Positions 1-64,000 of a stretch of 64,000 nt of DNA are shown here, in pieces. Location of the stretch: IMG/VR virus record IMGVR_UViG_3300027833_000041; one strand, written 5' to 3'. How positions within the stretch are numbered: position 1 is the first letter of the stretch; each line of letters begins with the position of its first letter. A program made the position numbers and the translations under genes. Origin of the DNA: an uncultured virus (IMG/VR IMGVR_UViG_3300027833_000041). Lineage: Duplodnaviria; Heunggongvirae; Uroviricota; Caudoviricetes. The notes under the pieces were generated by a model. It was not told where the DNA came from, did no database searches, and saw only the letters and a list, made by a program, of their open reading frames with translations.

Positions 1-110
1 ACCCAAGTATCATTAAATTGATTCCACATTTTCACAATACACTCAAAAGTGTTAGTGGGTAATTCATTTTTTACATCCTTGTACATAGTTTTTACTTCAA
101 TTGTTTTCAT
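1..110 (-). CDS. Small early protein, truncated by window edge (MKTIEVKTMYKDVK...)
   Basis: Translated by hand; ATG lies within the 27-bp junction repeat; open to position 1. Confidence 0.6.
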   Translation of the reverse strand, partial: MKTIEVKTMYKDVKNELPTNTFECIVKMWNQFNDTW

Positions 111-112
111 TT

Positions 113-256
113 CTATTTTGTTTTAAAGGTTTCTTCATAAACTTTATTAAGCAACATCGTCCAAATAGGTAACTCCTCTTTAGTAGTTACTATTGGTGTG
201 TACTCACTTCTCTCAAGTTTCTCTGCTACTTGGTTTAATAATTCTAATCTTGTCAT
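113..256 (-). CDS. 47-aa early protein ending EETFKTK
   Basis: Translated by hand (MTRLELLNQVAEKL...); start and stop both lie in junction repeats. Confidence 0.65.
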   Translation of the reverse strand: MTRLELLNQVAEKLERSEYTPIVTTKEELPIWTMLLNKVYEETFKTK

Positions 257-460
257 TTCTCTTTTGTTTTAAAGGTTTCTACTACTGGTGCATAACTTTG
301 GGATACTTCACCCTTTCACCCAAACTGAACCATTAAACTCTTGGTGCATTACTTTGGGTTTCCAAAACTGCCACCAGCGAGGTGAGGATTCAACTACAAA
401 GGTTGTTTCTAATCTGCTCCATCCGTTTAAAGATTCTGTTACTTTGAATTGTGTTTTCAT
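253..460 (-). pseudogene. Cassette gene with an apparent +1 frameshift (MKTQFKVTESLNGW...)
   Basis: Stops at GGG TGA near 310; removing one G gives ...GEVSQSYAPVVETFKTKEK* ending in the junction repeat. Confidence 0.5.
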
Positions 461-681
461 TTCTCTTTTGTGTTAAAGGTTTCGTTGTAGTATTGTTCTG
501 CAGTCATCATTGATATGTGACTCACCTCATAAGCATTTATAATCACATCCTTATCTTTCTCAAGCATTGCCTTCTTGTTATTACGAATATGCTCAAGTAA
601 AGCCATTGCCACTCTTTCATCTGAGTCAAACATATGTGTTAGGTCTGACTCAAGTTTCAGTAGTTCTTGCATTGGTGTCAT
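457..681 (-). CDS. Hypothetical early protein ending ETFNTKEK
   Basis: ORF track; bounded by junction repeats. Confidence 0.75.
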   Translation of the reverse strand: MTPMQELLKLESDLTHMFDSDERVAMALLEHIRNNKKAMLEKDKDVIINAYEVSHISMMTAEQYYNETFNTKEK

Positions 682-700
682 TTCTCTTTGGTGTTAAAGG

Positions 701-931
701 TTAGTCGAGTAAAATCATATAAGCTTCAGCGTTCTCGCGGCGGAACCAACCTAAACCTTTTTGCATTACATCGTAGTGTTGGAGCAGTTGTGCACCCATA
801 ATTAGGTCGTACATGCTCAGTTCTTCTGCGGTAAGCTCTACACTTTCACCGGTGAATGGGTTTGAAACCGTGTCGCCGGTGGAGTATACCGTACCGTCAA
901 ACCATTTAGGCATTTCTTGTTTATTCTGCAT
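701..931 (-). CDS. Hypothetical early protein
   Basis: ORF in a tightly packed minus-strand run. Confidence 0.75.
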   Translation of the reverse strand: MQNKQEMPKWFDGTVYSTGDTVSNPFTGESVELTAEELSMYDLIMGAQLLQHYDVMQKGLGWFRRENAEAYMILLD

Positions 932-1307
932 CTTCTATTTCATTTAAGTAGTTATCGTAATTAGTGCATAGTTCACCGATCATGTACTGTTCAATTTCGT
1001 ACATAAGATCTTCTACGTATACAACCATACTGTCGTTCCAGCTGCCGTTGAGGTGGTTGAATATTTCGTAAGGACCTGGTTGGTAGTAGTATACGTTTTC
1101 GCTTAAGATTGGACCTTCATTGTCAACGTTGATTGTCCATACTTCGTAGCCATCAGCAGTAGACTCAGTGCCTACATAAACGTCATAGTTTGCCATGTAC
1201 CTATCGGTAAAAACATAAGCGGTATCGTTAATTGTGTTGAACTCTTTAAGTATGCTATCAAAGCCCGTGAGTTCTTCAGGGTTTGTTGGTATAAATTTAG
1301 TTTCCAT
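921..1307 (-). CDS. Acidic hypothetical early protein
   Basis: ORF track; D/E/Y-rich. Confidence 0.75.
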   Translation of the reverse strand: METKFIPTNPEELTGFDSILKEFNTINDTAYVFTDRYMANYDVYVGTESTADGYEVWTINVDNEGPILSENVYYYQPGPYEIFNHLNGSWNDSMVVYVEDLMYEIEQYMIGELCTNYDNYLNEIEDAE

Positions 1308-1558
1308 TATATTACTTCGTTTTGTGGTTGAATAAGGTTTGCATCGCCGTTAAACATAGTGCGTGCGTCGGTAGGCATGTCGCTATCGCTGAATACAACT
1401 AAGTTTGAAATGTCGCGAACGGTTAGTTCGTCCCAAAATAGTGTTGAATCTAGCTTAGCTATTACCATACCTACGGTAAATTTGTAGTCTAGCTGGTTAG
1501 CAATTAGTTTTGCTTTTACGTCAGGGTTAAGACGTTCGTAAAGTGATAATCTTTTCAT
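1307..1558 (-). CDS. Hypothetical early protein
   Basis: ORF; stop/start overlap with next gene. Confidence 0.75.
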   Translation of the reverse strand: MKRLSLYERLNPDVKAKLIANQLDYKFTVGMVIAKLDSTLFWDELTVRDISNLVVFSDSDMPTDARTMFNGDANLIQPQNEVI

Positions 1559-1571
1559 AGTATATAAAGTT

Positions 1572-2156
1572 TTAAATTAATGCGTGTGCAATTAAGTACT
1601 CTTCGAGCTCAGGTACGTCAAGGTAATTCAGCAAGCTGTCGAAGGACGTAGGGTCGCCGTGGCTGTCAAGTGTTAACCCCGAGTTGAAGGACATAGGGTT
1701 GCCGTAGCCGTCAAGTGTTAGCCACTTGTCATCGAAGTTGTAGCGATCGTTTTTACTTGCCGCAACTGTTTGACGTATAGTCAGTTGCAACATTTCGAAA
1801 GCTTCGTCGTTGTTAAGGTATATGTGGTCTTGTGGTGCGGTGATGTAGTCACACATTGCATTCCAGTGAGACACAAGTTGCTCTTCGCTAAAGTCGCTTG
1901 TCCAGTCGTGACCAGGGTACAAGTTTAGCACTTCGCTGTTTTGCCATTCGCATTCCCAGCCGTGTGCGTCGATAAACGCTTGCAGTGCGGGGTGAACGCC
2001 GAACACCCAATCGGGTGAAGTGTCATGGTAGCTAATGTAGTCAGTACCGTGAGTGCCATCAGCTAGTATAGCGGAATCCGTGCCCATTGTCGACATAATG
2101 TTTACACCGAACTTTTCGTGTAGCTGTCGCTCGAAGGTATTTTTAATTGTTGTCAT
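1572..2156 (-). CDS. Acidic hypothetical early protein
   Basis: 194-aa ORF directly downstream of 34-bp motif copy 1. Confidence 0.8.
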   Translation of the reverse strand: MTTIKNTFERQLHEKFGVNIMSTMGTDSAILADGTHGTDYISYHDTSPDWVFGVHPALQAFIDAHGWECEWQNSEVLNLYPGHDWTSDFSEEQLVSHWNAMCDYITAPQDHIYLNNDEAFEMLQLTIRQTVAASKNDRYNFDDKWLTLDGYGNPMSFNSGLTLDSHGDPTSFDSLLNYLDVPELEEYLIAHALI

Positions 2157-2175
2157 TTGTTATTCGTTTATTATA

Positions 2176-2460
2176 TTATCGTTCGCTGTTCGTATTAGTT
2201 TTGTAAAAGAGCCTAGACGCTAGAATAGCTATAACCTGGTTCATTGCCGTGGCATGTACTTCATTGTAATTGTCTATGTCTTCGGTTCTTTGGTAAATGT
2301 CTTCGTCTTCAATAGGCAACTGCCATAGTAAGGTGTCGTATAAATGTTCTTCTATATAGTCGGCTATTGTCTCACATTCGTCAATGAATGCGAAATCTGG
2401 GTCGATTACTTCATGGAACATACGGCCAATTCTGTTTTCAATTATTTCTTTCGGTGTCAT
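2176..2460 (-). CDS. Very acidic early protein
   Basis: ORF track; stop codon lies inside motif copy 1. Confidence 0.75.
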   Translation of the reverse strand: MTPKEIIENRIGRMFHEVIDPDFAFIDECETIADYIEEHLYDTLLWQLPIEDEDIYQRTEDIDNYNEVHATAMNQVIAILASRLFYKTNTNSER

Positions 2461-2464
2461 AGTA

Positions 2465-2677
2465 TTATCTTAAGCATGTACCGTAGCCTTTACGCCGCGA
2501 CGACTTTGCGATCGCTGCCGCTTGAGATTGGGACATAATTTGTATTTCGTTACCTGTCTTGTGGTTTGTAATTGGTGCACAACCGTACCGCTCGGTGTTA
2601 GAGCACGACACACAGTTGGTGTAGCCGTACTTAACGCGGATTGGGTGTACTTCTCGTGTACCGCATTTGCATATCAT
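2465..2677 (-). CDS. Small Cys-rich, putative Zn-finger protein
   Basis: CKC...CVSC; downstream of motif copy 2. Confidence 0.7.
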   Translation of the reverse strand: MICKCGTREVHPIRVKYGYTNCVSCSNTERYGCAPITNHKTGNEIQIMSQSQAAAIAKSSRRKGYGTCLR

Positions 2678-2733
2678 AGTAGTTTGTTTTTGTTACAAGT
2701 ATATTATCGACACTTGCTCGTGTTAGTCTTGTA

Positions 2734-2973
2734 TTAATAATAACTGCTCGACAGAGGTCTCTTAGCAAAGTCCGGAGCGTAAGTATTGTACACTTCGATC
2801 GCTTTACTACTATGACCTAGACGCTCAAGTAGTGTAAATATCTTCGCTCGACGGTCGTATTCATTACTCCAATGGGTTTCACGCCATGGGTTTTCCATGA
2901 ATTTAAAGTCGTGTGCTTGACACTCGTTTTCCAATGCCTCAATCGAGGCCTCTATCGCAGTTATATTTGTCAT
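2734..2973 (-). CDS. Hypothetical early protein
   Basis: ORF track; coupled to upstream gene. Confidence 0.7.
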   Translation of the reverse strand: MTNITAIEASIEALENECQAHDFKFMENPWRETHWSNEYDRRAKIFTLLERLGHSSKAIEVYNTYAPDFAKRPLSSSYY

Positions 2974-3215
2974 TATCTTATTTTTTTAATTTGGCTAGCG
3001 TATGCCCAGTGGTCGTTGTCTAAATCAACCGTTACATTACGGTCGTATACTTCACTCCATTCAACTTCTTCAACTAAGTCGCCATACTTGCCGCCTCGAG
3101 TAATTTCAATACTCTCCACGGTTGCTATTTTTACTGGATCGCCACCGAAGCCGCCTCTCCACCATACTTTGTCGCCTATTTTTAATACACTCATACTAGC
3201 AGTTTTTCGCTTCAA
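2973..3215 (-). CDS. Small SH3/KOW-like beta-barrel protein
   Basis: LKIGDKVWWRGG pattern. Confidence 0.6.
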   Translation of the reverse strand: MKRKTASMSVLKIGDKVWWRGGFGGDPVKIATVESIEITRGGKYGDLVEEVEWSEVYDRNVTVDLDNDHWAYASQIKKIR

Positions 3216-3600
3216 AAGCAGTTAGCATACCCATTAGCTTCATAATATCGTTAGGGTACTTTTCGCAATTAGTGGACTCCATTTCGTAGTACGCCTGGTT
3301 AGGGTACTTGTATACTTCGTCGCACCACCCAGCTTTGTAGTACAAATCCATATGTATTTTGTGCATTGTTTTCGTCTTAATGCGCTTGTTAATTGGCCAC
3401 ATAGTAATGTTGCCTGGGTTGCAGTCTTCAACCGCTTTATTGAAGCGATTAAGTAGACCGACTCTGAATCGGTTTTCAACGAAGCCGTCAAGTGAGTGTG
3501 CCACCCGTACATAGCCGGTTGATGGATACACCGCAGCAAGGCGGCCGTTTTTCAATTGGAAGTGTAGTGTTCCCTGTTTTGTAATGTGGTAAAGTTTCAT
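3196..3600 (-). CDS. Hypothetical early protein
   Basis: Downstream of motif copy 3. Confidence 0.75.
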   Translation of the reverse strand: MKLYHITKQGTLHFQLKNGRLAAVYPSTGYVRVAHSLDGFVENRFRVGLLNRFNKAVEDCNPGNITMWPINKRIKTKTMHKIHMDLYYKAGWCDEVYKYPNQAYYEMESTNCEKYPNDIMKLMGMLTAFEAKNC

Positions 3601-3644
3601 AGTAGTTATTTTATATTCGTTTATATTATCAACACGCTATCGTA

Positions 3645-3851
3645 TTACTTTTGTAATCCCATTTGCATTTCGTAGTCCGCTACCAAGTCGTCAATATCAG
3701 TAAGTGACAACTCAACTTCGTGTTCTTCACTAGAACAATCGTCCTCGCACTCCATCTCCGCCAAAGCAAAGTGGCGCATAACATCATCCCGCAGCGCTGG
3801 GTACTTCTCAATCACCTCTCGGCAATAAGTGTATAATTGGTACAATCTCAT
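3645..3851 (-). CDS. Hypothetical early protein
   Basis: ORF track. Confidence 0.7.
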   Translation of the reverse strand: MRLYQLYTYCREVIEKYPALRDDVMRHFALAEMECEDDCSSEEHEVELSLTDIDDLVADYEMQMGLQK

Positions 3852-4081
3852 AATTCGTTTTCGTTAGTTAATTGGTACGCTTGCTCTTTAGTGCAGTAGT
3901 ACACGTCTTTCGTCCATAGTGCTGGTTTGTATTGGTGCACCATATAGTTTACGTCATCTAAGTCGTGGCGTAATTCAACGAAATTCGCTGCATTCGGCAT
4001 TTTAGTTTCGTCGTAGTCGTATAGGTATACTTGCCCGTTTGAGTAATCAAGCACCGTAACATATTTGTAAGGTCGGTTCAT
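3848..4081 (-). CDS. Hypothetical early protein
   Basis: ORF track; 4-nt overlaps with neighbours. Confidence 0.7.
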   Translation of the reverse strand: MNRPYKYVTVLDYSNGQVYLYDYDETKMPNAANFVELRHDLDDVNYMVHQYKPALWTKDVYYCTKEQAYQLTNENEL

Positions 4082-4272
4082 AATCCTTCGTATTCGTTTT
4101 CATTTAATTCTCTAACAACTTTCGTGCCTAATCCATAAGCCTTTTGGTGTGCTTGCTCCAAACTCGAAGCGTAGACAACGAAAGACTCGTCACCATAGGC
4201 ACATAAATATAACTTATCCACGGTAGTCCCAAAGTTTAGTGTGAGAGAAAGTTTTGCCCTTACGGCTAACAC
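4078..4272 (-). CDS. Hypothetical early protein (true start probably near 4220)
   Basis: ORF track. Confidence 0.55.
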   Translation of the reverse strand: MLAVRAKLSLTLNFGTTVDKLYLCAYGDESFVVYASSLEQAHQKAYGLGTKVVRELNENEYEGL

Positions 4273-4417
4273 CCTTCATACCTGTTTTAGCACTCCACTC
4301 TTTGTAATTAGTGCCACTGCAAAAGCCGAACTCCTCAGTTGCCTCAGCGTGTCTCTCCGCCATCTCCTGCTTGCGCAATTCTTCACATCGTTGCATGTAT
4401 AGTTTCATTTCAGTCAT
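4214..4417 (-). CDS. Hypothetical early protein (MTEMKLYMQ...)
   Basis: Start moved to ATG at 4417, downstream of motif copy 4. Confidence 0.7.
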   Translation of the reverse strand: MTEMKLYMQRCEELRKQEMAERHAEATEEFGFCSGTNYKEWSAKTGMKGVSRKGKTFSHTKLWDYRG

Positions 4418-4571
4418 AGTAATTTGTTTTCTTGTTACACATATATTATCGATACCCAATCGTATTAGTTTTGTAAAACAAAAGTAACAACATCATTTAC
4501 TTAAAAAAAAAGAAGGGTAGGTGTAACACTAAGCCTCTATGTACCTAAAAAAAATGTTGTAAACGAAAAAG

Positions 4572-4616
4572 GTGACAATAGCTAATTAAGTAAATATAGT
4601 AGTAGGCTAACGTCGC
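4572..4616. promoter_or_regulatory. Palindromic site A: GTGACAATAGC-N23-GCTAACGTCGC
   Basis: Inverted arms; homologous to 6494-6537 and 63582-63626. Confidence 0.7.
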
Positions 4617-4721
4617 ACTTTTGGTGGAGGTGTATAGCACTTAAAAACCTTTGTGTAGGTTGGAGTATACTCTTCCGATGTTATCTCAGCATCAGGCCGG
4701 TGTATAGCAAAAAAGAGTTAC

Positions 4722-4907
4722 TTACTCTTCGTCGCTAGGTCTGTGTATGCGGTACACAAGATCACTTGGTTCACTTGCTTTAGCTATTTCTAAGAAGCGC
4801 TCTAACTTTGCAATTGTAGGTTTAAGGTCTTCAAAAGGCTGTTGTACTGGTATCGCAGCGTATAGCATACGTAGTTCGTCAGTTGTTAAATCTAAGTAGT
4901 GTTTCAT
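4722..4907 (-). CDS. Hypothetical early protein
   Basis: Downstream of motif copy 5. Confidence 0.7.
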   Translation of the reverse strand: MKHYLDLTTDELRMLYAAIPVQQPFEDLKPTIAKLERFLEIAKASEPSDLVYRIHRPSDEE

Positions 4908-5017
4908 AAGCTTTATTTCTTTATTGTATTATCGGTTAGAGTCCGTATTGTCTTTGTGAGTTGCAACAGCACCACAGATCGTGATGCTCGCTGCAGTGAT
5001 AACTAGTAGAGCAACCA

Positions 5018-5335
5018 TTACTTGGCTGGCTCTTGTAGTTCAACAATTGCCTCACTTGACAACACATTTTTAGGTGCGTTAGTACTTTGAGACCAGTAGC
5101 CTCTCTTAGCCCAACAAGGTAGGATGTTTAACTTTGGCAACATTACTTTCAACGCTTCATCGTGGTTGTAAGTTATAGTTTGGCCTTTGTTGTTAGTGAA
5201 GGTAATCACTTGGTTGCGACCTAGCCAAGACTTGCGGACGACAAAGTTCTTGCGTTCGATTGGTGGAAAGATTTCTGCCTTTTGTTCGTTTGACATGTTG
5301 GCAATCGCTTGAGTTAATAATTCTGATTTAGTCAT
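5018..5335 (-). CDS. Hypothetical early protein
   Basis: Downstream of motif copy 6. Confidence 0.8.
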   Translation of the reverse strand: MTKSELLTQAIANMSNEQKAEIFPPIERKNFVVRKSWLGRNQVITFTNNKGQTITYNHDEALKVMLPKLNILPCWAKRGYWSQSTNAPKNVLSSEAIVELQEPAK

Positions 5336-5383
5336 AGTATTTGTTTTTATTAGTTACATTTATATTATCGAATGAGTCTCGTA

Positions 5384-5572
5384 TTACTCTTGTATGTATA
5401 GTATAGTTCCTTCTTGATGGATATGCTCAGCTGTCCACACATCGACAGTTCCATTGGACTCTACGATCACATGTGTTGGTCCCTGTGGCTCATGCTCCAG
5501 TGTGTAGATGATAGTGGCAGTTGTTAGTAGTACTAGGGCTGTAGCAGCCGCTTTAATTAAGTTAATGTTCAT
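5384..5572 (-). CDS. Small membrane-anchored or exported early protein
   Basis: N-terminal hydrophobic segment; downstream of motif copy 7. Confidence 0.7.
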   Translation of the reverse strand: MNINLIKAAATALVLLTTATIIYTLEHEPQGPTHVIVESNGTVDVWTAEHIHQEGTILYIQE

Positions 5573-5692
5573 ATTGTATCTTTTTGTTACACTTATATTA
5601 TCGAATTCACTTCGTGTTGCTCTTGTATGTATAGCATCTTAGCTTTATGTTGTGGCGCGGCGTCCGCCTGATTACGAGCCCGATTGTTGTTG

Positions 5693-5824
5693 TTAGAACA
5701 TTACATCCTCTTCGATTGCGATCTGTACTTCTAAGAACTCAAGTAGTTCTGGTGTACGTTTGAAGTCTGTTGATGAGACGATCAGGTAAAGGTCATTCAG
5801 TAGTGAGAGATTGTCGTTGTTCAT
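5693..5824 (-). CDS. 43-aa early protein (MNNDNLSLLNDLYL...)
   Basis: Translated by hand; downstream of motif copy 8. Confidence 0.65.
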   Translation of the reverse strand: MNNDNLSLLNDLYLIVSSTDFKRTPELLEFLEVQIAIEEDVMF

Positions 5825-5881
5825 ATTGTTTCTTTTAGTTACATTTATATTATCGTGGTAGGGTCGTGGTAGTTCTGTAGG

Positions 5882-6061
5882 TTAGTCACGCTCAGAGCGG
5901 TAGTCGTCGTACCATTCTTGCAGTATCAAGCAGTACTCCATCTCAACGTCTGCATCACACAGGCCTGTGATGCCTGCTCTCTCACGTCTGCTTTGGCAGA
6001 TGTTCTTTGCAATTCTGTAAGCTTCAGCCGAGCGATCTGTGTAGTATTCTAGTTTAGTCAT
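5882..6061 (-). CDS. 59-aa first early protein (MTKLEYYTDRSAEA...)
   Basis: Translated by hand; downstream of motif copy 9. Confidence 0.65.
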   Translation of the reverse strand: MTKLEYYTDRSAEAYRIAKNICQSRRERAGITGLCDADVEMEYCLILQEWYDDYRSERD

Positions 6062-6133
6062 GTTATTATCTTTTGGTTACATATATATTATCGAACACCC
6101 ATCGTGTTAAGTCTGTAATGCTATACATGCGGG

Positions 6134-6302
6134 AACAGAACCAGGTACAGGTACAGTACCAGGTACAGGACCGGGTACAGACACAGGCACAGACCAGGGT
6201 AAAAGCCAGAACATTTACAGGGAACAGGACAGAGCACAGTTAGCAGACAGCCAGGACCAGAACAGAAACCTGGTAACCTGGAACGCAAAACAGAAACAGA
6301 CA
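6134..6302 (+). repeat. Strand-biased degenerate hexamer (NNNCAG) array
   Basis: About 22 CAG versus 2 CTG; 6-nt period from 6136 to 6190. Confidence 0.85.
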
Positions 6303-6493
6303 CGGGGGCTGGTCAAAAGAATTAGCTTTCCCATTCGGGGATTACCGTTGTATATAAGTGTGTAACACAATACCCCTATATATCTAACAGTTATATTCCG
6401 GGGGATATAAAAAGGCTAATTTTGCTTTATTTATATTTAAATGAGTATAAAAAATAAAAAAAAATTCCTTCGGAATAGGTTCGTTCTAAAAAC

Positions 6494-6537
6494 GTGACGA
6501 TAGGGTATTATAGTATATAGTAATAGGCTATTGTCGC
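6494..6537. promoter_or_regulatory. Palindromic site B: GTGACGATAGG-N22-GCTATTGTCGC
   Basis: Homologous to sites A and C. Confidence 0.7.
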
Positions 6538-6599
6538 TTATTAACTACCGTCTATACCGCGTGATCATACACGTATGACTTTAACTAACAATACATAAC

Positions 6600-6842
6600 A
6601 TGTCTCAGAAGCTGTCACCTCAAGCACGTCGCGATAAAGCCGCTCGTGATAAGGCTTATGCGATGACGCCTGCTCGGAGGGCTAAGAAAGCACATGCGCA
6701 GCGTGAGGCTAGAGCCAACCCGTCGGCAGCTGAGGGCAAGGATTATGACCATAAGGACCAGCGTTGGGAGTCACCAGCGCAGAACAGAGGCAATGATGGT
6801 GAAGGCACAAAGAAAGAAGGCGGTAAAAACTACAAAACATAA
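6600..6842 (+). CDS. Small basic protein, possibly a degenerate HNH-like fold
   Basis: GKDYDHKD...NRG pattern; first rightward gene. Confidence 0.65.
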   Translation: MSQKLSPQARRDKAARDKAYAMTPARRAKKAHAQREARANPSAAEGKDYDHKDQRWESPAQNRGNDGEGTKKEGGKNYKT

Positions 6843-6850
6843 CATGACAG

Positions 6851-7537
6851 ATGGCTAGAATTAGTACATACCCATTAGATCAGGACATTGTAGGTGAAGA
6901 CAAGGTAATCGGTTCCAATTCGGTTGGTGATATAACTAAAAACTACACTTTAAACGGCATATCAAGCTGGATGAACGCTTCGGGCAGCGTTGCTATTGCT
7001 GGTCAGAACAACTACGGCTTCGGTATCCCTGGAGCAACTGAGGGTGCTATCTCCGGCGTGGCTCCGAACACTGCTTTTTCAGCGATTTCAAACCTTACAT
7101 TTACTAGAACATCGGGTTCGGGCTACAGTGTGATCGATTATTTGCTCACTTTAGTGAATAGGAATGTAATTTTAGCACGTTTGGACAATACAGACAACTT
7201 TGGGGTCTACCGGTTGGATTCTTTAACTGTAGATCCAAGCAATGCTAACCTATACGATGCAGTATTCACGCATATCGTGTCAAACGGCAATATAACCGCA
7301 AATAAATACTACGGTTTTGCTGTATATCCAGAAATTTCAGCAGACAAGAACTTTACATTTGTTCAATCGACAGCTGCTACTACGTGGAACATCACTCACA
7401 ACCTTGGTAAATTTCCCTCGGTGTCTATAGTAGACTCTGGGAACACTATAGTACGTGGTAATATCGATTACACAAGCGAAAACGCATTAACAATAACTTT
7501 CTCTGCTGCATTTGGTGGCAAAGCCTATTTAAACTAA
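6851..7537 (+). CDS. Virion/tail structural protein
   Basis: MARISTY start; C-terminal WNITHNLG beta domain. Confidence 0.7.
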   Translation: MARISTYPLDQDIVGEDKVIGSNSVGDITKNYTLNGISSWMNASGSVAIAGQNNYGFGIPGATEGAISGVAPNTAFSAISNLTFTRTSGSGYSVIDYLLTLVNRNVILARLDNTDNFGVYRLDSLTVDPSNANLYDAVFTHIVSNGNITANKYYGFAVYPEISADKNFTFVQSTAATTWNITHNLGKFPSVSIVDSGNTIVRGNIDYTSENALTITFSAAFGGKAYLN

Positions 7538-7549
7538 CAAAGCAAACAC

Positions 7550-9049
7550 ATGGATTTTTTAAACAACATTAACCTAGCCAAGAACGAGCTCCAGAATGCA
7601 GCCATTCAAAACCTAGGTACAGCACCCTCTTCGCCGGCAACGGGACAAGTGTACTACGACACGTCGGGCACACCGAAAGTATTAAGAATATACAACGGCT
7701 CTGAATGGGTGAGTGTAGCAGGAGATATAACATCGGTAACATCTGCTACAACAGCACAATTAACGGTAGCTAATAGCGACGGCCCTAATCCTGCGCTTAG
7801 TATAGTTACTGGGTCTATCGCCGATGGCGGTACGAACCTTGTTACATCAGATGTTATATTTGACTATGTAGCTGCCATTGCTGGTGGCTTGGTTGATTCT
7901 GTAACTACAGGTGATGCCAACACAATAGTTATCGGCGGCACTGCCGCTAACCCAACGGTAGCTGCAGTCACTGCGGCGGTTGCGGATTCAGGGACTAAAC
8001 TAGCTACGGGTGATCAGATCCACACGTTTGTAACAGACTTCGGGTACACTACTAATGTAGGTACTGTAACGAGTGTTGCTGCTGGTGCTGGTTTAAGAGT
8101 ATCAGGCACTGCGACGGTTACACCCACAGTATCCCCTGATTACACTACCTCTGCTAACATTATATTGTCTTCAACTGGAACAGCGACTGCTGACTCTGGT
8201 GACAGCATAATTTTAAGTGATAGCTCACAGCAAGTAGTAAGAACAACGCTGTCGGCTATCCCGGTTGCTTCTCTTAACCTTGTAAAAACTTATATTGATA
8301 ACTCTACCGCTGGAGCATTAAACTTCCAGGGAGGTTACAATGCAGCTACTAACTCACCAGACTTAGAGGCACCTGCATCAGGGGTAGTTAAGAAAGGTAT
8401 GATGTGGGCGGTTACTGCAGACGGTTTGTTCTTTGCGGAGCAAGTACGTGTGGGTGATTCTATTATAGCGAACATTGACGATCCAAGCACATTAGCGCAT
8501 TGGACAACTATACAAAGTAACATTGACCTAGCCACAACAAGTTCTGTAGGTCTTGCGTCATTCAGCTCAGATAACTTTGCGGTTAGCTCAGCAGGTGCGG
8601 TTACAATAAAAAATAACGGTGTTATACTAGGTACTGAGACTACCGGCAATTACGTTAAGAAAGTTACTACAGCAACTGGTTTAGACGGCGCGGTGGATTC
8701 AGAAGGCGGAACAGCAGCTTTAGCACTTGACTTTTCTGAATTAGGTGCAGACGCATCATCGGAAATATTTATAACTCTTATCGATGGCGAAGCAGTTCCT
8801 AAAAGAACTACTAAAGCACAAGCAGCGGCAGCTTTAAATGGCGAATCAACCTTCGCGGATACAATCACAGCTAATGCCACGGTAACACACAACTTAGGTA
8901 CTAAGGATGTGATCGTCCAATTGTACGACATTGTAACCTTCGACACTGTGTTTGCAGATGTTGATCGCGCGACAACAAACACCGTAGGTATCTCTTTCGG
9001 TTCAACACCAACAAACAGCATCAGAGTACTGATTCAGAAGGTAGGATAA
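7550..9049 (+). CDS. Tail fibre-like structural protein
   Basis: T/A/G/S-rich; C-terminal THNLG domain. Confidence 0.75.
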   Translation: MDFLNNINLAKNELQNAAIQNLGTAPSSPATGQVYYDTSGTPKVLRIYNGSEWVSVAGDITSVTSATTAQLTVANSDGPNPALSIVTGSIADGGTNLVTSDVIFDYVAAIAGGLVDSVTTGDANTIVIGGTAANPTVAAVTAAVADSGTKLATGDQIHTFVTDFGYTTNVGTVTSVAAGAGLRVSGTATVTPTVSPDYTTSANIILSSTGTATADSGDSIILSDSSQQVVRTTLSAIPVASLNLVKTYIDNSTAGALNFQGGYNAATNSPDLEAPASGVVKKGMMWAVTADGLFFAEQVRVGDSIIANIDDPSTLAHWTTIQSNIDLATTSSVGLASFSSDNFAVSSAGAVTIKNNGVILGTETTGNYVKKVTTATGLDGAVDSEGGTAALALDFSELGADASSEIFITLIDGEAVPKRTTKAQAAAALNGESTFADTITANATVTHNLGTKDVIVQLYDIVTFDTVFADVDRATTNTVGISFGSTPTNSIRVLIQKVG

Positions 9050-9062
9050 TAAAATACAATAT

Positions 9063-12000
9063 ATGAAGTTTTTAAATAGCTTAGATATTCTTGGAAGCGG
9101 CGGTACGCTATTAGATGTACAAGGCTCGCAGGGTCAATTGTTCTCCGTGACGGATTCCCTGTCAGGTAGTATATTTGCTGTTTCTGACATATCCGGTGTA
9201 CCTATACTAGATGTCAATTCCAGTGGAACTTCTTATTTTAGTGGTAATGTAGGCATTGGCACTGCGGCTCCTGGTGCTCCATTACAGATCAACAGATCCT
9301 CAAATGGTATCAACCAGTATATATATAACACGACCAGCGGCCAAGCTTACATAGCCTTTGGTAATGCTACAACTGGTTTGTTCTCTCAGGATTTCACATC
9401 TGCTAATGGCTTGTTAGTTGGTATTGACCAAGATGAAACGGCTATTATATGGAATGCCGAAGCAACTAGATTAAGGTTTGGTACATCAGGAACTGAAAGA
9501 ATGTCTATTGCAGCCGCAGGCAACGTCGGTATTGGGACGACTGCGCCAGCGACTAAACTACACATACAAGAGGGGAATACAAATATACTTATAGGTTCTG
9601 ACGATACATATGGCCAAAACTACAGCGCTATAGGATTTGGTGGATTATCAAACGGGAGTAACAGAATATTTGCGGGGTATGATGGTTCATCAATATATGA
9701 TGATATGTACTATGCTGCTGGAACGGGTAAGGGGCATCAATTTAGAGTAAACGGCGCAGGATCAACTTCAATGATAATCACCTCAGGCGGCAACGTAGGT
9801 ATTGGGACTACTGCGCCTGGGGCTAAGCTTGATGTAGTTGGTGAGATTTTTGCAAGCTCTAATGTTCAGATAAGTGCTACTGGAGCTGTTGGAAAATACT
9901 ACATAAGAAGACCATCAGATGGTTCTGCTTCTGCATTTTTCGGATACAATAGCACTGACAATACTGACTTTGGTGTATATAACGGCTCAGGTGGTGGCAA
10001 TGTAAAATTCTGGTCTAACAACGGAATATTCCAGTTCAACAATCTTGCGTCTTCTGAGTTGATGCGCATCACTTCAGGTGGCAACGTTGGTATTGGAACG
10101 ACAAGTCCTAGCTACGGGTTAGACGTTAATCATAACGCTGCTAGAATAGGTAGTTCTTCTCAAACAACCACATCTTTATATTTAACCGCTACCAACACTG
10201 CTGGTGCGCCCGCTGTTGCTACTGAAATAATAATGCAAGGATACGAAGGACGGGCAAAAGGTACTTTCTATACAGATTCCGGAGTTGACGGCGAGTGGTT
10301 TAATGGTGTTCCTTATAATGGAAATCATAATTATTGGCAGGTAGGATTTGATGAAACTGGCGGTCAAGCAGAATATCAAGCCAACAGTATACTTACCGTA
10401 AGGGATAACGGCAACGTCGGGATCGGGACAACTGCGCCATTAAATTCATTAGACGTATATAGAGCAACTGGCGACGCTTCTATAAGAATACAAGCAGAAA
10501 CAGCTGCAGATTCCACTATTTTAAAATTCAGAAATAGCAATGCTGACGCAGATATAACTGTTGACTATACTACTAGCAATCAGGCAAGAATGGTTTTTAA
10601 TACAGACAATTCTGGTGGTTATGTACCTGTTTTAAGTCTTGAGGCAAATAGAGACACTTTAATGTATGGCAACGTTGGTATCGGGACGACTAGCCCAAAT
10701 GCAAAACTCAACGTAAAGTCTTCAGATAGTACAGCAGATCAAATAACACTAACCCATTCAGGGAATACTGTTAACATAGTAGCAATAGGCCAAGAAAGTA
10801 GCCACGGTAGTTTGTTCTTAAGAGCTAATTCAGGTGTAAACAAAGTTAGATTATCAGCTGCAGGAAACAACTCATACATCTTAGACAGTAACGTTGGAAT
10901 TGGCACGACTAGTCCTAATACCGCTTTACAAGTAAATCAAAATACTACAGTCCCGTTATTAATTCATAGACCAAGTAATACTAGTTTTGATCCTCACGGT
11001 ATTGGATTTAGTACAAGAAATGATACAGCAAACGGAGGCTTAGGAGACGTAAGATCAGGTATATTTTCTGATTACAATGGTGATTTGTTTTTAGCCGCAG
11101 CTACTAGTTCAATAACAACAAGTCCTTTAGTTTCTTCAAGATTGTTTATTGAAGGCAGTAACGGCAACGTCGGTATCGGGACAACTAGTCCAGGAAGCGC
11201 ATTTAAACTTGATGTAAATGGATACATTAAAGCCAATAGTAGGATTTATGTAAGAGATTCTACTAAAACAATTGAGATTGGCACAGATTATATTCAAAGT
11301 TATGTTACATCTGGAACGGCTGTTAATCCTATAAGGTTCTTTACTGGGTCTACAGAAAAAGCACGTATAAATGGTGATGGTAACGTTGGGATCGGGACTA
11401 CTGCTCCTACTATTAAATTTCAAGCAGTTCAAACTACAGCAGATTGGGTTGGGGGATTTAAAAATTACGCAACAGGCGCATTTGGTCTTAGAGTGGATTT
11501 ATCTGGAAGTTCAGGAGCAAATGCCGCTTTTCAGGTATATACTGCGACTGGCGGTGGGATGTTAGTAAAAAACAACGGCAAAGTCGGGATCGGGACGACT
11601 AGTCCTTCTTCAAAACTTGACGTAAATGGTGATATAAGTATTACTGTCCCCAACACCAACACTAGTCTTTTATTGAAGCGTGATGTATCTGGCACTGTTT
11701 ACACATATGGTTCTTTTAATAACGCAGGCTCTGACTTTAATATCAATGGAACGGGTAATGTGTTCATTAATGCTGACTCCAACAGCGATTCAACATCTCC
11801 AGACAGAAACGTAACTATTGGAAACAGAGGCGTTGAGTATATGCGTGTTACTGGATCAGGTAACGTTGGTATTGGGACTACAGCTCCTGGGGCTAAGCTA
11901 GATGTTAGCGATTCATCTTTGCAAAATGGCAACACCCCAGGAATAAAACTATCTAATAGCCACAACGCACAGACAGTTTTATTAATTGAAAATACAACCT

Positions 12001-12758
12001 CACGAAAGTATGAAGTTTCCGTAGGTGGTTCAGCTAACTCTATAGGTAATGGGTCTTTTTATATATATGATGTTACAGCTGGTGATACAAGATTAGTTAT
12101 AAACAGTTCAGGCAACGTTGGGATCGGGGCTACTAATCCTCAGTCCAAGCTTCAAGTTGCTGGTGGTATTCAAATGGCTGGTGATACAGCAGCTGCCTCA
12201 GCCGCTAAAGTTGGTACAATGCGCTACAGGACTGGTACGGAGTATGTAGAGGTTGATGGGGCAAATCTGGATGTGTTACCTACGGTTGGTGGTACTCCTG
12301 ATGCTTATCTTCTTGGAGCGTATGGTACTAACACTGCTACATACTCTAATCAAATAAGTACATTAACATTTGTAGATAACTCAGGAGGTGGCTATCATTA
12401 TTTTAATACTACTACAAATATGAGTTCCGCAGCGGTTGTAAATAGTTACTACACTGCTAAAATAACTTTCAAAGTAAATACAGGAGCGATACAATGGCAT
12501 TTATATACAGGCTCTGCTTATATAAACTCAGAAGTTTCTTCAGGCACAGGATATCAAACAATGGAAATAACTTTCCAAGCAGCAAGTGCTTCAAATATAT
12601 TTATAAAAACTAGAAATATGTCAGCCGGACAAGTTATAGATATTAGTTTATGTGAGATATTTGAAGTAACAGAAGAAGACGCAAGCTACGCAGATATGTG
12701 TATGCAAACAGGTAGTTCAACATACGAGTGGGTTAACATAGTAAGAAATACATACTAA
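9063..12758 (+). CDS. Long tail fibre with 12 G(N/K)VGIG(T) modules
   Basis: Repeats counted in the translation. Confidence 0.85.
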   Translation: MKFLNSLDILGSGGTLLDVQGSQGQLFSVTDSLSGSIFAVSDISGVPILDVNSSGTSYFSGNVGIGTAAPGAPLQINRSSNGINQYIYNTTSGQAYIAFGNATTGLFSQDFTSANGLLVGIDQDETAIIWNAEATRLRFGTSGTERMSIAAAGNVGIGTTAPATKLHIQEGNTNILIGSDDTYGQNYSAIGFGGLSNGSNRIFAGYDGSSIYDDMYYAAGTGKGHQFRVNGAGSTSMIITSGGNVGIGTTAPGAKLDVVGEIFASSNVQISATGAVGKYYIRRPSDGSASAFFGYNSTDNTDFGVYNGSGGGNVKFWSNNGIFQFNNLASSELMRITSGGNVGIGTTSPSYGLDVNHNAARIGSSSQTTTSLYLTATNTAGAPAVATEIIMQGYEGRAKGTFYTDSGVDGEWFNGVPYNGNHNYWQVGFDETGGQAEYQANSILTVRDNGNVGIGTTAPLNSLDVYRATGDASIRIQAETAADSTILKFRNSNADADITVDYTTSNQARMVFNTDNSGGYVPVLSLEANRDTLMYGNVGIGTTSPNAKLNVKSSDSTADQITLTHSGNTVNIVAIGQESSHGSLFLRANSGVNKVRLSAAGNNSYILDSNVGIGTTSPNTALQVNQNTTVPLLIHRPSNTSFDPHGIGFSTRNDTANGGLGDVRSGIFSDYNGDLFLAAATSSITTSPLVSSRLFIEGSNGNVGIGTTSPGSAFKLDVNGYIKANSRIYVRDSTKTIEIGTDYIQSYVTSGTAVNPIRFFTGSTEKARINGDGNVGIGTTAPTIKFQAVQTTADWVGGFKNYATGAFGLRVDLSGSSGANAAFQVYTATGGGMLVKNNGKVGIGTTSPSSKLDVNGDISITVPNTNTSLLLKRDVSGTVYTYGSFNNAGSDFNINGTGNVFINADSNSDSTSPDRNVTIGNRGVEYMRVTGSGNVGIGTTAPGAKLDVSDSSLQNGNTPGIKLSNSHNAQTVLLIENTTSRKYEVSVGGSANSIGNGSFYIYDVTAGDTRLVINSSGNVGIGATNPQSKLQVAGGIQMAGDTAAASAAKVGTMRYRTGTEYVEVDGANLDVLPTVGGTPDAYLLGAYGTNTATYSNQISTLTFVDNSGGGYHYFNTTTNMSSAAVVNSYYTAKITFKVNTGAIQWHLYTGSAYINSEVSSGTGYQTMEITFQAASASNIFIKTRNMSAGQVIDISLCEIFEVTEEDASYADMCMQTGSSTYEWVNIVRNTY

Positions 12759-14711
12759 ATGGGATTAGGAAAAACATATTCAACTAAATACCTAGTAGAT
12801 AGCAACAACAATACTGGAGCTGTAGGTGAGGTATTAGTATCTACGGCAACCGGTATAAACTGGGCCAATGGCTCTGATATTGTAGGTGGACCTTACTTAC
12901 CGTTAGCTGGTGGTACGATGACTGGCACAGGAAATATAAATACTCCAGACCAATTTAAACTTAGATTTGGAGCAGGAAATGATTTACAAATTTATCATCA
13001 AGGAGGCACTTCTGGCAGTTATATAGATAACTACAGTGGTAATATGCGATTTAATAACTATGGTAATGATACAGATATTGTTTTTAACAACGACGATGGA
13101 GCTGGTGGAGCTACTACATATCTTCAATTAGACGGATCAACCGGTGCGGTTGTATTAAATCATTATGGATCCACAAAACTTTCAACCACAAGCACAGGTG
13201 TTGAAGTAACCGGTAAAATAACAAACCTTACAGCAGGTACTGGAAATCTTGACGCGGTAAACGTACAACAGCTAAACGATGCTACTACAGGTGCTTTAAT
13301 ATTTAAAGGAACATGGAGCGCAGCTTTAACAACAACTTCAACTACATCTGCAGCGGTTAGTAGTAGCACTACAGTTGTTATATCATCGCCTAATGCGGGA
13401 ATATCTGTAGGTGCAACAGTAACTGGTGCAGCTCTTCCAGCAGGTATTACCGTAACAGCTATAGCAGCTGATGAAGTTACTTTAACTATATCCAGTGCAC
13501 AATCTATAACTAGCGGTGCTACATTGACATTTACAACTGTTGGTGGTATACCAGATTTATCACAAACCGCAAGGAAGGTAACGGGTGACTATTACATATG
13601 TGAAACCGCTGGGGTGGCCACACCTAACGGTACAGGTACAACACCAGACGACTGGGCAGTTGGTGACTGGGTTGCATTCTCAGACTTAGCAACAGATGCA
13701 TGGCAAAAGATAGATAACAGTTCAGTTCTTAGTGGTGCTGGTACTGGCGGTACAGTTCCTGTATGGGCTGGATCTGGTACTTCGGTTACTTTAGCTGATG
13801 CGCCAATAACAGTTTCTGGTAATAACGCAACTTTTGCGGGGGATATTACCTTGCTTGATGATTTAAATTTTGCTACCAACGGTTTTGCAGATATAAAAAA
13901 TACTGGCACGGGTGCCATGAGATTTAAACCGAGCAGCCAAACATTGGCTTTAAGCTTATCGGGTGCTGACGCAACTTTTGCGGGGAACATAGATGTAAAT
14001 GGAACTGGTAACAACACATTTATTGGCAATATTGCTATGGACAATGCTGCCCCAATACTTCTTGCTAATTCAAGTAATAACGCTTCGGGACTTAGAATAA
14101 ATGTTACAGGTATTGCAGATAGCACTAATAATTTACTTAGAGTACAAAGAGCGGGTACTACGCTTTTTGATATTAGAGGTAATGGGAATATAATTAATAC
14201 AGGAACAGTAACAGCTCCGACGTTTATAGGTGACCTCAACGGTACAATAAATACCGCAACCACTGGTGCAACACAAACTGCTGGTGATAACTCTACGTTA
14301 ATAGCTACAACTGCTTACGCAGACGCGGCAGCAGCGGCAGGTGGGGGTAATTTCTTACCACTTGCTGGTGGAACACTTACTGGCAATTTAGTAATTGAAT
14401 CAGCTTTATTATCTAACCAAGAAAACACAGATGTAGACACAGGCACTGAAACAGTGGCTAGTGTGCTTAAAGCAACATACACCGCAGCGTTCTTCGATTT
14501 TGTTATTAAAAACGGAACTAACTTAAGAGCAGGTACAGTATTCGCTTGCCACGACGGAACAAATGTAGTATACACAGAGACATCTACTAATGACTTAGGT
14601 GACACATCAGATGTTACACTAAGCGTAGATATATCAGGAACTGACATGAGACTGCGGGCTACAGCTACTTCAGATGACTGGAGTGTTAAATCATTAATAA
14701 GAGCAATATAA
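12759..14711 (+). CDS. Tail fibre protein
   Basis: LPLAGGT(M/L)TG twice, ATFAG twice, G/T-rich. Confidence 0.8.
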   Translation: MGLGKTYSTKYLVDSNNNTGAVGEVLVSTATGINWANGSDIVGGPYLPLAGGTMTGTGNINTPDQFKLRFGAGNDLQIYHQGGTSGSYIDNYSGNMRFNNYGNDTDIVFNNDDGAGGATTYLQLDGSTGAVVLNHYGSTKLSTTSTGVEVTGKITNLTAGTGNLDAVNVQQLNDATTGALIFKGTWSAALTTTSTTSAAVSSSTTVVISSPNAGISVGATVTGAALPAGITVTAIAADEVTLTISSAQSITSGATLTFTTVGGIPDLSQTARKVTGDYYICETAGVATPNGTGTTPDDWAVGDWVAFSDLATDAWQKIDNSSVLSGAGTGGTVPVWAGSGTSVTLADAPITVSGNNATFAGDITLLDDLNFATNGFADIKNTGTGAMRFKPSSQTLALSLSGADATFAGNIDVNGTGNNTFIGNIAMDNAAPILLANSSNNASGLRINVTGIADSTNNLLRVQRAGTTLFDIRGNGNIINTGTVTAPTFIGDLNGTINTATTGATQTAGDNSTLIATTAYADAAAAAGGGNFLPLAGGTLTGNLVIESALLSNQENTDVDTGTETVASVLKATYTAAFFDFVIKNGTNLRAGTVFACHDGTNVVYTETSTNDLGDTSDVTLSVDISGTDMRLRATATSDDWSVKSLIRAI

Positions 14712-15388
14712 TGGGATTTTATAGAGGGCCAAATATAGTAACGGATGGATTAATCTTTGCGGTAGACGCGGGAAGCGAGAGGTCTTACCCAGGAAGTGGT
14801 ACAACTACTACTGACTTAATAAGTTCAATCACGGGAACTTTAACAAATGGAACCAGCTTTAATAGTGGTAATGGTGGTGCTTTTGTATTTGACGGAACAG
14901 ATGATTATATTACTTTTGGAAATACACAGTCCTTAAAAAATCAAGATGAAGGTACTATTTCTATCTGGGTACATCCAGAAACAACCAGTATGAAATTTGC
15001 ACTTGGTTGGCACGGTAACACTTCAAACTATATGAGATTACAGGTGTCAGGTAATGGTACTGCAAAGTGGTTAACTGAAGTAGGTAATGTAGGTAATTCA
15101 TTAACGTCTACCGCTACAACTCCTATAAATAAATGGACAAATATTATACTAACACAAAATGGTACAAATAGTAAATTCTATATAAATGGTGTTTTACAAA
15201 GCGGTTCAGGTAACGATACCTGGTTTGCAACTCACCCGACTTTGACTTTATTTTTAGGAAGTGAGTTAAGCTGGGGAGGTTATGACTTTGACGGTAAGAT
15301 ATCAAATACATTAATTTACAGCAGGGCATTAACAGCAGCAGAAGTAGCACAAAATTATAACGCACAAAAATCAAGATTTGGATTATGA
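14711..15388 (+). CDS. LamG/concanavalin-A-like lectin domain protein (paralogue 1)
   Basis: FDGTDDYI, W-x-N...FYING, IYSRALTAAEV motifs. Confidence 0.85.
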   Translation: MGFYRGPNIVTDGLIFAVDAGSERSYPGSGTTTTDLISSITGTLTNGTSFNSGNGGAFVFDGTDDYITFGNTQSLKNQDEGTISIWVHPETTSMKFALGWHGNTSNYMRLQVSGNGTAKWLTEVGNVGNSLTSTATTPINKWTNIILTQNGTNSKFYINGVLQSGSGNDTWFATHPTLTLFLGSELSWGGYDFDGKISNTLIYSRALTAAEVAQNYNAQKSRFGL

Positions 15389-15627
15389 TAACATACATTA
15401 CAATAAATATGTCTGAAATAGCATTGGTTGATTTCAATCAAGTGTTAGAGACATCAGAAGAAACAGTTAGACTATCAGTTGATGGTTTACAAACAGTATT
15501 AAAGTGGGAAGGCGCAGAACCTTCATTTGTATCAACATTAAGTTCATACGAAGGACCTTACACTCACGAAGAAATATTAGTTATAATGGCCACTCCAGAA
15601 TGGACTGACCCAAACCCACCGGAATAA
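15385..15627 (+). CDS. Small acidic tail-associated protein
   Basis: ORF between LamG genes. Confidence 0.7.
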   Translation: MITYITINMSEIALVDFNQVLETSEETVRLSVDGLQTVLKWEGAEPSFVSTLSSYEGPYTHEEILVIMATPEWTDPNPPE

Positions 15628-15628
15628 T

Positions 15629-16297
15629 ATGGGAGCATACGGAGGGCCAGATATAATAACAGACGGATTAGTTTTTGCTGTAGATGCTGGAAGTACTAGG
15701 TCTTATCCAGGTAGTGGGACTACGGCTACTGACTTAGCAGGTACAAATACTGTAGCTTTAGTTAACGGGGTTAGCTACAATCCAAATCAAGGAGGTAAAT
15801 GGGGGTTTGATGGAATTGATGATGTAATATATTTAAACTCTGGAACTGCACTTGTATTAAATGATTTTACAATAACTCAATGGATTCAATTTCCAGCTAC
15901 ATCTTCAAGAATGTCTATAGGAGGCGGTTTGTATACTGAGGGAAACTCTTATAAGGGATATATTTGGTATAGATCTGCACAAAATGAAATTAGAGTAACA
16001 ATGGATAGCGAAACAGGAGCTATATTTACTGTAGCTGAAAGTGTTTATTGTGACAAATGGTCTCAAATTACAGCAACAAGAAGTGGGGGTACTTATAAAT
16101 TATATATAGATGGGGAGCAAGTAGATATTACAAGAACTGGCTCAACTAATGATTTTTCTATAAGAACTATTGGTTGGAGTTATTATAATAATTACGCGTT
16201 CGCAGGAAGCATATCAAATACTTTAATTTATAACACAGCACTTACTGCAGCGGAAGTATTACAAAATTATAACGCACAAAAAAACAGATTTATATAA
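15629..16297 (+). CDS. LamG-like lectin protein (paralogue 2)
   Basis: Same conserved termini as paralogue 1. Confidence 0.85.
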   Translation: MGAYGGPDIITDGLVFAVDAGSTRSYPGSGTTATDLAGTNTVALVNGVSYNPNQGGKWGFDGIDDVIYLNSGTALVLNDFTITQWIQFPATSSRMSIGGGLYTEGNSYKGYIWYRSAQNEIRVTMDSETGAIFTVAESVYCDKWSQITATRSGGTYKLYIDGEQVDITRTGSTNDFSIRTIGWSYYNNYAFAGSISNTLIYNTALTAAEVLQNYNAQKNRFI

Positions 16298-16935
16298 TGT
16301 ACGTAGGACCAGATATAGTAACAGACGGATTAGTAGCGGTTTTTGATGCTGGTAGCACGAGAAGTTATCCAGGTACAGGAAGTACTTGGTATAACTTAAT
16401 AGGAACTGTAAACGGCACGCTAAGTGCAACAAGCATTGGAACAACAACAGCTGGTGTAATGACATTTGATGGTGTAGATGATACAATAAATATACCATTA
16501 GCTTCTTTAGCGTCAGCTGATTTTACAGTGATAGGTGTTACACAAAGAACAAACGCTGCTGCTGGTAGACTTATATCTGGTAGATTAAACAATTGGTTAC
16601 TGGGGCAATGGAACATTTACAAGAGACAATATTTTTCTGAAGGATGGGTAACCGGACCCTACAATACTACAGACGATTTAAATACTCATATTTGGTGTGG
16701 AACAGGTAATATATCAGCTGATATATATAAATTTCGTGAAGACAATGTAGAGTATATAGGAAATACTGCTGGCGGTTCAGCAGGTCCTAATGGATTTTTA
16801 TTAGGTAGATACTATAACAGTGAGTTTGAATATGGCACAGGAACAATAACACTTCTTTTAGTATATAATAGAGTGTTAACAGATGCAGAAATAACACAAA
16901 ACTACAATGCACAGAAATCCAGATTTGGATTATAG
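16297..16935 (+). CDS. LamG-like lectin protein (paralogue 3)
   Basis: Same conserved termini. Confidence 0.85.
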   Translation: MYVGPDIVTDGLVAVFDAGSTRSYPGTGSTWYNLIGTVNGTLSATSIGTTTAGVMTFDGVDDTINIPLASLASADFTVIGVTQRTNAAAGRLISGRLNNWLLGQWNIYKRQYFSEGWVTGPYNTTDDLNTHIWCGTGNISADIYKFREDNVEYIGNTAGGSAGPNGFLLGRYYNSEFEYGTGTITLLLVYNRVLTDAEITQNYNAQKSRFGL

Positions 16936-16970
16936 AATAATAACTTTTTGGACAATGAAAAAAAGATAGC

Positions 16971-19907
16971 ATGGCAAACGAATTTATAGTAAGGAAAGGA
17001 TTAATAGTAGAAGGAGCCTCGGGTGGTACTGTTGTAGACATACAAGGTTCTCAAGGGCAGCTTTTCTCAGTAACAGATGATCTTAGCGGTAGCATATTCG
17101 CGGTGTCAGATATATCAGGTGTACCGATATTTGATGTTAACTCAAGCGGTGTATCTTATTTTGATGGCAACGTTGGGATCGGGACGACTAGTCCTGATGC
17201 TAAACTTGAAGTAGCTGGAGGATCAACAGGAATAATATTATCTAATTTAGGAGATTCTTCGGCTTACGATGCTGTAAGAATTACTTATAGCGGTTACAAT
17301 TCAGGCACGCCTGAGTTTGTATTTCAACCTAAAACAGCACCAGGAAGCGGAACTACTAATACTTACTTTAGATTTAAAACACAAGGTTCTGTTGGACAAA
17401 ATATAGCTAACGTAACAGTTGATGGTAAAGTTGGTATCGGTACACCAACTCCTGGCTCTAAATTAAGCATAGATTCGGTGCAACAAGATGCACTTTCAAT
17501 AAACTCAAGCGATGGCGACGGACCCTATGCGGTTTGGAAAAGACAGAATGGTAATTTAGGTTTTGTTGGAAACGCTAATGCTTTATCACTGTCTGGTAAT
17601 ACTAACTTTGGAGTTAGAGCAACAAATAACCTTGTTTTTGCAGCAGGAGGTTCTACGGAAAGAATGCGTATCACTTCAGGTGGCAACGTCGGTATCGGGA
17701 CGACTAGTCCTAGTGTCAAATTTCAGGTAGACGCTGGATCAAATATAGCTTCTTTTAGATCGGTTGGTAGTGGGCAAAATAATAAAGAGTTTTTAATACA
17801 AACCGGAGGAGATAGAGTAGTTCTTGACTCTAAGAACGCAGACGATGGTACCGCCGCGGCACTAGCGTTTGAATTAGGTAGTTCTGAAAAAATGCGTATC
17901 ATTGCATCAGGCAACGTGGGTATTGGTACTACTAGTCCTCAAGTTAAACTTCACGTAGAAGGACGTATAAGATCAACTTACGATGGTAATACAGCTTGGT
18001 ATAGCGGCAATTACGTTAGATTATTTAACTCGCAGTCATTTGGGTTCTTAAACTCTAGCGGAAGCAGCATAGCTCAGATAAATTTAAATGGCAATTCTTA
18101 CTTTAACGGCGGCAATGTAGGTATCGGGACTACTGCTCCTTCTGATCCACTACATATATCTAGCGGAGGCACTGATGACTTTATTAGAATAGATAATACA
18201 AATACCTTTACGGGTCTTTGGATGAATGATTCAGGCACTAATAATGGGTGGCTTGTTATGTCTGGATATACAAATGTAGCATCTCCAGGTGATTTTGCAA
18301 TAAGAGAATATGGAGTACAAACTTCATTAGTTATTAAACAGACTACCGGCAACGTTGGGATTGGGACGACTAGTCCAGGAGCTAAGTTGGAAATAGTAGA
18401 TGTAAGTAATCCAGGCGCAACTTCTGGTTCTGTAATAATTGAAGGGCGCAGAGATGGCTCGCCAAATGTTTTAACATTACGAGCTAAAGACGCTTCGGAT
18501 CCTACAGACGCTATTAGAGATGGTCAAGGACCTGTTGTAAGATTTCAGGGTTTTGACGGCACTGATTTTGAAAACATGGGGTATATCCAAGTTGCTGCTG
18601 ATGGTCAGGCAATAGCTGATTCAGACGCTCCAAGTTTTATGGGTTTTGGGACAAGCGCCGATGGCTCAAGCGCACCTACGGAAAAAATGCGTATTACCTC
18701 AGGTGGCAACGTGGGTATTGGGACTACTAGTCCAGGGTCTAAGCTACATATAAAAGGATCTGACCCTATACTATTAATACAAGATGATTCTACAGGAACA
18801 GCACAAGCAAGTTCAACACTGCGCTTAGGTGAATCCGGAGCTGGTGGTGTTTTAGATGTTTATTGGGATATAAAACAAGCAGCAGATAATTTAAATACAC
18901 ATTTAGAGATAAACCACAGTTCCAATGGAAATCATTTAACAATACTTGATAACGGCAACGTTGGTATTGGGACGACTAGTCCTACACACAAGCTGCACGT
19001 AAACGGATCAGCAAACAATGCCGATATTGGTATTCACATTCAGAATACTTTTGATGATAACGATGCTAACAGCGAACCTAACGCAGGTCTATTCTTAAAT
19101 GCTGCAAGTAACAATGGGTATTTAAGAGTTCACGGTGCACCTGCTAATACAGCAGCCAAGCATCAAATAGACTTAGGTTCTACAGCAGGTGATTCTTTCT
19201 TAACATTTAGTCCAAATAGTGGTACAGGCGGAGAGAAGATGCGTATTACCGCAGGAGGTAACGTTGGCATCGGGACTGCTGCGCCTACGCACAAGCTGCA
19301 CATAAACGGTGATATGCGCTTGACTGGTGCATTGCGGGACAGTAACAACGCTCCGGGTAGTGCGGGACAGGTGTTAAGCTCCACAGGAAGTGCTACAGAC
19401 TGGATACCACTACCGGCAACCACTACTATATACACGCCTAAGGTTTACAACTTAAACAATTCAACTAACATCAATAGCCAAGGCCAAAAGCTAGTACCGG
19501 ACTTTGGCACTTTAGAGATTGAAGGTAATACTACCATACAACAAGTTAGTAACAGTGACACTGATTTCCAGGTAACCGGTGAAAACACGGGTATATATGA
19601 AGTAACCTATGCTGTGTTCTATAAAAACACGGGTAACCAGCGTACACCGCTAGGCACATACCTAACATTAAACGGTACTGCAGTAAACGGTTCGCTTATG
19701 GTGAATTATGTAAGGTCAAATGTAGCAGGTGGTGGTAACTTTTCAAGCTGCACAAACACTTTCTATGTAAACGTAACAGACGCATCCCACCCTATAGCTT
19801 TATGTGTTAGGAGAGCGGACAGCTCAACCGCGCCTTCGGGAATTAGCATGGTAGAGCCTGCAGGCATGGCGGTAAAAAGCACAATATCGTTCAGAAGAAT
19901 ATCTTAA
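16971..19907 (+). CDS. Second long tail fibre with 9 G(N/K)VGIGT modules
   Basis: Repeats counted; N-terminus paralogous to 9063..12758. Confidence 0.85.
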   Translation: MANEFIVRKGLIVEGASGGTVVDIQGSQGQLFSVTDDLSGSIFAVSDISGVPIFDVNSSGVSYFDGNVGIGTTSPDAKLEVAGGSTGIILSNLGDSSAYDAVRITYSGYNSGTPEFVFQPKTAPGSGTTNTYFRFKTQGSVGQNIANVTVDGKVGIGTPTPGSKLSIDSVQQDALSINSSDGDGPYAVWKRQNGNLGFVGNANALSLSGNTNFGVRATNNLVFAAGGSTERMRITSGGNVGIGTTSPSVKFQVDAGSNIASFRSVGSGQNNKEFLIQTGGDRVVLDSKNADDGTAAALAFELGSSEKMRIIASGNVGIGTTSPQVKLHVEGRIRSTYDGNTAWYSGNYVRLFNSQSFGFLNSSGSSIAQINLNGNSYFNGGNVGIGTTAPSDPLHISSGGTDDFIRIDNTNTFTGLWMNDSGTNNGWLVMSGYTNVASPGDFAIREYGVQTSLVIKQTTGNVGIGTTSPGAKLEIVDVSNPGATSGSVIIEGRRDGSPNVLTLRAKDASDPTDAIRDGQGPVVRFQGFDGTDFENMGYIQVAADGQAIADSDAPSFMGFGTSADGSSAPTEKMRITSGGNVGIGTTSPGSKLHIKGSDPILLIQDDSTGTAQASSTLRLGESGAGGVLDVYWDIKQAADNLNTHLEINHSSNGNHLTILDNGNVGIGTTSPTHKLHVNGSANNADIGIHIQNTFDDNDANSEPNAGLFLNAASNNGYLRVHGAPANTAAKHQIDLGSTAGDSFLTFSPNSGTGGEKMRITAGGNVGIGTAAPTHKLHINGDMRLTGALRDSNNAPGSAGQVLSSTGSATDWIPLPATTTIYTPKVYNLNNSTNINSQGQKLVPDFGTLEIEGNTTIQQVSNSDTDFQVTGENTGIYEVTYAVFYKNTGNQRTPLGTYLTLNGTAVNGSLMVNYVRSNVAGGGNFSSCTNTFYVNVTDASHPIALCVRRADSSTAPSGISMVEPAGMAVKSTISFRRIS

Positions 19908-19928
19908 ATAAATAAATAAAACAAAAAA

Positions 19929-20279
19929 ATGGCAACAACTTACACATGGGATTGCAGAACAGTAGACGTGCACCCTACACAAGAAGGCGAATCAGACGTA
20001 GTATACAATGTACACTGGCGTTTAACCGGGACTTCAGACCAGCTCGATCCAAACGATAACCCTTATGCAGTAACAAACATTGGTACTCAAACAATTGACA
20101 CAAGTGATTTGTCGGACTTTACGCCAATTGCGGATGTAACAAACGAAGAAGTTACAGGGTGGGTAGAAACAGCAATGGGTGCAGATGCAGTAACAGCGAT
20201 GAAAGCTGGTATTCAATCATCTATTGATTTATTGATTACACCAACTTCTGTAACCATGCAAATCGGTGGTGGTGAGTAA
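19929..20279 (+). CDS. Tail-fibre-associated small protein
   Basis: Follows the fibre gene; DVVYNVHW pattern recalled from marine phage tail modules. Confidence 0.6.
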   Translation: MATTYTWDCRTVDVHPTQEGESDVVYNVHWRLTGTSDQLDPNDNPYAVTNIGTQTIDTSDLSDFTPIADVTNEEVTGWVETAMGADAVTAMKAGIQSSIDLLITPTSVTMQIGGGE

Positions 20280-20679
20280 GCTACTTAACTTACTTACCGG
20301 CGGCGGTACTTCGCTTATAGACAAAGCAGTCGAAGTGGCTGATAAGTTTATAGAAACCCCTGAGGAGAAGAAAGCTTTTATTGAAAAAGCATACGAACAG
20401 GAAGTAGAAGACCGTCGCGCTGCACGCGATCTAGGGAAGAATAAAGCAACACCTGACATACTTACATATGTAACGTTAGTTATTGCGTTAGGATTGGCCA
20501 CAGCTATCTTCACGGACTTCCTAGACTGGAAAAACCTTACTGAAGTACAGAAAGGATTGATAACTACATTTAGTGGTTTCTTCCTGCGTACATTAGGTGA
20601 TGTTTACGGTTATTGGTTCGGCTCTTCAATGGGTTCAAGCGATAAGACTAAAGACTTAACTAAGTTGATGCGCAAGTAA
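20266..20679 (+). CDS. Putative holin / membrane protein
   Basis: Two hydrophobic helices, YWFGSS motif, basic C-terminus. Confidence 0.6.
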   Translation: MVVSKLLNLLTGGGTSLIDKAVEVADKFIETPEEKKAFIEKAYEQEVEDRRAARDLGKNKATPDILTYVTLVIALGLATAIFTDFLDWKNLTEVQKGLITTFSGFFLRTLGDVYGYWFGSSMGSSDKTKDLTKLMRK

Positions 20680-20723
20680 TTATAGAATAATAGGTAAACC
20701 AAGTATAACTAAAAAATAACCAA

Positions 20724-21008
20724 ATGACTTTTTATTACCGTACTACCACTACGTCAAGTGGTAACCAACAAGTATCCGAAGAAACCAAAGCCTTTTGGCA
20801 GCAAGCCTCGGATAAAAAGAACTGGAGAATAGTTCAATTACCCAATGGCTACTTCCAAACAGAATTGCAATGGGAAGATAAGTGGAATGACGTAACTCGT
20901 CGGGAAACAGTAGACGGAGCTGAAGCAGCAATAGACACTTCAGTAGATCACTACAAAAACAAGCTTGAATTTATACAAGGGCCTAAGGTCGTTAAAACGT
21001 TCGAGTAA
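20724..21008 (+). CDS. Hypothetical protein
   Basis: ORF track. Confidence 0.75.
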   Translation: MTFYYRTTTTSSGNQQVSEETKAFWQQASDKKNWRIVQLPNGYFQTELQWEDKWNDVTRRETVDGAEAAIDTSVDHYKNKLEFIQGPKVVKTFE

Positions 21009-21034
21009 GTAACAATCTAATTTAATTTAATCTA

Positions 21035-22600
21035 ATGCAATACAACAACCCCAGCGAGATCGTCAAAGATCTTACGTTTGGCCATACAGCCAACGAAAAA
21101 ATTATGTCCGGCGTCGAAAAGTTAACAAGCGCAGTGAAGTCTACTTTAGGAGCTTCAGGTAAATGCGTTATATACGAAGACGCTATGGGCCGACCGGTCA
21201 TTACAAAAGACGGTGTAACCGTTGCGGAAAGCGTAGTCTTACGTGATCCGGTCGAAAATATAGGTGCAACCTTAATTAAGGAAGCGGCTGCAAACACTGT
21301 GCGTGAAGCGGGTGACGGTACTACAACAGCTACCGTCCTCGCTCATGCTATTTTGAAAGAAATTAATAAACACAAAAATGAAGGGCAAACTAGAAACGTT
21401 AAAACAGGCATTCAAGACTGTGCTGAAGAAGTTATGGTTTATCTTAACGACGCCAGTATTCCGGTTGCAGATCAAATGCTACAACAAGTTGCTTACATTA
21501 GCTGTAACAACGATAAAGCGCTTGGAGACAAAATTGGAGAAGCTTTCGGCAAAGTTGGAGCGGATGGCGTCGTTTTGATGGAAGAGTCCGATACAAATGA
21601 AACTTATGTTGATTTTGTTGAGGGCACACAATTTGATTCTGGTCTTAAGTCACCACACCTTGTTACGAATAAGGATAAAGGCATTGCTGAACTTGACAAC
21701 CCTTTGGTACTTATCGTAGCATCGGAAATACCAAACATTCGTCGCATTCAATCTATACTAGAGTTTGCGATTAAAAACAACCGAGCACTTTTAGTTATTG
21801 CAGGTATGGATCAACAACCGTACCAAACGCTACTAGCAAACAAAGTGAAAGGTAACATTAAGATTAACATCGTTGACGTGCCGGGCTTTGGCCCTACAAA
21901 GCAAGATACTATTGAAGACTTAGCTTTACTTACGGGCGCAACGATTATAAATGAGCAGCTTGGCGACGATTTAGATTTAATCGACCCATCAGTACTAGGC
22001 TCAGCAGTTAAGTCTGTAACAAACAATAAAAGCACAGTCCTGCAAGTTGATGTGGACAAAGAAGTACTAGAAGATCGCATTAAAGATGTACGTAAGAAGA
22101 TTAGTGAAGAAACTAACACTTTCTTTAAAGGTAAGCTCGAACAGCGGTTATCCATGCTATCCGGCAGTGTCGGGATCGTATATGTTGGGGCTGACTCGCA
22201 AGTCGAACTAAAAGAAAAGAAAGATAGAGTTGAAGATGCTATCTATGCTGTGCAAGCAGCTTTGAAAGAAGGTATTGTGCCCGGTGGCGGTACTGCGCTT
22301 CTACAGGCTTCTCAAGCTATCAAAAGCAAAGGCTTAGGCTACGACATTCTGTTAAGTGCTATACGCGCACCGTTTAATGTTATATTGGACAACGCTGGCA
22401 TTAAATTTTCTGGTAGCTTAACAACCAAGCACGACGGTATTGATGCTTCTACTGGTGAGCGCGTTAATATGATTAAGAAGGGTATTATTGACCCAGTGTT
22501 AGTTACTAAGACGGCTTTAAAGAATGCGGTAAGTGTTGCCACCACGATTACGTCTGCAGATTGTATAATCTCTAATATGCGTATCGATGCAAGCAATTAA
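21035..22600 (+). CDS. groL: Phage chaperonin GroEL (Cpn60)
   Basis: ITKDGVTVA, GDGTTTAT, GIVPGGG and GIIDP motifs. Confidence 0.97.
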   Translation: MQYNNPSEIVKDLTFGHTANEKIMSGVEKLTSAVKSTLGASGKCVIYEDAMGRPVITKDGVTVAESVVLRDPVENIGATLIKEAAANTVREAGDGTTTATVLAHAILKEINKHKNEGQTRNVKTGIQDCAEEVMVYLNDASIPVADQMLQQVAYISCNNDKALGDKIGEAFGKVGADGVVLMEESDTNETYVDFVEGTQFDSGLKSPHLVTNKDKGIAELDNPLVLIVASEIPNIRRIQSILEFAIKNNRALLVIAGMDQQPYQTLLANKVKGNIKINIVDVPGFGPTKQDTIEDLALLTGATIINEQLGDDLDLIDPSVLGSAVKSVTNNKSTVLQVDVDKEVLEDRIKDVRKKISEETNTFFKGKLEQRLSMLSGSVGIVYVGADSQVELKEKKDRVEDAIYAVQAALKEGIVPGGGTALLQASQAIKSKGLGYDILLSAIRAPFNVILDNAGIKFSGSLTTKHDGIDASTGERVNMIKKGIIDPVLVTKTALKNAVSVATTITSADCIISNMRIDASN

Positions 22601-22844
22601 CCACTATATAGTAATACGTAAGATTAAAGAGGCGCCGGTGAAAGTTGGTGGCCTCGAACTTACGGAAGACCAGAACAAAGACGTGCGCTATTTAAAAGCT
22701 GAAATCGTTAGCGTTGGTGACAAAGTTACGATGCTAGCACCTGGTAATATTATTAGGTACGATAAGCACGCTGGTCACGGTATCGAATGGAACGAAGATT
22801 TGTTCCACGTTATTAACCTCGGGGATGTTGTCATTGTAGAATGA
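22587..22844 (+). CDS. groS: Co-chaperonin GroES (Cpn10)
   Basis: GGL mobile loop, AEIVSVGD; adjacent to groL. Confidence 0.85.
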   Translation: MQAINHYIVIRKIKEAPVKVGGLELTEDQNKDVRYLKAEIVSVGDKVTMLAPGNIIRYDKHAGHGIEWNEDLFHVINLGDVVIVE

Positions 22845-23281
22845 AAATAGAACCGAGTGACTTGCGCGATATGAATTTGTTTAAGTATTACAGGCTCGTT
22901 AGGAAATGGGCTTGTAAGACTTACGGCATAACAGATGCGGATCTTGAACTGCTTATCTATTTAGATTGCAAAGACAGGTTTACGCGTAATGATTTTATTA
23001 ACGGTACATACACCTACGCGTGGGATAAAAGACGGTGGGAACGGTTACGTCAGAACGATTGGATCGAAGTATGGCGCCATAGGAATAAAACAACGATTAA
23101 ATACAGTGTTTTTAAAGTGTCACAAAAGACGCGGAGATTGATAACACGCATGTACAATATAATGTTAGGCTACGAGGATATGCCTATAGGACCTTCAAGT
23201 AAGTTTTATAAAAACAAATCGTATACAGATAAAGTCTATAACAAGGCTATAGATGATATGATAAAAGATAAAGAACGATGA
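22841..23281 (+). CDS. Putative winged-helix DNA-binding protein
   Basis: GITDADLELLIYL...RLRQNDWIEV, MarR-like pattern. Confidence 0.55.
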   Translation: MKIEPSDLRDMNLFKYYRLVRKWACKTYGITDADLELLIYLDCKDRFTRNDFINGTYTYAWDKRRWERLRQNDWIEVWRHRNKTTIKYSVFKVSQKTRRLITRMYNIMLGYEDMPIGPSSKFYKNKSYTDKVYNKAIDDMIKDKER

Positions 23282-23439
23282 TGTACTCTAAACCTATTAC
23301 GCAAAGAGCTAAATGTAATTACGGCTCAATGCCTGCGACACAAGAAGTAACTATTGATGCTGGTGGTAAAACACCTGGTAACTTTGAAGCTTCACCAATG
23401 AAAATGAAAGGCGGCTGTGGCTGCGGTTGCGGAAAGTAA
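23278..23439 (+). CDS. 53-aa protein ending SPMKMKGGCGCGCGK
   Basis: Translated by hand; overlaps the upstream stop and downstream start (ATGA/TAATG). Confidence 0.7.
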   Translation: MMYSKPITQRAKCNYGSMPATQEVTIDAGGKTPGNFEASPMKMKGGCGCGCGK

Positions 23440-23792
23440 TGTTTAAACTTAAGAACAAAGAGATGCTGTTTGGCATCAATAAAGAAGCGTCAGAACACGG
23501 AACACCAGTGTTTGAAAAGCAGTTAGGCGACGGCATACAGGCTGAAGCTAATCGTGACGGAACCATATTTGTTCAAAAGGGTTTGTCGCAAGACAAGGTT
23601 AATAAAGCTGTTGAACACGAAAAAGTACACCTTGACCAAATGGCTCAGGGTAAACTTGGTTACACCGCGGACACAGTAACGTGGAAGAAGGACACTCGTT
23701 CACCAGCCAGAGTATATACAAGGCAAACAATGCCTGAAGGTGCTCACGGATTACCGTGGGAAGCAGAAGCATATCAGAAAACTAAAAAATAA
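23439..23792 (+). CDS. Small zincin-like metallopeptidase
   Basis: HEKVH plus downstream PWEAEAY; start moved to ATG 23439. Confidence 0.75.
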   Translation: MFKLKNKEMLFGINKEASEHGTPVFEKQLGDGIQAEANRDGTIFVQKGLSQDKVNKAVEHEKVHLDQMAQGKLGYTADTVTWKKDTRSPARVYTRQTMPEGAHGLPWEAEAYQKTKK

Positions 23793-23793
23793 C

Positions 23794-23852
23794 GGGGTTT
23801 ACATCGGGCGTGTAGGAAAAGGAATCGCTACCTTATTTTATTGCCCGTCCCC
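23794..23852 (+). other. GC-rich intergenic nested stem-loop
   Basis: GGGG/CCCC, CGGGCG/TGCCCG and AAGG/CCTT pairings. Confidence 0.5.
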
Positions 23853-23866
23853 ATTTTCACTACATT

Positions 23867-24154
23867 ATGGCATACGTACAAGAATCTTCACCTTTTAGAA
23901 AGCTGAAGAAAACAACAAAAGGTAAAGGACGCCACTTTCTAAGCGCTAAAGAAGGTGCTGGAATGACATCAGCGGGGCGTAAGGCTTACAACAGAGAGAC
24001 GGGTGGTAACCTTAAGGCTCCACAGCCTAAAGGCGGTAAGCGCCGTACATCGTATTGCGCCCGCTCAAAAGGGCAAATGCAAATGCACAACATTAACTGT
24101 TCGAAAACACCGGACAAACGCATCTGCGCAGCACGCCGTAGATGGAACTGCTAA
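23867..24154 (+). CDS. Small basic protein (SYCAR...RRRWNC)
   Basis: ORF track; N-terminal SSPFRK. Confidence 0.8.
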   Translation: MAYVQESSPFRKLKKTTKGKGRHFLSAKEGAGMTSAGRKAYNRETGGNLKAPQPKGGKRRTSYCARSKGQMQMHNINCSKTPDKRICAARRRWNC

Positions 24155-24247
24155 TTTAACTTTTATTACCACGTAACCGACTTGTAACGAGTGAATAACG
24201 CGTAATAATAACCGTAACAATAATTCAATTATATTAAACCAAAAAAA

Positions 24248-24511
24248 ATGAAAAAAGTGGAAGACGCAAAAGTAGAAAAGATCACAGCTGAAGAACTTGA
24301 AAAGCTTCAAGGCTTTGTGCAGGGAATGAACCAAGCTCAATTGAACATTGGTGGATTAGAAGCACAAAAAATGGAACTACTAAACCAAGTAGCCCAAATT
24401 AAAGAAATGCTAAATGAATTCCAAGCTGATTTAGAAAAATCTTACGGCAAAGTAAGCGTTAGCTTAGTTGACGGAACTATTTCTGAAGATGCAGATAATA
24501 AGGAAGATTAG
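24248..24511 (+). CDS. Coiled-coil hypothetical protein
   Basis: Heptad pattern. Confidence 0.75.
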   Translation: MKKVEDAKVEKITAEELEKLQGFVQGMNQAQLNIGGLEAQKMELLNQVAQIKEMLNEFQADLEKSYGKVSVSLVDGTISEDADNKED

Positions 24512-24707
24512 TGTAGGAAAAGACTATAAGAATGACGCCATGCACTATTCTGTTGGACAGGAAGTGTATGGTGGTCATACTATAGTTAATATTATAGAGG
24601 AGGAAGCAAAGTACTCTATCTATATTCAGAAAGCTGATAATGTAATGCCATGGAAAGATTTTAATAAGAACATGGCAGTATCTGTAGAATACGATCTTAA
24701 TTGGTAA
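24489..24707 (+). CDS. Hypothetical protein (MQIIRKISVGKDYK...)
   Basis: Start moved to ATG 24489. Confidence 0.75.
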   Translation: MQIIRKISVGKDYKNDAMHYSVGQEVYGGHTIVNIIEEEAKYSIYIQKADNVMPWKDFNKNMAVSVEYDLNW

Positions 24708-25297
24708 TGCAAAGCATATTTAACTTTATCGTGGCACCAAAGCACGGTAGATCTACATCGAAGAAAGATATAGGTGGCAAAGAGTTACTATTAAATACAG
24801 AAGTACAAAACCACCATTATACTAGCAGGTTAGGTGTTGTAACAAATACACCTTTAGCTATTGATTCAGAAATAAAAATTGGTGACGAAGTAATCGTTCA
24901 CCATAACGTATTTAGACGCTTTCGCGACATTAGAGGTAAAGAAAAGAACTCTAAGGCATATTACAAAGAAGACGCATTCTTTGTGCAACCGGATCAGATT
25001 TATGCTTACAAAAGAAACACGGAGTGGCAAGCGCTAGATGGTTACTGCTTCGTTAAACCTATAGTAGCAAAAGAGACGTTTGATATGCATAACGAGCAGC
25101 CTGCAATAGGCATTGTAAAATATGCTAGTGGAGAGCTTGAAGAAGGTGCACTTATAGGGTTCAAACCCGGTATGGAATACGAATTTAATATAGAGGGCGA
25201 ACGATTGTATCGTATACCCACCAATCAAATTACAATCGAATATGAGTATCAAGGAGACGAAAAAGAGTATAATCCTAGCTGGTCACAGAGCTGTTGA
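24707..25297 (+). CDS. Putative tandem GroES-like protein
   Basis: Two halves: NFIVAP...GVVTNTP...IKIGDEVIVH and YCFVKP...GIVKY...EGALIGF. Confidence 0.55.
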   Translation: MQSIFNFIVAPKHGRSTSKKDIGGKELLLNTEVQNHHYTSRLGVVTNTPLAIDSEIKIGDEVIVHHNVFRRFRDIRGKEKNSKAYYKEDAFFVQPDQIYAYKRNTEWQALDGYCFVKPIVAKETFDMHNEQPAIGIVKYASGELEEGALIGFKPGMEYEFNIEGERLYRIPTNQITIEYEYQGDEKEYNPSWSQSC

Positions 25298-25517
25298 TGA
25301 ACTCATTAAAGTCGCGCAAGAGAAAATCATTACTAATACAGAAGATGATGTATCTGCAGACCGATTAAAAAACGCTGCTGCTACTAAGAAGTTGGCGATA
25401 TTCGACGCATTTGAAATATTAAATCGCATACAAGAAGAAGAACGTATACTACAAAACAAACCAGCGGAAGAAAAGAAAGAAGCTTTTAAAGGATTTGCTG
25501 AAAGACGTTCTAAGTAA
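25242..25517 (+). CDS. Putative terminase small subunit
   Basis: Helical 91-aa protein coupled to the large terminase. Confidence 0.5.
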   Translation: MSIKETKKSIILAGHRAVDELIKVAQEKIITNTEDDVSADRLKNAAATKKLAIFDAFEILNRIQEEERILQNKPAEEKKEAFKGFAERRSK

Positions 25518-27727
25518 TGTACGAGCAAAGTTTAGTTAAAACTGTAGAGCCCATAAAACTTACAACGGTACATCGTTACAACAAAAGTAAGAAATGGAAA
25601 TACGGCTACAATAAAGAACACGACCTTATTGTATTAAGCAAGACAGGTCAGATAGGCGAGATTATTGAAATACAAAATCTTGTTATAGCTTTACCACCAG
25701 AGCCTAAGAACCTAAATAAAGGTTTAAACAAATGGGCCGTTCAGGAGTATCCTAAAGAGCTTAAAAACATTAAGAGCATATTCGATTGGCAAACATATCC
25801 AGATGAATTTAAGAACAAGTGGGAGAGTTATATTGATGAAGAATTCAACCGCCGTGATAACGGCTATTGGTTTTATAATAAAGGCAAGCGTACTTATATC
25901 ACTGGCACTCACTACATGTACTTGCAGTGGAGTAAGATCGATGTTGGTAATCCAGACTACCGAGAAGCCAATAGACTCTTTTTTATATTCTGGGAAGCCT
26001 GTAAGGTTGATACAAGATGTTACGGAATGTGCTACCTTAAAAACAGACGGAGTGGATTCTCATTTATGGCATCAGGTGAAACTGTCAACCAAGCAACTAT
26101 CTCAAGTGATGCCAGATTTGGTATCTTATCAAAGTCCGGTAGTGATGCAAAGAAAATGTTTACCGATAAAGTTGTACCAATTTCCCTCAACTACCCGTTT
26201 TTCTTCAAGCCTATACAAGATGGTATGGATCGGCCGAAGACTGAACTGGCATATAGGGTTCCTGCTTCTAAGTTAACACGTAAGTCAATACAATCGCAAG
26301 AAGAGAGAATACAACTCGAAGGCCTTGATACAACAATTGACTGGAAGAATACAGGGGACAACTCTTATGATGGTGAAAAGCTTAAGCTGCTTGTGCATGA
26401 TGAGAGCGGTAAGTGGGAAAAGCCTGATAACATACTAAACAACTGGCGCGTAACTAAAACGTGTTTGCGTCTTGGTTCTCGCATCATTGGTAAGTGTTTA
26501 ATGGGTAGCACATCGAACTCTTTAGACAAAGGTGGTAACAACTTCAAGAAGTTGTATTTAGATTCAGATGTAACCAAAAGAAACAATAATGGTCAAACAA
26601 AATCGGGATTGTACTCGCTCTTTATACCAATGGAGTGGAACTATGAAGGATTTATTGATGAGTACGGGCAGCCGGTATTTAATACACCTGAAGAAGAAGC
26701 TATAGACCCGCAGGGTGATAGCATCGAGGTTGGTGTTATAGATTACTGGGAAAATGAAGTTGACGGTCTTAAACAAGACCAGGATGCTTTGAACGAGTAC
26801 TACCGCCAGTTTCCGCGTACCACAGACCACGCTTTCCGCGATGAAAGTAAGAATAGTATTTTTAACTTAGCAAAAATCTACGAACAGGTTGATTATAACG
26901 CAGACTTGCGTAATACTAATACTGTAACACGTGGGAGTTTTCAGTGGGAAAACGGAGTTAAGGATACTAAAGTAGTGTTTATGCCAAACCCATCAGGTCG
27001 CTTTAATGTGTCTTGGGTACCTGGTTTAAACTTACAAAACAAGTATACAGTTAAAAACGGTATCAAATACCCAGGCAACGAACACGTTGGTGCTTTTGGG
27101 TGTGATAGCTACGATATTTCAGGAACGACTGACGGCAGGGGTTCCAAAGGTGCATTGCATGGATTAACTAAATTCACAATGGAGGATGCGCCACCTAGTA
27201 CATTCTTTTTAGAATACATAGCTAGGCCTCAAACAGCAGAGATATTTTTCGAAGACGTGCTTATGGCTTGTGTCTTTTACGGAATGCCAATACTTGCCGA
27301 GAATAACAAACCAAGGTTATTGTACCACTTTAAAAGAAGAGGTTACCGAGGTTATTCGATGAACCGACCTGACAGATTATGGAACAAGCTTTCCATAACT
27401 GAGAAAGAAATAGGTGGAATACCTAACTCTAGTATGGACATGAAGCAAGCACACGCTGCTGCTATTGAAATGTACATCGAAAACCACGTAGGTGTAATAA
27501 CCGAAGGTGAATACGGTACAATGTATTTTAACGATACGCTAAACGATTGGTCTAAGTTCGATATGAACAACAGAACGAAGTACGATGCTTCTATCAGCTC
27601 AGGGCTGGCTATTATGGCTTGCCACAAAGATCTGTACAAGCCGATCGGTGAACAACAGAAAACAAAATTAAACCTAAAGATTGCAAGGTTCAGTCAAGAC
27701 GGTTATACTTCAAAAATAATAAAATAA
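25517..27727 (+). CDS. Terminase large subunit
   Basis: Walker A KNRRSGFS, Walker B LLVHDESGK, nuclease GCDSYD; precedes portal. Confidence 0.9.
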   Translation: MYEQSLVKTVEPIKLTTVHRYNKSKKWKYGYNKEHDLIVLSKTGQIGEIIEIQNLVIALPPEPKNLNKGLNKWAVQEYPKELKNIKSIFDWQTYPDEFKNKWESYIDEEFNRRDNGYWFYNKGKRTYITGTHYMYLQWSKIDVGNPDYREANRLFFIFWEACKVDTRCYGMCYLKNRRSGFSFMASGETVNQATISSDARFGILSKSGSDAKKMFTDKVVPISLNYPFFFKPIQDGMDRPKTELAYRVPASKLTRKSIQSQEERIQLEGLDTTIDWKNTGDNSYDGEKLKLLVHDESGKWEKPDNILNNWRVTKTCLRLGSRIIGKCLMGSTSNSLDKGGNNFKKLYLDSDVTKRNNNGQTKSGLYSLFIPMEWNYEGFIDEYGQPVFNTPEEEAIDPQGDSIEVGVIDYWENEVDGLKQDQDALNEYYRQFPRTTDHAFRDESKNSIFNLAKIYEQVDYNADLRNTNTVTRGSFQWENGVKDTKVVFMPNPSGRFNVSWVPGLNLQNKYTVKNGIKYPGNEHVGAFGCDSYDISGTTDGRGSKGALHGLTKFTMEDAPPSTFFLEYIARPQTAEIFFEDVLMACVFYGMPILAENNKPRLLYHFKRRGYRGYSMNRPDRLWNKLSITEKEIGGIPNSSMDMKQAHAAAIEMYIENHVGVITEGEYGTMYFNDTLNDWSKFDMNNRTKYDASISSGLAIMACHKDLYKPIGEQQKTKLNLKIARFSQDGYTSKIIK

Positions 27728-27731
27728 CAAT

Positions 27732-30155
27732 ATGGCTAACGCAGTTGTAAGTAACTTTTTCCCCAGCCAAGTAGCTAGCGACCAAGAGAAGATGTCGCCG
27801 GAGTACGGCTTACAAGTCGGGCGAGCCATTCAAAACGAATGGTTTGATGGCAACCAGGGAAGTGTAAGATTTAGAAGTAATCAAGACAGCTTCCATAGTT
27901 TGCGTTTATATGCACGTGGTGAGCAACCCATACAAAAATATAAAGATGAATTATCTATTAACGGTGATTTATCTTACCTCAATCTCGACTGGAAGCCAGT
28001 ACCTATCTTATCTAAATTTGTAGATATAGTTGTTAACGGTATTGCAGACCGGTCTTTTGATATTAAAGCATTCTCACAGGACCCATACGGCGTTGAAAAG
28101 CGCACAGCATATATGGATTCTATTATTAGAGACATGCAAACCAAGGAGCTTAATGATTACGCGGCTGAAGCATTTGGTATTAACTTATACGAAAACGATC
28201 CAGCGGCATTACCTGAATCTAAAGAAGAGCTTGAGTTACATATGCAGCTTAGCTACAAGCAAGGTATTGAAATTGCTGAAGAGGTTGCTATAAACACATT
28301 ATTAGATGGTAACAACTACGATCTTATTAAAAGACGCGTGTACCATGACTTAACGACTATTGGTATCGGTGCTGTTAAAAATACATTTTCTGAATCAGAA
28401 GGTGTAGTAGTTGATTATGTTGACCCAGCAAACTTAGTATACTCATATACTGAATCTCCTTACTTCGATGACATCTATTATGTTGGTGAAGTAAAAACTA
28501 TTCCAATTAGTGAGCTTAAAAAGCAATACCCTGGATTAACACAGGAAGAGCTAGAAAAAATTAAGGGCCAAGGTTCTCAAAATTTAACTGGCGGATGGAA
28601 CAGAAGCGAAGTTACTGACAACCGTTACGATTCAAATACAGTTCAAGTATTGTACTTTAATTACAAGACGTACATGAACGAAGTCTATAAGATTAAAGAA
28701 ACAGCTTCAGGTGCAGAGAAAGTAATACTACGTGACGACCAGTTTAACCCACCTGCAGATGCTGAGGGATTTGCTAAGGCCTCGCGTTCGCTAGAGGTAC
28801 TTTACGAAGGTGCTATTATATTAGGCACTAGTACGCTACTTGAATGGGGCATTGCTGAGAATATGGTACGCCCTAAGAGTGATTACAATAAAGTAAAAAT
28901 GAATTACAGTATTGTAGCGCCTAGAATGTATAAAGGACGTATTGAATCTATTGTAAGCCGTTGTACCGGTTTTGCTGATATGGTTCAGCTCACACACCTA
29001 AAGATGCAGCAAGTATTAGCTAAGATGATGCCGGACGGTGTTTATATGGATGCTGATGGTCTTGCTGAAATAGATTTAGGTAATGGTACAAACTACAACC
29101 CGCAAGAAGCGCTTAACATGTTCTTCCAAACGGGTTCTGTTATCGGTAGGTCATTTACACAAGAGGGCGATATGAACCCAGGTAAAGTGCCTATACAACC
29201 ATTACAGACTGGCGCAGGTGGCCAAAAGCTACAAACGTTAATTCAGACGTATAACTATTACTTGCAGATGATTCGTGACGTTACAGGTCTTAATGAAGCT
29301 CGTGATGGTTCAACACCTGATTCAAGAGCGTTAGTAGGTGTGCAGAAACTTGCAGCTGCAAATTCTAATACAGCTACACGCCACATATTAGATGCAGGGT
29401 TGTTCTTAACAGCCGACACAGCAGAAGGGTTATCACTTAGGATATCTGATATATTAGAGTACAGCCCGTCACGTGAAGCGTTTATACAAAAGATTGGCGG
29501 TTTTAATGTAGCGACATTAAACGAGTTAAAAGAGCTGCACTTGTATGACTTTGGCATTGTGCTTGAGTTGTCGCCAGACGACGAACAAAAAGGCATGCTT
29601 GAGAACAACATTCAAACTGCATTATCAGCGGGATTGATTGACCTTGAAGATGCTATTGATATCCGTGAGGTTAAAAACCTTAAGCTAGCCAACCAACTGT
29701 TGAAGCTGCGCCGCAAGAAGAAACTTGAGCGTGACCAGCAAATGCAGCAAGAAAACATACAAGCACAGGCGCAAGCAAACGCACAAGCACAACAAGTTGC
29801 GGCACAAGCTGAAGTGCAAAAAGACCAAGCATTGTTCCAAACAAAAGCACAGCTTGAACAAATGAAAGCACAGATTGACCAGCAAAAAATGCAATCTGAA
29901 GTTCAATTAAAGAAAGAGCTTATGGCTTTGGAATTCCAGTACAACATGCAGCTTAAGGGCATTGAGGTTGACGGGCAGAAGCGAAAAGAGTCTGACAAAG
30001 AAGATCGCAAAGACGAAAGAACTAAAATGCAAGCGACTCAACAAAGTGAGTTGATTGATCAAAGAAAAAATGATTCACCACCTAAGAACTTCGAATCCTC
30101 TGGAAACGATATACTTGGCGGTGGGTTTGGCTTAGGTACCTTTGAACCTAGGTAA
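27732..30155 (+). CDS. Portal protein
   Basis: 807 aa after terminase; Q-rich C-terminal coiled coil as in podoviral portals. Confidence 0.85.
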   Translation: MANAVVSNFFPSQVASDQEKMSPEYGLQVGRAIQNEWFDGNQGSVRFRSNQDSFHSLRLYARGEQPIQKYKDELSINGDLSYLNLDWKPVPILSKFVDIVVNGIADRSFDIKAFSQDPYGVEKRTAYMDSIIRDMQTKELNDYAAEAFGINLYENDPAALPESKEELELHMQLSYKQGIEIAEEVAINTLLDGNNYDLIKRRVYHDLTTIGIGAVKNTFSESEGVVVDYVDPANLVYSYTESPYFDDIYYVGEVKTIPISELKKQYPGLTQEELEKIKGQGSQNLTGGWNRSEVTDNRYDSNTVQVLYFNYKTYMNEVYKIKETASGAEKVILRDDQFNPPADAEGFAKASRSLEVLYEGAIILGTSTLLEWGIAENMVRPKSDYNKVKMNYSIVAPRMYKGRIESIVSRCTGFADMVQLTHLKMQQVLAKMMPDGVYMDADGLAEIDLGNGTNYNPQEALNMFFQTGSVIGRSFTQEGDMNPGKVPIQPLQTGAGGQKLQTLIQTYNYYLQMIRDVTGLNEARDGSTPDSRALVGVQKLAAANSNTATRHILDAGLFLTADTAEGLSLRISDILEYSPSREAFIQKIGGFNVATLNELKELHLYDFGIVLELSPDDEQKGMLENNIQTALSAGLIDLEDAIDIREVKNLKLANQLLKLRRKKKLERDQQMQQENIQAQAQANAQAQQVAAQAEVQKDQALFQTKAQLEQMKAQIDQQKMQSEVQLKKELMALEFQYNMQLKGIEVDGQKRKESDKEDRKDERTKMQATQQSELIDQRKNDSPPKNFESSGNDILGGGFGLGTFEPR

Positions 30156-30187
30156 TTATAGTAATAACAATTTTATAATATCTTATC

Positions 30188-31363
30188 ATGAGTGAAGAAA
30201 CTAACCAGATAGCATCTGTCGACGATGACGGTACTATCAAACTAGACTTACGACAAAATGCCGTTCAAGAGCAAAGCACAGATGAGGTTCCTGTACGCGA
30301 CGAATCCGAAGTTAGCGAAGGAGTACCAGAGCAAAACGTCGAAGGGCCAGCTGCAGAGCCTGCCAGAGAAGAAGAAGAGGTCCCCGTTCAAGATGAACAA
30401 CCTGTTCAAGAAGAGCAAGTAGAGCAAGAGTCTGTATTACAAGAGATTACAGACGAAGAGGTTGAAGAAGTAACAGATGAGTTACAAGAAGAGGTTGCGG
30501 AAGCAATTGCTGAAGCGGCTGTGACAGGTGTAGAATTACCGGAAAACATTCAAAAAGTTGTAGACTTTATGAGTGAAACAGGTGGTTCGTTAGAAGACTA
30601 CGTAAAGCTTAACACTGATTACGCATCGTTAAACGAAGACCAATTGCTTCGTGAATATTATGAAACGAAGTACAGTGCGTACGACAGAGAAGACATCGAC
30701 TTTTTATTAGCTGATAAGTTTTCTTACGACGAAGAGCTTGACGACGAACGTGAGGTGCGTTTAAAAAAGCTAGAACGCAAGCAAGCATTGTCAGAAGCTA
30801 AAAATCATTTAGACGGCTTAAAGTCTAAATACTACGACGAAGTTAAGATGGGTTCACGATTGAATCCTGATCAACAAAAAGCGGTTGAGTTTTTTAACCG
30901 TTATAATAAAGAGAGTGAAGAAGCGGCAAAAGTTGCTGAACGACAAACCAGTAGGTTTAAACAAGAAAGCGCGAAAGTGTTCAACGAAAAGTTCGAAGGT
31001 TTCGATTATTCAGTTGGGGACAAGAAGTACCGCTTTAAGGTTAATAATACAGGCGAGGTTAAAGAGACTCAAGGTGACATTAACAACTTTATCAAGAAGT
31101 TCTTGAACGAAAAGGGAGAAATGAAAGACGCCAAGGGTTATCATAAATCGCTGTTCACAGCTATGAATGCTGATCAAGTTGCACAGCACTTTTACGAGCA
31201 AGGCAAAGCCGATGCAGTAAAGGATAGTATGTCCCGCACCAAGAACGTGAATATGAATCCGAGAGGGGTTCATGAGGAAGTCACGGCATCTAACGGTTGG
31301 AAAATACGTGCAGTTGACAGTGGGCAAAGCTCTTCTAAGCTCAAAGTGAAATTCAAAAAATAA
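30188..31363 (+). CDS. Capsid scaffolding protein
   Basis: Very acidic N-terminus; between portal and capsid genes. Confidence 0.7.
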   Translation: MSEETNQIASVDDDGTIKLDLRQNAVQEQSTDEVPVRDESEVSEGVPEQNVEGPAAEPAREEEEVPVQDEQPVQEEQVEQESVLQEITDEEVEEVTDELQEEVAEAIAEAAVTGVELPENIQKVVDFMSETGGSLEDYVKLNTDYASLNEDQLLREYYETKYSAYDREDIDFLLADKFSYDEELDDEREVRLKKLERKQALSEAKNHLDGLKSKYYDEVKMGSRLNPDQQKAVEFFNRYNKESEEAAKVAERQTSRFKQESAKVFNEKFEGFDYSVGDKKYRFKVNNTGEVKETQGDINNFIKKFLNEKGEMKDAKGYHKSLFTAMNADQVAQHFYEQGKADAVKDSMSRTKNVNMNPRGVHEEVTASNGWKIRAVDSGQSSSKLKVKFKK

Positions 31364-31385
31364 TAATCCATAAAAAAATAAAATT

Positions 31386-32831
31386 ATGGCTTTTGCAACT
31401 ACGCCAACTAGTTTGGCTAACTTGTCTCACCTTACTCCTCGCCCTGTAAAAGGGTTGTTTGGTGACAACTACTTGTCTGTGGCTGACATGGACTTTACAC
31501 AACAATTCCTTCCTGAAGTTTACGAAAAGGAAGTAGAGCGCTACGGAAAGCGTACTGTAGGTGGATTCCTACGTATGGTCGGTGCTGAAATGCCAATGGC
31601 TTCTGACCGTGTTGTATGGTCTGAGCAAGGTCGCTTGCACGTTGCTTACGACGGGCTAGGTACCAACAACGCTGCTGGTGCGACACTTTCGCAAATTACT
31701 GGATTGCCTACTGGTCACTTATTGGGCGTGGGTATGACTTTAGTTGTATCTAATGGTACAGTTACTGCTAAGGCTCGCGTTAAAGCTATCGCTGCAACTG
31801 CTGTTACTATTGCTGTATACGGTGAAGTTGACGGTCTTCTTCCAGCTGCTCTTAACAACAAATCTGATGCTTCTATCAAGTGTTTTGTTTACGGTTCTGA
31901 GTATGGAAAAGGATCAGGCGATGTAGGTAACTCATTCGATGCTTCTTTCACAACTTTCGAGAACAAGCCTATCATCTTGCGTGATAAGTACAGTGTTAAC
32001 GGTTCTGACGTTGCTCAGATCGGTTGGGTTGAAGTTACGACTGAAGCTGGAACTGGTGGTTACTTATGGTACTTGAAGTCTGAGCACGAAGCTCGTCTAC
32101 GTTTTGAAGACTACCTAGAAATGTCTATGGTTGAAGCTGAAAAATTAGGCGCTCCTGTAGATGGTAACGATACTCGTAACACTGCATTCGGATCTGCAAC
32201 ACAAGCTGGCGTTCCTGCTACAACAGGTTCTGAAGGTATGTTTGAAGCTATCGGAACTCGCGGTTTGGTTTACAACGGTGTTGATTTTGGTGGATCTGGC
32301 GGTTTAGGTCAATTCGACGAGATCTTAGCTGAGCTTGATAAGCAAGGTGCTATTGAAGAGAACATGATGTTCTTGGATCGCGCAACTTCTTTGGGCATCG
32401 ACAACATGCTTGCTGCTCAAAATTCTTACGGAGCCGGTGGTACTTCTTACGGAGTATTTGATAACTCTGAAGATATGGCGTTGAACTTAGGTTTCTCTGG
32501 ATTCCGTCGCGGTTCTTACGACTTCTACAAGACTGACTGGAAATACTTAAACGATTCAACTACTCGCGGATCTATCGGCGATATTGAAGGTGTTATGGTT
32601 CCTGCTGGTACTTCTACTGTATACGATGAGCAATTAGGATCGAACATTTCTCGTCCGTTCTTGCACATCCGTTACCGTGCTAACGAAGCAGAAGATCGTC
32701 GCATGAAGTCTTGGATCACTGGTTCAGTTGGTGGTAACTTCACTAGCGCTAATGATGAGATGAACGTACACTTCTTGTCTGAGCGTACACTTTGTGTACA
32801 GGCTGCTAACAACTTCGTATTGTTGAAGTAA
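31386..32831 (+). CDS. Major capsid protein
   Basis: Synteny, highly expressed codon bias, followed by a strong terminator. Confidence 0.85.
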   Translation: MAFATTPTSLANLSHLTPRPVKGLFGDNYLSVADMDFTQQFLPEVYEKEVERYGKRTVGGFLRMVGAEMPMASDRVVWSEQGRLHVAYDGLGTNNAAGATLSQITGLPTGHLLGVGMTLVVSNGTVTAKARVKAIAATAVTIAVYGEVDGLLPAALNNKSDASIKCFVYGSEYGKGSGDVGNSFDASFTTFENKPIILRDKYSVNGSDVAQIGWVEVTTEAGTGGYLWYLKSEHEARLRFEDYLEMSMVEAEKLGAPVDGNDTRNTAFGSATQAGVPATTGSEGMFEAIGTRGLVYNGVDFGGSGGLGQFDEILAELDKQGAIEENMMFLDRATSLGIDNMLAAQNSYGAGGTSYGVFDNSEDMALNLGFSGFRRGSYDFYKTDWKYLNDSTTRGSIGDIEGVMVPAGTSTVYDEQLGSNISRPFLHIRYRANEAEDRRMKSWITGSVGGNFTSANDEMNVHFLSERTLCVQAANNFVLLK

Positions 32832-32842
32832 GCTTATAATAT

Positions 32843-32866
32843 TGTCCTCGGCTTCGGCCGGGGGCA
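32843..32866 (+). terminator. Rho-independent terminator with cUUCGg loop
   Basis: TGTCCTCGGC TTCG GCCGGGGGCA followed by a T-rich tract. Confidence 0.8.
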
Positions 32867-32898
32867 TTATTCTTTTATCTATTTAATTATATCATATT

Positions 32899-33753
32899 AT
32901 GGCAACAGCTAAAAAACCCGCAGCTAAGAAGGCTCCGGTTAAAAAAGAAACTACAGTAGAGACACCAGAAGTGTCGTTTGAAACGGCAACAGAAATGCCT
33001 CCACTGCCAAAAAAATCTAAGTGGGAATACAAAGATCGTTTGTACGAACTAACTGAGCGTAAAAAACCTTTAATATTTACACTACCCGCTTTACATTCCG
33101 CTAAAAAACCCTTACTTTGGTTTGACGAAGAAAAAGGTTACCAGCGCGAAATCAGGTATGCTACCAATCAGCGTTCTTGTTTTGTTGATGAACAAGAAGG
33201 GCCAGCGACACTGGGCCGCATCGTCTTTAGAGAAGGAATGTTAAATGTACCTAAAGAAAATGTTGTTCTGCAACAATTGTTATCATTGTACCACCCGTTT
33301 ACAAGCAAAGGCGTTATTAAAGAATACAAGCCTGATACAATTGCGGAAAGCCAAGTAGGCTGGATCGAGTTAGAGCTCGACGCTATGAATGCTGCTAAAT
33401 CAATGGATATTGATGAAGCTGAAGCAATTTTGCGTGTAGAATTCGGTTCTAAGGTATCTGAGATGAGTTCTAAGGAGCTTAAACGCGATTTACTTGTGTT
33501 TGCACGTAATAACCCTCATTTGTTCATAGAACTAGCCAATGATGAAAACGTACACCTACGTAACATCGGTATTAAGGCGGTTGAACAAGGATTGATTGCA
33601 TTATCACAGGACCAAAGAACATTCAGTTACGCTAACACAGGGCGGAAACTAATGACGGTGCCATTTGACGAGCACCCATACTCAGCACTTGCGGCTTACT
33701 TCAAAACAGATGAAGGAATGGAAGTACTGAACACTATAGAAAAACGATTATAA
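32899..33753 (+). CDS. Conserved hypothetical, probably virion-related protein
   Basis: 284-aa ORF after capsid gene. Confidence 0.75.
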   Translation: MATAKKPAAKKAPVKKETTVETPEVSFETATEMPPLPKKSKWEYKDRLYELTERKKPLIFTLPALHSAKKPLLWFDEEKGYQREIRYATNQRSCFVDEQEGPATLGRIVFREGMLNVPKENVVLQQLLSLYHPFTSKGVIKEYKPDTIAESQVGWIELELDAMNAAKSMDIDEAEAILRVEFGSKVSEMSSKELKRDLLVFARNNPHLFIELANDENVHLRNIGIKAVEQGLIALSQDQRTFSYANTGRKLMTVPFDEHPYSALAAYFKTDEGMEVLNTIEKRL

Positions 33754-33760
33754 AACAACA

Positions 33761-33786
33761 GTGGGGGTTACTAAGGTAGCCTCCAC
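33761..33786 (+). terminator. Intergenic hairpin / terminator
   Basis: GTGGGGGTTAC TAAG GTAGCCTCCAC TTT. Confidence 0.65.
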
Positions 33787-33803
33787 TTTAATCAAATAAT
33801 AAT

Positions 33804-34493
33804 ATGAGCGTAAGCGTAGACACTGTTTATCAACGGGTATTAAGTATACTCAATAAAGAGCAACGAGGGTATGTTACGCCTCAGGAATTCAACCTGTTTG
33901 CCAATCAAGCGCAAATGGATCTATTCGAGCAATACTTCTATGACATTAACCAGTTTGGCAGAATGCATGGAAACGACACGGAGTTCTCCGACATGCTCAA
34001 CATTCTTAATGAAAAAATAAACCTATTCGAAGTTACGGCTGCTATGACGCACGCCGGTAACGGCTTATGGACTGTTCCTAATAATTTGTACAGAATAGGT
34101 ACTATTATTTATAACAATATAGAGGTAGAGCGCATTAATAAAAACGAATTTTTATACATTAACGCAGCTCCTTTAACAAAGCCTACTGACGCTAGGCCTG
34201 TATTTGTAGCAGACTCTACTGGTTATAAAGTGCACGGCACAGCACCATTAACTTCAGGTGTTACGTGTAACTATATTAAAAGACCTGCAACCGCAGAATG
34301 GGCATACACGGTAGTTAACGGTGTTGCGCAATACAACGTATCTAATGCTACTAACTTTGAGCTGCACGCTTCGGAAGAAACTGAACTGGTAATGAAAATA
34401 CTAGAACTAGCGGGTATATCAACGCGCGAATTACAAGTGTATCAGATAGCAGCACAAGAAGAGGCCAAAAACACTCAACAAGAAAAATCTTAA
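33804..34493 (+). CDS. Tail adaptor / ring protein
   Basis: Synteny; LNKEQRGYVTPQEFN and YIKRP patterns recalled from crAss-like ring proteins. Confidence 0.65.
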   Translation: MSVSVDTVYQRVLSILNKEQRGYVTPQEFNLFANQAQMDLFEQYFYDINQFGRMHGNDTEFSDMLNILNEKINLFEVTAAMTHAGNGLWTVPNNLYRIGTIIYNNIEVERINKNEFLYINAAPLTKPTDARPVFVADSTGYKVHGTAPLTSGVTCNYIKRPATAEWAYTVVNGVAQYNVSNATNFELHASEETELVMKILELAGISTRELQVYQIAAQEEAKNTQQEKS

Positions 34494-34496
34494 TAA

Positions 34497-35414
34497 ATGG
34501 GGCTAATAAATCAAACTAGCGAACTTTACTACGAAGGAGCAGACGGTAACTGGAACAGCGGTGATGAAGATTACGGTAATTACCAGTTTGTTAGCCTTAA
34601 AGACATGGTGAATAATTTTATGATAGCCTATGTTGGCGAAGATAAAATTATAAGCAAAATAAAGCGTACAGATGTTGCGTTTCACGCACAGCGTGCTATT
34701 CAAGAATTTAGCTTTGATACTTTACCGTCACAAAAAGCTTTAGAGGTAGAAATACCACCAGCGCTGTACATGATACTACCACAAGACTACGTAAACTATG
34801 TTAAGGTATCTTGGGCGGATTCAAACGGTATAGAAAGAATTATATACCCTACGCGCAACACTAGCAATCCTAATGCCGTTAACCAAGACAGCAACTACGA
34901 ATACCAGTTTGATAGCAACGGCAAAATGGTTTTAGCTAATGAATCTGTAACGTTAGCCAATTTCAACTCGGCTTACTACTCTTCCAGTACATCGTCTAAT
35001 AATCAAAACACTCTTACAGAAAGCGAGTTGTTTAATCTTTACAGATACGGCAGACGCTACGGGCTATCGCCAGAAGAAGCGCAGGGTAATGGCGTTTTCT
35101 ACATTGACCAGTTAAAAGGTATTATGCACTTTAGCTCTAACTTAGTTAACCAAATTGTAACACTAAAATACATTAGTGATGGGTTAGGCACTGATGAAGA
35201 GATGCGTGTACATAAGTTTGCTGAGGAAGCTGTATATAAGTATATTGCTCACGCTGCACTAGGTGCTAGAGCAAATACTCCGGAGTACCAGATTGCTAGA
35301 TTTAAGAAAGAAATGGTTGCTGCTAAGCGCAATGCTAAGCTACGCATGTCCAATCTTAAAATATCGGAGCTAGCGCAAGTAATGAGAAATCAATCCAAGT
35401 GGATTAAACACTAA
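34497..35414 (+). CDS. Tail ring/tube structural protein
   Basis: LPQDYVNYVKV; synteny. Confidence 0.6.
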   Translation: MGLINQTSELYYEGADGNWNSGDEDYGNYQFVSLKDMVNNFMIAYVGEDKIISKIKRTDVAFHAQRAIQEFSFDTLPSQKALEVEIPPALYMILPQDYVNYVKVSWADSNGIERIIYPTRNTSNPNAVNQDSNYEYQFDSNGKMVLANESVTLANFNSAYYSSSTSSNNQNTLTESELFNLYRYGRRYGLSPEEAQGNGVFYIDQLKGIMHFSSNLVNQIVTLKYISDGLGTDEEMRVHKFAEEAVYKYIAHAALGARANTPEYQIARFKKEMVAAKRNAKLRMSNLKISELAQVMRNQSKWIKH

Positions 35415-35417
35415 TAT

Positions 35418-38400
35418 ATGGCTAAGCTACAGCATACATTTGTCCAGGGTAAGATGAATAAAGACCTTGATGAAAGGTTGGTACCCAATGGGCAATACCG
35501 CGATGCTCAGAACATTCAGATAAGTTCTTCTGAAGGCTCTGACGTAGGCGCTGTTGAAACTATACTAGGTAACACTAAACAAAACAATAAACCAGGTGGC
35601 GGTACCTGGCAAACCACAGGTAGTGGAACAACTCCGTTTGGCTTAACTAACACTAAATGTATTGGCACAGTACGCGATAGCCAAAACGAAAAGATATACT
35701 GGTTCCTAACTAGTAATACCGTTGATGCTATACTCGAGTACGACCAAGCAACAGGTATTGTCACGCCGGTTCTGGTTGATGCCAATAACGTATTAAACTT
35801 TAGTGCTAACAACTTAATTACAGGCGTTAACATACTCGATGGGATGCTGTTCTGGACAGATGATTTGAATGAGCCTAGAGTAATTAATATAGCTAAATTT
35901 AAGGCTGGGTCTGCTCAAAGTGGTGACGCGTTAACCTCGCACACACATGTTTATGGCGACGCTGATCCTTCTACTAGAGATTTTATAGCAACAGATATAA
36001 CAGTAATTAAATCTGCACCGATTAAAAGACTAACTGTTAAAGCTTTTTCATCGGCAATACCGTCCGTACAACCGACCTTATCTTTGCCTAATGGTAATTT
36101 CAGAGGTGTGGGAGTAAACCCAATAACATTAAACGCTGTAAACTTAAGCGGTAAAGTAGCTGGGAATACTATAGCGTTAGCATGGACCAGCCAAAATATA
36201 CAATGGGCTGGCGATAAAGGTCCTGATTGCAAGGTGATACTTAAGTACGAAATTAATGAAGATGACGGCACGGTAACAAAATACCAAGTCATAGGAGTAT
36301 TTGGATCAAGCAGTAACCTAACTAATTCGTCAGGCACATTAACTATCAGTAGCTTATCCGATAATATAGTCGATAGCGCTGTCGTGTGGACCATGCTTCG
36401 CACGGAAGACGAGCCTATATTTAAAAATGATTTTCCAAGATTTTCGTACAGATACAAATTTACAGATAGTCGCTATTCCCCGTACGCTCCTTTTACGAAG
36501 CCGGCTTTTGTGCCCGGCCAGTTTGAGTATTTAAGTAGAGACGGCTACAACCTGGGTATGGATGACAATACTCGTATAATATATATAAGCGGATTTCCAG
36601 GATCTACTGGTAACACAATACCTGCGGACGTAGAAGAAGTGGAAATACTTTATAAAGGTAGTAGGTCTAATAATGTTTATTTAGTAAAGTCTTTTGACCG
36701 CGCGCTTATAGATGCTGTCAATCCTTATAATACTACTGTTACTACTGATTTATTAGGTAGAGTTATAGAAAGTTCACAGCTATTAAGACTATTTGACGCC
36801 GTGCCTAAGAAAGCTAAGTCTCAAGAAGTTATAGGGAATCGTGTAATATATGGCAACTACCTGCAGAACTATGATGTTGTAAATTCCGATATTAATATAG
36901 TCGGCACACAAAGTAATACAACACATTCTTCAGTAGGCCTCGGTAAAGAATCTGTTAAATCTGACAGAACATACCAAATAGGCGTTACTTTTTTAGATGA
37001 TTACGGGAGAGAATCCCCTGTATTTACCTCTCCAGGCGGAGCCGTGGCTGTGGATAAAACCAACGCTAGCAAAGTAAATGCCGTAATCGGCAGTATATCC
37101 AGCGCCTCTACAACGCCTTCTTGGGCTACTAAGTTTAAGTTTTATGTTAAAAACTCGACTCCCGAATATTACAATTTAGGATTAGACCGCTACTATTCAG
37201 CAGAAGACGGTAACGTGTGGTTAAGCTTCCCTTCAAGTGAAAGAAATAAAATACAAGATGGGGATTATATAAATCTTAAGAAGCAGCACGATTCAGATAT
37301 ACCGGTTAGTGAAGATAATAGGTACAAAGTACTTGACATATCAAACGAGGCACCTCCACATATAAAAAACGTAAAAACGGCTATAGCTAGATCCGCGGTT
37401 AAAGCTTACAAACCGTCTAGTGTATTATCCAGTGGTTTCATAGTCGGGGATAATAGAATAAAATTTTACGGACCTTTAGATAGCATAGCTACCGATTCAA
37501 ACAATACTCCAGACTCTTTTTCAAACGCTAATTTTTTCAACAATTTTAAGCAAGGCGGCCATGTTAGCTTCACCACATCTGCGGGGGCTCAGGAATCCGA
37601 CACTTATAAAATAGTATCTGGCGGGCCAACCGGCGCTATTACCGAAATAGGTGGCTTAAGTATGGGTATCTATGAGGTTGTTTTGGACAAAGGTATAGTG
37701 CCTGGTGATGCTTGGCTGCAGGGGTTGAATGATGGAGACGAGTTCCGCATGACTGTTTTTGAGGATAAGAATAGATTTTTACCGGAATTTGAAGGTAAGT
37801 TTTTCGCTAAGATAAACCCTAACGCTACGTTTATTAAAAATGTAGAGTCTGCTTTTGCGGTGCCCGGAGCCGAAAATCTTGTTATAGATACTTCACTACA
37901 ACTACTAAAATCCACCCTAGGGGTTATAACTTCCGGAACATTTTTAGTGTCAACCGTAGACGTTTACAACCCCGATCGCGCCCACTTAGGCGTTGGCACA
38001 TATACTCCATTACTGCCTGGTAACAGCACGGAAGAAGACAAATTTGATTTAGCAGCAGCAAGAACCGAAGCGGTAGCTACTAATAAGCCTTTTAAAGCTG
38101 TTATATATTATGAAAAACTAGTAACAGGGGCTAAAATAAAATTTGGGTATATTGACGGCACACAAAGCGCTGATTTTTACACTATAATAAACACTGATAC
38201 TACCTCCATTGCTGGACTTGGTGACTATAACAGGGACGGCAATAATGGAGACGGTGTTGCCACTAGGTACACACTAGACAGGGACTTCGACGACACGCAA
38301 TACGGGGGAACACCAAGTATTGCTCAAATTGGCAAAATATTAGTATACAGACAAGATACTACTACAGATAGAGTTATAAACTCATCTACTAACCCCGCTA

Positions 38401-39875
38401 TATTCGAAACTGAACCTGATAAGTTAGCAGACTTAGATATATTCTACGAGGCATCAGGCTTTAGAAACATTAGTACCGTGAAAACACCCACTGCTATAGA
38501 CTGGAGTAACTGCTATTCTTTCGGTAATGGCGTAGAATCTGATCGCATAAGAGACGACTTTAACGCGCCCGTTATAGGCAAAGGGGTAAGAGTGTCAGCT
38601 GTTTTAGAAGAGCCATACAGGGAAGAGCGTAGAAGCTCCAGTATGATATTCAGCGGTATATTTAACTCTATAAGCGGTATTAACAATACCAACCAGTTCT
38701 TACTAGCCGAAGATATAACACAAGATTTAAACCCGACAAACGGTAGCATACAGAAGTTGCATGCTAGAGATACCGACCTAATCGCTTTATGCGAAGACAA
38801 ATGTTTTAGAATACTTGCCAACAAAGATGCTTTATTTAATGCCGACGGCAATACTAATGTTACATCGAATAAAAACGTCTTAGGGCAAGCTGTACCGTAC
38901 GTTGGCGAGTTTGGTATATCTAAAAACCCTGAGTCTTTTGCAAGTTACGGATTTAGAGTTTACTTTACAGACAAAGCTAGAGGTGCTGTTATTAGACTGT
39001 CAAGAGACGGCATTACAGAGATATCTAGCAAGGGAATGACTGATTACTTTGAAGACGGTTTAAAGTCCACCACAAGTGCTTTAATCGGCTCCTACGACGA
39101 GCAGAACAGTTCTTACAATATACGTATAGGTGCCGAGCAGGTGTCGTTTAAAGAAACAGTTGATGGATGGTCTACACGATTATCTTACGCACCTGAGTTT
39201 GCAATTTCACTTAACAATGACTACTACAGTTTTAACAATGGCGAAATTTGGGAGCATTCAAGCACCACCAGATCAAACTTTTACGGTGTACAAAAAGCAA
39301 CAACTATTAAGTCTGTATTCAATGATGCCCCCACAAGCGTTAAAAACTTTAAGACTCTCTCGTACGAAGGGGCCGAAGGGTGGACCGCTAGCGTTGTTAC
39401 AAATAAACAAAGCGGAACAGTAACTACGTGGAAAGAGCGCGAGGGTATGTATTTTAATTACATAATGGGTGACGCTACTACGTTGGCTAACATTGATACG
39501 AAAGAGTTTAGCGTGCAAGGTATTGGCAATGTTCTTACCCACCCAGCTGCTACAACAATTATTATAAATGGAGAAATAAATACTTCTTTACAACCCGGGG
39601 ACATTATATATTCTCCGAATGGCGTTACTTCCCCCGCTGTATTACGTGTAATAGGAACGGTGGCATCTGTAAGTAGACCAAACCAAATAACATTAACAAG
39701 TAACGCTCCCTCACCTGCTCCAGCGCCGGGGAATTTTATGTTATTTGCTAAAGATAGCCGAGTAAACACTTCTGGGCTGTTGGGGTATTATGCGGATATT
39801 GAATTTTCAATTACCAGCAGTAATAAAAAAGAGTTGTTCGCGGTTAACTCTGAGATATTTATCAGCAGCGAATAA
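35418..39875 (+). CDS. Tail nozzle/muzzle (stabilisation) protein
   Basis: 1485 aa; GKMNKDLDERLVPNGQYRDAQN start; beta-propeller-like composition. Confidence 0.7.
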   Translation: MAKLQHTFVQGKMNKDLDERLVPNGQYRDAQNIQISSSEGSDVGAVETILGNTKQNNKPGGGTWQTTGSGTTPFGLTNTKCIGTVRDSQNEKIYWFLTSNTVDAILEYDQATGIVTPVLVDANNVLNFSANNLITGVNILDGMLFWTDDLNEPRVINIAKFKAGSAQSGDALTSHTHVYGDADPSTRDFIATDITVIKSAPIKRLTVKAFSSAIPSVQPTLSLPNGNFRGVGVNPITLNAVNLSGKVAGNTIALAWTSQNIQWAGDKGPDCKVILKYEINEDDGTVTKYQVIGVFGSSSNLTNSSGTLTISSLSDNIVDSAVVWTMLRTEDEPIFKNDFPRFSYRYKFTDSRYSPYAPFTKPAFVPGQFEYLSRDGYNLGMDDNTRIIYISGFPGSTGNTIPADVEEVEILYKGSRSNNVYLVKSFDRALIDAVNPYNTTVTTDLLGRVIESSQLLRLFDAVPKKAKSQEVIGNRVIYGNYLQNYDVVNSDINIVGTQSNTTHSSVGLGKESVKSDRTYQIGVTFLDDYGRESPVFTSPGGAVAVDKTNASKVNAVIGSISSASTTPSWATKFKFYVKNSTPEYYNLGLDRYYSAEDGNVWLSFPSSERNKIQDGDYINLKKQHDSDIPVSEDNRYKVLDISNEAPPHIKNVKTAIARSAVKAYKPSSVLSSGFIVGDNRIKFYGPLDSIATDSNNTPDSFSNANFFNNFKQGGHVSFTTSAGAQESDTYKIVSGGPTGAITEIGGLSMGIYEVVLDKGIVPGDAWLQGLNDGDEFRMTVFEDKNRFLPEFEGKFFAKINPNATFIKNVESAFAVPGAENLVIDTSLQLLKSTLGVITSGTFLVSTVDVYNPDRAHLGVGTYTPLLPGNSTEEDKFDLAAARTEAVATNKPFKAVIYYEKLVTGAKIKFGYIDGTQSADFYTIINTDTTSIAGLGDYNRDGNNGDGVATRYTLDRDFDDTQYGGTPSIAQIGKILVYRQDTTTDRVINSSTNPAIFETEPDKLADLDIFYEASGFRNISTVKTPTAIDWSNCYSFGNGVESDRIRDDFNAPVIGKGVRVSAVLEEPYREERRSSSMIFSGIFNSISGINNTNQFLLAEDITQDLNPTNGSIQKLHARDTDLIALCEDKCFRILANKDALFNADGNTNVTSNKNVLGQAVPYVGEFGISKNPESFASYGFRVYFTDKARGAVIRLSRDGITEISSKGMTDYFEDGLKSTTSALIGSYDEQNSSYNIRIGAEQVSFKETVDGWSTRLSYAPEFAISLNNDYYSFNNGEIWEHSSTTRSNFYGVQKATTIKSVFNDAPTSVKNFKTLSYEGAEGWTASVVTNKQSGTVTTWKEREGMYFNYIMGDATTLANIDTKEFSVQGIGNVLTHPAATTIIINGEINTSLQPGDIIYSPNGVTSPAVLRVIGTVASVSRPNQITLTSNAPSPAPAPGNFMLFAKDSRVNTSGLLGYYADIEFSITSSNKKELFAVNSEIFISSE

Positions 39876-39906
39876 TACGTAATAATAACTTATAAACTAA
39901 TTAAAT

Positions 39907-40536
39907 ATGCTAGGAGATATATTTGAGGGTGCGGTGAAATTCGGCGCTTCATACATCGGCGGTAAAAAAAGGCTAGCTAGAAGAGAAGAGGCTCAGGGGG
40001 CGTACGACGCTTCTATGCGGGACTATTTTGCTCAAGACACGTCTAACTTGTACTCTAACTTAGAGAATACAATGGAAGACCTTACTGTCAATACGCAAGC
40101 GGCAGATTTCGCAGCGCAGCAACAAGCGCAGGGGTTGTCTAATATAATGGGCTCTATGAATCAAGCTGCTGGTGGCAGCGGCATCGCGGCATTAGCGCAA
40201 TCATTAGCTAACCAGCAGTCACAAAACGCGCAGCAAGCTTCAGCTAGCATTGGGCAGCAAGAATCAATGAATCAAAGATTAACGGCCCAAGAAGCGGGTA
40301 GATTACAAACAAGGGAAAGAATGGGTGCCGAGCAGTCAAGAGGCCTTAAGGCACAGTTGCTTGGTGAAGAATTCCAAATAGACGCTAATGAATTAGCATC
40401 TAGCGAAGCAGCTATACAAGCCGCTAGAGCCGCTAGAGCTGAAGCCGCGGGGCAATTTGCAGGCGGTGTAGGATCTTATATTTCACCAGACCCCGAAGTG
40501 GTCGCTGATGTTGCTAAAACTGTAATACCAAGATAG
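39907..40536 (+). CDS. Putative ejection / internal virion protein
   Basis: A/Q/G-rich helical protein after the tail genes. Confidence 0.6.
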   Translation: MLGDIFEGAVKFGASYIGGKKRLARREEAQGAYDASMRDYFAQDTSNLYSNLENTMEDLTVNTQAADFAAQQQAQGLSNIMGSMNQAAGGSGIAALAQSLANQQSQNAQQASASIGQQESMNQRLTAQEAGRLQTRERMGAEQSRGLKAQLLGEEFQIDANELASSEAAIQAARAARAEAAGQFAGGVGSYISPDPEVVADVAKTVIPR

Positions 40537-41681
40537 TGATGGCAAAGCAACAAGGATCAGGGGTGGTAGCAGCGGCACGTAGAGTGTCAGACACGCAAGG
40601 TAGATTTCAAGATGTAGGTGGTAGGTTTTCGACTGGCTATAGTAAAGCTATGGAGGCCAAAAAAGCGCGCGAAGCTAAAGCGAAAGAAGGCATATCTAGG
40701 GCTAATGCTTTAATGGACGGGTTTAAAGACGACATTGATTACATGTCTTTTACCCTTGAAGAGGGCAAGCTAGTTAAGGATCAGGTAGTAACTTGGAGGA
40801 ATAGCTACGCTAATCTAGCAAGCCAAGCGGCTAAAATAGAAGACAAGACTAGTCCGGAATATCAAAGTTTAATGGACGAAATGAGTGGCTATAAAAACCG
40901 TTTAGTTTCTTTAAAGAATAATATTGACGGAAGACAGCAACTAAAAGCTGATTTTAAAACGGAGCTTAACGATTATTCAACAGCAGGTTTTAACGATGAA
41001 GCAATAGCTAAAGCTACCGTTATGGCTGCAATGCCATTTTCTGGTGTAAACGACAGGGGCGAACTTATGTGGTCTGACGAAGGTCTTGGTGAGTTTTCAT
41101 CTACTGGTTTTAAAATGCCGGCGTCTAATAAACCTGCTAAGCAAGCCGCGGAAAAAATCTTTAACGAGGTTGAGCGCCAGTCTAGATCGCGCGGCCCACT
41201 AACAAAAGCATTAAAAGAAGGATTAAGAAATAGTGTAAACGCCAGCATTGGTAACGATAAAAACCTTTTAAGCTTTATAGCAGATAATCAATTTGAAATT
41301 TTTAAGTTTGATGACTTAGACCCAGAAGCTGATATTAAGGAACTTCGCGAAACTGTATTAGATAGACTAATGAATGGTTTAGAAAGTACAAGAGGAAGTG
41401 CATTAGCTAAACCTTCCGGTACCGGAGGCGGCGGCAGTCAATCAGCTGCTATGCAGGAAGCGGCTGCTTCTTGGGATAATGCTACAAGTGCATGGAGCGG
41501 CAATAATATGTTTTCTTTAAAAACCGCTAACGGTGAAAAATTAACATTTAAACCTACGGGAGCGGCTAATAAATGGGATGTGTTTGTTACTAATAGCAAA
41601 GGTGTCGCTACTTTGTACCAAGGCGGGAAAAGAGTAAATTCGCTAGCCGAAGTGCAAGCGTTGTTTGGCTATAAATTTTAA
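40536..41681 (+). CDS. Putative ejection / internal virion protein
   Basis: Synteny; helical. Confidence 0.55.
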   Translation: MMAKQQGSGVVAAARRVSDTQGRFQDVGGRFSTGYSKAMEAKKAREAKAKEGISRANALMDGFKDDIDYMSFTLEEGKLVKDQVVTWRNSYANLASQAAKIEDKTSPEYQSLMDEMSGYKNRLVSLKNNIDGRQQLKADFKTELNDYSTAGFNDEAIAKATVMAAMPFSGVNDRGELMWSDEGLGEFSSTGFKMPASNKPAKQAAEKIFNEVERQSRSRGPLTKALKEGLRNSVNASIGNDKNLLSFIADNQFEIFKFDDLDPEADIKELRETVLDRLMNGLESTRGSALAKPSGTGGGGSQSAAMQEAAASWDNATSAWSGNNMFSLKTANGEKLTFKPTGAANKWDVFVTNSKGVATLYQGGKRVNSLAEVQALFGYKF

Positions 41682-41695
41682 TAAATAATATTCAC

Positions 41696-44600
41696 ATGTA
41701 TAAAAACGGTGAAGACACAATTTCAATTGCAGAAGCTACTTCTTCTGCTGACCTATTAGGTTTATCTGTTGAAAATTGGGCTAACGAATACGGTTGGTCA
41801 TTAGAGGGAAAGACAACGGTTCCGGGGGAAACGACTCCACCGACGGAACCAGTAAAAGAAACGGCCGCTGGGGATTTCAGTTTGGCCGATACTTCATTGG
41901 AGTCACCCGAAGCTAACCCTTACTTACTTACTTTAGAAGACTTAGAGGGATCAGAAGAAGACGTATACGATCGCTTAAACAGCAAAATGAGAGCGATAGG
42001 TATTAAGCTAACAGAAGAAGGCTTAGGCACGAACAAAATACGCTTACAATCTATACAGGAATACGACCCAAAGACCAACCCTAGAGCCTATGTAAAAAGA
42101 AGCTTAAAAGACGATAACAGAGAGCAAGTGCTTGCTGATTTTAATTCTTTTATAGAGCAATATGCCGATGAGAATTATGCAGCGCAATTCGCTGAAGGAC
42201 GCGAAGACTTACTGAAAGAATACGAACAGGGTCTTAAAAATGTTAAAATAAGTGACGAGGAAGTTGAAGATAGCTTAATAGCGGAAAAAGCCGCTAAGTG
42301 GCGGAAAATGGATACACTCGATTTTGGCATGGGGCAGCGATCCGAGATAACCTTAAAAGAAAGCGACTTTGACAGTCCTGAGGAATTTAAAGCGTACCAA
42401 AACTGGAAAGAAACAGGGCTTATTGAGCCGTCCAGTACTGAAGTAGCTAATGCTAAAGTTGATATGCTCGAGGCTAAAAAGTCTAAAGTTAGCCAAGGTT
42501 ATATCAATGCCCTACCCAGTGAAGATAGAGAGGCCCTTGAAACAGTTACTGCTAAAAACAAATTGGACCTACAGATACGCATCGGCAACTTAGAAAGCGA
42601 AAAAAACAGCCTTGAGGCAAACAATTTTGCTTTAACTAACGATATTAAAGCGTACGAAGAAAACCCAACAGAAGAAGGCTATTTAGCTATTAAAAGAGAC
42701 GCAGCTGCTTTAATAGAGCAAGAAAGCGATTACAACTCTTTTTTAGATACACTGCAAAGCGAAGAAACGCAAATAGCCCTTCGCGCTACACAAGACTTTT
42801 CAAAAACTTACAACCTAGTAAGCAAGCTAGGTGTTAACTTTAAAGACCTTGCTATTAACATAGGTTACGGTGCTTATCAAATAACTAACGCACTTGGTGC
42901 CGCGAAACTTGCAGCGATTATCCCCGGGGTGGGTATAGGCGAAGCGTTCGAAGCAGGTATAAAAACAGCGGAGCAAAACGCTAAGGAAATACTGCAGGGT
43001 GCAGAAAAAGAAAAAGGCAGGCTATCACAAGGCGTAGCTTTTGAAGATATAGATTTATCTAAACCGAGCACACTAATCAATTGGGCGGGTAATACGGCGG
43101 TACAAGCTATACCTTCATTAACTATGGCTTTCACAGGGCCGGCTGCAATGCCTTTATTCTTCGCAAGTGGGTACGGTAGCAAAGCTGCTGAATTAGCTAC
43201 ACAAGAATACGCGGCTGCGGATAGAATGCTGGCCAATAAAAAGCTTTTAGTTTCAGGTACATTAACTGACGAAGAAAGACTTAGTATAGAAGCACAGATG
43301 GATGCTGACGCTGAAATTGTTAACATGCCTCTATGGAAGGAGATGTCTGTGTCCGCGATTTCCGGTGCTGCGGAAGTTGTATTTGAAAGGCTAGGTACTA
43401 TGGCTATTTTGAAAGGCGTTAACAAGGCTGTGAACCCATTACGCCCACAAATAGCTAAGGCTGTTGCTAAATCAGCTAACCAAGAAGGTTTGACTGAAGC
43501 AGCCACTGAGATAACTAACAATTTTGCCTCTATCTACATATTAGGTGAGGATAAAAATATAATGGACGGTGCTTTAGAATCCTACGCTGGCGGTGCATTA
43601 ATAGGTGCTCCGTTACAGTTAAAGCAATCTTTACCCGCGGTTTATAAGAATCTCGCGCATCAGTACATGACGAATGCTGAGATAGAGGCGTACCGGAGCA
43701 AAATAGAAAAAATTAAAGAGCTGTCAGGCTTGGAGAACATAGATTCTTTGCTAAACCCAGCGGCCCCTTTGCCTAAAAATATTAGTCCTGAGATTAAACA
43801 ACTAATTGAAGAGGTCCAAACCGAAGGCGAATTGCTGGAAGACAACGCAATATCAAGAATGAACTCTAGATTATCTGCTGAAGATTTAGCGGCAGTCGGT
43901 GAGGCAAACCTAAAAATGCGCCAAATTAACCAGAGGCTTATTAGCCTAGCGGAATCGGGTGCTAGCATTGCGGAAATTGATGCCGCTAAAAATACATTGC
44001 AAGAACAGTTTGATAATTTATCAAGCCAAAGAGAAGCAATTCTAACCGATAATTCAGGGCAAAGAAAGGCAGCAAGGCATAATGCATCGTTGAAAGTTAG
44101 TATAGACGCTAAAACAGCATTTGAAGTGGCGTTTAAGCAAGAGCTAGCCCAAAAGCAAGCTATGTCTGGTGCTAGATTTGATAAGTTAGATGATGTTTCT
44201 AAAAACAAATATTTAAAGAAAGCAAAAGAATCAGGTGCTGAAAATATAAATCAAGCTGCTAAACTTGAGTTTTTTATTGAAACAAATAAAAAACAACTAG
44301 CAGTAGATGAAGCCAATGCTAGGAATCTATTAGAGGAACTTGGCTTAACAAATCAAATTATTTCATTGTCAGACGCTGAATTTAGAAAGAAATTTCCCAA
44401 AAGCGACAAAAATACAGACGCATTTATAGATGATGCTACAGGCGATATATACATAAACGTAGACAAGTCCGCGGCAAGCGGTAAAGTAGCTGTTTATTCA
44501 CACGAATTACTACACGCAGTAGCTAAGCAATCTATAGGTAATGACGCGGCTAATAAAGCTGGTGAAAAGTTGCTTAACTGGCTAGAAAATAACACTACTG

Positions 44601-47600
44601 AAACTTCAGCTTATATTAAAAATAAGTTAGATTTCTTTTACAAAGAAGGCGATGTAAAAGATGCTGCGTATTATGAAGAGGCGATGAACGCCCTTTCAGA
44701 TTATATAGCAGAGGGTAATAAAGTAGATTTAGGCGCACTTACACAAATTAATTTGTTCCTTAACAAAGTATTTTCAAAGTCCTCACCACAATTAAGCATA
44801 GAAGACGGAGCTCAAACGTTCGCGTTTATAGCAGAGTACGCGAATAAAAATCGCAACGCTAAAACAAAAGCAATTATAAAAAACTTTGTTGACGAAGCTA
44901 AAGGTTTAGACGAAGAAGAAGCCCCGGTTAGTAACAAAAAATCTAAATCGCTACTTAGCGATATTAACGCTCTTGTACCAGAATCTGTGCAAACACAGGA
45001 GCAGTTCTTTGACCGTAAAGTATTCAACCCCATATACAACGACGGTAAGCTACATCCGGCTATAGCCAATTATATTCGCTCGCGCTCTGTAAGTAAAGAA
45101 GAAGCACAAAAAATTATAGAAAGTGTTGGTGATCGTTTAATTAACTTTAACCCGGAAGCTAAGCGTAAGTCAGGCGATGCTAGAATAACATTAGGCGAGT
45201 TTATATTCTCTAATGTTAACTTCGGAAAGTTGGATGCTCGTAAAGCATTATTTGAAGAAGGGCAGGAACGCGCTCAAACAGAAAGTACAGATAGCGAAAC
45301 AGCTAAACAAGTAGTAGCTAGGGAGGACGCATCCACCCCCGTGGCTGAAAAACCAGTATATAAAAGCTTAATACAAAGACGCATTGTTGATGCTGATGTA
45401 TTAAAATCTATAAAAGCTAAAGTTAAATCAACCGTGCGGGTTATGAAAACACGCATGGACGAGTCCGTTTCTAAGAACGTTACGGTAAAGCCTTATATTG
45501 CGGAGCTTCGCAAAGCTATGGGCAAGCAAGCTGACATCGACTTAAAGAAAGCTATGGGTGGCAAGAAAGACGGTCAGCTCCGTAAATTCTTATTACGCAA
45601 TAAAGCGGCTATACTGGAAAACATGACCACCACTTATCTTATGACAGCAATGCCAAATGCTATTCAAAAGAAAGTTGACGGTGTATGGACAAGTGACTGG
45701 AAAGGCAAAAAGATTGATAGAGAGTCTGTAGACACAGACAAAGCAGGGCGTACATCAGGCGCAGAGCTTGTTAGAAGACTGCCTAATGCGTCAACTAGAT
45801 TATCGGATGCTGATTACTTGTCTAATATTTTAGACGCCTCAGGGGCTCCTATACGCGGCCGTAAAGAATCTTTAGCAAAAGCTATATCGGAAGAACTTTC
45901 ATTTGATATTATCAATGATGCTTTGCAAGACCCCAACAGTAAGATTAGGAAAGCTTATGAGAGCAGACAAGAGCTTTTAGGTGCTGAGTTAAGTGACGCT
46001 TTTGTGCAAGAGGTAGCGAGGGATGTTGAAAGAGGCAGTGTAAAAAGATCTGCATCTATAAGAGCCATGTCTCCTGAGCAAAGAATGGCATGGGAAAGCA
46101 AGCGAGATGAATTTTCTAAACGAATGGTCGGCGTAGATGAAGACTATTCTGTGCGTTCAATTAGAAATGATTTAAAAGCAGTATACGGCGACACGTTTAC
46201 CGCTAAACAATATTCTGATTTAGCCAAAGACTTACTTAAAATATTTAAATCTATAAAAAGAATAGATATAAAAGAGTTAGGTATTGCTAAAGAAGACATT
46301 TCTGATATACTTAAAGAGATTGACAATGACATCGACTTTGTAGAAAACGTTCATAAAATGACTGGCGCTTCTGCTACTGTTGCCGATTTATTTAGAAGTA
46401 GAGCTAAAATAGCGGAATCTAAAGAAGCGATTGTTGACATACTAAAATTAAACAATGTACCCGCTGCGGTGGCTAAATCTTTTATGGCCCGCACATTTGC
46501 TAACTCCGGCAGAATCGGCGTGTTTAAAAAAGACGGTACCGTTAAGAAAGACTCTAGGCAAGATTTCTTTTATAATGTAGCGGACGTACAGAGCGCTCTT
46601 GTAGGCGAAGGCAAGCTTTACACACAAGAGGAATGGGATAACGCTGAAACAATGGCAGCAAGCGCTGACGTTAAAGCAAGCTACTTGAATGGTAAGTTTG
46701 AAAATTCCGCTGAATTGCAGGCGCAAGACGCAGCTACAGCAAATGCAGCATGGGAGCTAACCAGCACTATAGTTAAAGGGCTTAAAAACTACAGTCCAGA
46801 TGTCCAGGCAATGGTTATTGCAGCGATGAATTCCGGTACAAATACAGTAGCTAGGGTAGCTGCTCCGGTTACGCATATAGCTGAAGGTGCAACTTCTAAA
46901 AACACTAAAAGTTACAGATACGAGCATGCCACACCAGCAAGAGCTATTCTAGCATTAATGTTTAAAAGCTACGTACAAGGTGGCAAATCTATAGACATGG
47001 ACGCTCTTAAGGCTGATTATAAGGTAGCTATTATACCGTTAGCTATGGACAAAGTTGTTACTGCCGCCGGCTTTGCTGCTCGTCAGGCTATTGGCTATGT
47101 TCCCGGACAAACACCTTGGTATAAAAGATATTACAACATATTTACTTTAGGTAAAATCCAATACGCTTTAAAGCCTTTTGCAGGCGGTGAATTAATAGGT
47201 GAAAAATACGCTAAAGCTTACAATACTAAACAATCTTTTGACGTTAACTCTAAACAGTATTTAAAAGCTGTTAAAGACGTTAAGGCTGTAGAAACTACCA
47301 AAGCGTCTAAATCTATAGATACTTCGCTGAGCAAAGAGTTTAATAACATACTAGAGCGCAAAACAGGTGTTGAAGCATTCAAAACATTCTCAGCCGTTCA
47401 AGCGCAGAAGCGTGGGGAAAAGAAAGGTAGATTTAAATTCTTTATTGCGCCGAGCGTTGATGATTTTAGAGGCTTAGTTAACTATGCGTTTGCTGGTAAA
47501 GGTAAACAGGGTGAAGCTGATATGAAATGGCTCGAAGATAACCTAATGACGCCTTACGCTAAAGGTATTGCCGCTATTAATGGTATACGCCAGCAAATAA

Positions 47601-49507
47601 AACGCGACTTTAAAACCGCAGTTAAAGCATTTCCTAAGCAGTACCAGTTGCTAAATAAGGAGATCGGAAAGACAGGTTTTACTTATGATCAAGCTGTTAG
47701 AGTGTACCTGTGGGGTAAAGCAGGTATTAAAGTACCAGGCTTGTCACAGAAGGATACGAAAATACTGCAAGACGCTATTCGTGAAAATCCGGAGTTAATG
47801 GACTTTGCAGATGCAATGCTTGTTGTTGCCCGACGAGATACGTGGATGGAGCCGAGCGAACATTGGTCGGCAAGTACATTGCTGTCAGATCTTAACAGTA
47901 TGACCGAGAAGATTGGCCGTAAAAAATACTTAGAAGAGTTTATAGCGAACGCTGATGCAATATTTACCGAGGAAAACCTAAACAAGATTGAGGCATTGTA
48001 CGGTAGAGCACATCGTGACGCTATTGTGGACGCTTTGTATTCAATGACTAACGGTACAAACCGTGAGAAAAACACTAACAAGCAAATTAATGCTTGGTTG
48101 AATTGGATTAATGGTTCTACAGGTGCGATTATGTTCTTTAACAGACGCTCTGCATTATTGCAGATGCTTTCTACTGTTAACTTTATAAACTACTCTGATA
48201 ACAACCCTCTTAAGGCAGCCGCAGCGTTTGCTAATCAAAAGCAATACTGGACTGACTGGGCTATGATATTTAACTCAGACAAACTTAAGGAGCGCCGGGG
48301 CGGATTAAAGCAGGACGTAAGTTCTAACGAAATAGCTAGTATAGCTAACGCAAACAAGAACAGCCCTCAAGCTATTTTAGCTAGGTTATTGCAATTAGGT
48401 TTTACACCTACTCAAATTGCAGATAGTATGGCTATTGCATCTGGGGGTGCTACATTCTATCGTAATCGCGTTAACACGTATCTTAAAAAAGGCATGACCC
48501 AAAAAGAAGCTGAGCAGCAAGCTTTCTTGGATTTCTCTAAGATATCAGATGAAACACAGCAGTCTTCAGATCCAGCGCTAGTTTCTCAGGTGCAAAGAAG
48601 CAACCTAGGTCGTCTTGTATTTGCTTTCCAAAATACGCCTATGCAAATGACGCGTTTAATGAAGAAAGACGCGTTGGATATTATTAATGGCCGCGGTGAC
48701 TGGAGAGCTAAAGTAGCAAGAATTACTTATTACGGAGCGATCCAAAACTTTATATTCTCATCCTTGCAAAGCGCATTATTCGCTATGCTACCAGGTTTTG
48801 ATGACGACGACGAAGATCTTACTGCCGCTGAATTAGATAAGAAAAACGCAAAAGAAGAAGCTAAGATAGCTAGAGTGTTAAACAGTATGCTCGATACTCT
48901 GCTTAGAGGCTCAGGCGTATACGGAGCGGTTTTCTCTACTGTTAAAAACGTTATTAGAGAATACAACAAGCAAGAGGAAAAAGGATTTATGTCTGAACAT
49001 GCTTACACTGTGCTGTCTTTATTTAATATATCACCGCCTATTGGCTCTAAGGCTCGTAAAATACATAGTGCTATTCAAACAAGAAAGTTTGAGAAAGACG
49101 AGATTGCAGCACGTGGCTGGGGCGTAGTAGCAGACGGTAGATTAGATTTAGGCCCAAATTGGAGTATATTAGGTAAAGTTTTATCTGCCGCGGTTAGTGT
49201 ACCGCTTGATCGTGTGGTAGATGAGCTTACTTCTATTAGCGAAGCATTCGATGCGCGTAACAAAGCGTGGCAGCGTATAGCATTAGCCTTAGGCTGGAAA
49301 ACGTGGGACGTGGGTGCTATAGAGGAAAACGCTGAAGCTATTAAAGCAGCCGCTAAGAAAAAACGCAAGGAAGCGGGAACTAAGAAGGCAAAAGAAACCC
49401 GCAGAAAAAACAAGCCGAAAAAAATAGAAGCTAGAAAAAAGAAAGAGCAAGAATTAGAATTAATGACCCCCGCTGAAATGACTGAGTATTTAAATAAAAA
49501 CAAATAA
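41696..49507 (+). CDS. Giant internal virion / ejection protein with a zincin-like HELLH motif
   Basis: 2603 aa; IYIN...SHELLHAV...EEAMN; hydrophobic A/G-rich segments. Confidence 0.7.
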   Translation: MYKNGEDTISIAEATSSADLLGLSVENWANEYGWSLEGKTTVPGETTPPTEPVKETAAGDFSLADTSLESPEANPYLLTLEDLEGSEEDVYDRLNSKMRAIGIKLTEEGLGTNKIRLQSIQEYDPKTNPRAYVKRSLKDDNREQVLADFNSFIEQYADENYAAQFAEGREDLLKEYEQGLKNVKISDEEVEDSLIAEKAAKWRKMDTLDFGMGQRSEITLKESDFDSPEEFKAYQNWKETGLIEPSSTEVANAKVDMLEAKKSKVSQGYINALPSEDREALETVTAKNKLDLQIRIGNLESEKNSLEANNFALTNDIKAYEENPTEEGYLAIKRDAAALIEQESDYNSFLDTLQSEETQIALRATQDFSKTYNLVSKLGVNFKDLAINIGYGAYQITNALGAAKLAAIIPGVGIGEAFEAGIKTAEQNAKEILQGAEKEKGRLSQGVAFEDIDLSKPSTLINWAGNTAVQAIPSLTMAFTGPAAMPLFFASGYGSKAAELATQEYAAADRMLANKKLLVSGTLTDEERLSIEAQMDADAEIVNMPLWKEMSVSAISGAAEVVFERLGTMAILKGVNKAVNPLRPQIAKAVAKSANQEGLTEAATEITNNFASIYILGEDKNIMDGALESYAGGALIGAPLQLKQSLPAVYKNLAHQYMTNAEIEAYRSKIEKIKELSGLENIDSLLNPAAPLPKNISPEIKQLIEEVQTEGELLEDNAISRMNSRLSAEDLAAVGEANLKMRQINQRLISLAESGASIAEIDAAKNTLQEQFDNLSSQREAILTDNSGQRKAARHNASLKVSIDAKTAFEVAFKQELAQKQAMSGARFDKLDDVSKNKYLKKAKESGAENINQAAKLEFFIETNKKQLAVDEANARNLLEELGLTNQIISLSDAEFRKKFPKSDKNTDAFIDDATGDIYINVDKSAASGKVAVYSHELLHAVAKQSIGNDAANKAGEKLLNWLENNTTETSAYIKNKLDFFYKEGDVKDAAYYEEAMNALSDYIAEGNKVDLGALTQINLFLNKVFSKSSPQLSIEDGAQTFAFIAEYANKNRNAKTKAIIKNFVDEAKGLDEEEAPVSNKKSKSLLSDINALVPESVQTQEQFFDRKVFNPIYNDGKLHPAIANYIRSRSVSKEEAQKIIESVGDRLINFNPEAKRKSGDARITLGEFIFSNVNFGKLDARKALFEEGQERAQTESTDSETAKQVVAREDASTPVAEKPVYKSLIQRRIVDADVLKSIKAKVKSTVRVMKTRMDESVSKNVTVKPYIAELRKAMGKQADIDLKKAMGGKKDGQLRKFLLRNKAAILENMTTTYLMTAMPNAIQKKVDGVWTSDWKGKKIDRESVDTDKAGRTSGAELVRRLPNASTRLSDADYLSNILDASGAPIRGRKESLAKAISEELSFDIINDALQDPNSKIRKAYESRQELLGAELSDAFVQEVARDVERGSVKRSASIRAMSPEQRMAWESKRDEFSKRMVGVDEDYSVRSIRNDLKAVYGDTFTAKQYSDLAKDLLKIFKSIKRIDIKELGIAKEDISDILKEIDNDIDFVENVHKMTGASATVADLFRSRAKIAESKEAIVDILKLNNVPAAVAKSFMARTFANSGRIGVFKKDGTVKKDSRQDFFYNVADVQSALVGEGKLYTQEEWDNAETMAASADVKASYLNGKFENSAELQAQDAATANAAWELTSTIVKGLKNYSPDVQAMVIAAMNSGTNTVARVAAPVTHIAEGATSKNTKSYRYEHATPARAILALMFKSYVQGGKSIDMDALKADYKVAIIPLAMDKVVTAAGFAARQAIGYVPGQTPWYKRYYNIFTLGKIQYALKPFAGGELIGEKYAKAYNTKQSFDVNSKQYLKAVKDVKAVETTKASKSIDTSLSKEFNNILERKTGVEAFKTFSAVQAQKRGEKKGRFKFFIAPSVDDFRGLVNYAFAGKGKQGEADMKWLEDNLMTPYAKGIAAINGIRQQIKRDFKTAVKAFPKQYQLLNKEIGKTGFTYDQAVRVYLWGKAGIKVPGLSQKDTKILQDAIRENPELMDFADAMLVVARRDTWMEPSEHWSASTLLSDLNSMTEKIGRKKYLEEFIANADAIFTEENLNKIEALYGRAHRDAIVDALYSMTNGTNREKNTNKQINAWLNWINGSTGAIMFFNRRSALLQMLSTVNFINYSDNNPLKAAAAFANQKQYWTDWAMIFNSDKLKERRGGLKQDVSSNEIASIANANKNSPQAILARLLQLGFTPTQIADSMAIASGGATFYRNRVNTYLKKGMTQKEAEQQAFLDFSKISDETQQSSDPALVSQVQRSNLGRLVFAFQNTPMQMTRLMKKDALDIINGRGDWRAKVARITYYGAIQNFIFSSLQSALFAMLPGFDDDDEDLTAAELDKKNAKEEAKIARVLNSMLDTLLRGSGVYGAVFSTVKNVIREYNKQEEKGFMSEHAYTVLSLFNISPPIGSKARKIHSAIQTRKFEKDEIAARGWGVVADGRLDLGPNWSILGKVLSAAVSVPLDRVVDELTSISEAFDARNKAWQRIALALGWKTWDVGAIEENAEAIKAAAKKKRKEAGTKKAKETRRKNKPKKIEARKKKEQELELMTPAEMTEYLNKNK

Positions 49508-49971
49508 TGAGATTATCAGATAACTTAAGCGTTGCTGAGGTGATTAAATCAACCACAGCAAAGAGATGCGGCATCAGTAATGAGCCTACAATAGAACATT
49601 TGGAAAATTTAAAGGCAATTGCGCTAAACATCTTCCAACCAGCGCGTAATTATTTTAAAAACCCTATTGCCGTTACTTCCGGATATCGCAGCGAAGCTCT
49701 TAATGAGCGCATTGGCGGAAGCAAAACCTCACAACATTCCAAAGGTCAAGCTCTTGACTTAGACGCTCACACATTCGGTGAGCTGACCAACAAAGAATTA
49801 TTTCATTATATTTCCGAGCACACTGACTTTGATCAGTTGATATGGGAATTTGGTACAGAAGATGAACCGGATTGGGTGCATGTTTCTTACGTTGATAACC
49901 AAGCAAACCGTGGAGAAAGATTAATAGCCTATAAAAAAGAAGGCAGAACAAAATACAAGTACTTTAAATAG
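49507..49971 (+). CDS. Endolysin, peptidase M15 family
   Basis: SGYRS, SQHSKGQALD and WVHVS motifs. Confidence 0.9.
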   Translation: MRLSDNLSVAEVIKSTTAKRCGISNEPTIEHLENLKAIALNIFQPARNYFKNPIAVTSGYRSEALNERIGGSKTSQHSKGQALDLDAHTFGELTNKELFHYISEHTDFDQLIWEFGTEDEPDWVHVSYVDNQANRGERLIAYKKEGRTKYKYFK

Positions 49972-49972
49972 C

Positions 49973-50248
49973 ATGGCAAAGGAAATTTCAGAAAACACAG
50001 TAGTAGGGCTGTCCCTAAAAACTTTAGGTGCTATAATAGCGGGTGTAGGAGTAATTACACTCGGGTATTTTGACCTACAAGCAGGTATTGAAGAAGCTAA
50101 GCTTTTACCGCCTGCCGAAATTGGTAGAATGGAATACGATCTTAAAGATCAATTAATCCGCGAAACAATAATGAACACACAGAATGACGTGGGCGATATC
50201 AAAAAGCAACTTGATAAAATAGAAGAAAGACTATTTGAAATGAAATAA
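49973..50248 (+). CDS. Single-TM, coiled-coil membrane protein
   Basis: LGAIIAGVGVITLGY followed by heptads. Confidence 0.7.
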   Translation: MAKEISENTVVGLSLKTLGAIIAGVGVITLGYFDLQAGIEEAKLLPPAEIGRMEYDLKDQLIRETIMNTQNDVGDIKKQLDKIEERLFEMK

Positions 50249-50249
50249 C

Positions 50250-50600
50250 ATGAAAAACACAATCCTTTTATTAATAGCATTTACACTTTGCTCGTTTGCT
50301 TCTAGTACTATTAGCAAGCGAGGTATAGTTTTAGTGCATTACAACGCGGGTTTTAACGCTGCAAACAATTATGTAGATGTTGTTAAAATTAAAGACGCTA
50401 AAATATTCAAAGCTACCATTGATGGTAACGCAACTCTTAAGCAAGACGAGCGCATAAGATCAGTGCCAACTTTAATACTGTATAAAAACGGTAAAGAAAT
50501 TATGAGATGGGAAGCGGGTATTGATTTGTCTTTAAAGCATATAGATTACCGCGAAATACAAAAGGAAGTTGACCAGCTAACAGGAGCTAATAAGTTTTAA
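50250..50600 (+). CDS. Exported thioredoxin-like protein lacking CxxC
   Basis: Signal peptide; IRSVPTLILYKNGKE cis-Pro motif. Confidence 0.7.
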   Translation: MKNTILLLIAFTLCSFASSTISKRGIVLVHYNAGFNAANNYVDVVKIKDAKIFKATIDGNATLKQDERIRSVPTLILYKNGKEIMRWEAGIDLSLKHIDYREIQKEVDQLTGANKF

Positions 50601-50602
50601 GC

Positions 50603-51694
50603 ATGAAAAATTTACTTATAACATTTTTTATATCAACCTCGGCGTTTGGGCAGGGATTGTTAAAGTACAGCACGTTGTACACCAGTGTGTACGGAGCGTC
50701 GCCAATGGAAGCACAGTCAGAGTACTTTGTTTCTCAAGGTGGGGACCTAATGGATATAACCATTGAAAACCCGTTTGATTACAGATATACATTTGGCATT
50801 CGCCGTGTGGCTCGTTACGATTACGAAAAAAGACAAAACCCATTTTACGATGGCCACAACCAGTCTACGACATCTTTATTCGCGACGGTTGGCGCTGTTG
50901 AGGGGTTTGAGTACTTAGCTCAGTTTGATCGCGGCAGGCAGCAAGGCAATGATTATATAAACCAGCGTTACTTCCTTAGGTACTTAGCTAACTATTGGAT
51001 GGTAAAAGCAGAGCTGTTTAACCAAGGGCTAGTTAATTTAGATTACACTCAGGTTGAAGTAAGAGGTAGACTGCACGTTGGTGAAGTTGATTTTAGCTTA
51101 GGCGTTGCAGCGAGACAGCACCAAGCTTATGGCTACAACCCTATTGCGGAATATTTAGTTAACAACCAATGGTGGGACTTAGTACGCGGTATGGGTTACC
51201 AAGATATCTATTTCGGTATTGATTACGATAACGACGATGAGGTGGAAGACGGGGATTGGTATTGGCTAGACCCTAACGGTAATAAAGTTGCGGATACAGA
51301 TCTTGATTTTAGAAAGTATATATATGGTGATATTGTAAACACGTACAACGCAGAGCAGTTATCAGGCATTGGCGCGCTTGGCTCTTTATCGGCCATAGTT
51401 GGTATTGATTACTACCACTATTCAGAAAAATTTTGGATGCACTCATGGGCGAGTATGTTACCGTGGCACATGCATATTATAGGAGACCACGAGTTTTCCT
51501 ACGAGCAGTTTGCTGATGAGCTAGAAAATACAAATCATTTTATACCAGGGCAATGGATCGACTATAACTTCGGTGGTGTCATCGGCTATAAGATAGGATT
51601 GAACTGGGGTATATTCGCGGAAGGTGAGTATATGAAATACTGGGATAAAGAAGTGTTCGAAATAAAAGCAGGTATTAATTACCAATTTAGATAA
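50603..51694 (+). CDS. Putative outer-membrane beta-barrel protein
   Basis: Signal peptide (SAFG/Q), aromatic-rich alternating strands, C-terminal GINYQFR. Confidence 0.65.
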   Translation: MKNLLITFFISTSAFGQGLLKYSTLYTSVYGASPMEAQSEYFVSQGGDLMDITIENPFDYRYTFGIRRVARYDYEKRQNPFYDGHNQSTTSLFATVGAVEGFEYLAQFDRGRQQGNDYINQRYFLRYLANYWMVKAELFNQGLVNLDYTQVEVRGRLHVGEVDFSLGVAARQHQAYGYNPIAEYLVNNQWWDLVRGMGYQDIYFGIDYDNDDEVEDGDWYWLDPNGNKVADTDLDFRKYIYGDIVNTYNAEQLSGIGALGSLSAIVGIDYYHYSEKFWMHSWASMLPWHMHIIGDHEFSYEQFADELENTNHFIPGQWIDYNFGGVIGYKIGLNWGIFAEGEYMKYWDKEVFEIKAGINYQFR

Positions 51695-51702
51695 TAAAAG
51701 TT

Positions 51703-52170
51703 ATGTACAAACAAAATCCAAAATCGCCTGTATTAAAGGCGTTAAAAGGCAATCAAGGAAAACTACCACAGCATTTACAAGATGCAATTAAAGCTGCGCC
51801 TGAATCTCCAGCTAAACAAATTGTAGGCCCAAAGCCTAAGAAAAAAATTATTCCAGGTGAGGAGCTTACAGGAAAAAAACCAAAGGCCAATAAAACTTTT
51901 AAAAAAGAGCCGCTTGGCCCATATAAGCCCGCGCCAAAATCTCCAGCAAAACAGACAACAGCCGGCGAATTCGCTCACAAAAAGTCTTTAAAAGAAAAAG
52001 AGATGGGGAGGAGCACAAAAGTTGTAGACAAGTTTACATCAGCTCTTGAGGCACCGTTCAGTGACAAAACATACAGTGAGCTAAAAAAAGAAAAGCGTGC
52101 TAAGCAGAAAGCTAAGTATGACGCTAAGTCTCCAGCTAAAAACTATAAAAAAGGATATTATGGCGTTTAA
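51703..52170 (+). CDS. Basic protein with repeated SPAK motifs
   Basis: KSPVLK, ESPAKQ, KSPAKQ, KSPAKN. Confidence 0.75.
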   Translation: MYKQNPKSPVLKALKGNQGKLPQHLQDAIKAAPESPAKQIVGPKPKKKIIPGEELTGKKPKANKTFKKEPLGPYKPAPKSPAKQTTAGEFAHKKSLKEKEMGRSTKVVDKFTSALEAPFSDKTYSELKKEKRAKQKAKYDAKSPAKNYKKGYYGV

Positions 52171-52303
52171 AATGTCATCGCCCTTTAAACTTAAAGACGC
52201 ATGTTACCATAAGGTAAAAGCACAATACGACGTATTTCCATCGGCATACGCGTCTGGTGCTATTGCAAAGTGTAGAAAGAATAAGGGGAAAAAGAAGAAG
52301 TAA
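52160..52303 (+). CDS. Small basic protein (MAFKMSSPFKLKDACYHKVK...PSAYASGA)
   Basis: Start moved to ATG 52160. Confidence 0.75.
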   Translation: MAFKMSSPFKLKDACYHKVKAQYDVFPSAYASGAIAKCRKNKGKKKK

Positions 52304-52587
52304 TGTATAAACAAAACTCACCGTTCAAAAAAGTCAGAAAGACTAAAGAAGGTTTAGCTCTTAAACGATGGTTTAAAGAAGACTGGAGAACACCTAGTGG
52401 TAGTAAAGACTACAGCGACGGTGATGTTGTGTTTAGACCTACAAAGAAAGTTAGCAAAGATACTCCTAAAACGTACAGTGAGTTAAGTCCTTCAGACATA
52501 GCTGCCGGCAGAAGAGAAAGAAAAGCTAAAGGCAGAGTATCGAAATACGATAGATCAGAACTAAAGAAAAACAAAAAGAAAAAATGA
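52303..52587 (+). CDS. Small basic protein (LKRWFKEDW...RPTKKVSKDTP)
   Basis: ORF track; N-terminal SPFKK. Confidence 0.75.
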   Translation: MYKQNSPFKKVRKTKEGLALKRWFKEDWRTPSGSKDYSDGDVVFRPTKKVSKDTPKTYSELSPSDIAAGRRERKAKGRVSKYDRSELKKNKKKK

Positions 52588-52991
52588 GAAAAGGAATCGG
52601 ACCTAAACAGCTAGGCTCTCCGCTAAAGCTAGACAAAGGAAGAAAAAAGGGTAAAAAAAATCGCAAAGACTATAGTCAAGACGCTACATTTAATGATTAT
52701 GATGTAATGAAAGCTTCAATGCCTGACACTTACGCTCCTTCCGATACTATATTTAAATCATTCAGCATCGATGGGGGAGTTTCAGCAAATAAAGGAGCGA
52801 GCCAAGCACAGCGAGCTGCTGGGAAAATGGCTGGCGCTGGAAATAGTTATAGCACTAGATTTTTGCAGCCTAATGACCGCGTTCAATATAGAACCACAAA
52901 CGAGGCCGGCCAAAGTGGAATTACTACGTTAACCAAGTACAATAAAAAAGATATGGTTGACTCTGTTGTTAAAAAGAAAAACAAAAAATAA
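52584..52991 (+). CDS. Basic hypothetical protein
   Basis: ORF track; N-terminal GSPLK. Confidence 0.7.
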   Translation: MRKGIGPKQLGSPLKLDKGRKKGKKNRKDYSQDATFNDYDVMKASMPDTYAPSDTIFKSFSIDGGVSANKGASQAQRAAGKMAGAGNSYSTRFLQPNDRVQYRTTNEAGQSGITTLTKYNKKDMVDSVVKKKNKK

Positions 52992-52994
52992 ATA

Positions 52995-53031
52995 ATAAAA
53001 GGGGACCCAATTACGGATCCCCTTTATTTTT
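52995..53031. terminator. Bidirectional terminator at the convergence of the two arms
   Basis: AAAAGGGGACCC...GGATCCCCTTT flanked by A and T tracts. Confidence 0.8.
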
Positions 53032-54750
53032 TTAACCATCACAAGCAACGCAATCATCCATTGCAGCTGCAGCTAAATCGCCCCGCAGCACTGATTCCGT
53101 CCTCGTGTAATACAAGGTTTTAACACCTTGCTTCCAAGCTTCCATATGGACTTTGTTAATCCACTTTGGTGTAGCTTCAGAAGGGAAAGCTAGATTTAAA
53201 CTAACCGATTGGTCAATGTACTGCTGCCGTATTCCGGCTTGCCTTACTAATTCCAATTGGTTAATTTCTTTAAACGTTTTAAATACGTTCTTAATTGGCT
53301 CGTCCCAATCACCCATTAACAAACCATCGAGTTCTTCGATGTTCTGCACTGAGCCGCCATCGGCTAGGATTTGATTCCAAATCTTTTCAGTGTTTATTTC
53401 ATTATCTTCTAAAACACTTTCAAGAACAGGGTTTCTACGTATGAAAGTACCTTTAGCACTTTGCTCTGTAAATACGTTCGCGGCCCACGGCTCAATGCCT
53501 GGAGAAACGTTCCCAGCCAGTTTACTATTACTAACGGTAGGAGCAATAGCCCTAAGATGAGTGTTACGCATCCCAGCACCGACGCACCAAAGAGGTTCAC
53601 CATAGACATCGGCCAGGTCCCTTGAAGCGCGCTCGCTTTCAATCTTGATTTGAGAGAATATTTTTCTTGTTTCATATTGTGCTGATAATCCTTCAAAAGG
53701 TATGCCTCTGTCTTGCAAGTATGTATGCCAGCCTAAGACGCCAAGACCTAATGGTCTACCCTTAACTGCTGAGCGCACTGCATTTTCAAAACCACGCAAG
53801 CCTTTTGCTCGTTGTATAAATTCTTCCATAACACCATCTAAGAACCATGTAGCATGGTAAATAAGATCAGTGCCTTTCCATTCATCGTACTTAGACAAGT
53901 TAAGCGAGCTCAAACAACATACAAAGCTGTGTGACTCGTCTGTATGCAGTGTAATCTCACTACATATGTTTGTCATATGTACTTTTAAACCATTTGACTT
54001 ATATGCTTCTGGATTGTTCTTATTAACGTTCCCTTTAAACATAATGTACGGTTCTCCAGTTGCTTTTCGCTTTCTAAGAAGTTTACTCCATCGAGTTCTT
54101 GCTTCCTTATCGCCTTGTTCAAGTCGTCGCATAAACTTATCACCAACAATTGCGCACTGATGGAGATTAAGCGATTGTCGGTTAACATCGCCCTTCGGTT
54201 CTCTGATTTCCAACCACTCTTCAAAATCAGGGTGTTCAATGTTGATGTTAACTGATGCTGCTCCTCTTCTAACAGATCCTTGATTAGTTGCAAGGATTGT
54301 TGAGTCATAGATTTTGCAAAAAGGTACGACTCCGTCTGATGTTCCATTTCCTGTAATTTTAGCTCCGGCGGGTCTTATCATATTAATGCCAACACCCACA
54401 CCGCCACCGTGTTTTGCTAGCAACATCATTTCTAAGTTCTTAGAGCCGATATCCTGGATACTATCCGCGACATCGATTCCAAAGCAACTAATCGGTAAGC
54501 CTCTATCGGTACCGGTATTTGAAAGTACAGGAGAAGCCAGGTTAAGCCAACCTTTCCATATGTAATCAAAAAATACATCAGCAAGTTCTGGTTTATATAA
54601 TCTTCGTGCAACTGTTTTAGCTACACGTTCGTAAGCATCTTTGGGGGTCTCGCCTTGCAGCAAGTACCCACCAGAGATTGTTTTTCTGTATACTTCGGTA
54701 TCGCCCCACTCCGGGTAGTCGGTACCTTTTACCCATTCATTATTCCACAT
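53032..54750 (-). CDS. nrdA: Class I ribonucleotide reductase alpha subunit, compact with no ATP cone
   Basis: ISCF, TNICSEI, APTVSNS, LYYTR and C-terminal CVACDG. Confidence 0.95.
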   Translation of the reverse strand: MWNNEWVKGTDYPEWGDTEVYRKTISGGYLLQGETPKDAYERVAKTVARRLYKPELADVFFDYIWKGWLNLASPVLSNTGTDRGLPISCFGIDVADSIQDIGSKNLEMMLLAKHGGGVGVGINMIRPAGAKITGNGTSDGVVPFCKIYDSTILATNQGSVRRGAASVNINIEHPDFEEWLEIREPKGDVNRQSLNLHQCAIVGDKFMRRLEQGDKEARTRWSKLLRKRKATGEPYIMFKGNVNKNNPEAYKSNGLKVHMTNICSEITLHTDESHSFVCCLSSLNLSKYDEWKGTDLIYHATWFLDGVMEEFIQRAKGLRGFENAVRSAVKGRPLGLGVLGWHTYLQDRGIPFEGLSAQYETRKIFSQIKIESERASRDLADVYGEPLWCVGAGMRNTHLRAIAPTVSNSKLAGNVSPGIEPWAANVFTEQSAKGTFIRRNPVLESVLEDNEINTEKIWNQILADGGSVQNIEELDGLLMGDWDEPIKNVFKTFKEINQLELVRQAGIRQQYIDQSVSLNLAFPSEATPKWINKVHMEAWKQGVKTLYYTRTESVLRGDLAAAAMDDCVACDG

Positions 54751-54898
54751 TATCTAATACTTTTTTACTTAAAAATAAAGGGCTGCCATCTTTGTAGCTA
54801 ATCTGCCATACGTGTTCTTTTTCAACAACAATAAGCGGTCGTCCCTTAAATAATTTTGGGTATTTTTCTAATACGTATTCTTTTATTTTATTTTCCAT
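54740..54898 (-). CDS. 52-aa protein between nrdB and nrdA
   Basis: Translated by hand (MENKIKEYVLEKYP...); coupled to the nrdB stop. Confidence 0.55.
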   Translation of the reverse strand: MENKIKEYVLEKYPKLFKGRPLIVVEKEHVWQISYKDGSPLFLSKKVLDNVE

Positions 54899-55866
54899 TA
54901 CCATATGTCTTCAAAATCTTCCCCTTCGTTAGCTTTAGAATAGTCTGTCGGTCTAATTGCAAAGAAATCAGTATGTGTTACACCACCTGTAAGATGGTAA
55001 AACCAATCTAGTTTCTTAGCCGATCCTTCCACGAAAGGAAAATAATTACCGAGATCAATATAGCCAAGCTCAACAAGCTTTTCATTTGTTCTCTTTTTAA
55101 TAAAATTCTTTAAATCTTCAGCAGCTATGCCTTCAATATCACCAGCCTCAAACATTTTATCTATGTAATCTTCTTCAAGCTTTACCATAGTAGCCGCGGC
55201 ATTAATAACATCTTCTCGACATTGCTCCATTAATTTAGCATCTTCTTCGCACATATGGCGAAACAGCTGGCATCCCATTTTACTGTGCAGCGATTCATCT
55301 CTTACGCTCCACTTCATCTGCTGGCCAATACCTTTAAGCAAATTGCGTAGTTGGAAAGAATACAACACAGCAAAAGCTGAGTACAGACTAACGCCTTCCG
55401 CAAACGCGCTGAATACAGCCAGTGATTTAGCTATGCCTAACTTATCTGTACCATCGTATGCGACTAGATTATCAAACCTAGAGGCTGTTGCGGGCTCGTG
55501 TAAGAAGGCTTCATAATCTTCTAAGCCTAACGTCTCATTGAGGTAACTATAAGCTACCGCGTGGACTGTTTCTTGTGAGCCAAACATCATAGCCATCTGC
55601 TGTATTTCGTGCTTAGGGAACCAGCCAACAACTTTTTGTGTCCAGTAATCAGACACAGCGCACTCTGTCTGTGCAAAACCTAAAAGTATATTACCCACTA
55701 AGTTTTTTTCAGCGGGCGTAAGCTTCTCGTTCCAGTCTTTGATGTCGCTTTGCATTGATATTTCAGTGTGCAACCAAAATGCTTGTGCTTGTTTTAACCA
55801 ACCTTCCGTGTAATATTCTGGATATTCAAAAGGCTTGTAAGCTATTCGTTCATTAAACAACCCCAT
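54898..55866 (-). CDS. nrdB: Ribonucleotide reductase beta subunit
   Basis: ETVHAVAY, EGVSLYSAF, RDESLH, DFFAIRPTDY. Confidence 0.95.
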   Translation of the reverse strand: MGLFNERIAYKPFEYPEYYTEGWLKQAQAFWLHTEISMQSDIKDWNEKLTPAEKNLVGNILLGFAQTECAVSDYWTQKVVGWFPKHEIQQMAMMFGSQETVHAVAYSYLNETLGLEDYEAFLHEPATASRFDNLVAYDGTDKLGIAKSLAVFSAFAEGVSLYSAFAVLYSFQLRNLLKGIGQQMKWSVRDESLHSKMGCQLFRHMCEEDAKLMEQCREDVINAAATMVKLEEDYIDKMFEAGDIEGIAAEDLKNFIKKRTNEKLVELGYIDLGNYFPFVEGSAKKLDWFYHLTGGVTHTDFFAIRPTDYSKANEGEDFEDIW

Positions 55867-56012
55867 TAGCCCTCAGTTTGAAATGCAATATCAAAAAACG
55901 GTAAGTAGAGCACGTGTGATGTCATGTCCTCTGCATAATAAGATCGGGCACCTATTAAGACGCCTGGGTAAAAACCTATTGTGATAGCCCAGCCTTTATT
56001 GTTTTCGCTCAT
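55866..56012 (-). CDS. 48-aa hypothetical protein
   Basis: Translated by hand (MSENNKGWAITIGFYPG...); TAATG-coupled to nrdB. Confidence 0.6.
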   Translation of the reverse strand: MSENNKGWAITIGFYPGVLIGARSYYAEDMTSHVLYLPFFDIAFQTEG

Positions 56013-56163
56013 ATTTGTTTATTTGCTCTATTAGTTCTTTATAAATTACTCTGCCGCGTACATTCCACGACCACTTAACCCATTTTTCTATCTTTCGCTC
56101 TGCGTACTTTTTCCTGGCGACTGCTTTTGTTTCTCCAGGATCAGTTGAATTGTTTCGTCGCAT
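55996..56163 (-). CDS. 55-aa basic hypothetical protein
   Basis: Translated by hand; fills the gap. Confidence 0.45.
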   Translation of the reverse strand: MRRNNSTDPGETKAVARKKYAERKIEKWVKWSWNVRGRVIYKELIEQINKYERKQ

Positions 56164-56570
56164 TCTTTCTGATTTTGTGGTTTATACAATGTGAACGGCT
56201 CTAGTTTGTTTTCAGCTATATATTTTTTAAAAAGCTTCCAGCGCATCGGAAATGATTCGTTAGCTCTACCTTTAGTTTCAATAATAAAGTGCTTGCCTAC
56301 GAAATCGGGGGTGTATTTAATATTGAGGATCTTTTTATTTCCTCTATTAGTAAATTCGCCTTTACCGTTCCCCGTCCGCTCGTAACTTTCAAATGGGAAA
56401 TCAAATGCTTGTTGCAATTCGAATGTTTCTCCTTCATATAACGCTGCTATTTTGGCTTTTCTTAAAGCCATGTACATATACTTTTCTAGCCCTGAGGCAA
56501 AGTTGATACCGTCATACGATACCTTCTTTGCTCTTACAGGTCCTTTCTTTCTACTATATTTCTTTTTCAT
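56088..56570 (-). CDS. Endonuclease I-like PD-(D/E)xK nuclease / Holliday junction resolvase
   Basis: FASGLE, YTPDF, IIETKG; start moved to 56570. Confidence 0.8.
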   Translation of the reverse strand: MKKKYSRKKGPVRAKKVSYDGINFASGLEKYMYMALRKAKIAALYEGETFELQQAFDFPFESYERTGNGKGEFTNRGNKKILNIKYTPDFVGKHFIIETKGRANESFPMRWKLFKKYIAENKLEPFTLYKPQNQKECDETIQLILEKQKQSPGKSTQSER

Positions 56571-56571
56571 A

Positions 56572-56817
56572 TTACTCCTCGGAGCTCGTTGCTTCATATT
56601 TTTCTTTAGCTTTTTGCAAATACAAGACGGCATCCATAAGTTCTTCTTGTAAATGATTTAGCCAAGCGAGCATCTCACTAGGGTCATCTTCGAGAGTAAC
56701 ACCGTATTTTTCATAGCCGACATTTGAACGGCCTACAAACTTTTGGCAGACACGACGCACAACAGGGTCGCGAAACTGCATTGGCACAATAGTGTCGTGT
56801 GATTTTATAGGTTTCAT
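56572..56817 (-). CDS. Small all-alpha NTP-pyrophosphatase-like protein
   Basis: KYGVTL...HLQEELMDAVLY. Confidence 0.55.
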   Translation of the reverse strand: MKPIKSHDTIVPMQFRDPVVRRVCQKFVGRSNVGYEKYGVTLEDDPSEMLAWLNHLQEELMDAVLYLQKAKEKYEATSSEE

Positions 56818-57650
56818 AGTGTATTGGTTTTAGATAGTAAGTAGTCAGAAAAAGAATTATTCTCTGGCATTGTTTGTTTTACAAACGACCCGTTAACCAT
56901 AGAGCCACGTCTATTAGAAATCTCATCGTAAGCAGACTCAATGCAATCTTCAATACGGACGCCTCCAAGGTGGGCAAGGTTGGTGAGCACAACAACGCAA
57001 TCGCCAATAGCATCAATAAACTCCTCGTTATCATTCCTAAGTACAGCTTGAGCAAGTTCTCCTGCTTCTTCATATAATTTAATTAATTGTGTTTTTGTAT
57101 CGCCTTTGGTATATATACCGCGCTCGTCCGCCCATCTGCGAATGTCGCCGTATATTGTATCGCCATGGTCTTCTTTTGAGTGCACAACACTATTGTGCCG
57201 CGCTTTGTCAAATTCAAACATGGCTTTATTATAAACATAACAGCGCTCTGAATTAAAGCGTGAGGTTAGTGCGTTGTCCACAATCCACTTTGATAATTCA
57301 ACGTCTAATGTAACGCGATGGCCTAATGGTGTTACCCAGCTTAAGCCTAATTCATCCATAAGTCGCCCTTTGAGTTTGTTTAATGGCACAGGGAATGTTG
57401 TTGTTTGATCGGTAATGTTTACTCTCATTTGTTTTGGTTTAAAAAGGTTTTTGTATAATTCAGTGTCAACTCTATAGCCGTAAGACTTTTGAAGTTCTAT
57501 CTCCAACTGTGATACCTCATCGATATCTTCACCCGTAAATAGAACTTCGTATTCGTCTGGAGCGTAGCCTTGCTGCTCCGTTACTCTCTTATTAAGATCA
57601 CGTGTTACGCCTATTTTTTTACCAGGTATGTGATAAATATAGTATGTCAT
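56814..57650 (-). CDS. GIY-YIG-like N-terminal domain fused to a MazG-like pyrophosphohydrolase
   Basis: YYIYH..KIGVT..R; KLYEEAGEL...DAIGD. Confidence 0.75.
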   Translation of the reverse strand: MTYYIYHIPGKKIGVTRDLNKRVTEQQGYAPDEYEVLFTGEDIDEVSQLEIELQKSYGYRVDTELYKNLFKPKQMRVNITDQTTTFPVPLNKLKGRLMDELGLSWVTPLGHRVTLDVELSKWIVDNALTSRFNSERCYVYNKAMFEFDKARHNSVVHSKEDHGDTIYGDIRRWADERGIYTKGDTKTQLIKLYEEAGELAQAVLRNDNEEFIDAIGDCVVVLTNLAHLGGVRIEDCIESAYDEISNRRGSMVNGSFVKQTMPENNSFSDYLLSKTNTL

Positions 57651-57656
57651 TTTGTC

Positions 57657-58481
57657 TTATTTGCCAACCGATAGCGGTGCTGGTATTGCAGGCTTAGGAT
57701 TGTAGTTTTTAATAGCTATATCGCTGAACTCCGGGATGATCACCTCGTTGTGCATTGTGCTATACATACCCTTGGCTAGTTCTAGTTCCGGCATATGCGG
57801 CGGCTGTACTCTAGCTAAGTATATTCTAGCTTGCTCTAAGTGATCGTTGTACAAATGGCAATCGCCAAGTTGCGCAATTAGTTTACCAGGTTTTAAATTG
57901 TTGCCTTTGGCAATCATTTCAAGTAGCAGACCGTACATTGCGATGTCATAGGGTAAACCTAGGAATACATCCGCCGAGCGTTGCTGCCACATTAAATCTA
58001 GCTCGCCATCGTTTACATACAGCTGAAAGCCGTAATGACACGGAGGCAATACCATATCTGGCATATCCGCGGGGTTCCAAGCATTAACTATCATACGGCG
58101 TGACGTAGGGTTGTTGCGTACGTCGTCCAATACATTAAACAATTGGTCGACACCGTTAAAGTCGCGCCATTGTTTGCCATATACAGGCCCTAGAGTCTCA
58201 TCAGAGCGTCCTGAGCGATCGTAATCTGCATTCCAGTATGTAACGCCGTTATCACGAAGATATTGCATGTCAGTGCGTCCGTTTGCAATCCACAGTAACT
58301 CGTGAACAGCCATCTTGTGGTACACGCGTTTGTTGGTTAACAAGGGAAAGCCTTCACTCATGTCGTGTATTAGCATCCTGCCAAATACAGAGCGCGTACC
58401 AGTACCTGTGCGATCGTCTTTCTTCTTAGCTAATAGCAGCTCTTGGATTAACGCTTTATACTGATTTTCGATGTTTGTCAT
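57657..58481 (-). CDS. thyA: Thymidylate synthase
   Basis: DRTGTGT, LPPCH, QRSADVFLGLPYD, GDCHLY; start moved to 58481. Confidence 0.97.
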   Translation of the reverse strand: MTNIENQYKALIQELLLAKKKDDRTGTGTRSVFGRMLIHDMSEGFPLLTNKRVYHKMAVHELLWIANGRTDMQYLRDNGVTYWNADYDRSGRSDETLGPVYGKQWRDFNGVDQLFNVLDDVRNNPTSRRMIVNAWNPADMPDMVLPPCHYGFQLYVNDGELDLMWQQRSADVFLGLPYDIAMYGLLLEMIAKGNNLKPGKLIAQLGDCHLYNDHLEQARIYLARVQPPHMPELELAKGMYSTMHNEVIIPEFSDIAIKNYNPKPAIPAPLSVGK

Positions 58482-58737
58482 AATAATATTTGTAGTATTT
58501 GTAAATTTGTGGCCATAGCTCTTTAGCGTCAAACGTATTTGGGCTTCGGCTTAAGCGGCCTTGAATAATAATGTCAATATAAAAGTTCTGCGGGTTTGTT
58601 TTCACTTTATCCGCAGCTAATGGCGCAACAACTATTTTGTTTTTCAAGCACCACACCATTGCCTCATACTCTTCTGGTGTGCGATAATAACTGCCAAAGT
58701 TTGTTTTCTTGCCTTTAGATTTGTTACCGCTACCCAT
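58456..58737 (-). CDS. Hypothetical protein
   Basis: ORF coupled to primase-helicase. Confidence 0.7.
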   Translation of the reverse strand: MGSGNKSKGKKTNFGSYYRTPEEYEAMVWCLKNKIVVAPLAADKVKTNPQNFYIDIIIQGRLSRSPNTFDAKELWPQIYKYYKYYYDKHRKSV

Positions 58738-60446
58738 TATTCCCAGGGCATTTTAGCATCGAGTAAGTCTGCAGGGTTATCTATAGACAAATAGTCACCA
58801 GAGTCTGGCTGCCATTTGAAATGCGCCTCCGCGCCATTCTCCCCAAGGTTTTGAAACTTAACCTTGAGCACTTTAGCTTTAACGGTCTTTGCTTCATAGT
58901 CTCTATGAATAAGCAAACCGTGGTAAGAGGCATCGTACCACTCACCACCACCTTTAATATTGTACATAGTTGGCTCCTCAATCTTACCATTTGCATCCTT
59001 ATACATTTTAGTAGGGTGCGCAACAACAATAACAAGCACGTCGTACTTTTTAGCAAACGTTTCTATTTTCTGCAGATACTCAAGAGTATATACATTAACA
59101 TCACCTGACTGGTCGTTCGATCTTACTTTATTAAACGGGTCAATAACCAAGCACTTAATCCCTTTGCGCTTTACTAGCTCAGCACCTTTCTTTAACACTG
59201 CTTCAAGCGTGTAGCGCTCCATATCTATATGGAAGAAGTTAGTATTGCAGTGATCGGCTATTTGGTTCCATCTATCGCTGTATATATCAGCAGCGGTTGG
59301 CATTCCACCCCAGCATTTACGCATTAGCTTGTGAGCATGCAAATACGTCGGTTGGTTTTCTGGTGAGGCAAATGCTGTTTTCCATTCATAATTGCGGTTG
59401 TAACCAACAACCATTCGGTCTACAAAATCTGACTTGCCACTGGAAGGTATGCCCGTAACAGTAATAAACTGCCCAGTGTAAGTGCTGAAGATATCATCGA
59501 AGTTGCTAAGGCCAACTTGAAAACCGGGCTTGAAGCCATTGCGAACGAAGTCCGTGATTTCGTCTTCGATGTCACGGAAGGTTGTGACGTTTTCAAGCGG
59601 AACGGGCTTTGCATTCGTAATTCTAGATACGAGTTTTTCTGGTCCATGCTTTATTAAATATTCATTAGCGTCCTTACAATCGTCAAACGTAGCTAAAAAA
59701 CAAACTTCAGAGCCTAATCTACGAATAAGCTCGGTTTGTAGTGCAATTCCTGCTTCGTCTGAGTCGGTAGCAAGTATGATTTTCTCCTTATCTTCGAAGT
59801 AATCAATACAAGCATCTAAGTAATCTAAATTGTTAGTATTAAGTGTAGCGCCATTAGGCACTGATATTACATTGCTAATACCAGCTTCGTGCAACGCTAA
59901 CACATCCATTTCTCCTTCTACAAGGATACAATACTCGTAACCTACAATACTATCTATATTGTAAAATACTTTCTCAGCACCCTTATATAATTTAAAGTTC
60001 TTTCTCCCATCACGATACTTAACATTGATTAAGTCGTCGCCCATGAAATAATTGAACTTTATAACATTCTCGGCTTTACCGGTCTGTGGCATATATTCAC
60101 TGCCTTCAGTAACACGTAGCTCGTGTAACGTTTTGCGGGATATACCCCTTGTCTTAAACCACTCTTCTACTTTCGTACCAACCTCCTGAACAACAAAGGT
60201 TTCAGGTTTGACATATGTCTTTTCTGATTTGCCTTTGCGTTCATAGGTGTGTAACTGAAATGATTTATCACAGTTGTGACAAGTACCGAGACCACGTTCC
60301 CAATCATAAGAAGCGCATTTTTGCTTCTGATTTTCAGGTTTTCTTGTAGAAGAACACAGAGGACAAGTCCCCTGCGTTTTACCTTCATCAAGACCATGTT
60401 GATTGAACGTGTCAATCACAAATCCATTGATCTCTACTGTCTGCAT
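58737..60446 (-). CDS. T7 gp4/Twinkle-like primase-helicase
   Basis: Zn finger CPLC..CHNC, TOPRIM EGEMD/DSD, Walker A GIPSSGKS. Confidence 0.92.
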   Translation of the reverse strand: MQTVEINGFVIDTFNQHGLDEGKTQGTCPLCSSTRKPENQKQKCASYDWERGLGTCHNCDKSFQLHTYERKGKSEKTYVKPETFVVQEVGTKVEEWFKTRGISRKTLHELRVTEGSEYMPQTGKAENVIKFNYFMGDDLINVKYRDGRKNFKLYKGAEKVFYNIDSIVGYEYCILVEGEMDVLALHEAGISNVISVPNGATLNTNNLDYLDACIDYFEDKEKIILATDSDEAGIALQTELIRRLGSEVCFLATFDDCKDANEYLIKHGPEKLVSRITNAKPVPLENVTTFRDIEDEITDFVRNGFKPGFQVGLSNFDDIFSTYTGQFITVTGIPSSGKSDFVDRMVVGYNRNYEWKTAFASPENQPTYLHAHKLMRKCWGGMPTAADIYSDRWNQIADHCNTNFFHIDMERYTLEAVLKKGAELVKRKGIKCLVIDPFNKVRSNDQSGDVNVYTLEYLQKIETFAKKYDVLVIVVAHPTKMYKDANGKIEEPTMYNIKGGGEWYDASYHGLLIHRDYEAKTVKAKVLKVKFQNLGENGAEAHFKWQPDSGDYLSIDNPADLLDAKMPWE

Positions 60447-60546
60447 TATATTAAATTGCGGATTTAATTAATATTAGTCCTCTACTGAGGTTACGTTGCC
60501 ATCTTTATCGTACGAAATGTTTACAAAATCTTCTTCGTACATATGA

Positions 60547-60867
60547 TTAAAATGGTAGATCATCAACAGCTGCCGCTTGCGGTGGAGGTGGCGGTGCCAT
60601 TCCCCCTGGTTGATCAGTTCTAGGCGCGGCGTCTACGTTTTGGCCGTTTGACCATACAACTTTAGCATTACCTAAATAAACCTTCGGCATTTTAGCCTCG
60701 CGTTCTTCTTTAGACTGCTCGATGATTAGCGGTCCTTGATTACCAAACTGGTCAACTTCATCGTTGAGCGTAATGGTTAGTGGTAAATACTTACCTTTCT
60801 TGCCTTCGATGATCTTTGATTTGTCGATCATGTTGAGGTTGATGCTTGCTTTAATAATTGATGCCAT
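60547..60867 (-). CDS. Putative single-stranded DNA-binding protein
   Basis: Beta-rich core, Pro linker, DDLPF tail. Confidence 0.7.
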   Translation of the reverse strand: MASIIKASINLNMIDKSKIIEGKKGKYLPLTITLNDEVDQFGNQGPLIIEQSKEEREAKMPKVYLGNAKVVWSNGQNVDAAPRTDQPGGMAPPPPPQAAAVDDLPF

Positions 60868-60869
60868 AC

Positions 60870-61601
60870 TTATAATGTTTGGTTAATAAAATAGTTTCTT
60901 GGTTCAAATTCTGGGTTGTCATAAAATAACTTGTAAGCTTCAATAGCACGTTCGACTTTCTCTTTGCCACGCTCAATGAACTGCGGTGAGCAATCGAATA
61001 TACCTATTTGGTGCGTCTTCTTATCAATCGCAACGAAGACCATATCGTAACCGAATATCTTTTGGTAGATATACGCTTGGCTGTCGTAGTTGTACTTCGA
61101 AGCCGACCATCTGAAGTCGTCCAGCTTAGCTGTTGTCTTCAAGTCAACGATTAGTCCGTCGTCACGGTTGATAATATCCGCTTTGCCTTTCCAAGCAATA
61201 CCGTCGATTTCTGTGATACCAGGTAACTCGTATTCACCATCGATCGGCCGGATCAAGCCTCGGCATACATCATTAGCGAGCACTTTGTCAATCATCACTT
61301 CAAGTTGGTCAACCTCATGTTGCAGCAAACACATTTCGCCGTTTGAGATTTCTTTATACTTTTTAGTGTTTCTTGTTGAAGACTCTATAATCTTGTATTT
61401 CTTAAGCTTGTTAGGTTCAAGAATGGCAGTGTGAAAATAACCACCAACCAAGAACGCTGGTACTTGTTCTCTCGGTTTACCAAGAGCTAACGGATCTCGA
61501 AGCAACGTGGAGATGTCGCTGTTACTTAGGAATTTTTTACCAAAGTCCCCGTAGTAATGCTCGTCTTCACGTAGCTTGTCAATCGCTTCTTTGTCTATCA
61601 T
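60870..61601 (-). CDS. PD-(D/E)xK exonuclease (RecE/ExoVIII-like)
   Basis: LSNS, FHTAILEP, KGKAD, IVDLKT, YDSQAYIY. Confidence 0.85.
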   Translation of the reverse strand: MIDKEAIDKLREDEHYYGDFGKKFLSNSDISTLLRDPLALGKPREQVPAFLVGGYFHTAILEPNKLKKYKIIESSTRNTKKYKEISNGEMCLLQHEVDQLEVMIDKVLANDVCRGLIRPIDGEYELPGITEIDGIAWKGKADIINRDDGLIVDLKTTAKLDDFRWSASKYNYDSQAYIYQKIFGYDMVFVAIDKKTHQIGIFDCSPQFIERGKEKVERAIEAYKLFYDNPEFEPRNYFINQTL

Positions 61602-62140
61602 AATGTTGTTAATAGTTTTTCAACGTCAGGGGATAAGTCGTACTTTGCTTTGATAGCTTCTAACTTACCCCCTCCTTTTACATACTCCATTGCCTTAGTG
61701 AATGCAGCATCCGATGATGAAGTTATCTTAGCTTTTGGTTTGGCAGCTTTGCCGTGGCTATTACCAGCGTCAGAGTCTTGTGTGTCGTCGATAAGGAATA
61801 GGTTGCCAAGGGCATACTTTTTCCCGTACGATGATGCTGAACCGAACTTTTGAGGCATTTGCATACCTTTCTGATCGAGGTCAACACCAACGACAGCTGT
61901 GGCGTGTATAGCACTTTCGCCGTCGGTCACCGTAGCTTTGCTCTCCACAATAGGGAAAGGCTCGGCTGCAATGATGGACTCACTGACTGTTACACTAACT
62001 CCTAACTCTAATAGATAGGGCTTTGTAGCTTCTAGGATATCTTCAGCACTACGAAAGTAGTACTTACCAAAGGAATTGTAACGCGACTTTTTGGATTTGA
62101 ACTTGGTTTGAATAGTCGCAAGTTTCTCATTTAAGGTCAT
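61598..62140 (-). CDS. ERF-family single-strand annealing protein
   Basis: YYFRSAEDI, QKFGSASSYGKKYAL...DSD. Confidence 0.85.
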   Translation of the reverse strand: MTLNEKLATIQTKFKSKKSRYNSFGKYYFRSAEDILEATKPYLLELGVSVTVSESIIAAEPFPIVESKATVTDGESAIHATAVVGVDLDQKGMQMPQKFGSASSYGKKYALGNLFLIDDTQDSDAGNSHGKAAKPKAKITSSSDAAFTKAMEYVKGGGKLEAIKAKYDLSPDVEKLLTTL

Positions 62141-62212
62141 AAGGTATATGGTGTTTGTTATTAATATAATTACGCATGTTGTTACTGAGTTAATTAGTAT
62201 TTAGTGCTTAAA

Positions 62213-62968
62213 TTACAGAAAATCAAGCACTTGAGAAGAATCGGTGGATGCTATCAACTTGTCAATAGCGTCCTTCTTTATTTGCGAAATACGCACATTA
62301 GCGGTAGCAACACTGATACCTACTTGACTAGCGATCTGCGACGCAGGTAATTTTTGGCTGTCCAATCCGTAAGATAAGCGTAATACATCATATTGTACCG
62401 GTGTTAAATGCTCGCGCATTAAACCTAGCAAGTATGAATTCATTATTGTAATATTGTACGCTTCGTTTGTATCTGCAACCTGCATAAATGGATTATCCTC
62501 GTTGCTGAAGTGTGCATCGATGCTGGAGAACACGCTGTTAAAGAACAATGCAACCATAGCGTCATCATCCGGGTTCTTGCGTATCTCATTTAGTTTATGC
62601 TCGGGGATGCGTACGTCGCCCCTATTAATATCAATAGCGCGGCGTATCGCTCCCTTTATTCTTTTAGATAGGAATGACTTAATTGTTTTTTCAGGGTCTT
62701 CAGAATCGAGTATCTTGTCCCAGCTAATTTTGTCGACAGCGGCAACTAAGCCGTAATTACCCTCCTGTATTAAATCATTTATGCTCATAACGCCGGACGC
62801 TTGGTCTGATGTAGAAAACTTTCTCGCTAAGTTCTCAACCAATGGCATAAACTGCGCTACAAGTTGATCGCGTGACATATCGCCCCACTCTAAATTTTCA
62901 TTACGCAAGAGCACTGTTTCTAAATCAGTCTTGTATCTGACGTAATTTTGTATGTTGTATTTTTTCAT
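62213..62968 (-). CDS. Phage-encoded sigma-70-family factor
   Basis: Region 2 DLIQEGNYGL...VRIP; region 4 HTH VLRLSYGL...RISQIKKDAIDKL. Confidence 0.9.
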   Translation of the reverse strand: MKKYNIQNYVRYKTDLETVLLRNENLEWGDMSRDQLVAQFMPLVENLARKFSTSDQASGVMSINDLIQEGNYGLVAAVDKISWDKILDSEDPEKTIKSFLSKRIKGAIRRAIDINRGDVRIPEHKLNEIRKNPDDDAMVALFFNSVFSSIDAHFSNEDNPFMQVADTNEAYNITIMNSYLLGLMREHLTPVQYDVLRLSYGLDSQKLPASQIASQVGISVATANVRISQIKKDAIDKLIASTDSSQVLDFL

Positions 62969-63588
62969 TATAGTTCTTGGTTAAGCAGTTGCTTTTCTTT
63001 TTTAAGTTCTGTACTCATGTTGCGGTGGATAGTTCTAGTAGAACAACCCAATCGCCCTGCAATTGATTTTATGGTGAGCTTTTCACCAGCGTCGTGCATA
63101 AATAACATAGCGTCGTATATTTCCGCCTCGGATAGCTTTTGCTTTCCTACCATGCTGCCTACAATACTTAACTTCTCGTTAAGTGACAACCCACAATTGT
63201 CTTTAAATATAATTTTTCTAACTTTGTTAGCGGGTGGTCGTTCGAGGTCTTGCATAGATACATCGTATACCATGCTTTCAATAAGTGCATCAGAGACGTT
63301 AAAGGTAACAAAACCGTTTTCTTTAGAGCAAAGATATTGAGTTAATGTTATAAATTCGTCCTGATCCAATGCGTCGTTGAGGTACCACAATACATACAAG
63401 TGCCACTTCAGCGATTTGTATGTGTTGATTTTAGCTTTCGTTTGAAACAAAGCGTAGCACTCGTGCGTACCTGTTTCGTAAAAGTTACCCCATTCAAATT
63501 TAGCTGAAGGCTTGTCGGTAATTGGATTGCGGCGGTATATTATGCGCTTATCATTTAAGTACTTCATATTCCGTTCATACTGTGACAT
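62968..63588 (-). CDS. DNA-binding protein with C-terminal HTH (regulator or replication initiator)
   Basis: LTIKSIAGRLGCSTRTIHRNM. Confidence 0.7.
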   Translation of the reverse strand: MSQYERNMKYLNDKRIIYRRNPITDKPSAKFEWGNFYETGTHECYALFQTKAKINTYKSLKWHLYVLWYLNDALDQDEFITLTQYLCSKENGFVTFNVSDALIESMVYDVSMQDLERPPANKVRKIIFKDNCGLSLNEKLSIVGSMVGKQKLSEAEIYDAMLFMHDAGEKLTIKSIAGRLGCSTRTIHRNMSTELKKEKQLLNQEL

Positions 63589-63626
63589 TAGCCTGTTACT
63601 ATTATATCATTATAAGCTACCGTCGC
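63582..63626. promoter_or_regulatory. Palindromic site C, overlapping the HTH gene start codon
   Basis: GTGACATTAGC-N23-GCTACCGTCGC; CAT at 63586-63588. Confidence 0.7.
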
Positions 63627-63709
63627 GTTCTTCCGAACCCAAGGTGGCATATATAACTTGATCATCATTATTTTGAGCAAGCTCGTTCATTACTTTAATT
63701 AGGTATTGG

Positions 63710-64000
63710 TTACATACAGCTGTTGGCATATCTAGTTATTTTAGTTTCGTTAGCATTAGCTACGGTATGCTTTTCAGCTTCGTAGTAGTTCCAGTAAGCG
63801 TCAACCGAGCATTCTGATTTGTATTCATCAGGCATGCATTGTGGCGGCTGTTGCCATTCTTGAGATGGAATGCCAGGCGGCAAATCCATTAGCGTGTTGT
63901 AGCACTTTTCAATTGTCAAGTGCTTCTTACCATAGCGCCGCGTGTACTCGTTTCCGAGTGCAATCATATGTTCATATAACCAAAGGTAAGCGAGGTCGTT
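63710..64000 (-). CDS. Pyrimidine-dimer DNA glycosylase (DenV/endonuclease V)-like protein, 5-prime truncated
   Basis: LGNEYTRRYGKKH...PPQCMPDEYK...AYWNYY; frame is open to the window end. Confidence 0.65.
   Translation of the reverse strand, partial: NDLAYLWLYEHMIALGNEYTRRYGKKHLTIEKCYNTLMDLPPGIPSQEWQQPPQCMPDEYKSECSVDAYWNYYEAEKHTVANANETKITRYANSCM

What the first reader, a model, noticed from the sequence alone, without database searches (positions are those of the whole stretch)
107..702. Gene-cassette array joined by a 27-bp stop/start repeat that is conserved as DNA, not as peptide
Seen: four copies of GAAACCTTTAAMACMAAAGAGAAATGA (minus strand) sit exactly at junctions between unrelated small ORFs, and each supplies the ATG of the next gene. 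The copy at 457 encodes ETFNTKEK*. The copy at 107 has GAG changed to TAG. The copy at 678 lies after the upstream stop codon and is non-coding, yet is retained. Inference: a DNA-level plug-in site that lets accessory genes be gained, lost or reordered with translational coupling intact, perhaps through the phage ERF/exonuclease pair. This would be an integron-like array with no integrase seen in the window. The array runs off the window edge.
Basis: partly seen in the sequence, partly recalled or inferred. Interest (0 to 1): 0.8.

Follow-up and report, generated by a model that had tools for sequence, protein, structure and literature searches.

The report
Shared stop-start linker shuffles phage genes
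A 25-letter DNA word that starts one small gene, and often ends the one before it, recurs almost letter for letter in unrelated uncultured phages and marks the points where their accessory genes have been swapped, likely because the phages' own recombination enzymes use it as a common plug.

Summary
Confirmed and larger than reported. Four copies lie at 107-704 (0 expected); two more sit at the contig's other end. The 25-nt core matches an estimated 370 viral stretches, including complete 27-118 kb phages from four or five groups sharing few core genes. It is conserved as DNA: freed synonymous sites stay fixed (ACC 152 of 162, GAG 156 of 162) and 87 of 162 copies end no in-frame gene. Neighbours switch at it: 3 of 41 junction pairs keep their partner, against 28 of 46 controls. 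No tyrosine or serine recombinase or reverse transcriptase was found in 34 records. A RecE-like exonuclease is in 11 of 11 complete ones, ERF in only 3. Crossovers are not fixed to one base, and the commonest cassette family also swaps gene halves, so short-homology recombination is likelier than an integron. It works like T4 PeSL cassettes but lacks their promoter and stem-loop. This scan found such linkers before on other DNA (61 notes). The mechanism is inferred, and the far cassette order in this contig may be chimeric.

The parts
678..704 (-). First linker copy; overlaps the TAA stop of the anchor gene and supplies the ATG of cassette 457-681
   Evidence: same position in relative L130
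457..483 (-). Linker copy read in frame as ETFNTKEK*, with ATGA stop/start overlap
253..279 (-). Linker copy, non-coding in this allele
107..133 (-). Linker copy with GAG changed to TAG; ends ORF 113-256 early and supplies the ATG of the next cassette
457..681 (-). Cassette, 74 aa, of the MKTPMQ two-module family; predicted all-helical; no named family or significant fold match
544..567 (-). Internal LEKEKE-type block at which the two halves of the MKTPMQ family are exchanged
308..460 (-). Cassette MKTQFKVTESL, 50 aa here and 66-68 aa in relatives; 94-97% identical DNA in a close relative and in records of three other phage groups
113..256 (-). Cassette MTRLELL, 47 aa; 97% identical DNA in L042
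1..110 (-). Cassette MKTIEVK, cut by the contig end; 100% identical over 106 nt in L061. The array resumes beyond the window at the contig's other end, with an exact linker copy (contig 66315-66341) and a decayed last copy without ATG (contig 66157-66183)
   Evidence: a run-X10 contig has 187 extra letters at the decayed copy
701..931 (-). Backbone gene anchoring the array upstream (76 aa, conserved in L129 and L130)
60870..61601 (-). RecE/exonuclease VIII-like nuclease (DUF3799); candidate recombination enzyme, role inferred
61598..62140 (-). ERF single-strand annealing protein; candidate recombination enzyme, role inferred

Best explanation
The 25-nt word is a gene-junction linker, shared by several unrelated phage groups, at which single small genes are exchanged, likely by short-homology recombination through each phage's own exonuclease and annealing protein rather than an integrase. 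Shown: DNA-level conservation, switching of neighbours at the linker, gain and loss among close relatives, and sharing across groups. Inferred: (1) the linker arose as the 3' tail plus next start codon of a family of short paralogous genes (MKTPMQ/MKQTAV...EQYYNETFNTKEK); (2) annealing between two copies deletes, inserts or swaps whole genes, within a genome or between phages infecting one cell; (3) each product keeps an unstructured leader and an ATG, so the incoming gene would be expressed; (4) copies matching the common word would recombine with the largest pool, which would keep synonymous sites fixed; (5) a new gene or site gets its first linker by a rarer non-homologous join at a stop or start codon.
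For: Synonymous-free scan: Thr ACC 152 of 162 (17% in cassette coding DNA), Phe TTT 161 of 162 (69%), Lys AAA 162 of 162 (65%), Glu GAG 156 of 162 (45%); 87 of 162 end no in-frame ORF. Pairs with the same upstream flank keep the downstream partner in 3 of 41 cases against 28 of 46 controls (7 of 180 against 34 of 71). Identity falls from 0.91 to about 0.3 just after ATGA and rises at the linker's first base. Variants at linker positions 0-3 travel with the upstream gene (40 of 48 against 2 of 68), while those at 9, 12 and 20 are near random on the upstream side, so there is no single crossover base. The MKTPMQ family swaps halves at a second block: 19 N-modules, 19 C-modules, 28 combinations in 32 genes. 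PF00589, PF00239 and PF00078: 0 of 34 records each, controls positive. DUF3799 in 11 of 11 complete records; ERF, Sak or Sak4 annealases in 7 of 11. Red-beta needs 23-27 bp of exact pairing (PMC3945230, passage). Several last copies have lost the ATG.
Against: No experiment, no excised circle and no raw or long read was seen; both read calls gave contigs only. No annealase was recognised beside the exonuclease in G021 and G029, and the neighbour in G016 and G017 is a family of unknown function. There is no proper background for the 11 of 11 exonuclease count. With identical junctions from different contigs kept, 20 of 104 pairs retain their partner, more than. Pairs are not independent. Variants at positions 9 and 12 lean to the downstream gene (26-29% against 11-12% random) while position 20, nearer that gene, does not, which a simple crossover model does not predict. 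Homology cannot explain the first acquisition of a linker. 25 nt is at the low edge of efficient annealing.
Confidence: 0.65

Rival explanations
1. The word is kept mainly as an expression signal (translation start region or a binding site for a phage or host factor, like the start-associated sequences of mycobacteriophages), and shuffling is a by-product.
For: It nearly always ends in ATG in front of an ORF; it lies on one strand per array; it is A-rich and unstructured, as starts without Shine-Dalgarno in Bacteroidetes favour (PMC6847099, abstract); one lone exact match lies at a chromosomal gene start in a Bacteroidetes genome bin (L136).
Against: It has G at -3, where 29 of 47 hand-picked starts of this phage have A and A is the positive determinant (PMC6847099, abstract). 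Ordinary starts in this genome share no fixed word. A second, different word does the same job behind the same gene family. An expression role does not explain swaps inside genes. This rival is compatible with the best explanation as a second pressure.
Confidence: 0.15
2. The word is the target of a dedicated site-specific recombinase, of an unrecognised family or supplied by the host or another element, as in an integron.
For: Very high fixation of the word; units are mostly one gene each (147 of 179, median 215 nt); single linkers between backbone genes look like empty sites (G025, G029); an unknown family, phrog_11717, lies beside the exonuclease in four records.
Against: 0 of 34 records carry PF00589 or PF00239; the groups share no ORF family of 100 aa or more across all 23 records compared (best 12 of 23); no fold-back structure; no fixed crossover; a second joint inside genes and a second linker dialect.
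Confidence: 0.12
3. The shuffling is largely an assembly or amplification artefact: assemblers cross between co-occurring phages at the repeat.
For: 25 of 80 loci have a copy within 200 nt of a contig end (3.3 expected); public contigs break at the copies; L130 passes from a backbone like this genome's into one like G016's at an array; in run X1, contigs over the far cassettes show depth 156-1545 against 42 for the backbone (a hint only, depth is no copy number).
Against: The same multi-cassette orders recur in different contigs (L004 and L127; L019 and L100; L098 and L119). Two records with terminal repeats carry the linker (G005, G029). Linkers adjoin backbone genes of each group directly, including copies inside conserved operons (G008, L133). 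Mis-joins need the linker and cassettes to be shared by different phages in the first place.
Confidence: 0.05
4. The peptide TFNTKEK is a conserved C-terminal tag (for targeting or degradation), and the DNA repeat only reflects it.
For: 108 of 219 junctions read the word in frame; many homologues of the 74-aa protein end in it.
Against: Synonymous sites vary no more than non-synonymous ones, and 87 of 162 copies are not in frame with an upstream ORF; 32 of 219 are read in another frame that stops at the internal TAA.
Confidence: 0.02

Closest known systems
PeSL (promoter-early stem-loop) cassettes of T4-type phages (Arbiol et al. 2010, PMC2839356: abstract, sections 13 and 21 read; Comeau et al. 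2014, PMC4122927: abstract and Conclusion read)
   Same: A repeated junction element in variable regions, in front of genes of unknown function, at which single genes are inserted, deleted or replaced without an identified integrase.
   Different: PeSLs hold a sigma-70 promoter, a stem-loop and a Shine-Dalgarno sequence and are described within T4-like phages. This word is 25 nt, has no stable structure, often lies inside the upstream reading frame, is near-identical across unrelated phage groups, and comes with half-gene shuffling. PeSL mini-circles were shown by experiment; none is shown here.
Botstein-Campbell 'linker' sequences of lambdoid modular evolution (as described in PMC2839356 section 21); 'boundary sequences' of HK620 (Clark et al. 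2001, recalled, not read)
   Same: Short conserved sequences at module edges direct homologous exchange and keep expression in order.
   Different: Here one identical word is repeated in tandem arrays of single tiny genes and shared between groups with few common core genes, rather than marking fixed module borders within one phage family.
Start-associated sequences (SAS/ESAS) of cluster K mycobacteriophages (Pope et al. 2011, PMC3203893, passages read)
   Same: Short, asymmetric, one-orientation repeat just before ATG starts of non-structural genes of many families.
   Different: SAS is 13 bp, contains a Shine-Dalgarno core, is nearly confined to one cluster and was proposed as a translation signal; the passages read do not show gene switching at it.
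Integron gene-cassette arrays (features recalled; PMC9892861 on phage integrons seen as a search listing only)
   Same: Arrays of single promoterless genes on one strand, separated by a repeat, with a large shared pool of genes of unknown function.
   Different: No IntI-type tyrosine recombinase, no attC-like fold-back, no fixed crossover base.

Membership tests
Integron | IntI tyrosine recombinase beside the array | tested here: not met
   PF00589 0 of 34 records, 0 of 11 complete; 14 of 14 controls positive
Integron | attC site: imperfect inverted repeat that folds as a single strand | tested here: not met
   Four 61-nt windows fold at -0.7 to -3.8 kcal/mol, z from -1.15 to 1.32, RNA parameters; the word is 25 nt and asymmetric
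Integron | Crossover at one fixed base | tested here: not met
   Variants at positions 9, 12 and 20 are fixed to neither flank
Integron | Single promoterless ORF per unit, all on one strand | tested here: met
   147 of 179 units are covered by one ORF from the linker ATG; one strand in 38 of 38 records
PeSL cassettes | Gene content changes at the repeated element between close relatives | tested here: met
   G000 against L129 and L130; G016 against G017; G020 against G023
PeSL cassettes | Element contains a sigma-70-like promoter | tested here: inconclusive
   None seen by eye in the 25 nt, which is too short for -35 and -10 boxes with their spacer; no promoter scan was run. A separate promoter-like repeat exists elsewhere
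PeSL cassettes | Element contains a stable stem-loop terminator | tested here: not met
   no Rfam match at the array in 1-6500
PeSL cassettes | Excised mini-circles | not testable with these tools
   Only assembled contigs were served; the joints listed have short sides and are ambiguous
Start-associated sequences (SAS) | Asymmetric repeat directly before ATG starts of non-structural genes | tested here: met
Start-associated sequences (SAS) | Shine-Dalgarno core AGGAG within the repeat | tested here: not met
   Absent from this word; a GGAGG is present in the second dialect
Retroelement-driven cassette formation | Reverse transcriptase in the carrier | tested here: not met
   PF00078 0 of 34 records; 3 of 14 controls positive

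The most novel reading that the evidence does not exclude
Unrelated phages of one host group run a communal gene library on a shared connector standard. A family of tiny two-module genes provides the joints (start, middle, end), any gene that acquires the linker joins a pool of more than 120 families open to all carriers, and the word is held constant by selection for compatibility with the pool. Separate dialects (TFNTKEK, TYGGNK) define partly separate exchange networks. This would be an integrase-free counterpart of integrons acting across phage families, with combinatorial protein building inside it.
Probability: 0.35. Interest if true: 0.82.

Novelty: new variant of a known kind. Interest (0 to 1): 0.66.

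Why it matters
How phages gain and reorder their many tiny unknown genes is an old question, and the linker model of modular evolution has few worked cases. This word gives a precise, countable joint: one primer pair or one search recovers a pool of at least 122 gene families, 112 of which have no Pfam match and which are candidates for host-takeover or counter-defence functions. It shows gene flow between phage groups that share almost no core genes. It also explains why these genomes break in assembly, and warns that contigs crossing such arrays can be chimeric.

Tried and rejected
Peptide-level conservation: rejected. RNA structure in the linker: none. Rfam: one weak match far from the array, E 0.7. 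ERF as the common enzyme: 3 of 11 complete records. Tyrosine and serine recombinases and reverse transcriptase: 0 of 34 each; RecT and Rad52 profiles were not run genome-wide. A cultured carrier: none found; only chance-level hits among 50,697 phage records for the array DNA, the 74-aa protein and a second-dialect locus. Function of the 74-aa family: confident helical model (pLDDT 90.5), no fold match at E <= 0.001 in viral or PDB libraries, Atlas neighbours all hypothetical viral proteins. Excision joints in public runs: sides mostly under 30 letters, so not used. Cellular arrays: 6 exact matches among 185,579 genomes, all in genome bins; 4 lie in arrays of several copies, 1 among phage-like small genes and 1 alone at a chromosomal gene start. 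The cultured portal relatives (elemo, Cellulophaga phages) do not appear among the 25 of 26 listed matches to the exonuclease; this is too weak to count as a correlation. Literature: ten searches listed no paper on this word or on a cross-family stop/start linker, judged from titles and abstract starts; subscription journals are mostly missing and no supplements were read.

Full report
Observation. The window is the first 64 kb of a 66,454-nt virus record. Four minus-strand copies of the word lie at 107, 253, 457 and 678, and none is expected by chance. Each gives the ATG of the next ORF. The conserved core is 25 nt. The contig has no terminal repeat; its other end holds a fifth exact copy and a decayed sixth without ATG. 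In the close relative L130, the two backbone genes that flank these ends are separated by one linker, one unrelated 115-aa gene and a truncated linker. The two contig ends are therefore most likely two sides of one array. L061 carries both end cassettes at 100% identity with other cassettes between them.

Host genome. The phage has GroEL/GroES, a sigma factor, ribonucleotide reductase, ERF and an exonuclease VIII-like nuclease; no integrase appeared among 69 and 52 ORFs scanned. Its portal is 42% identical to that of Flavobacterium elemo phages and 48% to Maribacter phage Panino, and the named holders in public runs are marine. A Flavobacteriia host is inferred. Hosts of the other carriers were not tested.

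Spread. An exact scan gave 127 loci and an estimate of about 370 stretches. In 38 chosen records there were 1-8 copies at up to 2 mismatches, always on one strand, and ten of these are at least 90% complete, at 27 to 118 kb. Stretches of 22 records were compared with this genome by ORFs of 100 aa or more. They form groups: A (this genome's, complete members 59-67 kb), B (complete members 117-118 kb), C (complete members 36-37 kb), D (27-31 kb) and E (no complete member). A shares 0-14% with any other group, B shares 0-11% with C, D and E, and C and D are partly related (9-31%). So four or five groups use the same word. Cassettes cross groups too: the window's 308-460 cassette is 94-95% identical in records of groups B, C and E, and another cassette matches at 93-104 of 110 bases among A, B, D and E.

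DNA or peptide. A scan with synonymous positions freed found 162 distinct copies. Thr ACC stayed in 152 (17% in cassette coding DNA), Phe TTT in 161 (69%), Lys AAA in 162 (65%) and Glu GAG in 156 (45%). Freed non-synonymous sites varied over a similar range (1 to 17 of 137, the highest at the first base of Glu). 87 of 162 copies end no in-frame ORF. Of 219 junction contexts, 108 are read as TFNTKEK*, 33 follow an earlier stop, 32 stop at the internal TAA in another frame, 28 have no upstream ORF of 20 aa, and 18 stop at other offsets.

Switching. Among the first 80 of the 127 loci, counting each contig once, junction pairs with the same upstream 60 nt kept the downstream partner in 3 of 41 cases; nearby junctions without the linker did so in 28 of 46. 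In the other direction it was 3 of 39 against 39 of 47. On all loci with exact duplicates collapsed it was 7 of 180 against 34 of 71. On all 127 loci with identical junctions from different contigs kept it was 20 of 104, without a control. Pairs are not independent. Identity drops from 0.91 to about 0.3 just behind ATGA and rises at the linker's first base. Close relatives differ in content at one site (G016 and G017; G020 and G023), single linkers stand between backbone genes (G025, G029), and arrays appear at new sites: L129 has one at the stop of a gene where this genome and L130 have none, and G008 and L133 have cassettes between the two ribonucleotide reductase genes, with the large subunit's ATG in G008 coming from the linker. 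Repeat-to-repeat units have a median of 215 nt, and 147 of 179 hold one ORF. The 205 complete ORFs of 45 aa or more fall into 122 families. Ten of the 122 representatives hit Pfam, among them HNH, YqaJ, MazG-like and methyltransferase domains, and some of these are backbone genes behind a last linker.

Mechanism. No tyrosine recombinase, serine recombinase or reverse transcriptase was found in 34 records, with controls positive. DUF3799 was found in 11 of 11 complete records, two of them below the family cut-off. ERF was in 3, Sak in 2 and Sak4 in 2 (G002 by clustering). Two have an unknown family in the annealase position and two have no recognised neighbour. Linker variants at positions 0-3 follow the upstream gene, those at 9 and 12 lean weakly to the downstream gene, and position 20 follows neither. 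That argues against one fixed cut site and for repeated exchange inside the word, though the pattern at 20 is unexplained. The largest cassette family (30 of 205 ORFs) has three conserved blocks: its start, a LEKEKE block (544-567 in the window) and its end, which is the linker. Its halves are swapped at the middle block: 28 combinations of 19 and 19 modules in 32 genes, and only 7 of 22 pairs with the same first half share the second. A second word, read as TYGGNK*, follows the same EQYYNE tail in about 220 estimated stretches, with 103 of 133 copies identical, and shares arrays with the first in 7 of 130 loci, some overlapping. Several short blocks acting as joints fit general annealing better than one site-specific enzyme. 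The 25-nt length matches the 23-27 bp minimum reported for Red-beta (PMC3945230, passage). These steps are inferred; no recombination was observed.

Expression. The word is A-rich and unstructured and almost always ends in ATG; several last copies have lost it. It has G at -3, whereas A at -3 favours initiation in Flavobacterium (PMC6847099, abstract) and is found in 29 of 47 hand-picked starts of this phage. It is probably an adequate start region, not an optimised one.

Caveats. 25 of 80 loci have a copy within 200 nt of a contig end (3.3 expected), and public contigs break at the copies. L130 crosses from one backbone type to another at an array, which may be a hybrid or a mis-join. In run X1 only the first cassette and the last one at the other end have backbone-like depth, so the order of the far cassettes in this contig is uncertain. 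Recurrent cassette orders in different contigs and linkers directly on backbone genes argue against a pure artefact.

Comparison. It works like the PeSL cassettes of T4-type phages and the Botstein-Campbell linkers (PMC2839356, abstract and sections 13 and 21; PMC4122927, abstract and Conclusion) but lacks their stem-loop and has no room for their promoter. It resembles start-associated sequences in position only (PMC3203893, passages). It fails three integron features (recalled). Ten literature searches listed no paper on this word or on a cross-family stop/start linker; most subscription journals were not covered. Earlier notes of this scan describe the same class on other genomes (61 notes), one sharing sequence words with this array and one reporting the half-gene swaps, which I had found before reading it. 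They are not counted as evidence.

Verdict. Real, conserved as DNA, a swap point shared across phage groups, and most likely used by short-homology recombination. New variant of a known kind; interest 0.66.

Noticed in passing
window 2173-6117 (eight copies) and contig 66122-66154, minus strand: A second repeat family, TACAA-N-ACGA-N-CGATAATAT, lies about 15-35 nt before the starts of early genes. It looks like a phage promoter, and the genome encodes a sigma factor at 62213-62968. It may be a closer PeSL analogue than the linker.
   Followed up: partly
L433-L562 (for example L454:1001-1021, L467, L483): A second linker dialect read as TYGGNK* with an ATGA overlap and GGAGG six bases before the ATG; about 220 estimated stretches; mixes with the first dialect in some arrays.
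   Followed up: partly
window 544-567: Internal LEKEKE block at which the halves of the MKTPMQ family are exchanged; it contains the same AAAGAGAAA run as the linker in most family members.
   Followed up: yes
window 308-312: One extra base relative to contigs in runs X1 and X4 stops the MKTQFK cassette 29 nt before the linker; a frameshifted allele or an assembly error.
   Followed up: partly
L158:17126-18898 (G008) and L133:3131-3511: Cassettes inserted between the small and large ribonucleotide reductase genes in two different records.
   Followed up: partly
L161:12962-13492, L162:14933-15472, L185:3292-3834, L194:18872-19405: phrog_11717, of unknown function, sits where ERF or Sak sits in other carriers, next to the RecE-like exonuclease; a candidate annealing protein.
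   Followed up: partly
L130:6452-9625: The contig changes from a backbone like this genome's to one like G016's across an array; a hybrid phage or an assembly chimera.
   Followed up: no
L136:4001-4025: A lone exact match at the start of a chromosomal B12-binding aminomutase-type gene in a 57% G+C stretch of a Bacteroidetes genome bin.
   Followed up: partly
window 1638-1723: A 41-nt direct repeat with 45-nt spacing inside ORF 1572-2156.
   Followed up: no
Not checked here.
   Followed up: no
L166:4544-5219 (G027): The exonuclease gene of the closest complete relative appears split, with a 122-aa first part and a separate 127-aa open frame.
   Followed up: no

Follow-up and report, generated by a model that had tools for sequence, protein, structure and literature searches.

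The early region of this uncultured marine phage, which likely infects flavobacteria, is organized around a 34-base site, the ten copies of which are almost certainly promoters, judging from their sequence and placement. These sites are probably read by the host core RNA polymerase together with a phage-encoded sigma factor, with transcription likely starting at motif position 38 (Table 1). Nine copies lie in the window, which is the whole stretch of 64,000 nucleotides (64 kb) that was analyzed, compared with 0.01 expected in shuffled sequence. All nine are on the minus strand; six are exact, two have one mismatch, and one has three. A matrix scan of the window separates them from all other positions by a clean gap, with the nine sites scoring 29.5–44.2 and the runner-up scoring 5.8. 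Pattern matching, shuffles, and the matrix scan confirm the original prediction of nine minus-strand copies with invariant spacing just upstream of an ATG, which is found 16–26 nt downstream of each copy. The observations that TGTAAC directly follows six of the nine copies and that the motif overlaps the previous stop codon at 2176, 3645, and 5384 are also correct, as the stop codons of ORFs 2176-2460, 3645-3851, and 5384-5572 lie within the motif. In the leftmost site, the TAA of the -10 box is itself the stop of ORF 2176-2460. A tenth copy is located beyond the window, and all ten sites point leftward, each preceding a small ORF. The early region has no DNA match among annotated phage records, and the motif is not described in the literature searched, which comprised few subscription papers and main texts without supplements.

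Table 1. Predicted promoters and putative regulatory genes (class I, 34-base sites; class II, motifs assigned to late genes)
Feature	Position (strand)	Predicted +1	Details
Class I promoter	66121..66154 (-)	66117	Exact copy beyond the window; heads ligase...HTH-sigma run
Class I promoter	6084..6117 (-)	6080	Heads ORF 5882-6061 (59 aa); first site of early arm
Class I promoter	5846..5879 (-)	5842	Heads ORF 5693-5824 (43 aa)
Class I promoter	5594..5627 (-)	5590	Heads ORF 5384-5572 (62 aa)
Class I promoter	5361..5394 (-)	5357	Contains stop of upstream ORF; heads ORF 5018-5335 (105 aa)
Class I promoter	4925..4958 (-)	4921	Weakest, 3 mismatches; heads ORF 4722-4907
Class I promoter	4442..4475 (-)	4438	Heads ORFs 4214-4417, 3848-4081, 3645-3851
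Class I promoter	3622..3655 (-)	3618	Contains stop of ORF 3645-3851; heads ORFs 3196-3600, 2973-3194, 2734-2973
Class I promoter	2700..2733 (-)	2696	Heads ORFs 2465-2677, 2176-2460
Class I promoter	2172..2205 (-)	2168	Heads ORF 1572-2156 and run down to 113
Class II motif GT-RATNATA	6561..6569 (+)		Before first late gene; -10 core common with class I
Further class II motifs	about 20676, 24202, 30152, 39879 (+), 62173 (-)		
Sigma-70-family factor	62213..62968 (-)		251 aa; likely reader of the sites
HTH protein	62968..63588 (-)		206 aa, C-terminal HTH; putative co-activator or origin-binding protein

The assignment of these sites as promoters is based on a start-site signature. At motif position 38, a column beyond the 34-column scoring matrix, 99% of the 519 unique viral sites have a purine; 78% have a pyrimidine at position 37. 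Furthermore, an ATG at position 38 opens at least 45 codons at 48 of 49 sites, compared with 10 of 194 for an ATG at position 36; the 49 ORFs belong to 18 protein families, and the phage sigma is among them. Numbering from a presumed start at position 38 would place TACAAA at -37..-32, AAYACGA at -28..-22, and CGATAATA at -13..-6, which is the sigma-28 register. As in sigma-70-type promoters, the -10 box has A at -11 (100% of sites) and T at -7 (98%) at a fixed distance from a YR start, and an upstream box is found at fixed spacing, in one orientation, 5' of genes. The spacing from ACG to GATAATA is 10 nt in 400 of 402 matches, some of which come from loci retrieved by that pattern. PMC9723704 gives the Bacteroidota sigma-A promoter as TAnnTTTG, and the proposed difference from this housekeeping promoter is clear: the sites lack TAnnTTTG at -12..-5 with an upstream TTG, and a full sense sigma-A box is present in just 5 of 519. 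An overlapping or antisense host box was considered and rejected, as the antisense form (123/519) is likewise unconserved. The start-site signature, leaderless ORFs, fixed spacing, and lack of resemblance to the host consensus give good support to a phage-specific promoter class. A promoter and terminator scan built on the E. coli consensus was at chance level. The metatranscriptome data (four runs from one study) consist of contigs that also cover intergenic DNA, and records of up to 71 kb resemble carried-over DNA. Joints between motif copies in these contigs have short sides (22–43 nt) and were left uncounted, and one clean deletion (3847-4078) takes out a gene lacking its own promoter.

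The motif is present in 10 of 10 near-complete relatives, at 5–13 copies each, all with the sigma gene. Across 80 loci selected by sigma, 416 sites are co-oriented with sigma compared with 2 in the opposite direction, and 50 of the 51 loci with at least 5 kb upstream of sigma contain sites. The exception (L290) carries what appears by eye to be a degenerate form of the motif. The motif is missing from sigma-less MW202828 and from the sigma-less relative elemoA, the early arm of which is headed by a full TTG/TAnnTTTG promoter. Five sigma-negative contigs (G015, G016, G024, G027, and G037) were examined, with 8 further sigma-negative contigs among 41; a motif without sigma was rejected for these five, which are fragments ending before the ERF-sigma module. 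The co-occurrence of motif and sigma reflects one clade and not independent gains. About 15,000 metagenome stretches contain an exact match, as extrapolated from 1/64 of the collection. The phage clade whose early programme is marked by the motif is uncultured and very common.

The phage sigma is RpoD-like overall, with FliA-type residues F99, R103, and G106 in regions 2.3/2.4 and RISQ in region 4.2. By whole sequence and fold it is nearer to SigA than to FliA; its best PDB matches are SigA, and its score against TIGR02479 (FliA/WhiG) is 31.5 bits, short of the family cut-off of 189.6. R103 aligns with the W434 position, which is occupied by an Arg contacting G-12 in FliA and by Trp in the host sigma-A, and a similar contact of R103 with G-12 is inferred for the phage sigma. 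The F/K/R/G residues are invariant in 78 of 80 sigma loci (the other 2 were not parsed). A search with the phage sigma gave at least 8,000 metagenomic candidates. In 50,697 annotated phage records, all cultured relatives included, the sigma has no counterpart. In all 10 near-complete relatives, the 206-aa HTH protein is found alongside sigma.

The original prediction named three candidate readers: the encoded sigma factor, a host alternative sigma factor, and an injected factor. The phage sigma fits best as the putative reader; for a host alternative sigma, no chromosomal regulon was found in 401 genomes. In the preferred mechanism, region 2 of the phage sigma would melt GATAAT, with F99 stacking on A-11 and R103 holding G-12 (the roles of Y76 and R80 in Pseudomonas FliA), and region 4 would read C-35, A-33, and A-32. 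The middle box may be contacted by the N-terminal helix of sigma or its HTH insert, or instead by the beta-prime zinc domain; a phage co-activator, for which the 206-aa HTH protein is a candidate, is another possible reader. The first sigma molecules would be supplied by the virion or by weak host read-in, and at a later stage the same factor would act at the weaker class II (GT-RATNATA) sites that precede late genes. As class II has the -10 core of class I, one sigma can explain both classes. The class II total is at the chance level genome-wide (8 compared with 7.5 in this genome), and the case for it lies solely in where it stands, ahead of orthologous genes.

A requirement for sigma in making the earliest transcripts would oblige the phage either to inject it or to prime a feedback loop, and we know of no other phage that does either. 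In 41 early arms, sense-strand TAnnTTTG occurs 119 times compared with 123 expected, which is chance, and full host-type promoters occur 7 times compared with 5.9 expected. The nearest site lies 40–43 bp before the sigma start in 13 of the 69 loci having an upstream site. Being downstream of its own promoters, the sigma gene would amplify its own synthesis; since it lies behind these promoters and has no evident host-type promoter there, nothing visible primes the loop. The lack of enrichment of host-type promoters 5' of the sigma gene keeps an injected factor among the candidates.

A less likely alternative is that a host factor, either an ECF sigma or sigma-A with an activator on the -28..-22 box in the style of sigma adaptation, reads the immediate-early sites, and that the phage sigma serves class II middle and late genes only. 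A host reader would solve the timing problem and would leave the phage sigma a second promoter class of its own. It is also consistent with the apparent failure of motif and sigma to covary: across 34 phages, with replication genes controlled, motif distance and sigma distance give a partial r of 0.03 (p 0.4). Only the -14..-3 part of the motif tracks sigma, weakly (0.21), and the HTH gene tracks that part better (0.33). Also counting against the phage sigma as reader, one locus (L255) has changed upstream boxes but keeps regions 2.4 and 4.2 near-identical, and across loci region 4.2 is highly variable but the -35 box is not. A host reader is further supported by motif copies in 15 bacterial genomes in which no such sigma was found, where 1–4 sites per genome lie upstream of genes in rare accessory chromosomal islands of Flavobacterium. 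However, these few sites do not amount to a regulon, as the motif occurs in 9 of 401 family genomes (one being the chosen centre) compared with 8 for the reversed control. The same 401 genomes contain no cognate sigma, the single weak match being an RpoD paralogue, and the promoter classes of F. psychrophilum are sigma-A, sigma-54, TAnnTTGY, and an ECF CGT box. G-12 clashes with the WW of host sigma-A and with the TAnnTTTG consensus, and both the scarcity of full sigma-A boxes and the -10 core common to the two classes argue against a host reader. WYL regulators share contigs with island sites in G054 (two contigs), G050, and G042, which initially favors a host activator; this candidate was rejected, as the WYL family is present in only 4 of 15 island genomes and its genes carry their own palindrome upstream.

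The islands contain conflict-type genes (SRA, caspase, trypsin, MoxR-VWA, BspA-type, and TerB-like), and the phage ORF 5018-5335 has a homolog in one. Comparison of island proteins with PADLOC yielded generic protease, caspase, and WYL domains and no complete system. It is conceivable, if rather doubtful, that this abundant marine clade transcribes even its earliest genes with a sigma carried in the virion, and that the islands of a few Flavobacterium species are wired to the phage promoter and switched on only when the phage sigma appears, thereby acting as a transcription-level phage sensor. Should the chromosomal copies respond to the phage sigma, they would represent phage-triggered host islands.

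It is very unlikely that a virion-delivered polymerase or other ejected protein, such as the 2603-aa protein (41696-49507), reads the sites without sigma. The crAss-like relatives inject an RNA polymerase, and the early arm without a host-type promoter, the large ejection-type proteins, and a weak crAss capsid match are in keeping with such a reader. However, the 2603-aa protein matches nothing in Pfam, PHROG, or NCBIfam and lacks a DxDGD/DFDID-type motif, and its Atlas neighbors (residues 1-2035) are unnamed or LPD-type with no polymerases; a virion RNA polymerase in this protein is thus unsupported by profile, motif, and Atlas searches. Moreover, an A-11/T-7 box separated by 5 nt from a YR start is anatomy of the sigma-70 type.

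The suggestion that the sites are shuffling hotspots resembling those of T4-type phages is not supported when they are compared with ordinary gene junctions. Shared-block ends occur at 4.43 per kb at promoters and 4.01 per kb at plain junctions (0.32 per feature each), and per-family neighbor diversity is 0.36 for both promoter-led and plain genes (p 0.77). These equalities also argue against the sites serving mainly for recombination or cassette exchange (PeSL- or attC-like) with a secondary promoter role, a reading that is highly improbable and largely refuted as the main role. What favors it is an excess of shared blocks beginning at the motif (56) over those ending at it (20), compared with 70 and 68 at plain junctions, a bias that arises because the motif itself is conserved. 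In addition, four of six blocks in common with the closest relative (G007) have their start no more than 30 nt from the first base of a site, and the upstream neighbor is conserved in 19% of promoter-led compared with 33% of plain pairings, the pairs being non-independent. Against it, the 8-nt spacer is variable, none of the nine window sites has a terminator-like site or hairpin, and the scanned proteins include no recombinase except ERF and a RecE-like exonuclease. The upstream folds of the nine sites are unremarkable, with one exception. Comparison with the features of dif, loxP, and attC sites led to rejection of a site of this kind, as the spacer is variable and the inversion is not conserved. 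Least probable of all is that the sites are operators of a phage or host repressor and not promoters, since the weak CGA-N7-TCG inversion in some window copies and the HTH protein encoded beside sigma are outweighed by a directional, non-palindromic consensus with strict strand bias, by the start-site purine and leaderless ATGs, and by the different, palindromic element upstream of the HTH gene.

The preferred reading, a phage sigma acting on private promoters, can be compared with several known systems. Standard promoters perform poorly in Bacteroidota, and the putative orthogonal sigma-promoter pair is a possible expression tool there. The phage sigmas SPO1 gp28 and T4 gp55 serve middle or late genes and are made from host-read early promoters. 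Like them, the sigma described here would redirect the host core polymerase to private promoters; unlike theirs, these promoters stand ahead of the early arm and of the sigma gene itself, where a host-type promoter was not found. T4 MotA boxes and mycobacterial PafBC sigma adaptation provide examples of activator-dependent promoters with a spacer box. The phage sites similarly have a conserved box near -28..-23 at a fixed distance from the -10 element, but the sequence differs, a -35-type box is also kept, and the activator is only a candidate. With the Bacteroidota sigma-A promoter (PMC9723704), A-11, T-7, and A-rich leaders without a Shine-Dalgarno are shared, whereas the phage sites have G-12 and lack TTTG. 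The T4-type PeSL cassettes (PMC4122927) also have many co-oriented early promoters among small variable genes, and the promoter and downstream gene tend to move together; in contrast to those cassettes, the phage sites have no stem-loop terminator, host-consensus promoter, or breakpoint excess.

The closest parallel in register is with promoters of sigma-28 (FliA/SigD/WhiG, group 3), as presented in PMC12784957. The P. aeruginosa fliC promoter reads (-15)GCCGATAA(-8) and (-36)TCTAAAG(-30), and R80 of FliA, at the W434 position, contacts -12G. Unlike sigma-28 promoters, the phage sites have A/T in place of the GC extended -10 (-15/-14), are invariant at T-7 and A-6, carry a further conserved box at -28..-22, and have no flagellar context. 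They share the CGATAA core at -13..-8 in the same register (C-13, G-12, A-11, T-10, A-9, A-8), with C-13 in 56% of sites clade-wide and 8 of 9 in the window, as well as C-35, A-33, and A-32. The likeness extends to the factors themselves, as both the sigma-28 factors and the phage sigma have an Arg replacing W434 and RxSQ in region 4.2.

The nine tripartite 34-bp sites of the original prediction were all recovered in the early arm: the class I pattern has nine minus-strand matches in the 2172-6117 interval (six of them exact, two carrying one mismatch and one carrying three) against 0.01 expected, and a matrix scan places these sites far above background with a wide score gap. The phage contig runs to 66,454 bases, and a tenth site lies beyond the window. 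A family scan of 23 small leftward ORFs, 18 of them upstream of 6100, gave no useful family beyond two PHROGs: a weak match of unknown function, and one annotated as DNA-binding, matched by the ORF at 63710. The host is probably flavobacterial, because the 87 terminase-matched records are phages of Flavobacterium, Cellulophaga, Tenacibaculum and Maribacter together with the uncultured phage MW202828; terminase identity is 66% to MW202828 and 46% to the Flavobacterium phage elemoA.

The predicted transcription start is position 38 of the motif, because putative leaderless genes begin there. Of 49 sites with an ATG at this position, 48 have a frame of 45 or more codons behind it, versus 10 of 194 for the ATG at position 36 (a product of the TG); the 49 ORFs starting at 38 fall into 18 families, whose members include the sigma factor, a ligase and a protein resembling thymidylate synthase. 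In a set of 519 unique viral sites, 99% have A or G at position 38 and 78% have a pyrimidine at position 37, both columns lying outside the scoring matrix. The +1 position is a purine in 254 of 257 GATAATA sequences with the upstream boxes versus 43 of 61 without them. Because the sites share descent, none of these counts is made up of independent cases. Relative to +1, the boxes are TACAAA (-37 to -32), AAYACGA (-28 to -22) and CGATAATA (-13 to -6), and the TGTAAC that follows the motif is T at -1, G at +1 and then the start of the leader. The purine and the open frames at position 38 strongly support the proposal that the sites are promoters.

The motif is clade-wide and almost certainly marks a real promoter class, whose start is well defined. 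Exact matches occur in 119 viral-contig stretches and, by estimate, in 15,000 from metagenomes. In 80 loci collected via the sigma protein, blind to the motif, 416 sites run along the sigma strand versus 2 opposite, and sites are present in 50 of the 51 loci having at least 5 kb upstream; the lone exception (L290) carries, as judged by eye, a degenerate CACR..ACG..GATAATA form. Ten near-complete relatives (terminase identity 74-86%) have 5-13 sites each on the early strand and one in total on the late strand, and all ten encode sigma and the adjoining HTH protein. Sigma was found in 28 of the 41 motif-bearing contigs searched; five of the 13 sigma-negative contigs were inspected, and all stop short of the sigma module. 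In one relative (G004:C1:55767-56517), the sigma gene lies in two frames, through a frameshift or an assembly error.

The class I sites are most likely served by the phage sigma with group 3-type determinants, one of the readers originally proposed. The determinant residues of this protein are invariant, as is G-12 of the motif. A sigma search of annotated phage records gave no match, and the motif is absent from MW202828 and from the 34 kb examined of elemoA, whose small-ORF arm is headed by a full host promoter. Against the sigma reading, motif variation does not track sigma variation beyond shared ancestry in 34 phages, region 4.2 is variable while the -35 box is constant, and at one locus (L255) the upstream boxes have changed with sigma almost unchanged; therefore, the upstream boxes may have another reader, for instance the HTH protein or a component of the host. 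The second or sole target of sigma could be the class II motif, GT-RATNATA, which has TTR near -34, has its -10 core in common with class I, precedes orthologous late genes and ERF, and gives leaderless starts in some relatives; its total count shows no excess over chance. Another of the proposed readers, a host alternative sigma factor, is less likely, as the motif occurs at control level (9 versus 8) in 401 family genomes, where no cognate sigma was found.

Reading by the phage sigma brings a priming paradox. The sigma gene lies downstream of class I sites (gap of 40-43 bp in 13 of 69 loci), and host-type promoters in 41 early arms are at chance level. Three solutions are conceivable: the virion brings in the first sigma, a feedback loop is primed by weak initiation from the host, or the reader is a host factor after all. 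The 2603-aa protein (41696-49507) showed no sign of a polymerase in family searches, which gave no match, or among the Atlas neighbours of its residues 1-2035, which are unnamed or LPD-type. This paradox and the copies of the motif in bacterial islands deserve experiment.

A scan of bacterial genomes returned 82 stretches with the motif, mostly phage fragments in bins. Sites in chromosomal context occur in 15 Flavobacteriales or Bacteroidetes genomes, one of which (G052) looks like chance, and in the four whose surroundings were examined they head co-directional runs of accessory genes. Relaxed matching added six sites (two being the same island in sister genomes), each no more than 19 kb from an exact site, and none for the reversed control. 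Of the 19 island sites listed, 16 have a purine at +1, a weak signal that counts duplicates and two doubtful sites. Among the island products are SRA, caspase, trypsin and DUF285 proteins as well as AAA plus VWA-like ones, with no complete PADLOC system, and the window ORF at 5018-5335 has one island homolog (30% over 54 aa). Common to the Flavobacterium islands are unnamed families, with an exported protein of ~450 aa and others of 120-140 aa; one island encodes an SRA domain, and a stop codon interrupts the WYL regulator in L384. The phage sigma has no match in the 15 genomes, most of them incomplete bins, and the five inspected further have sigma-A and ECF-sized factors only. Three readings are available for the island sites: the phage switches them on, a host factor uses them, or they are relics.

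Gene junctions of the early arm show mosaicism, at about four times the within-gene rate. The suggested shuffling hotspot is not apparent, as promoters resemble plain junctions (4.43 versus 4.01 breakpoints per kb). Nor do families led by a promoter pair with a greater number of upstream partners (5 versus 26 families), and the rank trend across 33 families is weak (p 0.046). Shared blocks start at the motif in 56 cases and end there in 20, which fits promoter and gene travelling together, yet also follows from motif conservation.

The 24-mer ending AGAAATG is the stop-start junction of tiny ORFs; among the ten near-complete relatives only G007 has it, in two copies, a few further loci also carry it, and it is likely a subclade translation-coupling or exchange joint. 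An imperfect palindrome, one copy of which overlies the start of the 206-aa HTH gene and which recurs at matching places in 7 of 10 relatives, is a candidate operator, origin or packaging site for the HTH protein. Low-complexity CAGGTA/CAGAAC-type repeats at the early/late arm divergence (6125-6300), variable in population contigs, are possibly near a genome end or origin.

Coordinates of features in the phage genome and in bacterial islands
Feature	Position	Strand	Remark
Tenth class I site	66121-66154		exact copy; in genome, outside window
Class II motif	6561, 20676, 24202, 30152, 39879	(+)	before late genes and ERF, together with the 62173 copy
Class II motif	62173	(-)	as above
24-mer ending AGAAATG	108-131, 254-277, 458-481, 679-702; genome 66316-66339	(-)	five copies
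Imperfect palindrome	about 4572-4616 (+), 6494-6538 (+), 63585-63626 (-)		GYGAC..TAG, A/T-rich core, TAGTA..AGGC..GTCRC
GroEL/GroES-like pair	21035-22844		phage-encoded
Flavobacterium accessory islands	L376:11282-17811, L378:3776-15117, L379:6356-16652, L381, L382, L383, L384		with phage promoter
WYL-domain regulator	L383:7740-7765, L384:5185-5210		palindrome 5' of own start; transcribed away from island

No description of the motif was found in the open-access literature searched, and the accessible part of the F. psychrophilum promoter atlas lists no class like it (PMC9723704), in line with the noted difference from the Bacteroidota housekeeping promoter. The likeness drawn to T4-type early-promoter cassettes does not hold: no terminator hairpin was found at the class I sites, so they are not stem-loop cassettes (PeSLs) of the kind outlined in PMC4122927. 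The class I register is the same as that of the P. aeruginosa fliC promoter, given in PMC12784957 as (-15)GCCGATAA(-8) and (-36)TCTAAAG(-30). The same paper reports that the residue standing where sigma-70 has W434 is R80, which touches -12G, and that -11A is stacked upon by Y76. The corresponding residues of the phage sigma are R103 and F99, and its region 4.2 contains RISQ; in this it resembles a FliA from genome G057, whereas Flavobacterium sigma-A has WW. Because these FliA-type residues sit in a protein that is elsewhere RpoD-like by both sequence and fold, the phage sigma would work in the manner of a group 3 factor, yet would not be a FliA.
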